Shown: positions 1-38,254 of the stretch, piece by piece
Layout: the number at the start of each line of letters is the position of its first letter
Numbering within the stretch: the first letter of the stretch is position 1
IMG/VR virus record: IMGVR_UViG_3300045988_058293
Coordinates: 1-38,254 of that record
DNA length: 38,254 nucleotides
Origin: a virus
Strand: one strand, 5' to 3'
The notes under the pieces: model-generated
Told to the model about the DNA's origin: nothing
The model's database searches: none
The model's input: the letters and a program-made list of their open reading frames with translations, nothing else
Program-made: the position numbers and the translations under genes

Positions 1-99
1 ATCAGAGCTGAAAGGCTCTTATTTTTATACCCGAAAAGGGAGAAAGGAGTCCGTACATGAAGGACACTATGATCTTAAAAAATGGAACTATTATTGAAC
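1..99. repeat. Left copy of the 99-bp terminal direct repeat
   Basis: Bases 1-99 (atcagagctgaaagg...ctattattgaac) recur exactly at 38156-38254. Confidence 0.95.
4..26 (+). terminator. Weak intrinsic terminator after the tail-fibre / invertible region (also at 38159-38181)
   Basis: AGAGC-TGAAAG-GCTCT hairpin followed by TATTTTTAT. The stem is only 5 bp. Confidence 0.35.
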
Positions 100-437
100 T
101 GGAGGCAGGCGCAAGCCTGGGAGCCTTACAGGTGGCGGCAGCCGATCGGGCGGCCATGGTGGCAACATGGGAAATATTGACACCAGATAATCTCACAACC
201 GTACAGATCAAAAACGGAGGCGGTACCGTGGTAGGGAATTATACTGATCTCATGCTTGTGTCTGAGACGTCCGTAATCGCTACTGATGGCACTGTCCTTA
301 CAACGTATAGCCTGCGTGAGAAAACCGCCGAAGAGAAGCGTCTGGACGCGCTGGAGGCAGGTCAGGCAGTACAGGACGGTGCAATTAACGACCTTGGAGA
401 AGCTGTTGGAACAATGGCAGAAGGAGGTACAGTATAA
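57..437 (+). CDS. Hypothetical phage protein (126 aa) between the tail fibres and the lysis cassette
   Basis: ATG preceded by gagaaaggag RBS. Long ORF co-oriented with the late genes. No motif recognised. Confidence 0.7.
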   Translation: MKDTMILKNGTIIELEAGASLGALQVAAADRAAMVATWEILTPDNLTTVQIKNGGGTVVGNYTDLMLVSETSVIATDGTVLTTYSLREKTAEEKRLDALEAGQAVQDGAINDLGEAVGTMAEGGTV

Positions 438-550
438 TGGGGGCATTCTATGGAACGCGGATCAGACGCGGTATTATTACCATTAAAGAGGTCCCCAATT
501 TTTGGAGATCAAAAACAGAAGTTTGGCTGAAAGAAAATCCGGAGGTATAA
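437..550 (+). CDS. XkdX-like small phage protein (37 aa)
   Basis: Below the track cutoff. TAATG overlap with the upstream gene and aaggaggt RBS. MGAFYGTRIRRGIITIKEVPNFWRSKTEVWLKENPEV resembles the short proteins that precede holins in Firmicutes phages. Confidence 0.5.
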   Translation: MGAFYGTRIRRGIITIKEVPNFWRSKTEVWLKENPEV

Positions 551-554
551 GACA

Positions 555-1049
555 ATGAAAAGAGAATATATTATTGGAATTCAGGGGGCAATGGCGGCGG
601 CTGTTGCCTTTTTAAGTGATAAACTGGGGATACTCTTCCCGGTGTTGTGTGCACTTGCCTCCATGATGGTTGTGGACTATGTAACCGGAATGCTGGCAAG
701 TAAACGGGAAGCTATGGACCACCCCGATGACATTACCTATGGGTGGAGCAGCAAGAAGGGCGCAAAAGGGATTATTAAAAAGGTTGGTTATCTTTGCGTG
801 ATTGCGGTTGCTATGGTAGTGGATTATGTGATTGCTACTGTATCTGGAACTCTTGGCTTTACGATGCCGGCCAGCGCATTTTTCGGGCTTCTGGTGGCTG
901 TCTGGTATTTACTCAATGAATTACTGTCCATTATCGAAAATGCGGGCAGAATGGGCGCCGCGGTGCCAGATTGGTTATTAAAATACATTGCGGTACTGAA
1001 AGATAAGATTGACAGTGCAGATTATGGACAGGGCGATAAGCAGGAATAG
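555..1049 (+). CDS. Holin (Phage_holin_4_1 / TIGR01593-like)
   Basis: 164 aa with hydrophobic segments and the motifs DYVTGMLAS, GWSSKKGAKGIIKKVGYL and LNELLSIIENAGRMG. Lies directly upstream of the endolysin. Confidence 0.85.
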   Translation: MKREYIIGIQGAMAAAVAFLSDKLGILFPVLCALASMMVVDYVTGMLASKREAMDHPDDITYGWSSKKGAKGIIKKVGYLCVIAVAMVVDYVIATVSGTLGFTMPASAFFGLLVAVWYLLNELLSIIENAGRMGAAVPDWLLKYIAVLKDKIDSADYGQGDKQE

Positions 1050-1156
1050 AAAGGCGGTGATCCGCATATCTCCCGGCCGGCAGGGTGAGAGCCGGTGATA
1101 CTGTACTTATTTATGGGCCTGGGTAAATCCTGGGCCTTTTCATTTTTGGAGGTACT

Positions 1157-1996
1157 ATGACAGCACAAGAAAAGAGACAGGCAGTGATCGCAAAGTACGA
1201 CACGCTGATTGGCCGCAATTATTACAGCCAGAATCTACGTGATTATTGTTACAAAAAATATAAAGACGGCAACTATTACAGTGATTGCAGTAGCTCTATC
1301 TGTTATGCATACGCAGAGGCAGGCCAGAGCTTCGGTATACTTAATACCGCCGGAATATATCAGTCCGGCAAGCTGACAACCGTAGACATAGACATAACCG
1401 CAGGTATCCCGGACGTATCCCGGTTGCGCCCCGGTGATATGTTGGAATTCGCGGGGACCGATAAGAGCCGCCCGCTTAAGATCGGCCACGTTGAGATGTA
1501 CTGCGGTAATGGCATTATCTGCGGACACGGTAGCGGCAGGCCGAGTTATAAGCAGCTTACGGCATACTGCAAGAGCCGGTATGACTCATGGGCGCCGGGA
1601 GGCTGGAGGAAGGGGCTTGTATGTGTCAGGCGGTATATACAGGACGATGCAGCGCCGAAGCCGGAAGCGCCGAAGAAATCCGGCTGGTATGAGGAGGACG
1701 GCGGCCGGAAGTATTACCTCGGTAACACAGGTGCTCCAGTACGCAACGCCTGGTATCAGGACACTGATGGAAAATGGTACTGGTTTAATGGCGCTGGTTT
1801 GATGGTTTATAACACATGGTATATGTATGAGGGTGACTGGTACTATCTCGGTGCAGATGGCGCTATGGTAAAGGGATTGCAGACGAGCGGCGGGAAGTGG
1901 TACTATCTCGATCAGTCCGGCAAGCTTGTTATGGAGCCGGTGACGCTAACTCCAGATCAGGATGGAGCATTGCAGTATCCGGGGCTGGTAGAATAA
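1157..1996 (+). CDS. Endolysin: papain-like Cys/His peptidase (NlpC/P60-CHAP-like) plus CW_binding_1 repeats
   Basis: N-terminal YSDCSSSICYAYAEAG and IGHVEMY. C-terminal aromatic-Gly repeats (GWYEEDGGRKYYL, GKWYWFNGAGLMV, GDWYYLGADGAMV, GKWYYLDQSGKLV). Confidence 0.85.
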   Translation: MTAQEKRQAVIAKYDTLIGRNYYSQNLRDYCYKKYKDGNYYSDCSSSICYAYAEAGQSFGILNTAGIYQSGKLTTVDIDITAGIPDVSRLRPGDMLEFAGTDKSRPLKIGHVEMYCGNGIICGHGSGRPSYKQLTAYCKSRYDSWAPGGWRKGLVCVRRYIQDDAAPKPEAPKKSGWYEEDGGRKYYLGNTGAPVRNAWYQDTDGKWYWFNGAGLMVYNTWYMYEGDWYYLGADGAMVKGLQTSGGKWYYLDQSGKLVMEPVTLTPDQDGALQYPGLVE

Positions 1997-2081
1997 TAAT
2001 AATAAGGGCGGTCCTATCGGGGCCGCCTATTGACACTCTCCAGGCCATACATTACAATGATTACATATGGGAGGAGGCGTC

Positions 2082-2525
2082 ATGGAATATATCAATCATT
2101 ATACTATTAATACTTCTCATAACCGGATTTCATATCCAGGAGAAGTAGACAAGAGCATATATTTTAAAATTGCAAAAATAATCAAAAAAGCCGCCGCCGG
2201 GGAGAGACCCGAAGTCATAGACGGCACATATATCACGCTGACTTCAGAACTGGATTGCTATGTGGCGACCTTATGGGCGGATGAGAAGACTCCATTATTA
2301 CTGACCGTTGGAGCAAACAGCGAAGAGGGACGCAAGAAGGTATCCAATCTCATCATTAATGATTATAAGGGACTGTATGAGGAAACACCAATACTTCCAG
2401 CGGCGCCGGTAGTAGCTGATGTTATATTACCATCGTGTATATTCATGCCAAAAGTTCTCGAATGGTCAGGAGATTTCACTCGTTGCTTAGGGTGGGCGTT
2501 GATGGCACCAGAAAAAATAAGGTAA
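2082..2525 (+). CDS. Hypothetical accessory protein (147 aa)
   Basis: ATG at 2082 with gggaggagg RBS (the track start at 2067 lacks an RBS). Followed by a terminator. Confidence 0.6.
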   Translation: MEYINHYTINTSHNRISYPGEVDKSIYFKIAKIIKKAAAGERPEVIDGTYITLTSELDCYVATLWADEKTPLLLTVGANSEEGRKKVSNLIINDYKGLYEETPILPAAPVVADVILPSCIFMPKVLEWSGDFTRCLGWALMAPEKIR

Positions 2526-2530
2526 AATAA

Positions 2531-2557
2531 AAGGGCACCCATTGAGTGTCCTTTTTT
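2531..2557. terminator. Bidirectional intrinsic terminator between convergent genes
   Basis: AAGGGCAC-CCATTGA-GTGTCCTT hairpin, A-run upstream and TTTTTT downstream. Confidence 0.6.
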
Positions 2558-2560
2558 GTG

Positions 2561-3184
2561 CTATAATGATTCAATATACATCTTAGCCGATTCATATGCC
2601 TCTTTTGTTGGAAGATCAGGAACATACCCTTCTCCACCTTCATTCACGACGTTGTTATAATTTTTAGCCCATACTTTATACTCTTTTTGGGTCATGAGTT
2701 TCTGTCCACTTGCTATGTATTTTTCGGCACTTGTAATGTACTGGAGTGCACTGGCCTTTCTACTTTCTTTTATTTTCGCTTCTTCATTTGCGTGGTACTC
2801 GCGTGCTGCTTGACTCGTTCCTGACTCTATTACATTGTCAATCCATGCTTTGTACAGATTTGCGTTTTCTTCTGTTAAGGCTACTTTTATTCCTATAATA
2901 CCTTTTGTACATCCGGCAGCTAGTGCCTTTTCATTACAAGTATTATAGAGCGCCCACGATGAAGGGGAAAAGCAAGAGTCTACTAAGTTTCCGTTGATGT
3001 AAGCCTTAAGTGATCCATGCGTTACTGGTTTTACTCCGAGGTCTATCTGGTGGCCGTCTGCATCTGATATATCGTGTTCCATTATCTCGCTGTATTCGGC
3101 AGTAAGTGTCAATTCATTACCTGATACTAAGGTTAATTTTAATGTATCTTCCATGATATCCTCCATTGATATTTCCATAATCAT
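2561..3184 (-). CDS. Hypothetical accessory protein (207 aa)
   Basis: Long minus-strand ORF downstream of the operator-containing promoter at 3475-3503. No motif recognised. Confidence 0.65.
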   Translation of the reverse strand: MIMEISMEDIMEDTLKLTLVSGNELTLTAEYSEIMEHDISDADGHQIDLGVKPVTHGSLKAYINGNLVDSCFSPSSWALYNTCNEKALAAGCTKGIIGIKVALTEENANLYKAWIDNVIESGTSQAAREYHANEEAKIKESRKASALQYITSAEKYIASGQKLMTQKEYKVWAKNYNNVVNEGGEGYVPDLPTKEAYESAKMYIESL

Positions 3185-3265
3185 CTGCTATACTGTTTGT
3201 AGATGGGGGAGCGGTGGCAAGCCCGCCCTCCCTTGTCTTTTTCCTTGTCCCGTTTGGGACTTTTT

Positions 3266-3412
3266 TTAGTTGTCCTCGATGCCTTTCTGTGTGTCGTCGA
3301 TCAATTTGTCAACCATGGTGTCGGCTTTTTCGTACTCTTTGTTTTTCAGTGCTTCTTTCAAATCTTTTAAGTCCTGTAACAGTCTTCGTAAGTAACTTTT
3401 AAATACGCTCAT
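3266..3412 (-). CDS. Small hypothetical helical protein (48 aa)
   Basis: Below the track cutoff. ATG at 3412 with gaggaggaagg RBS. MSVFKSYLRRLLQDLKDLKEALKNKEYEKADTMVDKLIDDTQKGIEDN. First gene after the promoter at 3475-3503. Confidence 0.45.
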   Translation of the reverse strand: MSVFKSYLRRLLQDLKDLKEALKNKEYEKADTMVDKLIDDTQKGIEDN

Positions 3413-3474
3413 CTCTTCGCTCAAGTTCCTTCCTCCTCGTATTCGTTAAGGCCTTGCCTCTCTTAACTGTCTTT

Positions 3475-3503
3475 ATTATACTATATATGTACATATATGT
3501 CAA
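3475..3503 (-). promoter_or_regulatory. Consensus sigma-A promoter (TTGACA-17-TATAAT) whose spacer is a 16-bp palindromic operator
   Basis: Minus strand reads TTGACA tatatgtacatatatag TATAAT. The palindrome ATATATGTACATATAT lies at 3483-3498. Confidence 0.7.
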
Positions 3504-3682
3504 GGGCTTATTCCAATTTTTTCAAATACAATTTCTTTTATTATGGTATTAACTCCCTTTCCTTCTTTGTCAGCATATTCTTTGATTTTTTCATACTGCT
3601 CTGGCTGAACATCGAGAGGGATTCGTTTGAGTTTTTTCATATACTTAATAGTTGCGTTTTTCTGAGCTTCATTATATGGCAT
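3500..3682 (-). CDS. Ribbon-helix-helix (Arc/CopG-like) DNA-binding protein, 60 aa
   Basis: ATG at 3682 with aaaggagg RBS. MPYNEAQKNATIKYMKKLKRIPLDVQPEQYEKIKEYADKEGKGVNTIIKEIVFEKIG fits a strand-helix-helix layout. Flanked by palindromic operators. Confidence 0.65.
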   Translation of the reverse strand: MPYNEAQKNATIKYMKKLKRIPLDVQPEQYEKIKEYADKEGKGVNTIIKEIVFEKIGISP

Positions 3683-3783
3683 TATGGCGCACCTCCTTTT
3701 GTAAAAGTATACCACATAGATAATATACGTTCATATATACAAAGTAGCTAAAATATATATGTACAGTTTGTGCATTTTGTGTA

Positions 3784-3812
3784 TTGATATATATGTACAT
3801 ATATAATATAAT
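3784..3812 (+). promoter_or_regulatory. Near-consensus sigma-A promoter (TTGATA-17-TATAAT) whose spacer is an 18-bp palindromic operator
   Basis: TTGATA tatatgtacatatataa TATAAT. The palindrome TATATATGTACATATATA lies at 3788-3805, with an extra half site ATATATATGTACAG at 3753-3766. Confidence 0.7.
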
Positions 3813-3855
3813 AAGATCAGAAGGAACAGGAAAACAAACAGAAAGCGAGGAGAAA

Positions 3856-4029
3856 ATGATAATTGAATTAAATGAGCGTCACAGCCTAATTATAAACAAA
3901 GACGAAGAGTACAACTGTTATGATGTAGAATTAATTGAGTACCATCCGAATAGAGTAATCAAATTTCCCATGGAGAGATATTCTGAAGATGCTCTCAAAG
4001 AAGAATATGGAATTTGTATAGAAGATTAA
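3856..4029 (+). CDS. Small hypothetical protein (57 aa), first gene of the accessory operon
   Basis: ATG at 3856 with gcgaggag RBS. The track start at 3784 is the promoter -35 box. Confidence 0.6.
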   Translation: MIIELNERHSLIINKDEEYNCYDVELIEYHPNRVIKFPMERYSEDALKEEYGICIED

Positions 4030-4035
4030 AGGATA

Positions 4036-4080
4036 ATATTCACCCGCCCCGGTCCGGTAATAGGCCGGGAGAAAAGAGGA
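4036..4080 (+). repeat. Conserved GC-rich stem-loop leader, copy 1
   Basis: atattcacccgccccggtccggtaataggccgggagaaaagagga. CCGGtCC/GGCCGG stem placed directly before the RBS. Similar to 4310-4348 and 4629-4670. Confidence 0.75.
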
Positions 4081-4083
4081 GAG

Positions 4084-4305
4084 ATGCAGGTATTAACAGG
4101 AAGTAAAAGAGAAATCACTTTAATGTTATGGAATGAACAGCTTGAAAAAGCAAAGAAAAGTTTAGAAGAAAGCAAAGAATGCTATAGGCGTTTTGGTGAC
4201 GATGATAGCAAACTATGGATTGAAGAAGATCAACGGAAAGTAGATGAAATTGAACAGGAAATCAAAGAAGTGATTGATTTTATGAACGATCATAATATCA
4301 AATAA
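4084..4305 (+). CDS. Small acidic hypothetical protein (73 aa)
   Basis: ATG with agaggagag RBS. Coiled-coil-like, Glu/Asp-rich. Confidence 0.7.
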   Translation: MQVLTGSKREITLMLWNEQLEKAKKSLEESKECYRRFGDDDSKLWIEEDQRKVDEIEQEIKEVIDFMNDHNIK

Positions 4306-4309
4306 ACAA

Positions 4310-4348
4310 GGCCCGCCCCGGTCCGGGATCAGGCCGGGAGAAAGGAAG
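4310..4348 (+). repeat. Conserved GC-rich stem-loop leader, copy 2
   Basis: ggcccgccccggtccgggatcaggccgggagaaaggaag. Confidence 0.75.
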
Positions 4349-4350
4349 AT

Positions 4351-4629
4351 ATGAGCCACATTGAAAAGATGCTTTACAAGCGCTATAAGCAACACTTCGC
4401 TGATTGCAAGACCGTACCTGGAAGCTATAATGAGATCACAAAAACAATTGATGTTATTCTTCCGGAAGGCAGAATGAAGCCATCTGGAGTACGTGGACAA
4501 AGTTACAAATATATGCATTTTGATGGCGTAGAAAGCTTAACCGGAAGAAAAGTAAACATGACAATAAAAGCAACCTGCCTTGAAAATGCAATAAAAAGAC
4601 TTCCAAAGGATTGTATATGGGAACTGTGA
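4351..4629 (+). CDS. Small hypothetical protein (92 aa)
   Basis: ATG 3 nt after the gagaaaggaag RBS of leader copy 2. Confidence 0.7.
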   Translation: MSHIEKMLYKRYKQHFADCKTVPGSYNEITKTIDVILPEGRMKPSGVRGQSYKYMHFDGVESLTGRKVNMTIKATCLENAIKRLPKDCIWEL

Positions 4630-4670
4630 TATTCACCCGTCCCGGCCGGGGAGTTCCGGGAGAAAGGAAA
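4629..4670 (+). repeat. Conserved GC-rich stem-loop leader, copy 3
   Basis: atattcacccgtcccggccggggagttccgggagaaaggaaa. Confidence 0.7.
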
Positions 4671-4675
4671 GAACC

Positions 4676-4897
4676 GTGTATGAATATATGAATTTTTCGA
4701 CCTACTTAATTGAAATGACGGGCTTGTCAATCTATGATTTCTCGGTGCTGGAATGGGGGCCATTTACGGAAGCGAAGAATATAGAGACTGTTTATGAATT
4801 CCTCCAGGAATGGCTTGAATATGGGCCATCTGAACAGCTAAAAGAAAGAGCCAGGAATGATCTTGCTGAACGTGGATATATAGAAATGGGAGTATAG
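4676..4897 (+). CDS. Small acidic hypothetical protein (73 aa)
   Basis: GTG at 4676, 5-6 nt after aaaggaaag (the in-frame ATG at 4688 is an alternative). Followed by a terminator. Confidence 0.6.
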   Translation: MYEYMNFSTYLIEMTGLSIYDFSVLEWGPFTEAKNIETVYEFLQEWLEYGPSEQLKERARNDLAERGYIEMGV

Positions 4898-4899
4898 TA

Positions 4900-4927
4900 A
4901 AGGGCGGCTCATCACCGCCCTTTCTCT
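4900..4927. terminator. Intrinsic terminator ending the small-gene operon
   Basis: AAGGGCGG-CTCATCA-CCGCCCTT followed by TCTCT. Confidence 0.7.
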
Positions 4928-5091
4928 ACGCAAAAAATACAGTCTGAGACCCTGAAAAAATTGGTTCTATATCCTCTGATCCGGTCGATCCGTAGCGTTA
5001 TTATTGACCATTCCCGTAGTTCCATTAATCTGTTCCGCATAGTTCCACCCCCTGTATTTCTAATAACGATTTGTGCGGTATGCTGTGACGC

Positions 5092-5265
5092 CTATTTTAT
5101 ATATTGTTCAAACCATTTCTGGCGCCTCGGTGCTTCCGGCGCCTTCTCTGCATCTATTTTTTTGTAAAACCCGCAGACTTCCGGGCCATCTTTACACATC
5201 TGCGTTTTTTGGTTATAGTGTGGACACTGATTAATATCAGGTGCCAGTGTACATATGTTTGCCAT
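5092..5265 (-). CDS. Small Cys-rich protein (57 aa)
   Basis: ATG at 5265 with aaaggagag RBS. MANICTLAPDINQCPHYNQKTQMCKDGPEVCGFYKKIDAEKAPEAPRRQKWFEQYIK. The longer track ORF has no RBS. Confidence 0.6.
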   Translation of the reverse strand: MANICTLAPDINQCPHYNQKTQMCKDGPEVCGFYKKIDAEKAPEAPRRQKWFEQYIK

Positions 5266-5286
5266 GATATTCTCTCCTTTGATTTT

Positions 5287-5315
5287 ATAATAACAAACAA
5301 ATGTTCGGTATGCAA
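5287..5315 (-). promoter_or_regulatory. Promoter (TTGCAT-17-TATTAT) with a LexA-box-like element in the spacer
   Basis: Minus strand reads TTGCAT aCCGAACATTTGTTTGt TATTAT. CGAACATTTGTTTG (5294-5307) has one mismatch to the GAAC-N4-GTTC core. Confidence 0.5.
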
Positions 5316-5322
5316 CTGGAAA

Positions 5323-5337
5323 AAATAGTGATTTAGC
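5323..5337 (+). repeat. Core repeat S3 (AAATAGTGATTTAGC), putative recombination site
   Basis: Same 15-mer as 5991-6005(-) and 38120-38134(-), and 13/15 identical to 37352-37366(+). Reads N-S-D-L-A in frame with the downstream ORF. Confidence 0.6.
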
Positions 5338-5641
5338 TTCTGTGACTGCGCAGTTAACAGGTACACCTGTGCTCCTCGGTCCAGGATCAATTCTTGAAAA
5401 CATAAAGTGGTATATCAAAAATCATTTACACGTAAGAGGCAGCTTTCCGTATGAGCCCGATCCCAATAATAGCAATAGGGTGTCTGACCTCCCAGCCGGA
5501 GCGGAGACTTGGGGGCGTGTGGAATGGTTCAAACTTGCCTCCGATGAATATAGGGTTATTTTATATCCTGAAAATAACGTCAAAATATATCATCGTCTTA
5601 TTGTTTCGGGTTCCTGGAGTGGCGACTGGGTGGAAAAATGA
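5324..5641 (+). other. Silent tail-fibre C-terminal cassette c (no start codon or RBS)
   Basis: Frame is open from 5294. NSDLA-SVTAQLTGTPVLLGPGS...SGSWSGDWVEK. The track start at 5342 is an internal GTG without an RBS. By eye it resembles the C-terminus of the 36933-37796 protein. Confidence 0.6.
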
Positions 5642-6004
5642 TTATAATTGGTACATAAAGCTGTCGTTAATGCGATCTGTAGCAGTTAGATTATCAAGTG
5701 CCGTCAGATATAGACACCAGATCCCATTTTCGTTTTGCCTGACGTTAAACTGTATGTTTTTTCCGGTGTTGCTGGTATCCGAGTTAATCCAGCGTACCGC
5801 CGTTGGCACAAAACCAGTAGGTATTGCACAAATCATATCAGCGACATCTTTCGATATCGACCATGCCAGCTGAAATGACATTTGCACTGATACAGTACCG
5901 TTTGATTTATAAAATTGGATTACCGTCGCTTCTCTATCTAAACGATTAGGAACAGTCGTCCGCTGCGACGATAATCGGTCTAAGAGATTCGCTAAATCAC
6001 TATT
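5642..6004 (-). other. Silent tail-fibre C-terminal cassette b (no start codon or RBS)
   Basis: Minus frame is open from 6022 to 5642. NSDLA-NLLDRLSSQRTTVPN...ENGIWCLYLTALDNLT.... Abuts cassette c tail to tail (5641|5642). Resembles cassette a (37801-38134). Confidence 0.6.
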
Positions 6005-6005
6005 T
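5991..6005 (-). repeat. Core repeat S4 (AAATAGTGATTTAGC on the minus strand), putative recombination site
   Basis: Plus strand reads gctaaatcactattt. Inverted relative to S3. In frame with cassette b. Confidence 0.6.
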
Positions 6006-6019
6006 TCATTATTAAAAAA

Positions 6020-6041
6020 TGCTTAAAGTTTTGCTTAAAGT
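6020..6041 (+). repeat. attP left arm-type repeats (2 x TGCTTAAAGT)
   Basis: TGCTTAAAGT at 6020 and 6032. The same decamer occurs twice on the other side of the tRNA fragment. Confidence 0.6.
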
Positions 6042-6141
6042 CAATATGTGCTCCAAATGGTATTATACGCTATCTATTTTTAAAGAAATCCTTATTTTAA
6101 GCCACTTTTTGCGTGTGTTACTTCTTATTATATACATTAAA

Positions 6142-6188
6142 CAACCTTGCCAAGGTTGGGGTCGCGGGTTCGATCCCCGTCTCGCGCT
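6142..6188 (+). other. 3' portion of tRNA-Gly(GCC), the likely attP core region
   Basis: caacc-TTGCCAA-ggttg anticodon arm (GCC), GCGGG-TTCGATC-CCCGT T-arm and ctcgcgc acceptor 3' strand. No matching 5' acceptor strand or D-arm upstream. Confidence 0.7.
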
Positions 6189-6211
6189 CTCTCAAAAAGC
6201 TAGTGTTTATG

Positions 6212-6241
6212 CGGATTCCCGAGTTTCGGGAGTCCGTTTTT
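6212..6241 (+). terminator. Terminator after the tRNA fragment
   Basis: GGATTCCCGA-GTT-TCGGGAGTCC hairpin followed by GTTTTT. Confidence 0.5.
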
Positions 6242-6259
6242 CGTTTACATAATGCAACT

Positions 6260-6282
6260 TGCTTAAAGTTTTTGCTTAAAGT
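6260..6282 (+). repeat. attP right arm-type repeats (2 x TGCTTAAAGT)
   Basis: TGCTTAAAGT at 6260 and 6273, adjacent to the 3' end of int. Confidence 0.6.
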
Positions 6283-6302
6283 TTTATTTGTTTTTGGTGA
6301 TA

Positions 6303-7520
6303 TCATAGCGCGCTTCGCTCCTCTATTTTCCCTCCTTCTAGCTTCCCGGCAGCGTATCCGGTAATTAAATCCATCTGCATATCTGTTTCAGCCTGTGCGT
6401 AAAACTGCATGAGTGTTTTAGGGCTGTTACCCATAACGGAGGAAATAAGGGCTGCATTTGGACAGCGCCGCATGTTATTTGTGGCGAAGCTTGTGCGGAG
6501 TCCGTACAATGTGATTTCAGGCAACAGAAAGGCCCCTTCTGGCAGTTTTCCGCGCTCTTTCTTATATTCCTCCATCTGGCGGTTATGTGCTGCTAAAAGC
6601 CGTTTAAACGCTTCTCCGTACTGATGCGGTTTGATCGGGTTGCCGTTCTGGCTGACAAAAAGAAAATCGTTATCCCCCCACGAGTGATCTATCATATGAT
6701 TTTTCCGTTTCCAGATCAGGCGCCGGTGAATGATATCGTATAAATATTTGGGGATCGGCGGCGTCCGGTGTGATCCGCCGGTTTTAAGATCGGTATCCAC
6801 TTCCCAATTATCATACCCTTTTTCAAAATCGATCATATACGTGGGCTTGCTGTTTAAACCGTTTTCGCGCAGGCCGCAGACTTCCCCAGGCCGTGCGCCC
6901 AGGAGAGCGGAGATCACGAACATGGGATAATAATGTGAAGACCTGACGTCTGGCAGATCGAGAAAATAAGTGACCATCTCATCGTTCCAGGTGACTTTCT
7001 TTTTTCTCGGCACTTTACACCGTTTAATACCTTTTACTGGATTACTGGTAATGCACTTAAGCGGATCAACAGCAAATCCGAATAAGTTTACCAGAACCGT
7101 GATGCATTTATTTACTGTCTCTGGGCTATGTTTTTCCTTCATGGCATTTACATACCGCTGTATATGTATACTTGTAATGTCAGATATGGCTCTGTCTCCG
7201 AACACGTCTTGTATATAATCTCCGTAAAACTGTGCGTATACATTCCATGTGCTGTTTGCATATACTGGTGGTTTCGTGGACTCGTGCCATAGTTTATACA
7301 CCTCGTCCACCTTTTCGGATTTTTTCGCCTTCGGAGCAGGGACCCGGCCGGCCTCGATCTCGAGTATGATTTTTGCCTCGTCCTTTTTGGCTTCTGACTT
7401 TGAAGCACGCATAGGGCCGGTGATAGCCCGCTTCTCCTCTGCGTACCAAACATTGGCAAAATACCTCGTTTTTGTTTTCCCAGTCTTTTTTGAGGTGTAG
7501 TTACTTTCCTGAATACTCAT
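6303..7520 (-). CDS. int: Tyrosine integrase
   Basis: ATG at 7520 with gaaggatga RBS (the track TTG at 7565 is less likely). Motifs LLGARPGEVCGL, LYGLRTSFATNN and MGNSPKTLMQFYAQ. Adjacent to attP. Confidence 0.9.
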   Translation of the reverse strand: MSIQESNYTSKKTGKTKTRYFANVWYAEEKRAITGPMRASKSEAKKDEAKIILEIEAGRVPAPKAKKSEKVDEVYKLWHESTKPPVYANSTWNVYAQFYGDYIQDVFGDRAISDITSIHIQRYVNAMKEKHSPETVNKCITVLVNLFGFAVDPLKCITSNPVKGIKRCKVPRKKKVTWNDEMVTYFLDLPDVRSSHYYPMFVISALLGARPGEVCGLRENGLNSKPTYMIDFEKGYDNWEVDTDLKTGGSHRTPPIPKYLYDIIHRRLIWKRKNHMIDHSWGDNDFLFVSQNGNPIKPHQYGEAFKRLLAAHNRQMEEYKKERGKLPEGAFLLPEITLYGLRTSFATNNMRRCPNAALISSVMGNSPKTLMQFYAQAETDMQMDLITGYAAGKLEGGKIEERSAL

Positions 7521-7713
7521 TGCATCATCCTTCTTTCTGGCCTGAAAGCCTGATTTTAAGCGCAAAAAAATACACCATACCGATTTACAGGTGGTGCCAG
7601 AAATGATACAATATAAGTGCTCTATTATATCGTATCGGCGCCGCGCCGGTATGTCTACTTATGCCCTCTGTGTTGGTAGCGCAGAGGGTTTATTAATTTG
7701 TAAGAAAAGGAAT

Positions 7714-7727
7714 AGAACAAATGTTCT
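7714..7727. promoter_or_regulatory. LexA (Cheo) box 1
   Basis: AGAACAAATGTTCT, a perfect GAAC-N4-GTTC palindrome 11 bp upstream of the -35 box at 7738. Confidence 0.7.
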
Positions 7728-7737
7728 TTTTTTAGGG

Positions 7738-7766
7738 TTGATTTTTAGCCCTAATAGTTATATAAT
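7738..7766 (+). promoter_or_regulatory. Sigma-A promoter (TTGATT-17-TATAAT) bracketed by LexA boxes
   Basis: TTGATT tttagccctaatagtta TATAAT. Confidence 0.65.
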
Positions 7767-7782
7767 TTTTATAGAACAAAAA

Positions 7783-7796
7783 AGAACAAACGTTCG
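7783..7796. promoter_or_regulatory. LexA (Cheo) box 2
   Basis: AGAACAAACGTTCG, about +10 to +24 relative to the promoter at 7738-7766. Confidence 0.7.
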
Positions 7797-8019
7797 ATTG
7801 CGTTATCCCACAATGTATCATGCTTCCTTTCCCGAGTGTTTGATACATGGCGCTTTGAATATTTGTGATTTATTTGCAACTAATTGGAAAATAGTGGAAA
7901 TTGCCAGATTTTTCCATATATAATTTTGAATAAAATGCACAAATATAATGGCTATATGCTATAATATATGTATAGTACATACATACGGCTGATGTTCTCG
8001 GAAAGGGAGGTACATATTT

Positions 8020-8136
8020 ATGACTATTGAAGAACTTAAAAAACAGATAATTGAAATGACCGAAAAAATTGACGACGAAGTATTGTTACGTCGCATTTAT
8101 CTTTTTACTGTGGTGGCTGCGGGAGAGAGCAAATAG
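8020..8136 (+). CDS. Small ORF (38 aa), candidate SOS-controlled anti-repressor
   Basis: Below the track cutoff. ATG with aaagggagg RBS. MTIEELKKQIIEMTEKIDDEVLLRRIYLFTVVAAGESK. Convergent with the repressor gene. The function is inference only. Confidence 0.4.
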   Translation: MTIEELKKQIIEMTEKIDDEVLLRRIYLFTVVAAGESK

Positions 8137-8145
8137 TTCTCTCCC
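8121..8145. terminator. Bidirectional terminator between the small ORF and the repressor gene
   Basis: GGGAGAGA-GCAAATAGT-TCTCTCCC. Confidence 0.6.
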
Positions 8146-8516
8146 TATTTTATTCCAAGCCATGCTTTCATAAATTCTTCTATGACTTTTAATTTTTCTG
8201 GTTCTGCTTCAGCCAAAAAATTTACGCCATTCTTAACAAATTCATTTTCAGTTATTCCTAATTTTCCTAAATTAAGAGAATAGCGATCGTCTTCTGAAAT
8301 CTTTGTGAACATATTTTCTTCTCCACCTTCTCCGGTTCGGAGCCATACCTCATTCACATTAAATTCTCTACATATTGATGTAATTATTGCATTTGACGGA
8401 TTTCTATTACCTGTTTCGTAGTTTGCTATGGTATTCCTTGCGGACCCAATTTTTTTTCCGAACTCTTCTTGCGTTAGATTTAATTTGTTACGCAATTCTT
8501 TTAAGCGTTCATTCAT
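8145..8516 (-). CDS. XRE/Cro-CI-type HTH repressor without a peptidase domain (123 aa)
   Basis: MNERLKELRNKLNLTQEEFGKKIGSARNTIANYETGNRNPS is a classic HTH_XRE N-terminus. ATG at 8516 with aggtgg RBS. Divergent from the early operon. Confidence 0.85.
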   Translation of the reverse strand: MNERLKELRNKLNLTQEEFGKKIGSARNTIANYETGNRNPSNAIITSICREFNVNEVWLRTGEGGEENMFTKISEDDRYSLNLGKLGITENEFVKNGVNFLAEAEPEKLKVIEEFMKAWLGIK

Positions 8517-8540
8517 TGTTGTCACCACCTTTATGTATTT

Positions 8541-8569
8541 ATGATATCACACAATGTTCTCAATGTCAA
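8541..8569 (-). promoter_or_regulatory. Repressor promoter (TTGACA-17-TATCAT) with an operator repeat in the spacer
   Basis: Minus strand reads TTGACA ttgagaacattgtgtga TATCAT. Contains AATGTTCTCAA (8553-8563). Confidence 0.65.
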
Positions 8570-8580
8570 CAAAATAGTAC

Positions 8581-8609
8581 TTGACATGCGGCTCGATGAG
8601 ACGTATAAT
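8581..8609 (+). promoter_or_regulatory. Early lytic promoter, perfect consensus TTGACA-17-TATAAT
   Basis: TTGACA tgcggctcgatgagacg TATAAT. A second AATGTTCTCAA copy at 8607-8617 overlaps the -10 box. Confidence 0.8.
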
Positions 8610-8643
8610 GTTCTCAACGGGTACAGGAAAGGAGGTGGATACA

Positions 8644-8817
8644 TTGGATAAAACTAAAATCAACCTTACAGATGATACTTTAAAGAACATTCTTATCATG
8701 GCTCCTATGCTTGATGAAATTGGACAGAACAGAGTATTCGGATTGATGTGTGGATTACTTCAGAATACGGTTCCACAGCAAGATCGTATGCAACAATCAA
8801 AACAAAAAACAAGCTAA
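8644..8817 (+). CDS. Small early protein (57 aa)
   Basis: TTG start at 8644, 6-7 nt after the aaaggaggtgg RBS. First gene of the early operon. Confidence 0.5.
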   Translation: MDKTKINLTDDTLKNILIMAPMLDEIGQNRVFGLMCGLLQNTVPQQDRMQQSKQKTS

Positions 8818-8854
8818 CATATGCACGTTGACAATTTAATCGGAGGTGATAACC

Positions 8855-9202
8855 GTGGGAATCGAAGACCGTCTTAACCGTCTGGAGGAAGAAAACGCAG
8901 CGTTGAAAGACCGCATTGCGTACCTGGAAGCCGTAGGGCTGGATGAGTTTCTTCCCCCGAAAGCCATAGCGGTTAAAATGCATTGCTCGAAGTCAACCGT
9001 ACTCAACTACATTAAGAGTGGCAGGATACAGGCCACGCGGAAGTTAGGGGACTGGAGGATACCGACGAGTCAGTTTTACAGAGAGGATTCAGAGGACGTG
9101 ATAACAGACGTGGAATCAGAATCGATGATCCGGCCGCAAAAGAAAAGAGGGCCGGAGAAAGAAGCAACCATGAAAGATATTGTTTTTGGCGGGAAGGGGT
9201 GA
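8855..9202 (+). CDS. Excisionase/MerR-type (HTH_17) DNA-binding protein
   Basis: LPPKAIAVKMHCSKSTVLNYIKSGRIQATRKLGDWRIPTSQF. GTG at 8855, 8 nt after GGAGG (the track start at 8846 abuts the RBS). Confidence 0.65.
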   Translation: MGIEDRLNRLEEENAALKDRIAYLEAVGLDEFLPPKAIAVKMHCSKSTVLNYIKSGRIQATRKLGDWRIPTSQFYREDSEDVITDVESESMIRPQKKRGPEKEATMKDIVFGGKG

Positions 9203-9207
9203 GACGA

Positions 9208-9345
9208 GTGAGAGAAGACCTGAATAATATTGGTATTGTAGCCCTTGATTACATGTACCGGTTTAGTGGGCTGGAAGTCGAGATCAACGACGGACGGATA
9301 GTAGACCATACATACATGTGGGATAGAACGGAGGCCGAGAAATGA
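9208..9345 (+). CDS. Small hypothetical protein (45 aa)
   Basis: Below the track cutoff. GTG after the gaaggggtga RBS. Confidence 0.35.
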   Translation: MREDLNNIGIVALDYMYRFSGLEVEINDGRIVDHTYMWDRTEAEK

Positions 9346-9497
9346 GCAAGCGCAAGAATGGTACATACAGAGCCGCCGCAGCTGCCGGTCTTAATCCGTA
9401 TGGCTGGGGAAACGGTAAGGCAAGAAAAAAGCCGCATGAGTACCGGAGAAATGAAAAGAGCCCGGCAGGTGCGAACTGCCATGGCTCAAGTGACTGA
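9342..9497 (+). CDS. Small basic hypothetical protein (51 aa)
   Basis: Below the track cutoff. ATGA overlap with the previous gene and acggagg RBS. Confidence 0.4.
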   Translation: MSKRKNGTYRAAAAAGLNPYGWGNGKARKKPHEYRRNEKSPAGANCHGSSD

Positions 9498-9545
9498 TAA
9501 ATAACTTATGACCCTATTATATAGGGAACTTCGGAGGAAATCAAT

Positions 9546-10097
9546 ATGTTATCGAAAAAAGATGTATCAACCTACGTTGAGAGAATGCAGGATATTGCAG
9601 AGAAAAAGGTTAAGGAAGAATACGATGCGGCCTGCTCAGCGGAAAAAAACAGGATTTTAGATGAGAGTGGAATCCGTGAACCTATAAAAAAGATGCAGCG
9701 CCTGGTAAATCAATTGGTAAAAGAAAATAGGGAACTTAATGAGATTTTAAAAAATGCTTCAGAGCTTACCAATCATAAATATAGTTGTGACGGTATTACA
9801 AGGAAACTGTCTGATATTGAAAATGTGGAGAAAGCAGCACTAAAGTATTTAGAATATGAATCTACCGAACTTGTCCGGCTAAAGAAGACGTATGAAGATA
9901 CCATTCGCAAAGTCCGCGCAAATTATACCGCAGTCATGGCAGAAGTTAAAAACAAAACAAATGCGAAGCGTGCAGTGGAATACCTTAAAGAACTCGGTTT
10001 TGATGTTTCCGCGCTGGAACAGATGCAGAATACCGAAATAATGGTGCAGTTAGATAAGCGTTATTTGTTTGTTGGAGGTAATCAGAATGAGAAATAA
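9546..10097 (+). CDS. Hypothetical coiled-coil early protein (183 aa)
   Basis: ATG with cggaggaaa RBS. Confidence 0.7.
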   Translation: MLSKKDVSTYVERMQDIAEKKVKEEYDAACSAEKNRILDESGIREPIKKMQRLVNQLVKENRELNEILKNASELTNHKYSCDGITRKLSDIENVEKAALKYLEYESTELVRLKKTYEDTIRKVRANYTAVMAEVKNKTNAKRAVEYLKELGFDVSALEQMQNTEIMVQLDKRYLFVGGNQNEK

Positions 10098-10269
10098 TAC
10101 AATTTTGATTTCTGTACCTTTGGAAAGTTTTTCTGCTGGTGTGGAAGCGCTTGCCAGAATCGAAATAATGAAAAGAAGTGTACAGGAAAGCAAGTATGGC
10201 CCTTCCAAAAAGGAGATAGCGGCAATTCTTGGATTTGAGCTTTCTCCAGAGGGCACGGAGGAAACATAA
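10087..10269 (+). CDS. Small hypothetical protein (60 aa)
   Basis: ATG at 10087 after the ttggaggt RBS. Confidence 0.5.
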   Translation: MRNNTILISVPLESFSAGVEALARIEIMKRSVQESKYGPSKKEIAAILGFELSPEGTEET

Positions 10270-10440
10270 ATGTATGTAGGAATCTGTACAGAGACAGGCA
10301 AGGTGGTGTCTGATGAAGATGCTTTTCGATATGCCATAGAGCGTATAACAAGTGGAAGGCCAGATGAACAGCAAGAATTTCTTGAATGGTACTATTCTGG
10401 AAATTGGGTAAAGGAGGATATCACGGATGACAATTCTTGA
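10270..10440 (+). CDS. Small hypothetical protein (56 aa)
   Basis: Below the track cutoff. TAAATG junction with the previous gene. Overlaps the start of the ERF gene. Confidence 0.45.
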   Translation: MYVGICTETGKVVSDEDAFRYAIERITSGRPDEQQEFLEWYYSGNWVKEDITDDNS

Positions 10441-11002
10441 AAAGTTATCAAAGATTCAATCAGAAATAAAAGTCCCAAAGACACTCCATAACAGTTTCGG
10501 AGGATATAACTACAGAAGCGCGGAGGGTATACAGGAAGCGTTTAAGCCATATGCCACGAAATATGGTGTTGCCCTGATCCCCACGCAAGAATTGATAATG
10601 ATCGGAAACAGATATTATGTTCAGTCTACAGCTACTTTATATGATATTGAAACTGGAGAATTTGTAAAGGCTACGGCCCATGCAAGAGAGGCTGAAAATA
10701 AAAAAGGAATGGACGAAAGCCAGATAACCGGAACTGCTTCCTCTTATGCAAAAAAATATGCATTATCGGCACTACTGCTTCTCGACGATTCCAAAGATGC
10801 AGATACAGACGAATACGTACAGGAACAAAGCGAGGAGGAGGCCACTACTGCGCAGAAGAAAACAATAGAATCCATTTGTAAGAAACATAAAATTGATGTT
10901 GAACAATTATGCCGAATTAATAGCTTGGAATGGAAAACTTTAACAGATGTAAGCGCTGGTAAGCTGCTTAATAGCTTAAAAATGAAATTTGGTGATGAAT
11001 AG
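10427..11002 (+). CDS. ERF-family single-strand annealing protein
   Basis: FGGYNYRSAEGIQEAFKP and ITGTASSYAKKYALSALL motifs. Acidic C-terminal tail. Confidence 0.85.
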   Translation: MTILEKLSKIQSEIKVPKTLHNSFGGYNYRSAEGIQEAFKPYATKYGVALIPTQELIMIGNRYYVQSTATLYDIETGEFVKATAHAREAENKKGMDESQITGTASSYAKKYALSALLLLDDSKDADTDEYVQEQSEEEATTAQKKTIESICKKHKIDVEQLCRINSLEWKTLTDVSAGKLLNSLKMKFGDE

Positions 11003-11013
11003 GGGCGGGTGTA

Positions 11014-11640
11014 ATGTACGAATACGCACGGATAACAGGGTATAAACCAGTTCAAGATGGTACATATTTACAGATTTTTGTACCTAATAAAAATCTCATG
11101 GAGTCGATCGAAGAAAAGAAAATGAGGAACTGTAACGTCTGGCTTGATGATGGGCGGCACATAAGCGCAGAGCAACGGAAAAAGGCATACGCAACTATTA
11201 ACGATATAGCAGCCTTTACCGGAGAGATGCCGGAAGTCATGAAAGAATGGCTCAAATACCTGCACATATACCGTACCGGCTGCGAGTACTTTTCACTCTC
11301 GTCTTGCTCTATGGATACAGCCAGGGAGTTTATCAATACAGTACTGGATTATGCACTGGAGGCTGGAGTACCGCTTTTAGATTTCGCGCTTAACCGTACT
11401 GATGATATAGGACATTACCTGTATGCATGTCTGAAACTTAAAAAATGTGCTATATGTGGCCGCCCGGGAGAGATTCATCATGTCGATGCTATCGGGATGG
11501 GAAATGACCGAAGAACGCTTGATGATTCGGAGCACCGAAAGATATGCCTGTGCCGTGTACATCATACAGAGGCTCATACAACCGGTTTTGATACCTTTTC
11601 GAACAAGTATAAGGTATACGGTATAAAGTACGAGGAATAA
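11014..11640 (+). CDS. Putative HNH nuclease (HNHc_6-like)
   Basis: CAICGRPGEIHHVDAIGMGNDR ... CLCRVHHTEAHT. Confidence 0.7.
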   Translation: MYEYARITGYKPVQDGTYLQIFVPNKNLMESIEEKKMRNCNVWLDDGRHISAEQRKKAYATINDIAAFTGEMPEVMKEWLKYLHIYRTGCEYFSLSSCSMDTAREFINTVLDYALEAGVPLLDFALNRTDDIGHYLYACLKLKKCAICGRPGEIHHVDAIGMGNDRRTLDDSEHRKICLCRVHHTEAHTTGFDTFSNKYKVYGIKYEE

Positions 11641-11768
11641 GCCTTGTCGGCTCTGAAACGGGCCTTTAGATAGGGGGCAAGAATTAATGTGTCACGAACA
11701 TAATAATTGCCATGGTATTGCCTCCGCCGTCTTTCGTCTGGCGGCGGGGGAACAAAGGAGGAATTACA

Positions 11769-12248
11769 GTGAGTTATATAGATTTAAGCGGTATGCATTT
11801 TGGGTTTCTGGTGGCTCGTGAATATGCAGGAAAGGGATACTGGAAGTGTCAATGTCTTAACTGCGGAAAAGACAAACTGGTCAAAGGGGAACATCTTAGA
11901 CTGGGGAATGTAAAGTCCTGCGGCTGTTTGAAGGAAGAGCAGGAGACACGCGGAAAGAGGGATACAAACAGCTATGTTATACGTACTCACAAAGGTGAGG
12001 AAATTAACGTAGATGCCGAAGATGTGGATAGACTGTCAAAACATTCATGGTCGATCGGAATAGATGGATATCCACAGGCCAGGGTAAATGGAAAGATGAT
12101 GCGTATGCATGAGTATTTGATCGGGCAGTACCGCGGTGATGGACTTATGATCGATCATATCAACCATAATCGAGCTGATAACCGGAGAAGTAATTTACGA
12201 ATCGTTACCCCGGCTCAAAACGCCAGAAAATCAGGGATTGAGGTGTAG
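11769..12248 (+). CDS. HNH homing-type endonuclease
   Basis: GTG at 11769 after the aaaggagg RBS. WKCQCLNCGKDKLV..SCGC, then IDHINHNRADNRRSNLRIVTPAQN. Confidence 0.75.
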   Translation: MSYIDLSGMHFGFLVAREYAGKGYWKCQCLNCGKDKLVKGEHLRLGNVKSCGCLKEEQETRGKRDTNSYVIRTHKGEEINVDAEDVDRLSKHSWSIGIDGYPQARVNGKMMRMHEYLIGQYRGDGLMIDHINHNRADNRRSNLRIVTPAQNARKSGIEV

Positions 12249-12250
12249 GA

Positions 12251-13054
12251 ATGGCAAACAAGAGAATGTTCTCAAAGGCAATTATTGACAGCGATATGTT
12301 CCTGGATATGCCGAAATCAGCCCAGGCGCTTTACTTTCATCTCGGCATGAGGGCGGATGATGATGGATTCCTTGACAATGCAAAAAAGATTATGCGCAGC
12401 ATTGGAGCCAGTGAGGACGATTATAAAATTCTTGTGGCAAAAAATTACATAATCCAGATGGAAAAGGGGATCTGTGTAATCACACATTGGTGGGTCCATA
12501 ACTACATCCAGAGGGACCGCTACAAGGAGACAATCCACCTCGAAGAAAAGGCACTTTTGACCCAAACAGAGACCGGCGTATACACTTTGGATACAGAATG
12601 TGTACAGCCTGTATCCGTTTCGGCTTCTCAGATTAGATTAGATAAGATTAGTATAGATAAGATTAATAATAATATACCGGCTTCCGCTGACGCTACAGCC
12701 TCACCTGACGTCAAAGTAAAACATAAATACGGAGAATTTAGACATGTTATGTTGACCGATGATGAAAAGGGAAAACTACAGGCTGAATACGGCGAGGGTA
12801 TGGCAGAAAAAGCAATCACGTTCCTTGATGAGTATATCGAGATGAAAGGCTATAAAGCAAAGAGCCATTATCTGGCAATCCGTAAATGGGTGATAAATGC
12901 GGTGAAAGAAGCTGAGCAGAAGGACAAAGGACGGACAGGAAAACAGAAAACAAATCAGTTTCAGCAGTTTCCACAGCGCGAGGTTGATTATGACGCTCTG
13001 GTAATGCAGGGACTACAGGATATGGGAGATGGTGAACATGGGAAAGAGATATAA
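12251..13054 (+). CDS. Phage replisome organiser (DnaD-like C-terminus)
   Basis: FSKAIIDSDMFLDMPKSAQALYFHLGMRADDDGF N-terminal signature. C-terminal part is DnaD-like (KSHYLAIRKWV). Confidence 0.85.
   Translation: MANKRMFSKAIIDSDMFLDMPKSAQALYFHLGMRADDDGFLDNAKKIMRSIGASEDDYKILVAKNYIIQMEKGICVITHWWVHNYIQRDRYKETIHLEEKALLTQTETGVYTLDTECVQPVSVSASQIRLDKISIDKINNNIPASADATASPDVKVKHKYGEFRHVMLTDDEKGKLQAEYGEGMAEKAITFLDEYIEMKGYKAKSHYLAIRKWVINAVKEAEQKDKGRTGKQKTNQFQQFPQREVDYDALVMQGLQDMGDGEHGKEI
12639..12665. repeat. Direct repeats (2 x TAGATAAGATTA, preceded by GATTAGATTA), candidate origin iterons
   Basis: 12639-12650 and 12654-12665, followed by AT-rich aataataatata. Located in the linker of the replisome-organiser gene. 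Confidence 0.4.
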
Positions 13055-13829
13055 TCCCGAAAATTTTGTTGACAGGGGATACATGGATTCCAAATTTGCG
13101 GAACTCAGAACGGAATTGATTACGTACTTTGACGGCAGATTACGGGAACTACAGGAAGGGATATGTACAGAATCGAAGCCTTTGGCGGCAGGAAAGAAGA
13201 CAGCAACACCTGTTAGAAAGCAGGAAGGGGAGCCAGACCCGTACATGATTTGGAAAATGAACATGAATAAAAGAGGTACTGAACTGGCGAAGAAATATCC
13301 GAAGCAAAATGATTCGTTAAACACTGTATTGCGGAAGATATACCTTAAAATGGATCGGCAATATGGGGTTTGCCTGGCACAGGAAGTAAAAGACTGTAAA
13401 GGCGGATCAGATAAAAAACCATCAACGCTTGAGGCTATTTCTCGAAGTGAAAAGTTAAGAAATCTTTTTGAATCGATCCTCTACAACATGGAGGATGAGT
13501 GCAAGCTCCGTGAGGAAAAGACCCAGGCAGCAGATGCAGACATGCTTGCCCGTACCCGTCAGGAGATCATTCAGCCGCTTATTGATGCCCGCAACGATCA
13601 CAGCATATACGGCAGCGCCACATACTCAGCCGTGGGAGCCAGAATGAGAAAGAAGGGAATTGATTTCGAGTCGGTCGAAGCGGCATACCGCGGGAAAACT
13701 GGGATCAAGAGGAAAATCAAACACAACGAGTTGATCGACAATGATGCAGACCTGAAAAAGAAATTTGCGGAGACTGTAGCTGAGATGCTTCACGAGGCCG
13801 GAAAGGCAGACCATGAAAGAGCGTCATAA
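13029..13829 (+). CDS. Hypothetical replication-module protein (266 aa)
   Basis: Long ORF overlapping the end of the upstream gene. The start could be 13029 or 13038. Confidence 0.65.
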   Translation: MVNMGKRYNPENFVDRGYMDSKFAELRTELITYFDGRLRELQEGICTESKPLAAGKKTATPVRKQEGEPDPYMIWKMNMNKRGTELAKKYPKQNDSLNTVLRKIYLKMDRQYGVCLAQEVKDCKGGSDKKPSTLEAISRSEKLRNLFESILYNMEDECKLREEKTQAADADMLARTRQEIIQPLIDARNDHSIYGSATYSAVGARMRKKGIDFESVEAAYRGKTGIKRKIKHNELIDNDADLKKKFAETVAEMLHEAGKADHERAS

Positions 13830-14052
13830 GCAGATCAGAGATTACATTGTCCAGTACACCATAACCCACGGCTGGCCGCCCTCGGTGCGAGAGATCGGGG
13901 AGGGCGTAGGGCTGGAGAGCAAGAGCAGTGTACACCTGCATCTTAAGCAGATGGCGGACGATGGGATCATCAAGATGGTGCCAGGGCAGCCGCGGTGTGT
14001 AACGGTGCCGGGGCTGGTAATTGAATGGAAAGGGGAACAAGAAAATGTATAG
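13813..14052 (+). CDS. LexA N-terminal DNA-binding domain protein lacking the S24 peptidase domain (79 aa)
   Basis: HGWPPSVREIGEGVGLESKSSVHLHLKQMADDGIIKMVPGQPRCVTV parallels LexA GYPPSVREIGEAVGL.S.S.VH.HL. The ORF ends right after the winged helix. Confidence 0.8.
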   Translation: MKERHKQIRDYIVQYTITHGWPPSVREIGEGVGLESKSSVHLHLKQMADDGIIKMVPGQPRCVTVPGLVIEWKGEQENV

Positions 14053-14434
14053 CACCAGACCACAGCGGAAGACGCTTACAAAATTATGCCCGTATTGCGG
14101 AAAAACTCGAACGTATACATACCGAGATGGATACGATGAAGTGGATTACGGCACCGGACGCAGCCGGTACATACCGTCAAAAACCGAAGATGATGGCTGT
14201 GATTGCATGTTTGGTAAGCTAAACCACACCGCCGGAAAAATCCAGATTAAGAAGCAGTGCGCTAACTGCGCATGGAATGAAAATGGAAATTGCACAAATA
14301 AGCAGGAGCGAATCGACGTTTCAGAGATGTTTGGAATAACCGGTGATCTGGTTATTAAAAATGAATCGAAGTGTTGCAAGCATTACGAATTATCGAAAAA
14401 TATTTTCGATGTCCTGATTGAGTTGAAAAATTAA
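14045..14434 (+). CDS. Cys-rich hypothetical protein (129 aa)
   Basis: ATG at 14045 after the aaagggga RBS. CPYCG...CDC...CANC...C motifs. Confidence 0.6.
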   Translation: MYSTRPQRKTLTKLCPYCGKTRTYTYRDGYDEVDYGTGRSRYIPSKTEDDGCDCMFGKLNHTAGKIQIKKQCANCAWNENGNCTNKQERIDVSEMFGITGDLVIKNESKCCKHYELSKNIFDVLIELKN

Positions 14435-14468
14435 TGTTACCGGTGCTGCCGGAGGAAAGGGAAAAAAT

Positions 14469-14711
14469 ATGGAGTGTGCAAGGTGTGATTATTACAAGGC
14501 GCATAACTGTAAACATCAGTGTATGCAGCTCCCAGAGGAAAAGACCTGTGCGGATTGTGCACATATAGAACGGTGTATGATGATGTTTCATGGAAACCCA
14601 GAGAATACGATGTGTGGGTGGGAGCCGATCAGATTTAAGGAAATCCCGTGTTCCTGGAATGATAGGCAGAAAAGAGGCTGTGAAGAATGGTGTGGATTGC
14701 CATTCTGTTAA
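14469..14711 (+). CDS. Cys-rich hypothetical protein (80 aa)
   Basis: ggaggaaaggg RBS. 15 Cys residues in 80 aa. Confidence 0.6.
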   Translation: MECARCDYYKAHNCKHQCMQLPEEKTCADCAHIERCMMMFHGNPENTMCGWEPIRFKEIPCSWNDRQKRGCEEWCGLPFC

Positions 14712-14750
14712 TTTTAAGAATTTCCGGAAGGACCGGAGAAAGGGTTAATC

Positions 14751-14930
14751 ATGAGAATAAAAATCATAACACATGTACCCACGATTCCAAGTCCAGTAAT
14801 AGGGCAGGAATATGAGGTTGTAAGAATCAAAGAGCGGAGTAACCGAGACGGCGGAAATGTCCACTTTGTGATGTGCGAAGGAGAAGAGGTAGGGGTATTG
14901 ACCCGTGAAATGATCGTTGTAGAAAATTGA
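14751..14930 (+). CDS. Small hypothetical protein (59 aa)
   Basis: Below the track cutoff. ggagaaaggg RBS. Confidence 0.5.
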   Translation: MRIKIITHVPTIPSPVIGQEYEVVRIKERSNRDGGNVHFVMCEGEEVGVLTREMIVVEN

Positions 14931-14956
14931 TAATTTAATTAAGAGGAGAGGTGGAA

Positions 14957-15160
14957 GTGTTAGCGAAAGAATTGGCAGATATACTTATGAGAAATCCCGA
15001 TATGAAAGTGGAAACAACAGTTCATATACTGGTCCCAGAGAAAGAATTAGAACAGAGAGGATATAAATATCCTTGGGATAATTGGAATGTGGAACTGAAC
15101 ATGAATGATATTGGATATTCTGATAAGGTTATATTATTAGGGTGCAACATTGAAAATTAG
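14957..15160 (+). CDS. Small hypothetical protein (67 aa)
   Basis: GTG at 14957, 6 nt after gaggagagg (the track start at 14951 abuts the RBS). Confidence 0.5.
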   Translation: MLAKELADILMRNPDMKVETTVHILVPEKELEQRGYKYPWDNWNVELNMNDIGYSDKVILLGCNIEN

Positions 15161-15191
15161 TTTAACTTAATGTTTTCGGAAGGAATTCTAT

Positions 15192-15347
15192 ATGGCAAGG
15201 TACAAGATAACGGCCATCGTGGAGTCAGATGATGACTATACAGATGGAGAACAGATAGAGGAATTAAGATCAGATATCTCTATGCTGATTGCAGATTATA
15301 ACTGCTTTTGTAGGATTGGTGATATCAAGATACAAGAGATAAGTTAG
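15192..15347 (+). CDS. Small acidic hypothetical protein (51 aa)
   Basis: Below the track cutoff. ggaagga RBS. Confidence 0.4.
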   Translation: MARYKITAIVESDDDYTDGEQIEELRSDISMLIADYNCFCRIGDIKIQEIS

Positions 15348-15365
15348 TATTTAGAGGAGGAAGAC

Positions 15366-15530
15366 ATGGACGAGTTAGATATGCTAAGAAGTGAGAATGA
15401 GGCATTGCGGATGCGTCTGGCCGAGATACGTGAGCGTGTGAATGGTATGGAGCTTCCACACGAATATCATATACTGTATACGCGCGGCTGGCATGACGCA
15501 GTAGAAGAGGTCAGGAGGTATATTGAGTGA
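15366..15530 (+). CDS. Small hypothetical protein (54 aa)
   Basis: Below the track cutoff. agaggaggaag RBS. Confidence 0.5.
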   Translation: MDELDMLRSENEALRMRLAEIRERVNGMELPHEYHILYTRGWHDAVEEVRRYIE

Positions 15531-15817
15531 AACGTCAAGAAATCCCGAAAGGGTACATAAGCCAGAAAGAAATACAGGCGGCGCAGCGATATTACAGGAT
15601 CGGACGCACGGTAATGGTACATACCTTTAAGGCCCAGGGAATCGACTCCATGGGACATACTGGAGAGATGCACCGCGGCAAGATAGTGGAGCATTATAAG
15701 CACTTTGCATTGGTGCGGTTGCCGGGCGGCGTGCTGGATAGCGTGCTATGGCCTGATCTGGTGTTACAGATGCAGCAACGGAAGAGAAATAATCCGGGGA
15801 GTAATCCCCGGAAATAA
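15527..15817 (+). CDS. Hypothetical protein (96 aa)
   Basis: GTGA overlap with the previous gene. caggagg RBS 8 nt upstream. Confidence 0.55.
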   Translation: MKRQEIPKGYISQKEIQAAQRYYRIGRTVMVHTFKAQGIDSMGHTGEMHRGKIVEHYKHFALVRLPGGVLDSVLWPDLVLQMQQRKRNNPGSNPRK

Positions 15818-15970
15818 AAAACTTGAGAAGAGAACATATGATCGAAAAAAAGAAAAAGCGGTGGATATCCGGGAAGATATGCGCCACCGCTTAGCTATTG
15901 CCTGAGTATATTATAACCGACTCAGGCAGGTAAATGCAATGGAAAATCATACCATGAGGAGGATTATAAT

Positions 15971-17062
15971 ATGCAGACAGCGATTAATACAGACAATTTT
16001 GTTATGACGGTAATGGAAACATTGATGGCAAGTATGGACATGTGGGCGGAGCAGGAGCGGTTGAATCAGGTGAAAGCGGCATTATATATGAATCTGATGG
16101 ACAAGACGATCTTAGCAGACGATTACGCCGGCAGGCAGCTTCCGACGGAGTATATTGACGACACACCGCGCGTAGTGGATATGTGGCTGAGATGTATGCA
16201 GCTTGAAAAGCGGACCGCAGGCACAATTGAAAATTACCGTGGAGAACTCAGAAACTTTTTTGAGTGGTGCAGAAAGCATTATGCGGATATCACAACCAAC
16301 GACGTAAGGGCGTACCTGTCCTGGAGGCAGATCGTTAAACATAACAGCGATACGACAATCAATAATAAGTATCACGCCTTGCAATCATTTTACCGGTGGA
16401 TCATGTCAGAGGATTTGATCGAGGACGGCGGCAGCTTAGCGCGGAAGCCGAAGAAAAACCCGATGGACAAGATCAACAAAGTCAAAACCGAAAAGAAGAT
16501 GCGCACAGTACTAACAGACGAGCAGGCGGAGATAATCCGGTGTGATTGCCAGACGGTACGAGATAGGGCGGTCGTGGAGGTCCTTATCGCGACTGGAATG
16601 CGTGTGAGTGAGCTTGTAGGGCTTGACCTTAATGATATTGATATCAGGGCCGGGAAATGCATCATATACGGCAAGGGGCGCAAGGAACGGCCGGCGTTCT
16701 TCACACCGCGGGCACTGGTACACCTGGAGGAGTATCTGGCAGAGCGCAGGCAGATCACGGATTGCGATCCGGCGTTGTTCCTTAATTTCCGGCGTAAGGG
16801 CGGGATATATACGCGGCTGAGTGATGATAGTATCCGGCATATGCTTAACGCGATTGTGGAGTCTGACAAGCGGCTGACTGGGCTTAATCTCCACCCGCAT
16901 ATGTTCCGGGCATACCTTGCGACATATATGTCCAGGCATGGCGCGTCCATTAAGGATATCCAGCGTATTCTCGGCCATAGCAATATTAATACGACGTCTG
17001 AGTGTTATATCATCGACGACGACGAATCGATGAAACAGGTACATGAGTTATTCGCGGCATAG
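15971..17062 (+). CDS. Second tyrosine recombinase (XerC/D-like, Rci/RecV-like candidate DNA invertase)
   Basis: Complete catalytic set: ATGMRVSEL (R), GKGRKER (K), HPHMFRAYLAT (H-x-x-R), LGHSNINTTSECY (H, Y). Not next to attP. Lies between the early and late genes. Confidence 0.9.
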   Translation: MQTAINTDNFVMTVMETLMASMDMWAEQERLNQVKAALYMNLMDKTILADDYAGRQLPTEYIDDTPRVVDMWLRCMQLEKRTAGTIENYRGELRNFFEWCRKHYADITTNDVRAYLSWRQIVKHNSDTTINNKYHALQSFYRWIMSEDLIEDGGSLARKPKKNPMDKINKVKTEKKMRTVLTDEQAEIIRCDCQTVRDRAVVEVLIATGMRVSELVGLDLNDIDIRAGKCIIYGKGRKERPAFFTPRALVHLEEYLAERRQITDCDPALFLNFRRKGGIYTRLSDDSIRHMLNAIVESDKRLTGLNLHPHMFRAYLATYMSRHGASIKDIQRILGHSNINTTSECYIIDDDESMKQVHELFAA

Positions 17063-17068
17063 GAGGTA

Positions 17069-17521
17069 ATGATGGATAAGAGCATATTACGGCAGTGTGC
17101 AAGCCTTCTCACGGAAATAGAGGGAGAAGAAAAAAGAATACAGGATTTAGAATCCGAAATACAGGCAATGCCACCCAGGCACAGAGAGGTAAGCGACGTT
17201 GTCACAAAAGGTAAACGAGGGAGGAAACCTCTGGGGAGGTGTGTTATTCACGGAAATAAAGATAATACACTCATTAATCGGAAGCGAGTTAAAGTACGCG
17301 AAAGAAAGGCAAAAAAAGAATTGCATGTGGCCGAACTCGACAGCATGGTGATAGATGCGGAGGAATACATATACTCTCTTCAGGATAGTGAATTGAGGAA
17401 TATATTATTATTTTATTGCATCGACCGGAAAAGCTGGAAAGAGGTAGCTGACGCCATGGGAGAAGGATACACGGCAGAAACTTGCAGACAAAAATTTTCA
17501 AGATTTATGCGTGAAAAGTAA
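17069..17521 (+). CDS. Putative late-gene regulator with a sigma-70 region-4-like HTH
   Basis: The C-terminal DSELRNILLFYCIDRKSWKEVADAMGEGYTAETCRQKFSRFMR resembles region 4 / DUF1492-type phage activators. Lies immediately upstream of the late promoter and terS. Confidence 0.55.
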   Translation: MMDKSILRQCASLLTEIEGEEKRIQDLESEIQAMPPRHREVSDVVTKGKRGRKPLGRCVIHGNKDNTLINRKRVKVRERKAKKELHVAELDSMVIDAEEYIYSLQDSELRNILLFYCIDRKSWKEVADAMGEGYTAETCRQKFSRFMREK

Positions 17522-17563
17522 ATTGTCACGTTTGTCACACCCAAATGTGCTATAATTTAAAAT
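17520..17563 (+). promoter_or_regulatory. Conserved late promoter element, copy 1
   Basis: AAATTGTCACGTTTGTCACACCCAAATGTGCTATAATTTAAAAT. Tandem TTGTCAC x2 plus an extended -10 (TGcTATAAT). 40/44 identical to 34421-34464. Confidence 0.6.
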
Positions 17564-17683
17564 GAGAAAAGTGTATCAATAAAACACAACCCTGACACGC
17601 TTTTTCGGCAAGGTCTAAAAGTACACCCTTAATAGACCTTTCAAAAACAATAAGGGCAATACCGGAGACGATCCGGTATATGT

Positions 17684-17752
17684 GGAGCATACCATCAATG
17701 GCAGATGGACAGGGTAGTGTCCTGGGTTCCGGTTCGATTCCGTGGTGTTCCG
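17684..17752 (+). ncRNA. tRNA-like cloverleaf inside the late leader (degenerate; not a confident tRNA)
   Basis: GGAGCAT/GTGTTCC acceptor (2 G-U pairs), CATC/GATG D-stem with a GG loop, TTCGATT T-loop. However the variable loop is 2 nt, both the T-stem and the anticodon stem are mismatched, the anticodon would be AGT, and there is no CCA. Confidence 0.3.
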
Positions 17753-17783
17753 CTTCATTCTTCATAATCTGTTTCTCCTTGTA

Positions 17784-17819
17784 AAAGGCATCCGGCGGAA
17801 AACGGGTGCCTTTATTTTA
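17784..17819 (+). terminator. Intrinsic terminator between the late promoter and terS
   Basis: AAAGGCATCCG-GCGGAAAA-CGGGTGCCTTT followed by ATTTT. Confidence 0.7.
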
Positions 17820-17838
17820 CGCGAATAGAGGTGATGCT

Positions 17839-18747
17839 ATGGCAAGAGCGCCAGATCAGAGAGTACAGCAGGCAGAAGCAATGTTTCTCACTGGAAAGAA
17901 ATTAGTGGAGATTGCGAACGAACTAAATCTACCAGAGGGAACGGTACGGCGCTGGAAATCAACATATAAATGGGTAAGCGAACGTTCGGAAAACAATAGC
18001 GAGCGTTCGGAAAAGAAAGTGAACGCTCGGAAAGAGAAAAAGAAAGCTGTTGCTGAAGAGGTGATGCAGGTAATAGAAAATCCTGTCCTTACCGATAAGC
18101 AGCGGCTTTTCTGCATCCGGTATGTGAGATGCTTTAATGCGACAAAATCGTACCAGAAGGCGTATGGAAGCAGTTATGAGACCGCAATGGTGGAGGGCTG
18201 CAAACTACTAAGAAATCCAAAGGTCAGGGACGAAATCACCCGACTGAAGCAGAACCGGATGAACCGCGAGATGCTGGACGAACACGATATTTTCCAGAAG
18301 TACATGGACATTGCCTTTTCGGATATTACCGACTATGTGGATTTTGGCCGGGAAGAGGTCCAGGTAATGGGAGCGTTCGGGCCGGTACAAGTAGATGATC
18401 CGAACGGTGATGGTAAAATACCGCTCATGAAAACAATCAACAGTGTTCGCTTCCGTGAATCCGATGCCGTAGACGGTACTCTTATTACTGAGGTCAAGCA
18501 GGGCAAGGACGGTGCCAGTATAAAACTGGCGGACCGTATGAAGGCGCTGGAGTGGATCGCGGATCATATGGAACTGGCAACACCGGAGCAGCGGGCGCGG
18601 ATCGATCACATAAAGGCTCAGACCGGGAAGATTATGAGAGATAACGCAGGCGGAGATAACGACGATGGCGTGGAGGTGATAAACGATGCCCCGGAAGCAG
18701 ATCAGGATATCAGAGATAATCATACCAAAGTATCTATCACTGTTTAA
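17839..18747 (+). CDS. terS: Terminase small subunit
   Basis: ATG at 17839 after the agaggtga RBS (the track start lies inside the terminator). HTH LVEIANELNLPEGTVRRWKS and LTDKQRLFCIRYVRCFNATKSYQKAYG (Terminase_2-like). Confidence 0.85.
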   Translation: MARAPDQRVQQAEAMFLTGKKLVEIANELNLPEGTVRRWKSTYKWVSERSENNSERSEKKVNARKEKKKAVAEEVMQVIENPVLTDKQRLFCIRYVRCFNATKSYQKAYGSSYETAMVEGCKLLRNPKVRDEITRLKQNRMNREMLDEHDIFQKYMDIAFSDITDYVDFGREEVQVMGAFGPVQVDDPNGDGKIPLMKTINSVRFRESDAVDGTLITEVKQGKDGASIKLADRMKALEWIADHMELATPEQRARIDHIKAQTGKIMRDNAGGDNDDGVEVINDAPEADQDIRDNHTKVSITV

Positions 18748-20068
18748 CGATAAGACACACCGCCATATCATTTTAACATCTGGTAGAGCTGGTACGAAAT
18801 CTAGCTACGCGGCGGTGAGAAGTGATTTTCAATTAATTAATGATCCTGGCGGCTCCGTGGTTGTGCTGAGAAAACACCACAACAAATTACGCAAGACGGT
18901 ATATAAGGAGATGCTGAGAGGCATTAACCGCCTGGGGATTGATAAGAAGGCATTTCGCGTCGGAATATCTCCAATGGAAATATCATACCGGAAATATGGT
19001 ACTACTATGTATTTCGCCGGTTCTGACGGAATCGACGATACGAAAGGAATTATTGACGAAAACAAGCCGATTAAGCTTGTAGTTCTCGATGAGCTTACCG
19101 AGTTCTTTGATGATGGTGAGGGAGAAGACGAATTGCAAAATATCGAGGCTACGTTTATCCGTGGGAACAGCAGCGGTTTCCAAATGATATACCTATACAA
19201 TCCGCCGAAGAATCCGAACGCGCTCATTAACAAGTGGTGCAGGAAAATGGAAAAGCGGTCGGACTGTATCCATATTCATACAGATTATAGAGACGTGCCG
19301 GAGGGCTGGTTGGGAAAAGACCTTATAGAGTCAGCGGAGATCATGAAGGCCGCTGATGAACGTCAATATCGGTGGGTATGGCTGGGACAGAGTATAGGTG
19401 TAGATGAAGCAATCTATTATATGTTTTCTGACAAGCACAAAGAGAAGCCGGAAAAAAAGCGGTATCGGGTTATCGGGATCGGAGTAGACTACGGGCAGCA
19501 GAACGCGACCGTATACGAGGCCGCCGGGGTTGATGAGTACGAAAAACGGTTAAAGGGGATTGCGGAGTATTATTACTCTGGAAGAGAGACAGGAAAGCAG
19601 AAAAGCCCGTCTGACTATGCAAGAGATTTTATTGTTTTTACGGATAGACTGCATGAAGAATATGAATGCAGTTATTTTTATGTGTTTATTGATCCGTCAG
19701 CAAAAGGATTATCCGAAGAGATCAAAAGAGCGGCACGTGATTGCGATTATACTGTACTGATCCGTGACGCTGATAATGACGTGGAACTTGGAATATCAAG
19801 AGTACAAAAGTTATTAACATACGAGATCATGACAGTATCCCCATTGCAGGAAAAGGCAGTGGAGGAATTCGGGACCTATGAATACGATAAGAAATCCATT
19901 GAACGCGGGAAAGAAGTTCCTGTGAAGGTGGATGACCACTGCATGGACGCAATCCGATATCTCGTTATGGGATTTTGGAAGAAAATAAAACACTGGCTGC
20001 CGGTAAAAGAATACGAAAAGGAATACCGGAACCCGATTGATGAGGAGGTGGAAGATGAATATATTTAG
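18686..20068 (+). CDS. terL: Terminase large subunit (PBSX-like)
   Basis: Deviant Walker A ILTSGRAGTKSS, Walker B KLVVLDELTEF and nuclease motif DDHCMDAIRYLV. Confidence 0.9.
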   Translation: MPRKQIRISEIIIPKYLSLFNDKTHRHIILTSGRAGTKSSYAAVRSDFQLINDPGGSVVVLRKHHNKLRKTVYKEMLRGINRLGIDKKAFRVGISPMEISYRKYGTTMYFAGSDGIDDTKGIIDENKPIKLVVLDELTEFFDDGEGEDELQNIEATFIRGNSSGFQMIYLYNPPKNPNALINKWCRKMEKRSDCIHIHTDYRDVPEGWLGKDLIESAEIMKAADERQYRWVWLGQSIGVDEAIYYMFSDKHKEKPEKKRYRVIGIGVDYGQQNATVYEAAGVDEYEKRLKGIAEYYYSGRETGKQKSPSDYARDFIVFTDRLHEEYECSYFYVFIDPSAKGLSEEIKRAARDCDYTVLIRDADNDVELGISRVQKLLTYEIMTVSPLQEKAVEEFGTYEYDKKSIERGKEVPVKVDDHCMDAIRYLVMGFWKKIKHWLPVKEYEKEYRNPIDEEVEDEYI

Positions 20069-21485
20069 CTATTTCAAAAAGAAGGGAATTGATACAGTTG
20101 ACAGTTCCTTTTACGCAAAAGTTACGGAATGGTATAGCTGGTACAGAAGCAATGTTCGTAAGTTCCACTTCTACCGGATATACGGCGGACAGGGGACATG
20201 GACAAAGTGCCACCGCCATAGCCTCGGAATGCCAAAAAAGGTATGCGAGGACATGGCAAATCTGTTACTTAATGAGCGGGTGAAAGTAACACTATCCGAT
20301 GAGACAACAAACACGTTCGTTAAAGACGTGCTGCAAAAAAATGATTTCTGGAATCTCGGCAACGAATACCAGGAACGTAAATCCGCTACCGGAACAGTAG
20401 CGTATATTCCATATCTCGACAACATGGACGTTGACGATGCCGGGAACGTGAATGGGGGAGAAATAAGAATCAACTATCTGGAAGCACAGAACATTTTTCC
20501 GTTATCATGGAATAACCGGGAAATTACGGAATGTGCATTCCTATTCTCTCACACGTACAACCGAAAGAAGTATGTGCAGATTCAATTCCATAGAACAGAA
20601 AAAAACGGAGAAACGGCAGGAAACTATATTATAGAAAATGTGGTGGTTGAATGCACGAATGGAGCCGGTAATGAATTAACACCCGAACAGTGGAATGCAC
20701 TTCCGCCATTTAAGGGACTGGCGGACAGGATAGAAACCGGATTGAAAGAACCACAGTACGTAATTGACCGGCTGAACCTGGTGAACAATGCAGGGGAAGA
20801 CGATAACAACCCGATGGGTATATCACTTCTGGCGAATTCTATTGACGTATTTCGAAAGATAGACTTGGAATATGATTCATATGCGAATGAGTTTGACCTT
20901 GGCCGGAAGAGAATATTTGTAGCGCCGGAAATGCTGGAGGATAAGGCTGGGAATCCAACATTTGACACCGGGGACACAGTATTTTATCGTCTTCCAGAAG
21001 ATTACTTAAAGGACCCCAAAAACCCAATCAAAGAAATAGATATGACTCTACGGGTAGAAGAACACAGCAGGGCCATAAATGACGACCTTAATTATCTGTC
21101 AATGAAGTGCGGATTTGGCACACAGCGCTATCGGTTCGAGCAGGGCGGCGTGACAACGGCCACAGAAGTTATCTCTGAAAACTCCGATATGTACCGGACA
21201 ATACAGAAGCACGAAATTGTCCTTGATGCTGTAATCAAGAGACTGATAAAAATAATCATACGGCTTGGGATCGTGGCGAAAGTTTCAGGACTTTCCGAAG
21301 ATACGGAAATCACAATAGACTTCGACGATTCAATCATTGAAGACAAACAGACAGAACGGAAGGAAGACCGGCAGGATGTAGCTATGGGCGTTATGAGCCT
21401 GGAGGAGTACCGTGCGAAGTGGTACGGGGAAACAGAGGAGCAGGCGAAGAAGAAAATCCCTGAACAGACGGGAGTGATTCCGTAA
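20055..21485 (+). CDS. Portal protein (SPP1 Gp6-like)
   Basis: ATG at 20055 after the gaggaggtgg RBS. 476 aa, immediately after terL. Confidence 0.8.
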   Translation: MNIFSYFKKKGIDTVDSSFYAKVTEWYSWYRSNVRKFHFYRIYGGQGTWTKCHRHSLGMPKKVCEDMANLLLNERVKVTLSDETTNTFVKDVLQKNDFWNLGNEYQERKSATGTVAYIPYLDNMDVDDAGNVNGGEIRINYLEAQNIFPLSWNNREITECAFLFSHTYNRKKYVQIQFHRTEKNGETAGNYIIENVVVECTNGAGNELTPEQWNALPPFKGLADRIETGLKEPQYVIDRLNLVNNAGEDDNNPMGISLLANSIDVFRKIDLEYDSYANEFDLGRKRIFVAPEMLEDKAGNPTFDTGDTVFYRLPEDYLKDPKNPIKEIDMTLRVEEHSRAINDDLNYLSMKCGFGTQRYRFEQGGVTTATEVISENSDMYRTIQKHEIVLDAVIKRLIKIIIRLGIVAKVSGLSEDTEITIDFDDSIIEDKQTERKEDRQDVAMGVMSLEEYRAKWYGETEEQAKKKIPEQTGVIP

Positions 21486-22648
21486 TGAATAAAAGCTATG
21501 ACAGCTATTTGTCTGCGGGAATTGAGAAGCGGTATAGAAATCTTGAAAACCGTATTATGGAGGATGTGATACGCCGGATCAAGAAGGCCGGTACAATTAC
21601 ATCAACCGCAGATTATCAGCTTCTCAGATACTACATACTGGGAAACAGTACAAAGGATATCGAGGATATCATAAAAAAAGCAGTGGGTGACTCTTACCCG
21701 GAAACCTTTGAACTGTATGACGAGGTAATAGAACAGTATTATACGAGGGCAAAACAGCTATATGAGCAGGTGAATGAAAACTTCATTCCATACGACGAAA
21801 ATCAGGAATTACAGCAGCTTACAAAAGCGCTGGTTCAGCAATCCAACGATGAACTTTATAATATCACTCGCTCCTTGGGGTTCAAGGTCGATATGGGAGG
21901 CGGGAGGCTGGTATTCTCGCCACTGGCAGATTATTACAATGAGTATCTTGATAACGCGATTGTGGAAATCACTTCTGGAGCGTTTGATTATAACAGCGTG
22001 ATCCGCAGAGTGGTGCCGCAAATGACAAATTCAGGTTTACGTACCGTCGATTATGCAAGCGGATACACGAGCCGCTGTGATGTAGCAGCCAGAAGAGCAG
22101 TTATGACGGGAATTTCCCAACTTACCGGGAAAATATCCGAAATGAATGCGGAAAAACTGCATACGGACTACTTTGAAATTGACTGGCACGCGGGTGCAAG
22201 ACCAACACACCGGGTATGGCAGGGAAAAGTTTGGAGCCGTGAAGAACTGCGGACTGTATGCGGCCTTGGGACCGTCACCGGTTTAAACGGCGCGAACTGT
22301 TACCATACTTACTATCCATTTGTTCCTGGAGTATCTGAACGTCAATTCAGCGATAAATGGCTTAATGAACAGAACAGGAAGGAAGATAAGCCGAAGCGTT
22401 TTAAAGGCCGGGAATACACGAAATATGAGGCCACACAGAGGCAGAGATATCTTGAAACAAATATGAGGGCACAGCGCGAGAAAGTAAGACTATTACAAAA
22501 GGCCGGCGCAGATGAAGAAACTATAATGCTTGCGAAATGTAAGTATCAGGCGCAGCTTGATGAGTATAAAGCATTTTCCAGTAAAATGGATCTGGTAGAG
22601 CAGCGAGAGAGAATTTACTACGATATGAGGGGGCGTGTAGCTCCTTAA
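21485..22648 (+). CDS. Head morphogenesis / minor head protein (SPP1 gp7 / Mu F-like)
   Basis: IDWHAGARPTHRVWQGKVWS motif. Positioned after the portal gene. Confidence 0.8.
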   Translation: MNKSYDSYLSAGIEKRYRNLENRIMEDVIRRIKKAGTITSTADYQLLRYYILGNSTKDIEDIIKKAVGDSYPETFELYDEVIEQYYTRAKQLYEQVNENFIPYDENQELQQLTKALVQQSNDELYNITRSLGFKVDMGGGRLVFSPLADYYNEYLDNAIVEITSGAFDYNSVIRRVVPQMTNSGLRTVDYASGYTSRCDVAARRAVMTGISQLTGKISEMNAEKLHTDYFEIDWHAGARPTHRVWQGKVWSREELRTVCGLGTVTGLNGANCYHTYYPFVPGVSERQFSDKWLNEQNRKEDKPKRFKGREYTKYEATQRQRYLETNMRAQREKVRLLQKAGADEETIMLAKCKYQAQLDEYKAFSSKMDLVEQRERIYYDMRGRVAP

Positions 22649-22662
22649 GAAAGGAGAAGGAC

Positions 22663-22947
22663 ATGATACAGGTAAGGATCAGAGAGCATGAAATCACCAT
22701 ATCAGGCCATGCCGGGTTTGCTCCGAGAGGTTATGATCTTGTATGTGCTGCGGTATCTGCATTGACATATACGTTGATTGATGCCATAAGAGCCATGGAA
22801 GGAGCTGATATTAATGCAACCGTAGACCGTGGTAACGTGTCGGTCAAATGGCAGCACATGAACGATACAGGCAAGATAATTATTGATTCATGGTTCATTG
22901 GTATTTGCAGTATTAACCGGGAATATGAGTGCATCACATTTATTTAG
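22663..22947 (+). CDS. prp: Prp-like cysteine protease (DUF464, L27-processing protease family)
   Basis: ITISGHAGFAPRGYDLVCAAVSALT matches the His/Cys dyad region of Prp. The neighbouring scaffold, capsid and tape-measure proteins carry NLQxFA-type leaders. Confidence 0.75.
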   Translation: MIQVRIREHEITISGHAGFAPRGYDLVCAAVSALTYTLIDAIRAMEGADINATVDRGNVSVKWQHMNDTGKIIIDSWFIGICSINREYECITFI

Positions 22948-23035
22948 CACCTGCGAGGGTGCTTTTATTATGCCCGAAACGTGAAGGCATTAAAAGCAAC
23001 GGAATAGTTCACGTACTTAAAACGGAGGTATGAAG

Positions 23036-23629
23036 ATGGTAAAGAAATGGAATTTACAGCTTTTCGCAGACGGCGGCGAAGGCGGCTCGGCAGCGGGTGT
23101 AGCAACGAGCACAACAGCCGGAAATGGTGACGGCGGCCAGAATGCCGGTAGTTCAGCAACTTACACATTCGAGCAGGCGGAGGAAATTGCTACAGCGCGA
23201 GCACAGAGGGCAGAGGCAGCGGCTTTGAAATCTTATTTTGAGCAGCACGGGCTTAGTGAGGACGAAGTAAAGCGGGCCATGGAAGACTACAAGACAAATA
23301 AAGAAAAGAATAAGCCCAACATTTCCGCGGTCGAACTCGAACGGGATAAATATAAGACAGAATTCGAACAGCTTAAAAATACAGGGATTTTGAGAGACAA
23401 AGGTGTAAAACCTGATGATCTCGATTACGTGCTATTCAAAGTCAATCAGAAGGTTACGGATAAGCTTCCTTTTGACAAGGCGGCAGCGGAATTCTTGAAG
23501 GAGAATCCGAGGTTCGCAGGCCAAACGTCATATAAAGTGACAACCTCGACCCATACGGGAGGCGCCGGAGCTTCTGAGGACACGAACGACTATATTAATA
23601 ACGCCATAAGAATGGCGGCCAGACGATAG
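23036..23629 (+). CDS. Scaffolding protein
   Basis: ATG at 23036, 7 nt after acggaggt. MVKKWNLQLFADGG leader. Charged and helical. Lies upstream of the capsid gene. Confidence 0.7.
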   Translation: MVKKWNLQLFADGGEGGSAAGVATSTTAGNGDGGQNAGSSATYTFEQAEEIATARAQRAEAAALKSYFEQHGLSEDEVKRAMEDYKTNKEKNKPNISAVELERDKYKTEFEQLKNTGILRDKGVKPDDLDYVLFKVNQKVTDKLPFDKAAAEFLKENPRFAGQTSYKVTTSTHTGGAGASEDTNDYINNAIRMAARR

Positions 23630-23639
23630 GAGGTCAAAT

Positions 23640-24632
23640 ATGAGACATAAGTACAATTTACAGATTTTTGCAGATGATACATTAATTATCGACAGAAACG
23701 GGTCAGATTCCTTGATTCCCGAAGAGAAAGCCCGGGAAATCATTCAGGGGGTAGTAACACAGTCTACAGTACTTGCAAGGGGCCGCAAGCTTCCCAATAT
23801 GTCCAGCAAAACATATAAGATGCCGGTGCTTGATATGCTCCCGATTGCTTACTTTGTGGACGGAGATACTGGTGCCAAAAAGACCACAAAACAGCAGTGG
23901 GACAAGAAGGTCATTACAGCGGAGGAAATCGCCGTTATCGTTCCGATTCCGGAAGCTGTACTTGATGATTCTGACTATGATATTTGGGGAGAGGTAAAAC
24001 CGAGAATCGTTGAAGCGTTTGGAAAGGTGATTGACAGTGCAATCCTTTTTGATGTTGATAAGCCTACTTCTTGGAGGGACGGGCTTGTTACTACAGCGAA
24101 TAAAGCGAATGCAGTTGTAACGCTTGCCGAAGGCGATTCTCTGTATGACAAGATTATGTCTGAGAATGGCGTAATTGCAAAGGTTGAGGATTCCGGTTAC
24201 TTTGTAAACGGCCACATGGCGGATATCTCGATGAGAGCAAAGCTGAGAGGATTAAAGGATACGACAGGTAATCCAATCTTTAAATCCGATATGCAGGGCG
24301 GCACTACATACTCCCTGGACGGAAGCCCGATGAATTTCCCGAACAACGGGGCCTTTGATAAGTCAAAAGCACTGATGATCTCGGGTGATTTCAACCAAAT
24401 GGTATATGCAATCCGTCAGGACATTACCTTTAAACTGTTTACAGAAGGCGTTGTACAGAATACAGATGGTACTATCGCTTATAACCTGATGCAGAATGAT
24501 ATGGTTGCATTAAGGGCCGTGATGCGTCTGGGATGGGAGATTCCGAACCCGATTAACCCCGTTAAGAGCGACAAAACAAAACGTTGCCCGTTTGCGGTTT
24601 TAAAGGCTGGAGCTGCAACACCGACAGAATAA
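23640..24632 (+). CDS. Major capsid protein (HK97-fold type)
   Basis: 330 aa following the scaffold gene. MRHKYNLQIFADDT leader. Confidence 0.8.
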   Translation: MRHKYNLQIFADDTLIIDRNGSDSLIPEEKAREIIQGVVTQSTVLARGRKLPNMSSKTYKMPVLDMLPIAYFVDGDTGAKKTTKQQWDKKVITAEEIAVIVPIPEAVLDDSDYDIWGEVKPRIVEAFGKVIDSAILFDVDKPTSWRDGLVTTANKANAVVTLAEGDSLYDKIMSENGVIAKVEDSGYFVNGHMADISMRAKLRGLKDTTGNPIFKSDMQGGTTYSLDGSPMNFPNNGAFDKSKALMISGDFNQMVYAIRQDITFKLFTEGVVQNTDGTIAYNLMQNDMVALRAVMRLGWEIPNPINPVKSDKTKRCPFAVLKAGAATPTE

Positions 24633-24645
24633 GGAGGAAAAGCGG

Positions 24646-25047
24646 ATGTATGTAAGTTATAGTTATTATAGAAATGAATATGGCGGAATCATGCCAGAAG
24701 AACGTTTTACGACCTGTTCCAGGCGTGCAGAAACATATATCCGCTATCTCACTTGTTTTAATGGCAATGTATTTGCAGTAGAATCTGAGTCTATAAAACA
24801 GGCGGTATGTGCTGCCGCAGATGTATATTATGAAGCAGATGAGGCGGTACAGAAAGAGGTTAAATCAGAAAATAACGACGGGTGGTCGGCCAGCTATGTA
24901 ACGGAGCAAAAGGACGGTCAGACGCGGGAGGAATTAATAAAAAAGAAGGCTTACGAGGCTGTATATATGTATCTCCTTCCTTCCGGCTGGCTAAATCGGA
25001 AGGTGAGGTGTCACAATGACCACGAATGCAGACATAACGGTCTATAA
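24646..25047 (+). CDS. Head-tail connector (gp6-like) protein
   Basis: Called from position and size. aaggagga RBS. Confidence 0.55.
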   Translation: MYVSYSYYRNEYGGIMPEERFTTCSRRAETYIRYLTCFNGNVFAVESESIKQAVCAAADVYYEADEAVQKEVKSENNDGWSASYVTEQKDGQTREELIKKKAYEAVYMYLLPSGWLNRKVRCHNDHECRHNGL

Positions 25048-25414
25048 CTCTTTTTTAAACCCTGATACGCGGCTGAGGGAATGGCGGAGGACAGTCATAA
25101 AAATGGTATGGTTCTATGTTGACAATAAAGTCAACTTAACGGACGGCGGCCTTGCTTCTGCGGATTCCTTTAAAGTGCGAATACCAATAAATGCAGAGTT
25201 TTCCGGGACAAGATACGTTCCGCCTGAAGAGTACACGGGCATGGAAAATACATGGACATTAAAAAACGATGATTACATAGCGCGCGGAGCCATAGCAAAG
25301 GAGATAGAGAAGCCTTCTGATTTGCAGAAGGAACGATATCAGGTGTTTAAAATCACATCATGGTCTGATAATCGTTTTGGCGGCTTGCAGCACTGGAGAG
25401 TGGGTGGTATTTAA
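25016..25414 (+). CDS. Head closure / head-tail joining protein
   Basis: Called from position in the connector module. ggtgaggtg RBS. Confidence 0.5.
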   Translation: MTTNADITVYNSFLNPDTRLREWRRTVIKMVWFYVDNKVNLTDGGLASADSFKVRIPINAEFSGTRYVPPEEYTGMENTWTLKNDDYIARGAIAKEIEKPSDLQKERYQVFKITSWSDNRFGGLQHWRVGGI

Positions 25415-25815
25415 TGGCGCAGAAAAGAGTGTTTCAGATATCAACACCGCGCGGTGAATTATACCAGAAGAAGAGCAGCAACGGTAGTGTAACCGCTCAT
25501 TTAGAGTGGTCGCCGGGGTTCGGGGAAAAGAAGGCAAAAGGGTTTGCAAGTGCGCAGGAATTTATTGATTCTGAATGTTTACGGTATATGGACCCTTTAA
25601 CCCCTCGCAGGACCGGGTATATGATTAAGTCTGCACAACTTGGAACTGTAATTGGAAGCGCCGAGATTGAATATCTTGCTCCATATGCCCGCAAACACTA
25701 TTATGAAAGTAATGGCGACAATGGCAACCGGGGGAAATTATGGTTTGAACGTATGAAGACCGCGAAGGCCGAAACGATCCAGAAGGGGGCGAAAAAGATT
25801 ATTGCGAACAATTAA
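25414..25815 (+). CDS. Head-tail joining (HK97 gp10-like / minor capsid) protein
   Basis: TAATG overlap with the previous gene. Positional call. Confidence 0.5.
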   Translation: MAQKRVFQISTPRGELYQKKSSNGSVTAHLEWSPGFGEKKAKGFASAQEFIDSECLRYMDPLTPRRTGYMIKSAQLGTVIGSAEIEYLAPYARKHYYESNGDNGNRGKLWFERMKTAKAETIQKGAKKIIANN

Positions 25816-26224
25816 TCAGGATTCGATAATTGGGGCACTCAGGAAATACTTTATGCAGTGTCCGTTTTTACATGATGGGGAATTTAACATTGATTATCTG
25901 CCAAACAGCCGGGCTTATAGCCTGGACCCCATACCGGCTGATCCGGCATACAAGGAATACGTGGACGGCGGAAAAGTATATCAATTCCAGTATTCTTTCA
26001 CCTCAAAGGAATCTTACGACGGAGACGCCCGTACCATGATAGATAATTCATATTTCTATCAGAATTTGTCAAATTGGGTAGAAGAGCAGAATGATAATGA
26101 TATCCTGCCGAAACTGGAAGGATATTCAGCTATTTCTAATGTCATGATATCAAGCTACTATCTTTTTGACTCAGACGGTGACCTTGCGAGATATCAGATA
26201 CAATTAAGATTACTCTATGAATAG
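25802..26224 (+). CDS. Tail completion / terminator-like protein
   Basis: TTG start overlapping the upstream gene. Lies immediately upstream of the major tail gene. Confidence 0.45.
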   Translation: MRTINQDSIIGALRKYFMQCPFLHDGEFNIDYLPNSRAYSLDPIPADPAYKEYVDGGKVYQFQYSFTSKESYDGDARTMIDNSYFYQNLSNWVEEQNDNDILPKLEGYSAISNVMISSYYLFDSDGDLARYQIQLRLLYE

Positions 26225-26235
26225 GAGGAAATAAC

Positions 26236-26760
26236 ATGGCAACAGTTGATAAAATTAATGAGGCAAAGTTGGTAAAGCGTTCAAAACGTCTGTCTTTTAT
26301 GAACGTCGGTGAGAGTGCAGAATCTAAACTTGTGCGTATGCAGGGATTTACATCCATGTCAGAATCGAAAAGCCCAAAACAGTATACGAGGACATATGCG
26401 GATGAGGACTCGGAGCGCTCCGATGTGGTTGGTTATGCAACACAGATCGGATACAGTTTTGACCGTCACAGCCCGCTCTCGGTACATGAGAAAATTGCAG
26501 AGATCACGGACGGAGAGTATACCGGATCAGATGCTTATGTCGAGATTGTAACGGTAGACCTTTTTACAGAAGGGGAGAAGAAGGTCGCACGGAAGCGTAC
26601 CTATGCAGTTATGCCGGATACGACTGGAGACGGTAACGATGCATTAATCTATTCCGGTAATTTCCGGGCAATCGGAGAAATGACACTTGGAAAAGCAACA
26701 TCTGCCGATAACTGGCAGACAGCCACATTTACAGCCGATGCGGTAGCACCAGCAGAATAA
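26236..26760 (+). CDS. Major tail protein
   Basis: 174 aa with taggagga RBS. Lies upstream of the chaperones and the tape measure gene. Confidence 0.7.
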   Translation: MATVDKINEAKLVKRSKRLSFMNVGESAESKLVRMQGFTSMSESKSPKQYTRTYADEDSERSDVVGYATQIGYSFDRHSPLSVHEKIAEITDGEYTGSDAYVEIVTVDLFTEGEKKVARKRTYAVMPDTTGDGNDALIYSGNFRAIGEMTLGKATSADNWQTATFTADAVAPAE

Positions 26761-26781
26761 TATTAGTAGAGGAGTGAGCCT

Positions 26782-27174
26782 ATGAGCCAGAAATGGAGTT
26801 ATAACAATCTTGAATTTGAAGTGGATTTATTAGATGTAGATTTTGCAGAGCGTTACGAAAAAGCATTTAAGCAGATGGAAGAGGACGAAAAACGAGTACA
26901 GAAGGCAGGTACAACGAGCGAGGTAATACGTGGGTATTGTGAACTCTTTTTCAACCTGTTCGATGGTATTTATGGAAAAGGGACTTCTGAAAAGATGTTT
27001 GAAGGAAAAGTAAATGCTGGTATGTGTGATACGGCCTATTCTGCTTTTATTGACGGCGCACGGCGCAGTAATCAGGAGGCTATGCAGCGCAGAGGTCAGT
27101 TGTTTAATAAGTATGCGCCACAGCAGAACAGGCAGCAGAGAAGACATAACCGGACTGGCGGCGGTAATAAATGA
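26782..27174 (+). CDS. Tail assembly chaperone
   Basis: Called from position. Basic C-terminal tail (QQNRQQRRHNRTGGGNK). Confidence 0.55.
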   Translation: MSQKWSYNNLEFEVDLLDVDFAERYEKAFKQMEEDEKRVQKAGTTSEVIRGYCELFFNLFDGIYGKGTSEKMFEGKVNAGMCDTAYSAFIDGARRSNQEAMQRRGQLFNKYAPQQNRQQRRHNRTGGGNK

Positions 27175-27749
27175 ATCTCATCTATGACAGATACCCCAAT
27201 ACAGTAATGTTGAATGGAAAGAAACGCGAGATTGTAACAGACTTTAAGGACTGGCTACGGTTTGTTGATCTCCTAAAAGATGAAGAGTATGGACCTGAAG
27301 CAAAATTCGAGTCCATACTCTTATTTTACCTTAGTCCTCTTCCAATTACGGAGCAGGCTGGTGCTTTTAAACCTCTGATTGATTTTTTTAAAATGGCAGA
27401 GGCAGAAATGGGAAACCAACAACCTGAGTACGAGGAAGAATATGGCGAAACACCCGTTATAAAGCCACTATATGATTTCCAGATTGATGCATCGTGTATT
27501 ATCTCCGGTTTTTGGCATGACTACCGGATAGACTTAACAAGAGCACATATGCACTGGTGGAAGTTTAGGATACTTTTAGACGGACTGTCTGCTGATACGG
27601 AATTCAAACAGCGTGTTATGTACCGGAATACAGATGCATCACGGATTAAGGATATTGAGGAACGCAATCGTATTTTACGGATACAGAGAAAGATTGCAAT
27701 TCCGCAGCCTGCCCCATCTGATGATGAGATCGGAGGTATGTTCTGGTGA
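27171..27749 (+). CDS. Phage Gp15-like tail assembly protein
   Basis: YDRYPNTVMLNGKKREIVTDFKDWLRF resembles the Phage_Gp15 family found upstream of tape measure genes. Confidence 0.6.
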   Translation: MNLIYDRYPNTVMLNGKKREIVTDFKDWLRFVDLLKDEEYGPEAKFESILLFYLSPLPITEQAGAFKPLIDFFKMAEAEMGNQQPEYEEEYGETPVIKPLYDFQIDASCIISGFWHDYRIDLTRAHMHWWKFRILLDGLSADTEFKQRVMYRNTDASRIKDIEERNRILRIQRKIAIPQPAPSDDEIGGMFW

Positions 27750-27961
27750 GATGCATGGAAGGTATAAACTGTTTTGTAACAGTGAATGAGAAAGAACTTT
27801 CTCACGAATTACCTAAAATTAAGAAACCGCCAACTAGGCGTGATTGGTATCAATGCCCCCATTGCGGAAAGAATGCTGTGTTATATGACAACACAGCACA
27901 GAGCAATGGTGTATACATGAAATGTAAAGAGTGTAAAAAAGAATTTGAAATAAAGTTATAG
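27746..27961 (+). CDS. Zinc-ribbon protein (Cys_rich_KTR-like), 71 aa
   Basis: WYQCPHCGKNAVLYDN...YMKCKECKKEFEI provides two CxxC pairs. GTGA overlap with the upstream gene. Confidence 0.55.
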   Translation: MRCMEGINCFVTVNEKELSHELPKIKKPPTRRDWYQCPHCGKNAVLYDNTAQSNGVYMKCKECKKEFEIKL

Positions 27962-28003
27962 CATATGTGAGCCTGTGAGCCGTGCTACTGCGAAAGGAGT
28001 AGT

Positions 28004-31000
28004 ATGGCTTATTTTGACTTACAGATATTTGCCGCTGACGGGCATTTAAATTTTGATACAAAGATTGATGAAAAAGGGTTTTCAGGTGGCATAAAAAAGC
28101 TGGGAAGTATTGCAAAAGGCGGCCTTTCTATACTGGGAGGCGCCATAGCGGGAGTTACAGGAGCCATGGGCGCCGGGATTACTGCCGGCATGAAATATAA
28201 TGCAGATATGCAGATGTATATGGCTAATTTCAGCACCATGTTAGGTAGTGAGGAATCCGCTGTAAAATTCGTGGACCAGTTAAAAGAAACTGCCGCTAAA
28301 ACGCCATTTGAAATGTCAGATTTATCAAATGCATCAAAGACTCTACTTGCGTTTGGATCGACTGCGGATAATGCAAATGACCAGATCAAGATGCTTGGTG
28401 ATATTTCTCTTGGTAATGCAGAAAAGTTGAAGACACTTTCCACTGCATTTGGGCGTATCCAGTCAAACGGAAAAGCTTCCATGGAAGAAATTAATATGAT
28501 GATTGACAGCGGATTTAATCCACTGAATATCATAGCTGGTAAGACCGGAGAAACCATGGAACAGGTCCGGGACCGTGTATCGAAGGGTAAAGTATCCTTT
28601 GAAGAATTAAACGGCGCCATGGTACAGGCAACATCTGAGGGCGGACAATTTTATAAAGGCATGGAAAAGGCAAGTACTACAATGGACGGTCTTATTTCTA
28701 CCTTGAAAGACAACGCCATGGCATTATTGGGGGAGGTAGTACAACCTCTAACCGACACTATGACCAATACGCTCTTGCCGCAGGCCATTGATACAATCGA
28801 TCAGTTATCAAATGCATTTAAAGAGGGTGGAGTCGATCAACTGCTAGATGTTGTATCCGATATTGCTGCTAATCTGGCACTTGGTATTGCACAGCAGCTC
28901 CCTATGATAATAGAAACGGGAATAGGTATTCTTGTTGGATTTATAGAGGCACTTAACGCAAATTTACCTATGTTTATGAAAGCTGGAGCAAGCCTGCTTG
29001 AAGCAATAGCAAACGGGCTTATGATCTTAATTCCAGCGTTGTTATCTTTAAGCTGGTCCATAGTATCAGGACTTATTTCGGGTTTATTGTCATACTCGGG
29101 TAAATTGCGCGAACAGGGGGCTAAGCTCCTTGATCTTGTGATTAATGGTATTACAACTACGCTTCCTAATCTCGTAAGTAAAGGGGGTGAGGTATGTGGC
29201 GAGTTTGTGGAAGGGGTATTAAGTAATCTTCCCGCTGTAATATCTGCCGGTGGAGATATCATAAATCGCCTCCTTGAAGCAGTTCTTACAGCTTACCCGA
29301 AACTCATTGAATCAGGAGCAAAGCTTGTTAGCAAACTTGCAAAAGGTATCCTGAACAATCTTCCCGCTGTATTAACATCTATAGCTTCTGTTCTGGCTCA
29401 ATTGCTTGCTACGATCGGTTCACATTTACCTGAGATATTACAGCAGGGAATTGAATTAATCGGGAAACTGGCAGTGGGACTTATAAAGGGGATTCCAGTA
29501 CTTATTTCTAAGATACCGGAAATTATCGAGTCAATCAAAAATGTGTTCTCTAAATTTGATTGGAAGAAGATCGGAAAAGACATTGTAGATGGGATTGCAA
29601 ATGGATTAAAAAATGCAGTTGGTGCGGTCGTTGATGCAGCGAAAGAGGTAGGAGAATCAGCTCTTAATGGCCTTAAGAATCTGCTTGGAATCCATTCCCC
29701 GTCCAGGGTATTCCGCGACGAGGTAGGCAGGAATATAGCGCTTGGTATTGCAGAAGGAATAAAAAGGAATAAGAAGTATGCAAAGAGCAGCGCGGAAGAG
29801 ATCGCGCAGGCAGTTCTCGATTCCGCAAAGAAGCGGCTGGACAACTACAAAGTATATAATAACCTCACACTTGCAGAAGAGGCGGCATATTGGGATGAAG
29901 CCAGAAAACAGGTGAAAGAAGGCACACAGGCAAAGATCGATGCAGATAAAGAATACTTTACGGCAAAGAAAGAACTTGAGAATCAGATGCTTCAGGCAGA
30001 GGAGAAGTACACTGATAATGTTGCAAAGGCATACGATGAGTTAAACGATAAGATTCTCGATCTGAATAAACAATATGAAGATGCAGTAAGTCAGAGGGCC
30101 GATGAAATAAAATCTGCATTCGGGCTTTTTGATGAATTTTCCATGGATACGGAATTGTCATCCGATGATCTTTTAAATAATCTCCAGTCTCAGGTTGATG
30201 GATTGCGTCAATGGAGAAGTAACCTTGATGAATTAAGCGACCGTGGAATTGGAAAGGAACTTCTGGAGGAATTACAGAATCTTGGACCAAAGGCGGCGGC
30301 AGAAATCCAGCTTTTAACAGAAATGAGTGACGATGAACTGGATGAGTATGTCGGCCTTTTTAAAGCCAAAAACCGTCTTGCCAGAAAGCAGGCCGTGGAA
30401 GAACTTGAACCGATGCGTCAGGACATAGCGGCTCAGATCACAAAGATGCAACAGGAAACCTCTGCGGAGCTTGCTAAGTACCAACAAGAATATATGACTT
30501 CCATGTTAGAACTTGGAGTATCACTGAATCAGCCGCTTGAGATAATGAAGCTTACCGCGGTACAAAATGCGGTTGAACTGGTTTCCGCAATGGCAGGATC
30601 AGTAAAAGAAGCGTCAGGAACAACCGAGAACATGGACAAATTTAAAGCAATTGCACAGAATGTTTTAGGTGCCGTACAGACCCTTCCTACGGATATGACG
30701 CAATTAGGGAAAGATGCAATTAACGGAATGATCGATGGCATAAAGGCTATGTCTGGCAATCTGTATACGGCTATGTCTGATGTTGTAGGGAATGCCATGC
30801 GAAGCGCCATAGATGCAGTTACAGCGGGGAATGCGGTTGATGCAGCACTCGCCGGCACCGGATATGTGACCGGCACGGCAGCAATCCCGGCATCAAGCTA
30901 TGGGAATGAAGGGTATGGTCCCGGATATGCAATTGACTATAAACGCATGGGACTTGAAATGGGCCGGGCTATGGAGCAAACGGGCGTGTATATGGATAAT

Positions 31001-31084
31001 AAAAAGGTCGGTAATCTCGTATCGGAGCCAGTAAATGAAAACCTTGGTAACGCATCTAAAACAGAGGAAAGAGGTGTTATGTAA
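28004..31084 (+). CDS. Tape measure protein
   Basis: 1026 aa, helical and Gly/Ala-rich. Canonical position. N-terminus MAYFDLQIFAADG. Confidence 0.9.
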   Translation: MAYFDLQIFAADGHLNFDTKIDEKGFSGGIKKLGSIAKGGLSILGGAIAGVTGAMGAGITAGMKYNADMQMYMANFSTMLGSEESAVKFVDQLKETAAKTPFEMSDLSNASKTLLAFGSTADNANDQIKMLGDISLGNAEKLKTLSTAFGRIQSNGKASMEEINMMIDSGFNPLNIIAGKTGETMEQVRDRVSKGKVSFEELNGAMVQATSEGGQFYKGMEKASTTMDGLISTLKDNAMALLGEVVQPLTDTMTNTLLPQAIDTIDQLSNAFKEGGVDQLLDVVSDIAANLALGIAQQLPMIIETGIGILVGFIEALNANLPMFMKAGASLLEAIANGLMILIPALLSLSWSIVSGLISGLLSYSGKLREQGAKLLDLVINGITTTLPNLVSKGGEVCGEFVEGVLSNLPAVISAGGDIINRLLEAVLTAYPKLIESGAKLVSKLAKGILNNLPAVLTSIASVLAQLLATIGSHLPEILQQGIELIGKLAVGLIKGIPVLISKIPEIIESIKNVFSKFDWKKIGKDIVDGIANGLKNAVGAVVDAAKEVGESALNGLKNLLGIHSPSRVFRDEVGRNIALGIAEGIKRNKKYAKSSAEEIAQAVLDSAKKRLDNYKVYNNLTLAEEAAYWDEARKQVKEGTQAKIDADKEYFTAKKELENQMLQAEEKYTDNVAKAYDELNDKILDLNKQYEDAVSQRADEIKSAFGLFDEFSMDTELSSDDLLNNLQSQVDGLRQWRSNLDELSDRGIGKELLEELQNLGPKAAAEIQLLTEMSDDELDEYVGLFKAKNRLARKQAVEELEPMRQDIAAQITKMQQETSAELAKYQQEYMTSMLELGVSLNQPLEIMKLTAVQNAVELVSAMAGSVKEASGTTENMDKFKAIAQNVLGAVQTLPTDMTQLGKDAINGMIDGIKAMSGNLYTAMSDVVGNAMRSAIDAVTAGNAVDAALAGTGYVTGTAAIPASSYGNEGYGPGYAIDYKRMGLEMGRAMEQTGVYMDNKKVGNLVSEPVNENLGNASKTEERGVM

Positions 31085-31782
31085 TGCCGATGGGGATTAC
31101 TTTCAATGATGAAAAACATTCATACCGCGACTTCGGCCTCCGAATCATTTCGGTTAATATCGGACTTCCAGAAGTGAAAAAGAGCCTGATTGATATACCA
31201 GGTGCCGATGGGTACGTTGATATGACGGACTACTTCGGCACCCGGTATGAAAACCGGAAAATAAAAATAGAATGTGATTTTGAGGATAAGGGATATAGTA
31301 ATTGGGCCGCGAGAATCAGCGATATCAGCAACTATCTGCATGGTAAGCGGGTAAAACTAATCTTTGATTTTGACGAGGGTTACTACTATGATGGCCGTGG
31401 AATATGCGAATACGATAAGGGCAACCGAATCTATGGGAAAATAACCCTTACGTTTGATTGCAAGCCGTATAAACTGGACCTGCTTGCGTCAGATGAAGAC
31501 TGGTTGTGGGACCCGTTTGATTTTGAAACCGGAGTAATACGGGAGTATGGAAATATTACCGTGAATGGTACATATGATCTCGTTGTTGACGGCAGCCCAA
31601 TGCCTGTAATACCAAAAATTGTATGTTCTGCGGCTATGAAAGTAACATTCGATGGCAATGAGTACAATTTAGGAGCCGGTGAGAATTATATCACTGATAT
31701 ATCAATCGGAACTGGAGAGTATCGATTACAGTTCACCGGAGCCGGAATTGTAACGGTGATATACCGGGGAGGGAGCCTGTAA
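31084..31782 (+). CDS. Distal tail protein (Dit)
   Basis: ITFNDEKHSYRDFGLRIISVNIGLPEVKKSLIDIPGADGYVD is a typical Sipho_tail N-terminus. ATGTAATG junction with the tape measure gene. Confidence 0.8.
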   Translation: MPMGITFNDEKHSYRDFGLRIISVNIGLPEVKKSLIDIPGADGYVDMTDYFGTRYENRKIKIECDFEDKGYSNWAARISDISNYLHGKRVKLIFDFDEGYYYDGRGICEYDKGNRIYGKITLTFDCKPYKLDLLASDEDWLWDPFDFETGVIREYGNITVNGTYDLVVDGSPMPVIPKIVCSAAMKVTFDGNEYNLGAGENYITDISIGTGEYRLQFTGAGIVTVIYRGGSL

Positions 31783-33776
31783 TGTACCTGATACAGAATA
31801 TAGTAGACGGCCATGTGTATCCTCTGCATGACCAGAAGAGCGACGTTTTAAGGGTGCTGGAACCACGCCTTGTATTAACGATTAACAAAACGGGGCAACT
31901 GGAATTTATGATTCCTCCAGCGCACGAATATTATAATACCATCAAGAAACTGAAATCCATCATACAGGTGATTGAAGATGGAGAGCTGATCTATGAGGGG
32001 CGGGCAATTTCAGATGAATCTGATTTCTACAATATAAAGAAGATTGTATGCGAGGGAAGCATGGGATACTTAATTGACAGTATTCAGCGCCCATTCTCAA
32101 ACACTGGGAATATTAATGATTTTCTTTCCTTTCTGATCGATAACCATAATAAGCAGGTAGAGGCGCGGAAACAATTTCTTCTTGGCACTGTAAATGTGGT
32201 CGATGATGAATCAAACATTACGCGGGAAAGCACAAAACTGGATAACACATGGAACACAGTAAACACCTATTTGATAAGCAAGTATGGCGGGTGCCTGTAC
32301 GTCAAATACCAGGACGGAAAGAAGTATCTGAATTATACCTATGACCATGGAGGGTATAACGATCAGAAGATACGCTTCGGTGTGAATTTGCTTGATCTTA
32401 CGAAATACCAGGACGCGACGGAAATCGCCACGCGGTTAATACCATACGGCGCTGAGGTAGAGTACCAGGACGAGCAGGGAGAAAGACAGACAAGAACTAT
32501 TAATATTACATCCGTAAACAATGGGATCGATTATATCACAGCAGATCAGAGCGTGGTTGAGGAGTACGGGCTTATAACTGCTACCTATCAATGGACTGAT
32601 GTAACAGAACCAGCCGTTCTACTTGAAAAAGCTAAAGCACTACTGAAGGAACTTACCAACATACCTGATACGCTGACTGTAAAAGCCCTCGATCTCAATT
32701 ATACTGGGGTAGATATCAGAAGGTTTAAGCTGGGACGCTGGACAACAGCAGAGAGCAAGCCACACGGAGTAAAGAAAGATATGCTTCTTGCAAAGCTTGA
32801 CCTATATCTCGATGATCCTAAAAAGGGTAGTATATCCCTTGGCTCAACGGTAAAGACATTCACGGCTGCGAATGTCAGCAAACAGGTAGAGTTGTCAAAC
32901 TCCATTAAAAAGGTGGGAGAATCCGCTTCCAGTGAGATCAGGCGTAAGGTGGAGAATGCAACATCACTCATAACCGGAGGACTTGGCGGGTATGTCGTTT
33001 TGGACGTTGAGGACCCATTGACCGGTAAGAAAATCCACCCATGGCGAATCCTGGTGATGAATACACCGGACAAAAACACGGCTACCCATGTGATCCAGCT
33101 TAATCAGAATGGCCTTGGTTTCTCTACAACCGGTATAAATGGACCATACCGGAACGCTTGGACAATTGATGGTAATCTTGTGGCTGATTTCATAACATCC
33201 GGTACGATGCTGGCGGATAGAATCCGCGGTGGCATACTGGAGGTGGGCGGCGCTGGCCTGGCGAAAGATGGGAGCATTACCGTTAAGAATGCACAGGGTG
33301 AGGTGATCGGTACATGGGATAAGACCGGCCTGCATGTACTTCTTGGCATTATCGAAGGTAGCACTATCAAAGGATCATCAATCATAGGCGGTAGGATTAA
33401 TATCGGTAATGGTACATTTGAGGTGGACAGCGACGGATCAGTGATTATAAATTCTGGTGAGATTAATATCGGAAATGTGTTTATTACAGAAAATTATGCT
33501 TGGATTAATGGGTTTGGCATTTCTGACATGACTTTGTATAGTAAAGATGCAGGTAATTCTATTGTATTATCTACTCAAGAATTTGATGGAACAGGGCCAG
33601 CACTTGAATTAAAAAGAGACGGTATGATAACCCGTGTTGGTTATAGTGGTATTGTCACAGGAGATATAATTTTCGATGATCCTTGGACGGAAAATATGTC
33701 CGCACTAGATATGTTTAAGGATTTGTATGGCAGAGTAAGAGAGTTGAGGGATAGAATAGATGAATTGGAGGGTTGA
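31782..33776 (+). CDS. Tail-associated lysin-type baseplate protein (Tal, prophage-tail family)
   Basis: 664 aa after Dit. N-terminus typical of phage minor structural / prophage tail endopeptidase proteins. Confidence 0.75.
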   Translation: MYLIQNIVDGHVYPLHDQKSDVLRVLEPRLVLTINKTGQLEFMIPPAHEYYNTIKKLKSIIQVIEDGELIYEGRAISDESDFYNIKKIVCEGSMGYLIDSIQRPFSNTGNINDFLSFLIDNHNKQVEARKQFLLGTVNVVDDESNITRESTKLDNTWNTVNTYLISKYGGCLYVKYQDGKKYLNYTYDHGGYNDQKIRFGVNLLDLTKYQDATEIATRLIPYGAEVEYQDEQGERQTRTINITSVNNGIDYITADQSVVEEYGLITATYQWTDVTEPAVLLEKAKALLKELTNIPDTLTVKALDLNYTGVDIRRFKLGRWTTAESKPHGVKKDMLLAKLDLYLDDPKKGSISLGSTVKTFTAANVSKQVELSNSIKKVGESASSEIRRKVENATSLITGGLGGYVVLDVEDPLTGKKIHPWRILVMNTPDKNTATHVIQLNQNGLGFSTTGINGPYRNAWTIDGNLVADFITSGTMLADRIRGGILEVGGAGLAKDGSITVKNAQGEVIGTWDKTGLHVLLGIIEGSTIKGSSIIGGRINIGNGTFEVDSDGSVIINSGEINIGNVFITENYAWINGFGISDMTLYSKDAGNSIVLSTQEFDGTGPALELKRDGMITRVGYSGIVTGDIIFDDPWTENMSALDMFKDLYGRVRELRDRIDELEG

Positions 33777-33792
33777 ACCGAAGGTATATAGA

Positions 33793-33801
33793 TGATATAA
33801 T
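33793..33801 (+). promoter_or_regulatory. Extended -10 promoter (TGaTATAAT) of the secreted-protein moron
   Basis: gaTGaTATAAT lies 22 nt upstream of the ATG at 33824. Confidence 0.4.
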
Positions 33802-33823
33802 ATAGTCAGAAAGGGGTGAAAAA

Positions 33824-34369
33824 ATGTTTAAAAAAATGTCTTTGCTGACTATTGTTTTAACATTTAGTTTGCTTTTTGGTTCGTTTGTTATGGCTGATGT
33901 AGTTAATGGTGATTTCATACGTAAATCTCCGCTGAATGAAGAGGAAAATTCAACATATGAATGGACGTGGCTTAATGACGAGCATTGTGTACAGTTTACA
34001 ACGAAGGATGATAAACTAAAGAGAGAACATATTGAGAGAAAATTCAATATGGGACTGCTTCCACAGTGGGCGGTAAATGGGGATAATGGAACCGGTGTTG
34101 TAAAAAAGAGGGACACATATTCTGGAAAGTGGACTCAGAGCGACAAGGGAATATGGTCGTTTGAGTTTGATGATAGGACTATTCCGGTAGGCGTAACAAA
34201 AATTGATGATGTTATGTATGCATTTAACGGATATGGTGAGTTAGTAGAAGGCTACGAATATTACGACGATTTAACAACCGGAGCCGACGGAGTAGTCAAC
34301 TCAGACAATCCCGATTTTTTAGCTTGGCTGGAAACACAATACGTGCCGGCGTGCACGAGTCATGAATAA
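33824..34369 (+). CDS. Secreted protein with signal peptide (moron inside the tail module)
   Basis: MFKKMSLLTIVLTFSLLFGSFVMADVV signal peptide. C-terminal CW_binding-like aromatic repeats (GKWTQSDKGIWSF, MYAFNGYGELVEG). Has its own terminator. Confidence 0.75.
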   Translation: MFKKMSLLTIVLTFSLLFGSFVMADVVNGDFIRKSPLNEEENSTYEWTWLNDEHCVQFTTKDDKLKREHIERKFNMGLLPQWAVNGDNGTGVVKKRDTYSGKWTQSDKGIWSFEFDDRTIPVGVTKIDDVMYAFNGYGELVEGYEYYDDLTTGADGVVNSDNPDFLAWLETQYVPACTSHE

Positions 34370-34380
34370 TAAATTTACTG

Positions 34381-34410
34381 AGAGCGAGGATAATTTCCCC
34401 GCTCTTTTTC
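34381..34410 (+). terminator. Intrinsic terminator of the moron
   Basis: AGAGCGAGG-ATAATTT-CCCCGCTCT followed by TTTTC. Confidence 0.65.
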
Positions 34411-34420
34411 TGTGTCAAGT

Positions 34421-34464
34421 AAATTGTCACGTTTGTCACACCGAAATATGATACAATTTAAAAT
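34421..34464 (+). promoter_or_regulatory. Conserved late promoter element, copy 2
   Basis: AAATTGTCACGTTTGTCACACCGAAATATGATACAATTTAAAAT. 40/44 identical to 17520-17563. Confidence 0.6.
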
Positions 34465-34478
34465 AGGAAAACCAGCAA

Positions 34479-34508
34479 AAGAGCGCTTGAAAACAGGCGT
34501 TCTTTTTT
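34479..34508 (+). terminator. Terminator-like hairpin in the leader of the tail-fibre operon
   Basis: AAGAGCGC-TTGAAAACAG-GCGTTCTT followed by TTTT, 25 nt before the ATG at 34533. Confidence 0.5.
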
Positions 34509-34532
34509 GTATGCCTGAAAGGAAGTGAAGAC

Positions 34533-35078
34533 ATGGCAGATATAAGTAAGGAAATACAAGATTTCAGGACTGCGAGAAAGGGGAAGGATGTACGAAACTC
34601 CATGATATCCTTGGCTCAAAAGGTAAATAAAGATGGAGAAGACGCCATTGCAAACGTAGCAGCTCAAGTTACTAGAATTAATGGAGCAATTACTACGGCA
34701 AATAAAGCAGTAACCGATGCGAACGCGGCGACAGCAAGAGCAAATGAAACATTGAACCACGCTGATAATATTCTTGATAAAGCCACACAACAGGCGACAA
34801 GCTCCGCTGAAAGCGCTACCGCAGCAGAAAGTTGGGCGGTGGGAGGTACTGGAAGTCGGACGGGTGAGAACACTAATAACAGCGAATATTATAGCAATCA
34901 GGCTCAAACATCCGCCAATAATGCCAAAAATGAAGCTGATCGGGCAGCACAGTATTCTCAGATTGTGGCGCCCGGTTTTTATTTTGATCCAGAAACTTCC
35001 ACGCTTTATATAAAAGCAGGAATAGGCGTGGATTTTGTGGTATCTGATGCAACGATTTACTGGAAAGTTACAGCTTAA
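34533..35078 (+). CDS. Tail fibre / baseplate-associated structural protein (181 aa)
   Basis: Ala/Thr/Asn-rich coiled segment. C-terminal YFDPETSTLYIKAGIGVDFVVSDATIYWKV module shared with the 36720-36932 gene. Confidence 0.6.
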   Translation: MADISKEIQDFRTARKGKDVRNSMISLAQKVNKDGEDAIANVAAQVTRINGAITTANKAVTDANAATARANETLNHADNILDKATQQATSSAESATAAESWAVGGTGSRTGENTNNSEYYSNQAQTSANNAKNEADRAAQYSQIVAPGFYFDPETSTLYIKAGIGVDFVVSDATIYWKVTA

Positions 35079-35089
35079 GGAGGGGTTAT

Positions 35090-35563
35090 ATGATTGTAGC
35101 CAAATTTTCGGGATACTGTACAACCTCCGCGTATGGGCTTACTCAATGGGACTATGGTCAGGAACTTGCACTGGAGTGCCCGGATATTGATATACCGGAC
35201 GGCACGGAAATAAATTTTTATCAGGGTAAGCTATCAAGTATAGATTATCTGAAAAATAAACATGCCATGATCCCAGATATCATGCTTCAAAATGCGGGTG
35301 AAATAACCGCATATGTGTACATAAGGTCTCCAGACAGCGGAGAAACAATTTTGTCAATTCAGCTCCCCATACGGGAACGGCCACAACCAGATAATTATGT
35401 TCTGCCAGAATATAAGGATTATGTAAGGTTGCTTCCACCGGGAGGAGAGTCAGGTCAGGCACTTATAAAAAAGACGGGTGATGATTTTGACACACAGTGG
35501 ATTGATGATGCTGGAATGGAAGAAATGACAGACGATGAAGTCGATGCGATTTTTTTAAATTAA
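35090..35563 (+). CDS. Hypothetical tail-module protein (157 aa)
   Basis: aaggagggg RBS. Positional call. Confidence 0.6.
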   Translation: MIVAKFSGYCTTSAYGLTQWDYGQELALECPDIDIPDGTEINFYQGKLSSIDYLKNKHAMIPDIMLQNAGEITAYVYIRSPDSGETILSIQLPIRERPQPDNYVLPEYKDYVRLLPPGGESGQALIKKTGDDFDTQWIDDAGMEEMTDDEVDAIFLN

Positions 35564-35572
35564 GGAGGGCAT

Positions 35573-36706
35573 ATGGGAAAATATTTTTCTACAGGAAATG
35601 CTACAAGATTTTGGAATAATGTAAAAAGTTGGGCGCAAGATCAGTTCGTGGTTAAAGTTACAGGAAAGGGATTATCTACAGAGGATTATACTACAGCCGA
35701 GAAGAACAAACTGGCTGATCTGCATAATACTACTGTAGATAGTGCATTATCCAGTTCATCCACAAATCCGGTACAAAATAAGGTTGTTAATACAGCTTTA
35801 AGCGGAAAGGTACCGACGACGCGCAAGGTTAATAATAAGGCACTGTCAGCAGATATAACGCTTGCGGCTGGAGACGTTGGCGCAATTCCATCGACACAGA
35901 AGGGAGCAGCTGGAGGCGTGGCAGAATTAGACGATTCCGGCCATGTTCCGGCGGCTCAGTTGCCATCTTATGTGGACGATGTAATCGATTCCTATATTGT
36001 AACTGGAGCTACAGCGTTTTCAGCAGGGTGGTTGTCACTTACTTCAGGAGGGGCAGCGCTGACTCCGGAAAGCGGGAAGCTTTATATTATATTAAGTCCC
36101 GGAGATTATAACATGAGAGAGTACCGGTGGAGCGGTACGGCTTATGGACAGGTCAATGGGGGAATAGTAATTGGTACGACATCTTCTACTGCTGGCCGTG
36201 GAGATTGGACGAAAGCAGCCTACGATCACAGCCAGGCAGCTCATGCACCGACAAACGCAGAACAGAATGTACAGTCTGACTGGAGTGTGACAGATACATC
36301 ATCTGATGCCTATATCAAAGGGAAACCGACCTCCATGCCTGCAAACGGCGGTAATGCGGCTACGGTTGGGGGACATACGGTTGCAGTGGATGTGCCAGCA
36401 AATGCAGTATTTACAGATACGAAACCCGTTGCTATGAAGGGCGCGACGGCTTCAGCCGCTGGCGCCGCTGGCTACGTTCCCGCTCCGCCAGCAGGATCAC
36501 AGACAAAGTTTTTGAGGGCTGACGGAACATATCAAACACCCGCTAATACAACGTACTCCGCATTTAAAGGCGCTACAGCCTCCGCGGCTGGTGGAACTGG
36601 ATTAGTCCCGGCTCCTGCATCTGGAAGACTAGATGCGGTATTATGTGCGGACGGAACGTGGGCGGACCCGATGACTGATGCAGAGATAGACGCAATATGC
36701 GTATAA
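35573..36706 (+). CDS. Tail fibre protein with GxxGxVPAP repeats
   Basis: Repeats KGATASAAGAAGYVPAPPAGSQTKFLRADGTYQTP and KGATASAAGGTGLVPAPASGRLDAVLCADGTWADP, plus GAAGGVAELDDSGHVPAAQLP. Confidence 0.8.
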   Translation: MGKYFSTGNATRFWNNVKSWAQDQFVVKVTGKGLSTEDYTTAEKNKLADLHNTTVDSALSSSSTNPVQNKVVNTALSGKVPTTRKVNNKALSADITLAAGDVGAIPSTQKGAAGGVAELDDSGHVPAAQLPSYVDDVIDSYIVTGATAFSAGWLSLTSGGAALTPESGKLYIILSPGDYNMREYRWSGTAYGQVNGGIVIGTTSSTAGRGDWTKAAYDHSQAAHAPTNAEQNVQSDWSVTDTSSDAYIKGKPTSMPANGGNAATVGGHTVAVDVPANAVFTDTKPVAMKGATASAAGAAGYVPAPPAGSQTKFLRADGTYQTPANTTYSAFKGATASAAGGTGLVPAPASGRLDAVLCADGTWADPMTDAEIDAICV

Positions 36707-36719
36707 TGGGGGTGGCCCT

Positions 36720-36932
36720 ATGCAAAAGCCATTAACAGCACGGGGAGTATCCCGGCTATGGGAAAATATTAAAACGTATATTACAGAAAATACGTATCCA
36801 CGAGGTGATCCGCCGGACCTGTATTTTGATCCAGAAACAGCAACGTTATATATAGGAAAGCCGAATGTGTTGTACGATTTTGTAGTTTCGGATGGAAGAT
36901 TATATTACAAAGACAGAGGAGGTAATACTTAA
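36720..36932 (+). CDS. Small mosaic tail-fibre-related protein (70 aa)
   Basis: The N-terminus (VSRLWENIKTYI) resembles that of the 35573 gene (ATRFWNNVKSWA). The C-terminus (YFDPETATLYI..DFVVSD) resembles the end of the 34533 gene. Confidence 0.6.
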   Translation: MQKPLTARGVSRLWENIKTYITENTYPRGDPPDLYFDPETATLYIGKPNVLYDFVVSDGRLYYKDRGGNT

Positions 36933-37796
36933 ATGGCAGCACCAGCAGGATATACAGAGTTAGGGCGCATAGGTTTCGTAGATCGTGGTACGTATGCGTC
37001 AGGTACCACATATCGGATCGGTGATGTGGTATATTACAATGGGAGTACATGGAGTGCTCTTAAAGACAATTTGAAAGGTGTGACACCAGCCACAGGAGCG
37101 AATTGGAAATACATGGCGAGAGGATTCGCCGCTGAGGCACTTTCCGCGGTTACTGCAAAGGATACGAGCGGAGTATTGGGGACAGCAGGAGCAAGCGTGA
37201 CATCACAGGCTTTAGTTGACGCTATTGCTGATAAGGTCATGACAAAACTCATTGAAAAAAGCAAGATCGTAAATAATCTGCTTGCGACGGACGCCTCAAC
37301 CGTATTAAGTGGCCCGATGGGAAAGTCTCTCGATGAAAAGATTGGTGGAGTAATTAGTGATTTAGGTGATGTAAAAACCGATATTAGCCTCCAGCCAGTA
37401 ACAGGCATCGATATCCTAACGCTTACCACAGGACGTTACTATGCAACTAATTGTACAAATTTACCCACGGGCTGGGTCGCTGCTTATCTGGACGTTGAGC
37501 GTCTCGATAACAAATGGTGTCGCATCACGGCGTGGCCTCCGTATGATGGTCAAAATAGTCCACAAATCACCAAACAAGATAATGGTACATGGCGAGGCTG
37601 GAAAGACATAATGGATGATAAAATAAGCTTTGAGGGTGTCGGAAAAGTGACTTTTGCGCAAAACTCGACAGCTACGAGTATTAGAATGTATACAACGGCT
37701 GTTAATTATTTGTATATTGAGTTTTTGACAGCCACCAAAAATATTAAGTTTGGCTTTTATAATGGGGCGACATGGACGGATTACTGGATTATGTAG
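36933..37796 (+). CDS. Tail fibre / receptor-binding protein; proposed expression site of the C-terminal cassette switch
   Basis: 287 aa. Constant part is aa 1-140, the core motif I-S-D-L-G is at aa 141-145, and the variable C-terminus is aa 146-287. Confidence 0.8.
   Translation: MAAPAGYTELGRIGFVDRGTYASGTTYRIGDVVYYNGSTWSALKDNLKGVTPATGANWKYMARGFAAEALSAVTAKDTSGVLGTAGASVTSQALVDAIADKVMTKLIEKSKIVNNLLATDASTVLSGPMGKSLDEKIGGVISDLGDVKTDISLQPVTGIDILTLTTGRYYATNCTNLPTGWVAAYLDVERLDNKWCRITAWPPYDGQNSPQITKQDNGTWRGWKDIMDDKISFEGVGKVTFAQNSTATSIRMYTTAVNYLYIEFLTATKNIKFGFYNGATWTDYWIM
37352..37366 (+). repeat. Core repeat S1 (AATTAGTGATTTAGG) inside the tail-fibre gene, putative recombination site
   Basis: 13/15 identical to AAATAGTGATTTAGC. 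The 11-bp TAGTGATTTAG is identical in all four copies. Same reading frame as in the cassettes. Confidence 0.6.
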
Positions 37797-37800
37797 ATGA

Positions 37801-38134
37801 TTATCTTGTAGTTGGATAAATACAGCTCATACTCAGATTAGTGGCCAATGCCTTACTTATATATATGTACAGTTTGTTTTCTGCTGCTTTTAATGTACCA
37901 TTGACCTGTATAGTATTATCATCTGCTATTGCACTCCGCGCTCTGTACACTGGCACATCCATAAGTGGCCTGACATCATCATCACAAAAGGCTACCTCAA
38001 CCCAGCCAGACGATCCGGCAGAGATCGTAAAAATACATTGCACCATATGGCCGATTTTATAAGCCAATACGTAAGACACCGGTGCGTTTTTGTAAAAGTG
38101 TGCGGTGACGTCTTTCACTGCTAAATCACTATTT
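37801..38134 (-). other. Silent tail-fibre C-terminal cassette a (no ATG or RBS), convergent with the expressed C-terminus
   Basis: Minus strand reads NSDLA-VKDVTAHFYKNAPVSY...ENKLYIYISKALATNL.... The track start at 38118 is a GTG with no RBS, directly after the core. Lies 4 bp from the fibre stop codon. Confidence 0.65.
38120..38134 (-). repeat. Core repeat S2 (AAATAGTGATTTAGC on the minus strand), putative recombination site
   Basis: Plus strand reads gctaaatcactattt. Inverted relative to S1. Confidence 0.6.
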
Positions 38135-38155
38135 AAATGAATAAGAAACTTGTTA

Positions 38156-38254
38156 ATCAGAGCTGAAAGGCTCTTATTTTTATACCCGAAAAGGGAGAAA
38201 GGAGTCCGTACATGAAGGACACTATGATCTTAAAAAATGGAACTATTATTGAAC
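38156..38254. repeat. Right copy of the 99-bp terminal direct repeat
   Basis: Identical to bases 1-99. Includes the start of the 57-437 gene. Confidence 0.95.

What the first reader, a model, noticed from the sequence alone, without database searches (positions are those of the whole stretch)
3475..3812. RHH regulator flanked by two consensus promoters whose 17-bp spacers are its palindromic operator
Seen in the sequence:
- ATATATGTACATATAT (3483-3498) fills the spacer of a minus-strand TTGACA-17-TATAAT promoter.
- TATATATGTACATATATA (3788-3805) fills the spacer of a plus-strand TTGATA-17-TATAAT promoter.
- A 60-aa Arc/CopG-like RHH gene (3682-3500) lies between them.
- A half site, ATATATATGTACAG, lies at 3753-3766, upstream of the RHH gene.
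- The two promoters fire outward into cargo operons: 3412-2561 on the minus strand and 3856-4897 on the plus strand.

Inference: one small repressor clamps two very strong promoters of prophage accessory genes. This resembles the logic of Aca-controlled anti-CRISPR / anti-defence operons (strong promoter, operator inside it). Here, however, the layout is bidirectional with a central regulator gene.
Basis: partly seen in the sequence, partly recalled or inferred. Interest (0 to 1): 0.65.

Follow-up and report, generated by a model that had tools for sequence, protein, structure and literature searches.

The report
Phage repressor switch guarding accessory genes
A small DNA-binding protein of a gut-bacterial phage most likely shuts off three promoters by binding a palindrome placed inside them, and the same switch design recurs in well over a hundred related phages, where it sometimes controls anti-CRISPR genes.

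Summary
Two near-consensus promoters (12/12 and 11/12) each carry the exact palindrome ATATATGTACATATAT in their 17-nt spacer. They flank a 60-aa ribbon-helix-helix (RHH) gene.

- a third operator lies over the -35 of the RHH gene's own weak promoter;
- the minus-strand promoter is co-directional with the RHH gene, and the RHH stop codon sits inside its -35;
- a convergent small-RNA gene lies inside the minus-strand cargo operon.

Comparative evidence strongly supports RHH-to-palindrome binding. A sister RHH clade with a different beta-strand occupies the same architecture, with TATAGCGCGCTATA at the same positions.

The cassette belongs to a wider module in Lachnospiraceae phages: regulator (RHH, AbrB or HTH), then a consensus promoter with a variable spacer, then a ~50-aa ORF, then an sRNA with an invariant 27-nt core, then hypervariable cargo. 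It occurs in 65 viral and more than 120 metagenome loci.

Cargo elsewhere includes an AcrIC5-family protein and truncated Cas8c homologues, so an Aca-like anti-defence switch is the best reading. The window's own cargo is unidentified. An RHH Aca (Aca14) controlling two operons was published in 2026, so this is a new variant of a known kind. Nothing has been tested experimentally.

The parts
3475..3503 (-). Downstream cargo promoter: -35 TTGACA (3503-3498), 17-nt spacer, -10 TATAAT (3480-3475). The RHH stop codon (3502-3500) lies inside the -35.
   Evidence: 12/12. The same arrangement is present in the close relatives with an intact cassette; it is lost in the L032 and L034 deletion variants.
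3483..3498 (.). Operator O1: perfect 16-nt palindrome ATATATGTACATATAT filling the promoter spacer.
   Evidence: Exact or with 1 mismatch at +2/+3 after the RHH stop in L001-L005, L023, L025, L028 and L031.
3500..3682 (-). 60-aa RHH regulator gene (RBS AGGAGGTG at 3697-3690).
   Evidence: Weak but consistent RHH hits only: Pfam DUF6290, RHH_7, ParD and RHH_1; PHROG Arc-like repressor; PDB profile hits AvtR, Arc, HP0222 and ParG. KKLKRIPLDV is invariant in 21 homologues.
3706..3733 (-). Probable RHH own promoter: -35-like TGAACG (3733-3728), 16 nt, extended -10 TGg-TATACT (3714-3706).
   Evidence: Read. An equivalent layout, with the TGTACA or TGAACA core of the proximal operator at -35 and an extended or near-extended -10, is seen in L023 and L022, and less cleanly in L004 (15-nt spacing). 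It falls below the 9/12 scan threshold, so it is inferred.
3723..3738 (.). Operator O2 (ATATACGTTCATATAT, 2 mismatches), over the -35 of the RHH promoter. This is the autoregulation site.
   Evidence: A conserved site lies at -55 to -58 from the RHH start in 12 clade-A loci.
3753..3770 (.). Operator O3: half-site-quality middle site (ATATATATGTACAG...). Centre 3762.5, which is 32 bp from O2 and 34 bp from O4.
   Evidence: A middle site at about -87 is present in L003, L004, L023 and L034.
3784..3812 (+). Divergent cargo promoter TTGATA-17-TATAAT, with operator O4 (18-nt perfect palindrome, 3788-3805) in the spacer.
   Evidence: The same arrangement occurs in L001-L004 and L034 (L023 has only a weaker 18-nt-spacer version, read by eye), and with other operators in L019, L022 and clade B.
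3856..4897 (+). Plus-strand cargo operon of four small ORFs: 3856-4029 (57 aa), 4084-4305 (73 aa), 4351-4629 (92 aa), 4676-4897 (73 aa). Three of the four are acidic. A terminator-like hairpin follows at about 4899-4925.
   Evidence: No family hits. pI values. The first gene differs among relatives that share the promoter and 5'UTR.
3445..3467 (-). 5'UTR hairpin (GTTAAG...CTTAAC) just after the downstream promoter.
   Evidence: The stem changes in a compensatory way in L031, L035 and L046.
3266..3424 (-). First cargo gene: 52-aa acidic helical protein (MSEEMSVFKSYLRRLL...TQKGIEDN).
   Evidence: Homologues sit under RHH clade-A, RHH clade-B, RHH-C, AbrB-type and HTH-type cassettes.
3166..3267 (+). 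Convergent small-RNA gene. Promoter TTGATA (3166-3171), 17 nt, TGc-TATACT (3189-3194). RNA about 3201-3267. Invariant 27-nt core 3206-3232. Terminator 3247-3267.
   Evidence: -32.2 kcal/mol, z -4.4. Core exact in 65 viral and more than 120 metagenome loci. Covariation. Promoter and terminator statistics.
2561..3154 (-). Second cargo gene: 197-207 aa, acidic, fold has no match. The ORF is listed as 2561-3184; homologues start at the MEDTLK equivalent.
   Evidence: pLDDT 91.7; no significant structural match; linked to the module in L035-L039.
4036..4670 (+). Three copies of a GC-rich intercistronic hairpin placed directly 5' of each RBS (4036-4080, 4305-4349, 4629-4670).
   Evidence: families D1-D3. 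Related CCGG...CCGGG-GAAAGG elements precede cargo genes in L063.

Best explanation
The 60-aa protein is a ribbon-helix-helix repressor that recognises the palindrome ATATATGTACATATAT.

Site layout:
- Two high-affinity copies fill the 17-nt spacers of two near-consensus sigma-A promoters.
- One of these promoters is divergent from the regulator gene. The other lies immediately downstream of it and overlaps its stop codon.
- Two weaker copies lie in the regulator's own upstream region. One sits on the -35 of its weak, extended -10 promoter.
- The three upstream sites are 32-34 bp apart, which places them on one DNA face.

Inferred mechanism:
- When the DNA enters a cell that lacks the protein, both strong promoters fire at once and express the accessory cargo.
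- The regulator then accumulates, occupies the spacers, blocks RNA polymerase and represses its own gene. This gives a burst followed by shut-off.
- In a lysogen the autoregulated repressor keeps the cargo low. It would also silence the same promoters on an incoming phage of the same specificity.

This is the logic of Aca repressors of anti-CRISPR operons and of P22 Arc at Pant. The cargo slots are a hypervariable anti-defence island. A convergent small RNA between the first and second cargo genes probably adds a further brake on read-through. Its invariant hairpin may instead act in trans.

Shown: the sites, their conservation, and operator/regulator co-variation. Inferred: binding, repression, timing and cargo function.
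For: Sites in the window:
- Positions and chance expectation.
- Only RHH families are hit, weakly but consistently.
- The AF2 monomer gives coil 18-26 followed by helices 27-40 and 44-56, after an N-terminal helix (low confidence).

Conservation of architecture:
- Close relatives (>=75% identity) with an intact cassette keep the operator at +2/+3 after the stop codon, inside a TTGAnn-17/18-TATAnT promoter.
- They also keep the site at -55 to -58. Those with a divergent promoter keep the site at about -122.
- The genes downstream differ among these relatives.

Co-variation of regulator and operator:
- RHH proteins with beta-strand KRIPLDV always pair with a GTAC-core palindrome, although the flanks differ (L010, L019, L022, L110).
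- The homologous clade with KEIRFRV (51% identical over the N-terminal 41 aa) has TATAGCGCGCTATA at -120, -54 and in both promoter spacers.
- In L045 that clade drives a homologue of this window's 52-aa gene.
- A third RHH type (ISIRL) pairs with TATAGCATGCTATA.

Family level:
- Of 120 distinct contexts, 96 have a >=10/12 promoter at the expected distance and 38 are 12/12. Controls never exceed 10/12.
- These promoters have 66 different spacers.
- The regulators are HTH_26, RHH or AbrB/MazE.

Anti-defence link:
- An AcrIC5-family protein above the Pfam threshold is the first cargo gene in L063.
- Truncated Cas8c homologues occur in L023/L024 and L220.
- A whole clade of 220-300-aa solo Cas8c-like proteins exists, some fused to an AcrIC5 domain.
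- One fusion sits behind the same HTH/operator cassette on a conjugative element.

Precedents:
- Aca14 is an RHH that represses its own operon and a downstream anti-defence operon (PMC13551039).
- Viral Cas homologues act as Acrs (10.1101/2023.06.24.545427).
Against: - No experiment of any kind. Promoter activity, binding and repression are all inferred.
- RHH assignment of this protein rests on sub-threshold profile hits, and the AF2 monomer model is poor (pLDDT 59.7).
- None of this window's own cargo proteins matches a known Acr, anti-defence or defence family. The 197-aa protein has no structural match.
- Gene order differs from classical acr-aca operons, where the regulator comes last in the same operon.
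- The conserved ~50-aa ORF and the invariant sRNA are not explained by the Aca model.
- The many operator specificities fit an immunity or antirepressor module equally well.
Confidence: 0.6

Rival explanations
1. An immI-like immunity or antirepressor control region, as in phage P22. There the repressors Mnt and Arc and the antisense RNA sar control an antirepressor. On this reading the RHH maintains repression in the lysogen. The sRNA blocks residual expression. The conserved small ORF or the 197-aa protein antagonises a prophage repressor or other host or phage regulator. The many operator specificities are heteroimmunity groups.
For: - The architecture parallels P22 immI: two repressors, an antisense RNA and a downstream effector in a moron (PMC2629481).
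- An RHH operator sits inside the spacer of a near-consensus promoter.
- A convergent ~65-nt sRNA lies in the intercistronic region.
- There are 66 spacer variants on a constant promoter scaffold.
- The small ORF and the sRNA are constant, while the genes downstream vary.
Against: - No antirepressor domain (ANT, KilA, Bro) was found in any cargo protein scanned.
- The sRNA does not cover the RBS of the next gene, unlike sar. Its 27-nt core is invariant although the flanking genes differ.
- Recognisable cargo points to anti-CRISPR rather than antirepression.
- The window has a separate cI/cro-type switch with its own strong promoters at 8541-8609.
Confidence: 0.2
2. A toxin-antitoxin or prophage-maintenance module. 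Either the RHH is a type II antitoxin-like autoregulator, or the small ORF plus the convergent sRNA form a type I pair.
For: - RHH, AbrB/MazE and HTH-XRE are the classical antitoxin DNA-binding folds. The weak hits are to ParD, RelB, TacA and MazE models.
- Convergent overlap of a small ORF and an sRNA resembles Firmicute prophage type I loci (my own knowledge).
- One relative, L032, lies beside a RelB-Fic pair and a HEPN and GmrSD cluster.
Against: - The regulators are bare ~60-aa DNA-binding domains with no toxin-binding tail.
- The next gene has its own consensus promoter and is not co-transcribed without one.
- No toxin family is detected.
- The small ORFs are acidic and hydrophilic (pI 4.8), not membrane peptides.
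- L032 is a decayed copy that has lost the operator and promoter.
Confidence: 0.06
3. The palindromes are not protein operators. They are AT-rich spacer sequence of a duplicated strong promoter, and the small ORF between the promoters is an unrelated regulator or not a gene at all.
For: - The two promoters are near-identical inverted copies, so duplication alone explains two exact palindromes.
- The RHH family hits are sub-threshold.
Against: - Extra copies occur outside promoter spacers at fixed distances from the RHH start.
- The palindrome changes together with the regulator's beta-strand and with regulator fold across dozens of loci, while the hexamers stay consensus.
- The ORF is conserved, with an invariant KKLKRIPLDV.
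Confidence: 0.03

Closest known systems
Aca14, the RHH anti-CRISPR-associated repressor of Pasteurella multocida (Feussner et al., NAR 2026, PMC13551039)
   Same: - A small RHH protein.
- AT-rich inverted repeats overlapping promoter elements.
- It represses its own operon and also the promoter of the operon immediately downstream.
- Cargo includes co-opted cas homologues (csx20, cas5f there; truncated cas8c in sister loci here).
   Different: - Host phylum differs: Gammaproteobacteria there, Lachnospiraceae phages here.
- The Aca14 repeat overlaps the -10. Here the operator fills the -35/-10 spacer.
- Aca14 is the last gene of a csx20-aca14 operon. Here the regulator is a monocistronic unit upstream of the cargo, with a divergent third promoter.
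- No sRNA or conserved small ORF was reported for Aca14.
Phage P22 immI region (Mnt, Arc, Pant/Pmnt, sar RNA, ant)
   Same: - RHH repressors.
- An operator between -35 and -10 of a very strong promoter (my own knowledge of Arc and Pant).
- Divergent promoters sharing an operator region.
- A small antisense RNA in an intercistronic region.
- Location in a moron with high gene flux (PMC2629481).
   Different: - Only distant fold-level similarity to Arc (E 0.04-1.4).
- One regulator here, not two.
- The sRNA does not overlap the downstream RBS and has an invariant core.
- No ant homologue.
- Recognisable cargo in sister loci is anti-CRISPR-like.
Classical HTH Aca repressors (Aca1, Aca2 and others) of acr-aca operons
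   Same: - A strong early promoter with an inverted repeat inside it.
- Negative feedback by a small co-encoded regulator.
- Variable small acidic cargo behind a conserved regulatory region.
- Regulation extended to neighbouring operons (PMC13551039).
   Different: - The fold is RHH here, although HTH_26 and AbrB versions of the same module exist.
- The regulator is encoded upstream rather than downstream of the cargo.
- No RNA-binding role has been examined.
Omega (pSM19035) and CopG plasmid RHH regulators
   Same: Small RHH repressors that autoregulate and, in the case of omega, control several promoters through repeated short sites (my own knowledge).
   Different: - Omega uses heptad arrays, not a single 16-18-nt palindrome in the spacer.
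- Their function is plasmid copy-number and partition control, not phage accessory islands.

Membership tests
Ribbon-helix-helix (Arc/MetJ/CopG) superfamily | A ~45-residue beta-alpha-alpha domain detectable by sequence profile | tested here: met
   - All hits are RHH families, though below curated cut-offs: Pfam DUF6290 18.2 bits, RHH_7, NikA-like, ParD, RHH_1.
- PHROG Arc-like repressor, 3e-4.
- A profile of 21 homologues hits AvtR (6e-4), Arc, HP0222 and ParG in the PDB.
- The sister regulator of L060 passes the Pfam cut-offs for NikA-like, DUF6290 and TacA1.
Ribbon-helix-helix (Arc/MetJ/CopG) superfamily | Predicted three-dimensional fold with an N-terminal strand and two helices | tested here: inconclusive
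   The AF2 monomer has pLDDT 59.7. Its segment order (helix 5-17, extended 18-26, helix 27-40, helix 44-56) is compatible with the fold, but a monomer model of an obligate dimer is unreliable. No fold search was run on it.
Ribbon-helix-helix (Arc/MetJ/CopG) superfamily | A dimer or tetramer reads a palindromic or tandem operator through the beta-ribbon | not testable with these tools
   Indirect support only: beta-strand sequence co-varies with the operator core. KRIPLDV goes with GTAC, KEIRFRV with GCGC, and ISIRL with GCATGC.
Aca (anti-CRISPR-associated) regulators | Encoded in or next to an operon containing a validated or family-assigned acr gene | tested here: inconclusive
   - The window's own cargo has no Acr, PADLOC or NCBIfam hit.
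- A clade-A RHH relative (81% identical) drives a truncated Cas8c.
- Other members of the wider module drive an AcrIC5-family protein (32.2 bits against a cut-off of 27) and another truncated Cas8c.
- None of these cargo proteins has been tested for activity.
Aca (anti-CRISPR-associated) regulators | An inverted repeat within the cargo promoter that also lies in the regulator's own promoter (autorepression) | tested here: met
   O1 and O4 lie in the spacers of the two cargo promoters. O2 lies on the -35 of the RHH promoter. Binding and repression themselves are not testable here.
Aca14 family specifically | Sequence homology to WP_005725436.1 | not tested
   The sequence is not held in any tool available here, and the paper's supplements are not held.
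P22 immI-type module | An RHH operator inside the spacer of a strong promoter, plus a divergent promoter | tested here: met
P22 immI-type module | An antisense RNA complementary to the RBS of the controlled gene | tested here: not met
   An sRNA is present. It starts about 45 nt from the RBS of the next gene and overlaps only the 3' end of the upstream small ORF.
P22 immI-type module | A downstream antirepressor (Ant, KilA or Bro domains) | tested here: not met
   No such domain was found in the window's cargo or in the roughly 30 cargo representatives scanned.
Type II toxin-antitoxin operon | The antitoxin is co-transcribed with an adjacent toxin of a known family and carries a toxin-binding extension | tested here: not met
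   - The 60-aa protein is a DNA-binding domain only.
- A full consensus promoter separates it from the next gene.
- There are no toxin hits.
Type I toxin-antitoxin (small ORF plus antisense sRNA) | A small hydrophobic membrane toxin | tested here: not met
   The 52-aa ORF is acidic and hydrophilic (pI 4.79, net charge -3.5).
RNA anti-CRISPR (Racr, solitary repeat unit) | Sequence and structure similarity to a host CRISPR repeat | tested here: inconclusive
   - No Rfam hit, including the CRISPR-DR families.
- The core is always single-copy in 65 viral and more than 120 metagenome loci.
- The repeat sequences of the host arrays could not be retrieved.

The most novel reading that the evidence does not exclude
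The regulator is only the exchangeable lock of a previously undescribed phage module. On this reading the conserved payload is the sRNA with its invariant 27-nt hairpin, together with its partner ~50-aa protein. These would form a new RNA-based regulatory or anti-defence device. One possibility is a decoy for a conserved host RNA-binding factor. The 60-plus operator variants, carried by three regulator folds, would act as heteroimmunity determinants that stop resident prophages from silencing the anti-defence burst of an incoming phage.
Probability: 0.3. Interest if true: 0.8.

Novelty: new variant of a known kind. Interest (0 to 1): 0.64.

Why it matters
1. **A handle for finding anti-defence genes in gut Firmicute phages.** The conserved promoter scaffold, 5'UTR, small ORF and sRNA core mark a hypervariable slot. 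That slot holds 183 protein clusters in 165 contexts, and almost all are unannotated. They include an AcrIC5 relative and a large clade of truncated Cas8c proteins.

2. **A natural library of orthogonal repressor/operator pairs.** There are at least 66 spacer variants with RHH, AbrB or HTH regulators, all on one consensus sigma-A promoter. This could be useful for genetic circuits in Clostridia.

3. **Evidence that operator-in-spacer control of anti-defence genes is more general.** It extends the recently described RHH-Aca idea from Proteobacteria to Lachnospiraceae. It also shows the regulator fold is freely exchangeable.

4. **A widespread, structurally supported phage sRNA that is absent from Rfam.**

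5. **The module is present in cultured systems, so all of this is directly testable.** These are Clostridium phage phiCs5676-1 on C. scindens and Blautia phage Montmirail.

Tried and rejected
- **Window cargo against family libraries.** Pfam, PHROGs, PADLOC and NCBIfam gave nothing above threshold.
- **The 197-aa cargo.** The AF2 model is good (pLDDT 91.7). Foldseek against the PDB gave nothing at E <= 0.001. BFVD gave only one uncharacterised phage protein.
- **Rfam on 2000-6400 at E <= 1.** Only a tRNA-like fragment and a chance sRNA hit. Nothing matched the new sRNA.
- **Nucleotide search of isolated phages.** Only three weak hits. Two of the three were inspected and carry the module.
- **Aca14 sequence.** Not obtainable, so homology is untested.
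- **CRISPR-repeat mimic idea for the sRNA.**
  - The core is never arrayed.
  - It lacks the ATTGAAA handle of type I-C repeats.
  - I tried to reach a host type I-C array through full-length Cas8c relatives. The search returned no typical full-length Cas8c: all but one hit were 152-309 aa, and the longest was 479 aa.
- **Trans targets of the sRNA inside the window.** Only chance 9-mers.
- **Readings considered and rejected.** A toxin-antitoxin reading and a reading of the palindromes as promoter spacer only (see the rival explanations).
- **attP-core explanation for the invariant 27-mer.** Rejected for three reasons:
  - a promoter and a terminator flank it in most contexts;
  - its basal stem co-varies with G-U pairs valid on one strand only;
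  - a tRNA-like fragment next to the integrase is the likelier attP.
Full report
**1. Setting**

The window is a temperate siphovirus-like genome. It has:
- a holin (555-1049) and an endolysin (1157-1996);
- an integrase (6303-7565, minus strand), next to a tRNA-like fragment (6126-6180; Rfam tRNA 24.9 bits) that also matches other phages;
- a cI-like repressor (8145-8528, minus strand) with a divergent pair of >=11/12 promoters at 8541-8609.

The finding lies in the accessory region between the lysis genes and the probable attP.

**2. Checking the observation**

- Minus strand: TTGACA (3503-3498), 17 nt, TATAAT (3480-3475), 12/12.
- Plus strand: TTGATA (3784-3789), 17 nt, TATAAT (3807-3812), 11/12.
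- ATATATGTACATATAT is exact at 3483-3498 and 3789-3804.
- The two promoters are inverted copies of one 31-nt cassette.

With up to three mismatches the palindrome occurs three times in 38 kb, all within this 320-bp stretch (expected 0.46). In 600 simulated sequences no promoter of >=11/12 carried a perfect palindrome of >=14 nt in its spacer. The window has two.

With the half site at 3753-3770 it gives four sites, centred at 3490.5, 3730.5, 3762.5 and 3796.5. The three upstream sites are therefore 32 and 34 bp apart.

**3. The regulator and its own promoter**

The 60-aa ORF (3682..3500) has a good RBS. Profile searches return RHH families only, all weak:
- Pfam DUF6290, RHH_7, NikA-like, ParD and RHH_1;
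- PHROG Arc-like repressor;
- AvtR, Arc, HP0222 and ParG in the PDB, using a 21-sequence profile.

The homologue family is small: 24 clusters, with KKLKRIPLDV invariant. A monomer AlphaFold model is unreliable (pLDDT 59.7). It does give the expected order of an extended segment followed by two helices, after an N-terminal helix.

On the minus strand, TGAACG (3733-3728), 16 nt, then TGg-TATACT (3714-3706) forms an extended -10 promoter. Its -35 is the centre of operator O2. Equivalent layouts occur in relatives, most clearly in L023 and L022 and less cleanly in L004. This points to autoregulation.

The minus-strand strong promoter is not upstream of the regulator. It lies downstream and is co-directional, with the stop codon TGA inside its -35. 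So the layout is: divergent cargo promoter, then regulator promoter, then regulator gene, then second cargo promoter.

**4. Conservation in close relatives**

These loci encode RHH proteins 75-100% identical to the window's: L001-L005, L023-L031 and L034.
- The downstream operator sits 2-3 nt after the stop codon, inside TTGAnn-17/18-TATAnT.
- A site lies 55-58 nt before the start codon.
- Where a divergent promoter exists, a site lies at about -122 in its spacer.

The genes behind these promoters differ:
- 52 aa plus 197 aa in the window;
- a 48-aa protein in L004;
- a 171-aa zinc-ribbon protein plus 162 aa in L005 and L025-L030;
- 108 aa in L031;
- 106 aa, 235 aa, a 276-aa truncated Cas8c and 82 aa in L023/L024.

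Two decayed copies have lost the downstream operator. L032 lies in a chromosomal defence-gene cluster. In L034 a deletion fuses the regulator to the operator.

**5. Co-variation of regulator and operator**

More distant RHH proteins keep KRIPLDV. They have three upstream palindromes with different flanks but always a GTAC core. L010, L019 and L022 are 42-53% identical to the window's protein; L110 carries the same motif.
- L022: GTTATGTACATAAC, three copies.
- L019: ACTGCGTACGTAGT.
- L110: CTATACGTACGTATAG.

In each case one copy lies in the spacer of a divergent promoter.

A homologous clade is 51% identical over the N-terminal 41 residues (E 9e-13). It has KEIRFRV in place of KRIPLDV. In L035, L040, L045 and L046 it has TATAGCGCGCTATA at -120 and -54 and inside both a divergent TTGAAA-17-TATAAT and a downstream TTGACA-17-TATAAT. 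phiCs5676-1 has its own variants of this palindrome in the same layout.

In L045 this cassette drives a homologue of the window's 52-aa gene. Hexamers, spacing, 5'UTR and cargo are kept, while the regulator's DNA-reading strand and the spacer sequence change together. This is the strongest available evidence that the protein binds the palindromes.

**6. The wider module**

Between the window's two minus-strand cargo genes there is a GC-rich element on the plus strand.
- It is preceded by TTGATA-17-TGc-TATACT (3166-3194).
- It is followed by a terminator (3247-3267).
- The ~68-nt RNA folds at -32.2 kcal/mol (z -4.4).

Its 27-nt core, GGGGAGCGGTGGCAAGCCCGCCCTCCC (3206-3232), is exact in 65 IMG/VR contigs. 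It is always single-copy.

In 122 distinct contexts:
- 114 have an extended -10 promoter ending 8-13 nt before the core, against 12 on the control strand;
- 92 have a hairpin plus T-run terminator, and the hairpin sequences differ.

The basal stem co-varies: score 0.221 against 0.100 +/- 0.011 in shuffles (0 of 500) and 0.04-0.09 when slid. Many G-U pairs are valid only on this strand. Rfam has no match.

A strong promoter points at the sRNA from about 245-275 nt away. In 120 distinct contexts, 96 score >=10/12, 79 score >=11 and 38 score 12/12. Control windows never exceed 10/12. These promoters carry 66 different spacers, many of them palindromic.

The gene just upstream of the promoter was classified in 88 loci:
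- an HTH_26 protein in 43;
- an RHH in 27;
- an AbrB/MazE-like protein in 8;
- 10 left unclassified (about half look like another HTH type; some are not regulators).

Spacers group by regulator type.

The constant part of the module is the pair of hexamers, a 5'UTR hairpin with compensatory changes, a ~50-aa acidic helical ORF of a few related types, and the sRNA. The window's RHH cassette is one lock among many on the same door.

**7. What the cargo says**

Downstream of the sRNA, 165 contexts hold 348 ORFs in 183 clusters. Some of these are spurious antisense ORFs. Most real ones have no family. The recognisable ones are:
- a 68-aa AcrIC5-family protein above the Pfam threshold, as the first cargo gene in L063;
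- truncated Cas8c homologues in L220, and in L023 behind a clade-A RHH 81% identical to the window's.

The truncated Cas8c proteins form a clade of at least 59 clusters. All but one hit are 152-309 aa, and the longest is 479 aa. Three are fused to an AcrIC5 domain.

One fusion lies on a conjugative element directly behind an HTH_26 regulator and a TTGACA-(CCTAATATTAGG)-TATACT promoter. The regulator and operator are of the same type as in the phage modules.

Phage-encoded Cas subunit homologues are established anti-CRISPRs, for example AcrIB3 and AcrIB4 (10.1101/2023.06.24.545427; 10.1101/2025.06.06.658234). An AcrIC5 homologue in Bifidobacterium is co-encoded with an RNA anti-CRISPR (PMC10651486).

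The window's own cargo gives no such hit. Most of it is small and acidic (pI 4.2-5.0), which is compatible with an anti-CRISPR role but weak as evidence.

**8. Mechanism**

Shown:
- site geometry;
- conservation of the sites;
- co-variation of regulator and operator;
- association with anti-CRISPR-type cargo in sister loci.

Inferred:
- The RHH binds O1 and O4 and excludes RNA polymerase from two immediate-early-strength promoters.
- Weaker O2 and O3, phased about three helical turns apart, give cooperative autorepression.
- A naive infection produces a burst of cargo followed by shut-off.
- A lysogen holds the cargo low and silences homo-specific incoming copies. This would select for the observed diversity of specificities.
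- The convergent sRNA may reduce read-through into the variable cargo, or may act in trans.

The invariance of the sRNA's apical hairpin remains unexplained.

**9. Comparison with what is known**

The closest described system is Aca14. It is an RHH that represses its own csx20-aca14 operon and a downstream acrIF6-cas5f operon through AT-rich inverted repeats (PMC13551039). This module differs from it in five ways:
- host lineage;
- operator placement (spacer here, -10 there);
- gene order;
- a third, divergent promoter;
- the embedded small ORF and sRNA.

Homology to Aca14 could not be tested.

P22 immI is the closest architectural analogue (PMC2629481). However, neither an ant homologue nor an RBS-covering antisense RNA is present here.

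**10. Verdict**

The regulatory principle is known. This implementation appears undescribed, as do the family it reveals, with interchangeable regulator folds and an invariant sRNA.

Noticed in passing
window 3166-3267 (+); also L048-L193 and others: A small-RNA gene with its own extended -10 promoter and terminator. Its 27-nt hairpin core (3206-3232) is identical in 65 viral and more than 120 metagenome loci. It has a co-varying basal stem and no Rfam family. It is convergent to the RHH-controlled promoter. Function unknown.
   Followed up: partly
L023 2343-3173; L220; proteins P0035-P0093; L234 4001-4777: A large clade of solo, truncated (mostly 220-300 aa) Cas8c N-terminal homologues on phages and conjugative elements. 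Three clusters are fused to an AcrIC5 domain. These are candidate type I-C anti-CRISPRs acting by subunit mimicry. NCBI names one of them simply Cas8c/Csd1.
   Followed up: partly
window 3445-3467 (-); L031, L035, L046 equivalents: A conserved hairpin at the very 5' end of the transcript from the operator-controlled promoter (GTTAAG...CTTAAC). It shows compensatory stem changes among relatives. It may be an mRNA-stabilising element or a regulator-binding element.
   Followed up: partly
window 4036-4080, 4305-4349, 4629-4670 (+): Three copies of a GC-rich hairpin (CCCGG...CCGGG) placed directly before the RBS of each downstream gene of the plus-strand operon. Similar elements precede cargo genes in other loci. 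They may be processing or stabilising signals, or cassette boundaries.
   Followed up: no
window 6126-6232: A tRNA-like fragment (Rfam tRNA 24.9 bits, below threshold; ARAGORN finds none). About 50 nt of it match unrelated phages of Staphylococcus, Enterococcus and Acinetobacter. It lies next to the integrase and is probably the attP core derived from a tRNA 3' end.
   Followed up: partly
L032 4001-4210 and L034 4001-4171: Two decayed copies of the cassette. In L032 the operator and promoter are deleted and the RHH is extended to 69 aa. That copy lies in a chromosomal cluster with SymE, GmrSD, HEPN and RelB-Fic genes. In L034 a deletion fuses the RHH C-terminus to the operator.
   Followed up: partly
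window 2030-2058 (+) and 2067-2525 (+): An 11/12 promoter (TTGACA-17-TACAAT) with no palindrome precedes a 152-aa ORF with no family. The ORF is convergent with the 197-aa cargo gene. It is conserved next to that gene in L035-L039.
   Followed up: no
L235 about 3336-3364: On conjugative elements, a truncated-Cas8c operon is driven by TTGACT-17-TATAAT. Its spacer holds another palindrome (GCGCCAATATTGGCG), and no regulator gene lies immediately upstream. Palindromic spacers may be a general mark of anti-defence promoters in these bacteria.
   Followed up: no
OR574845.1 about 23.4-24.0 kb (L112); ON453898.1 about 44.4-45.1 kb (L113): Two cultured phages carry the full module, with every gene in it annotated as hypothetical. 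They are Clostridium phage phiCs5676-1 on C. scindens, with an RHH clade-B regulator, and Blautia phage Montmirail, with an AbrB-type regulator. Both are ready experimental systems.
   Followed up: partly
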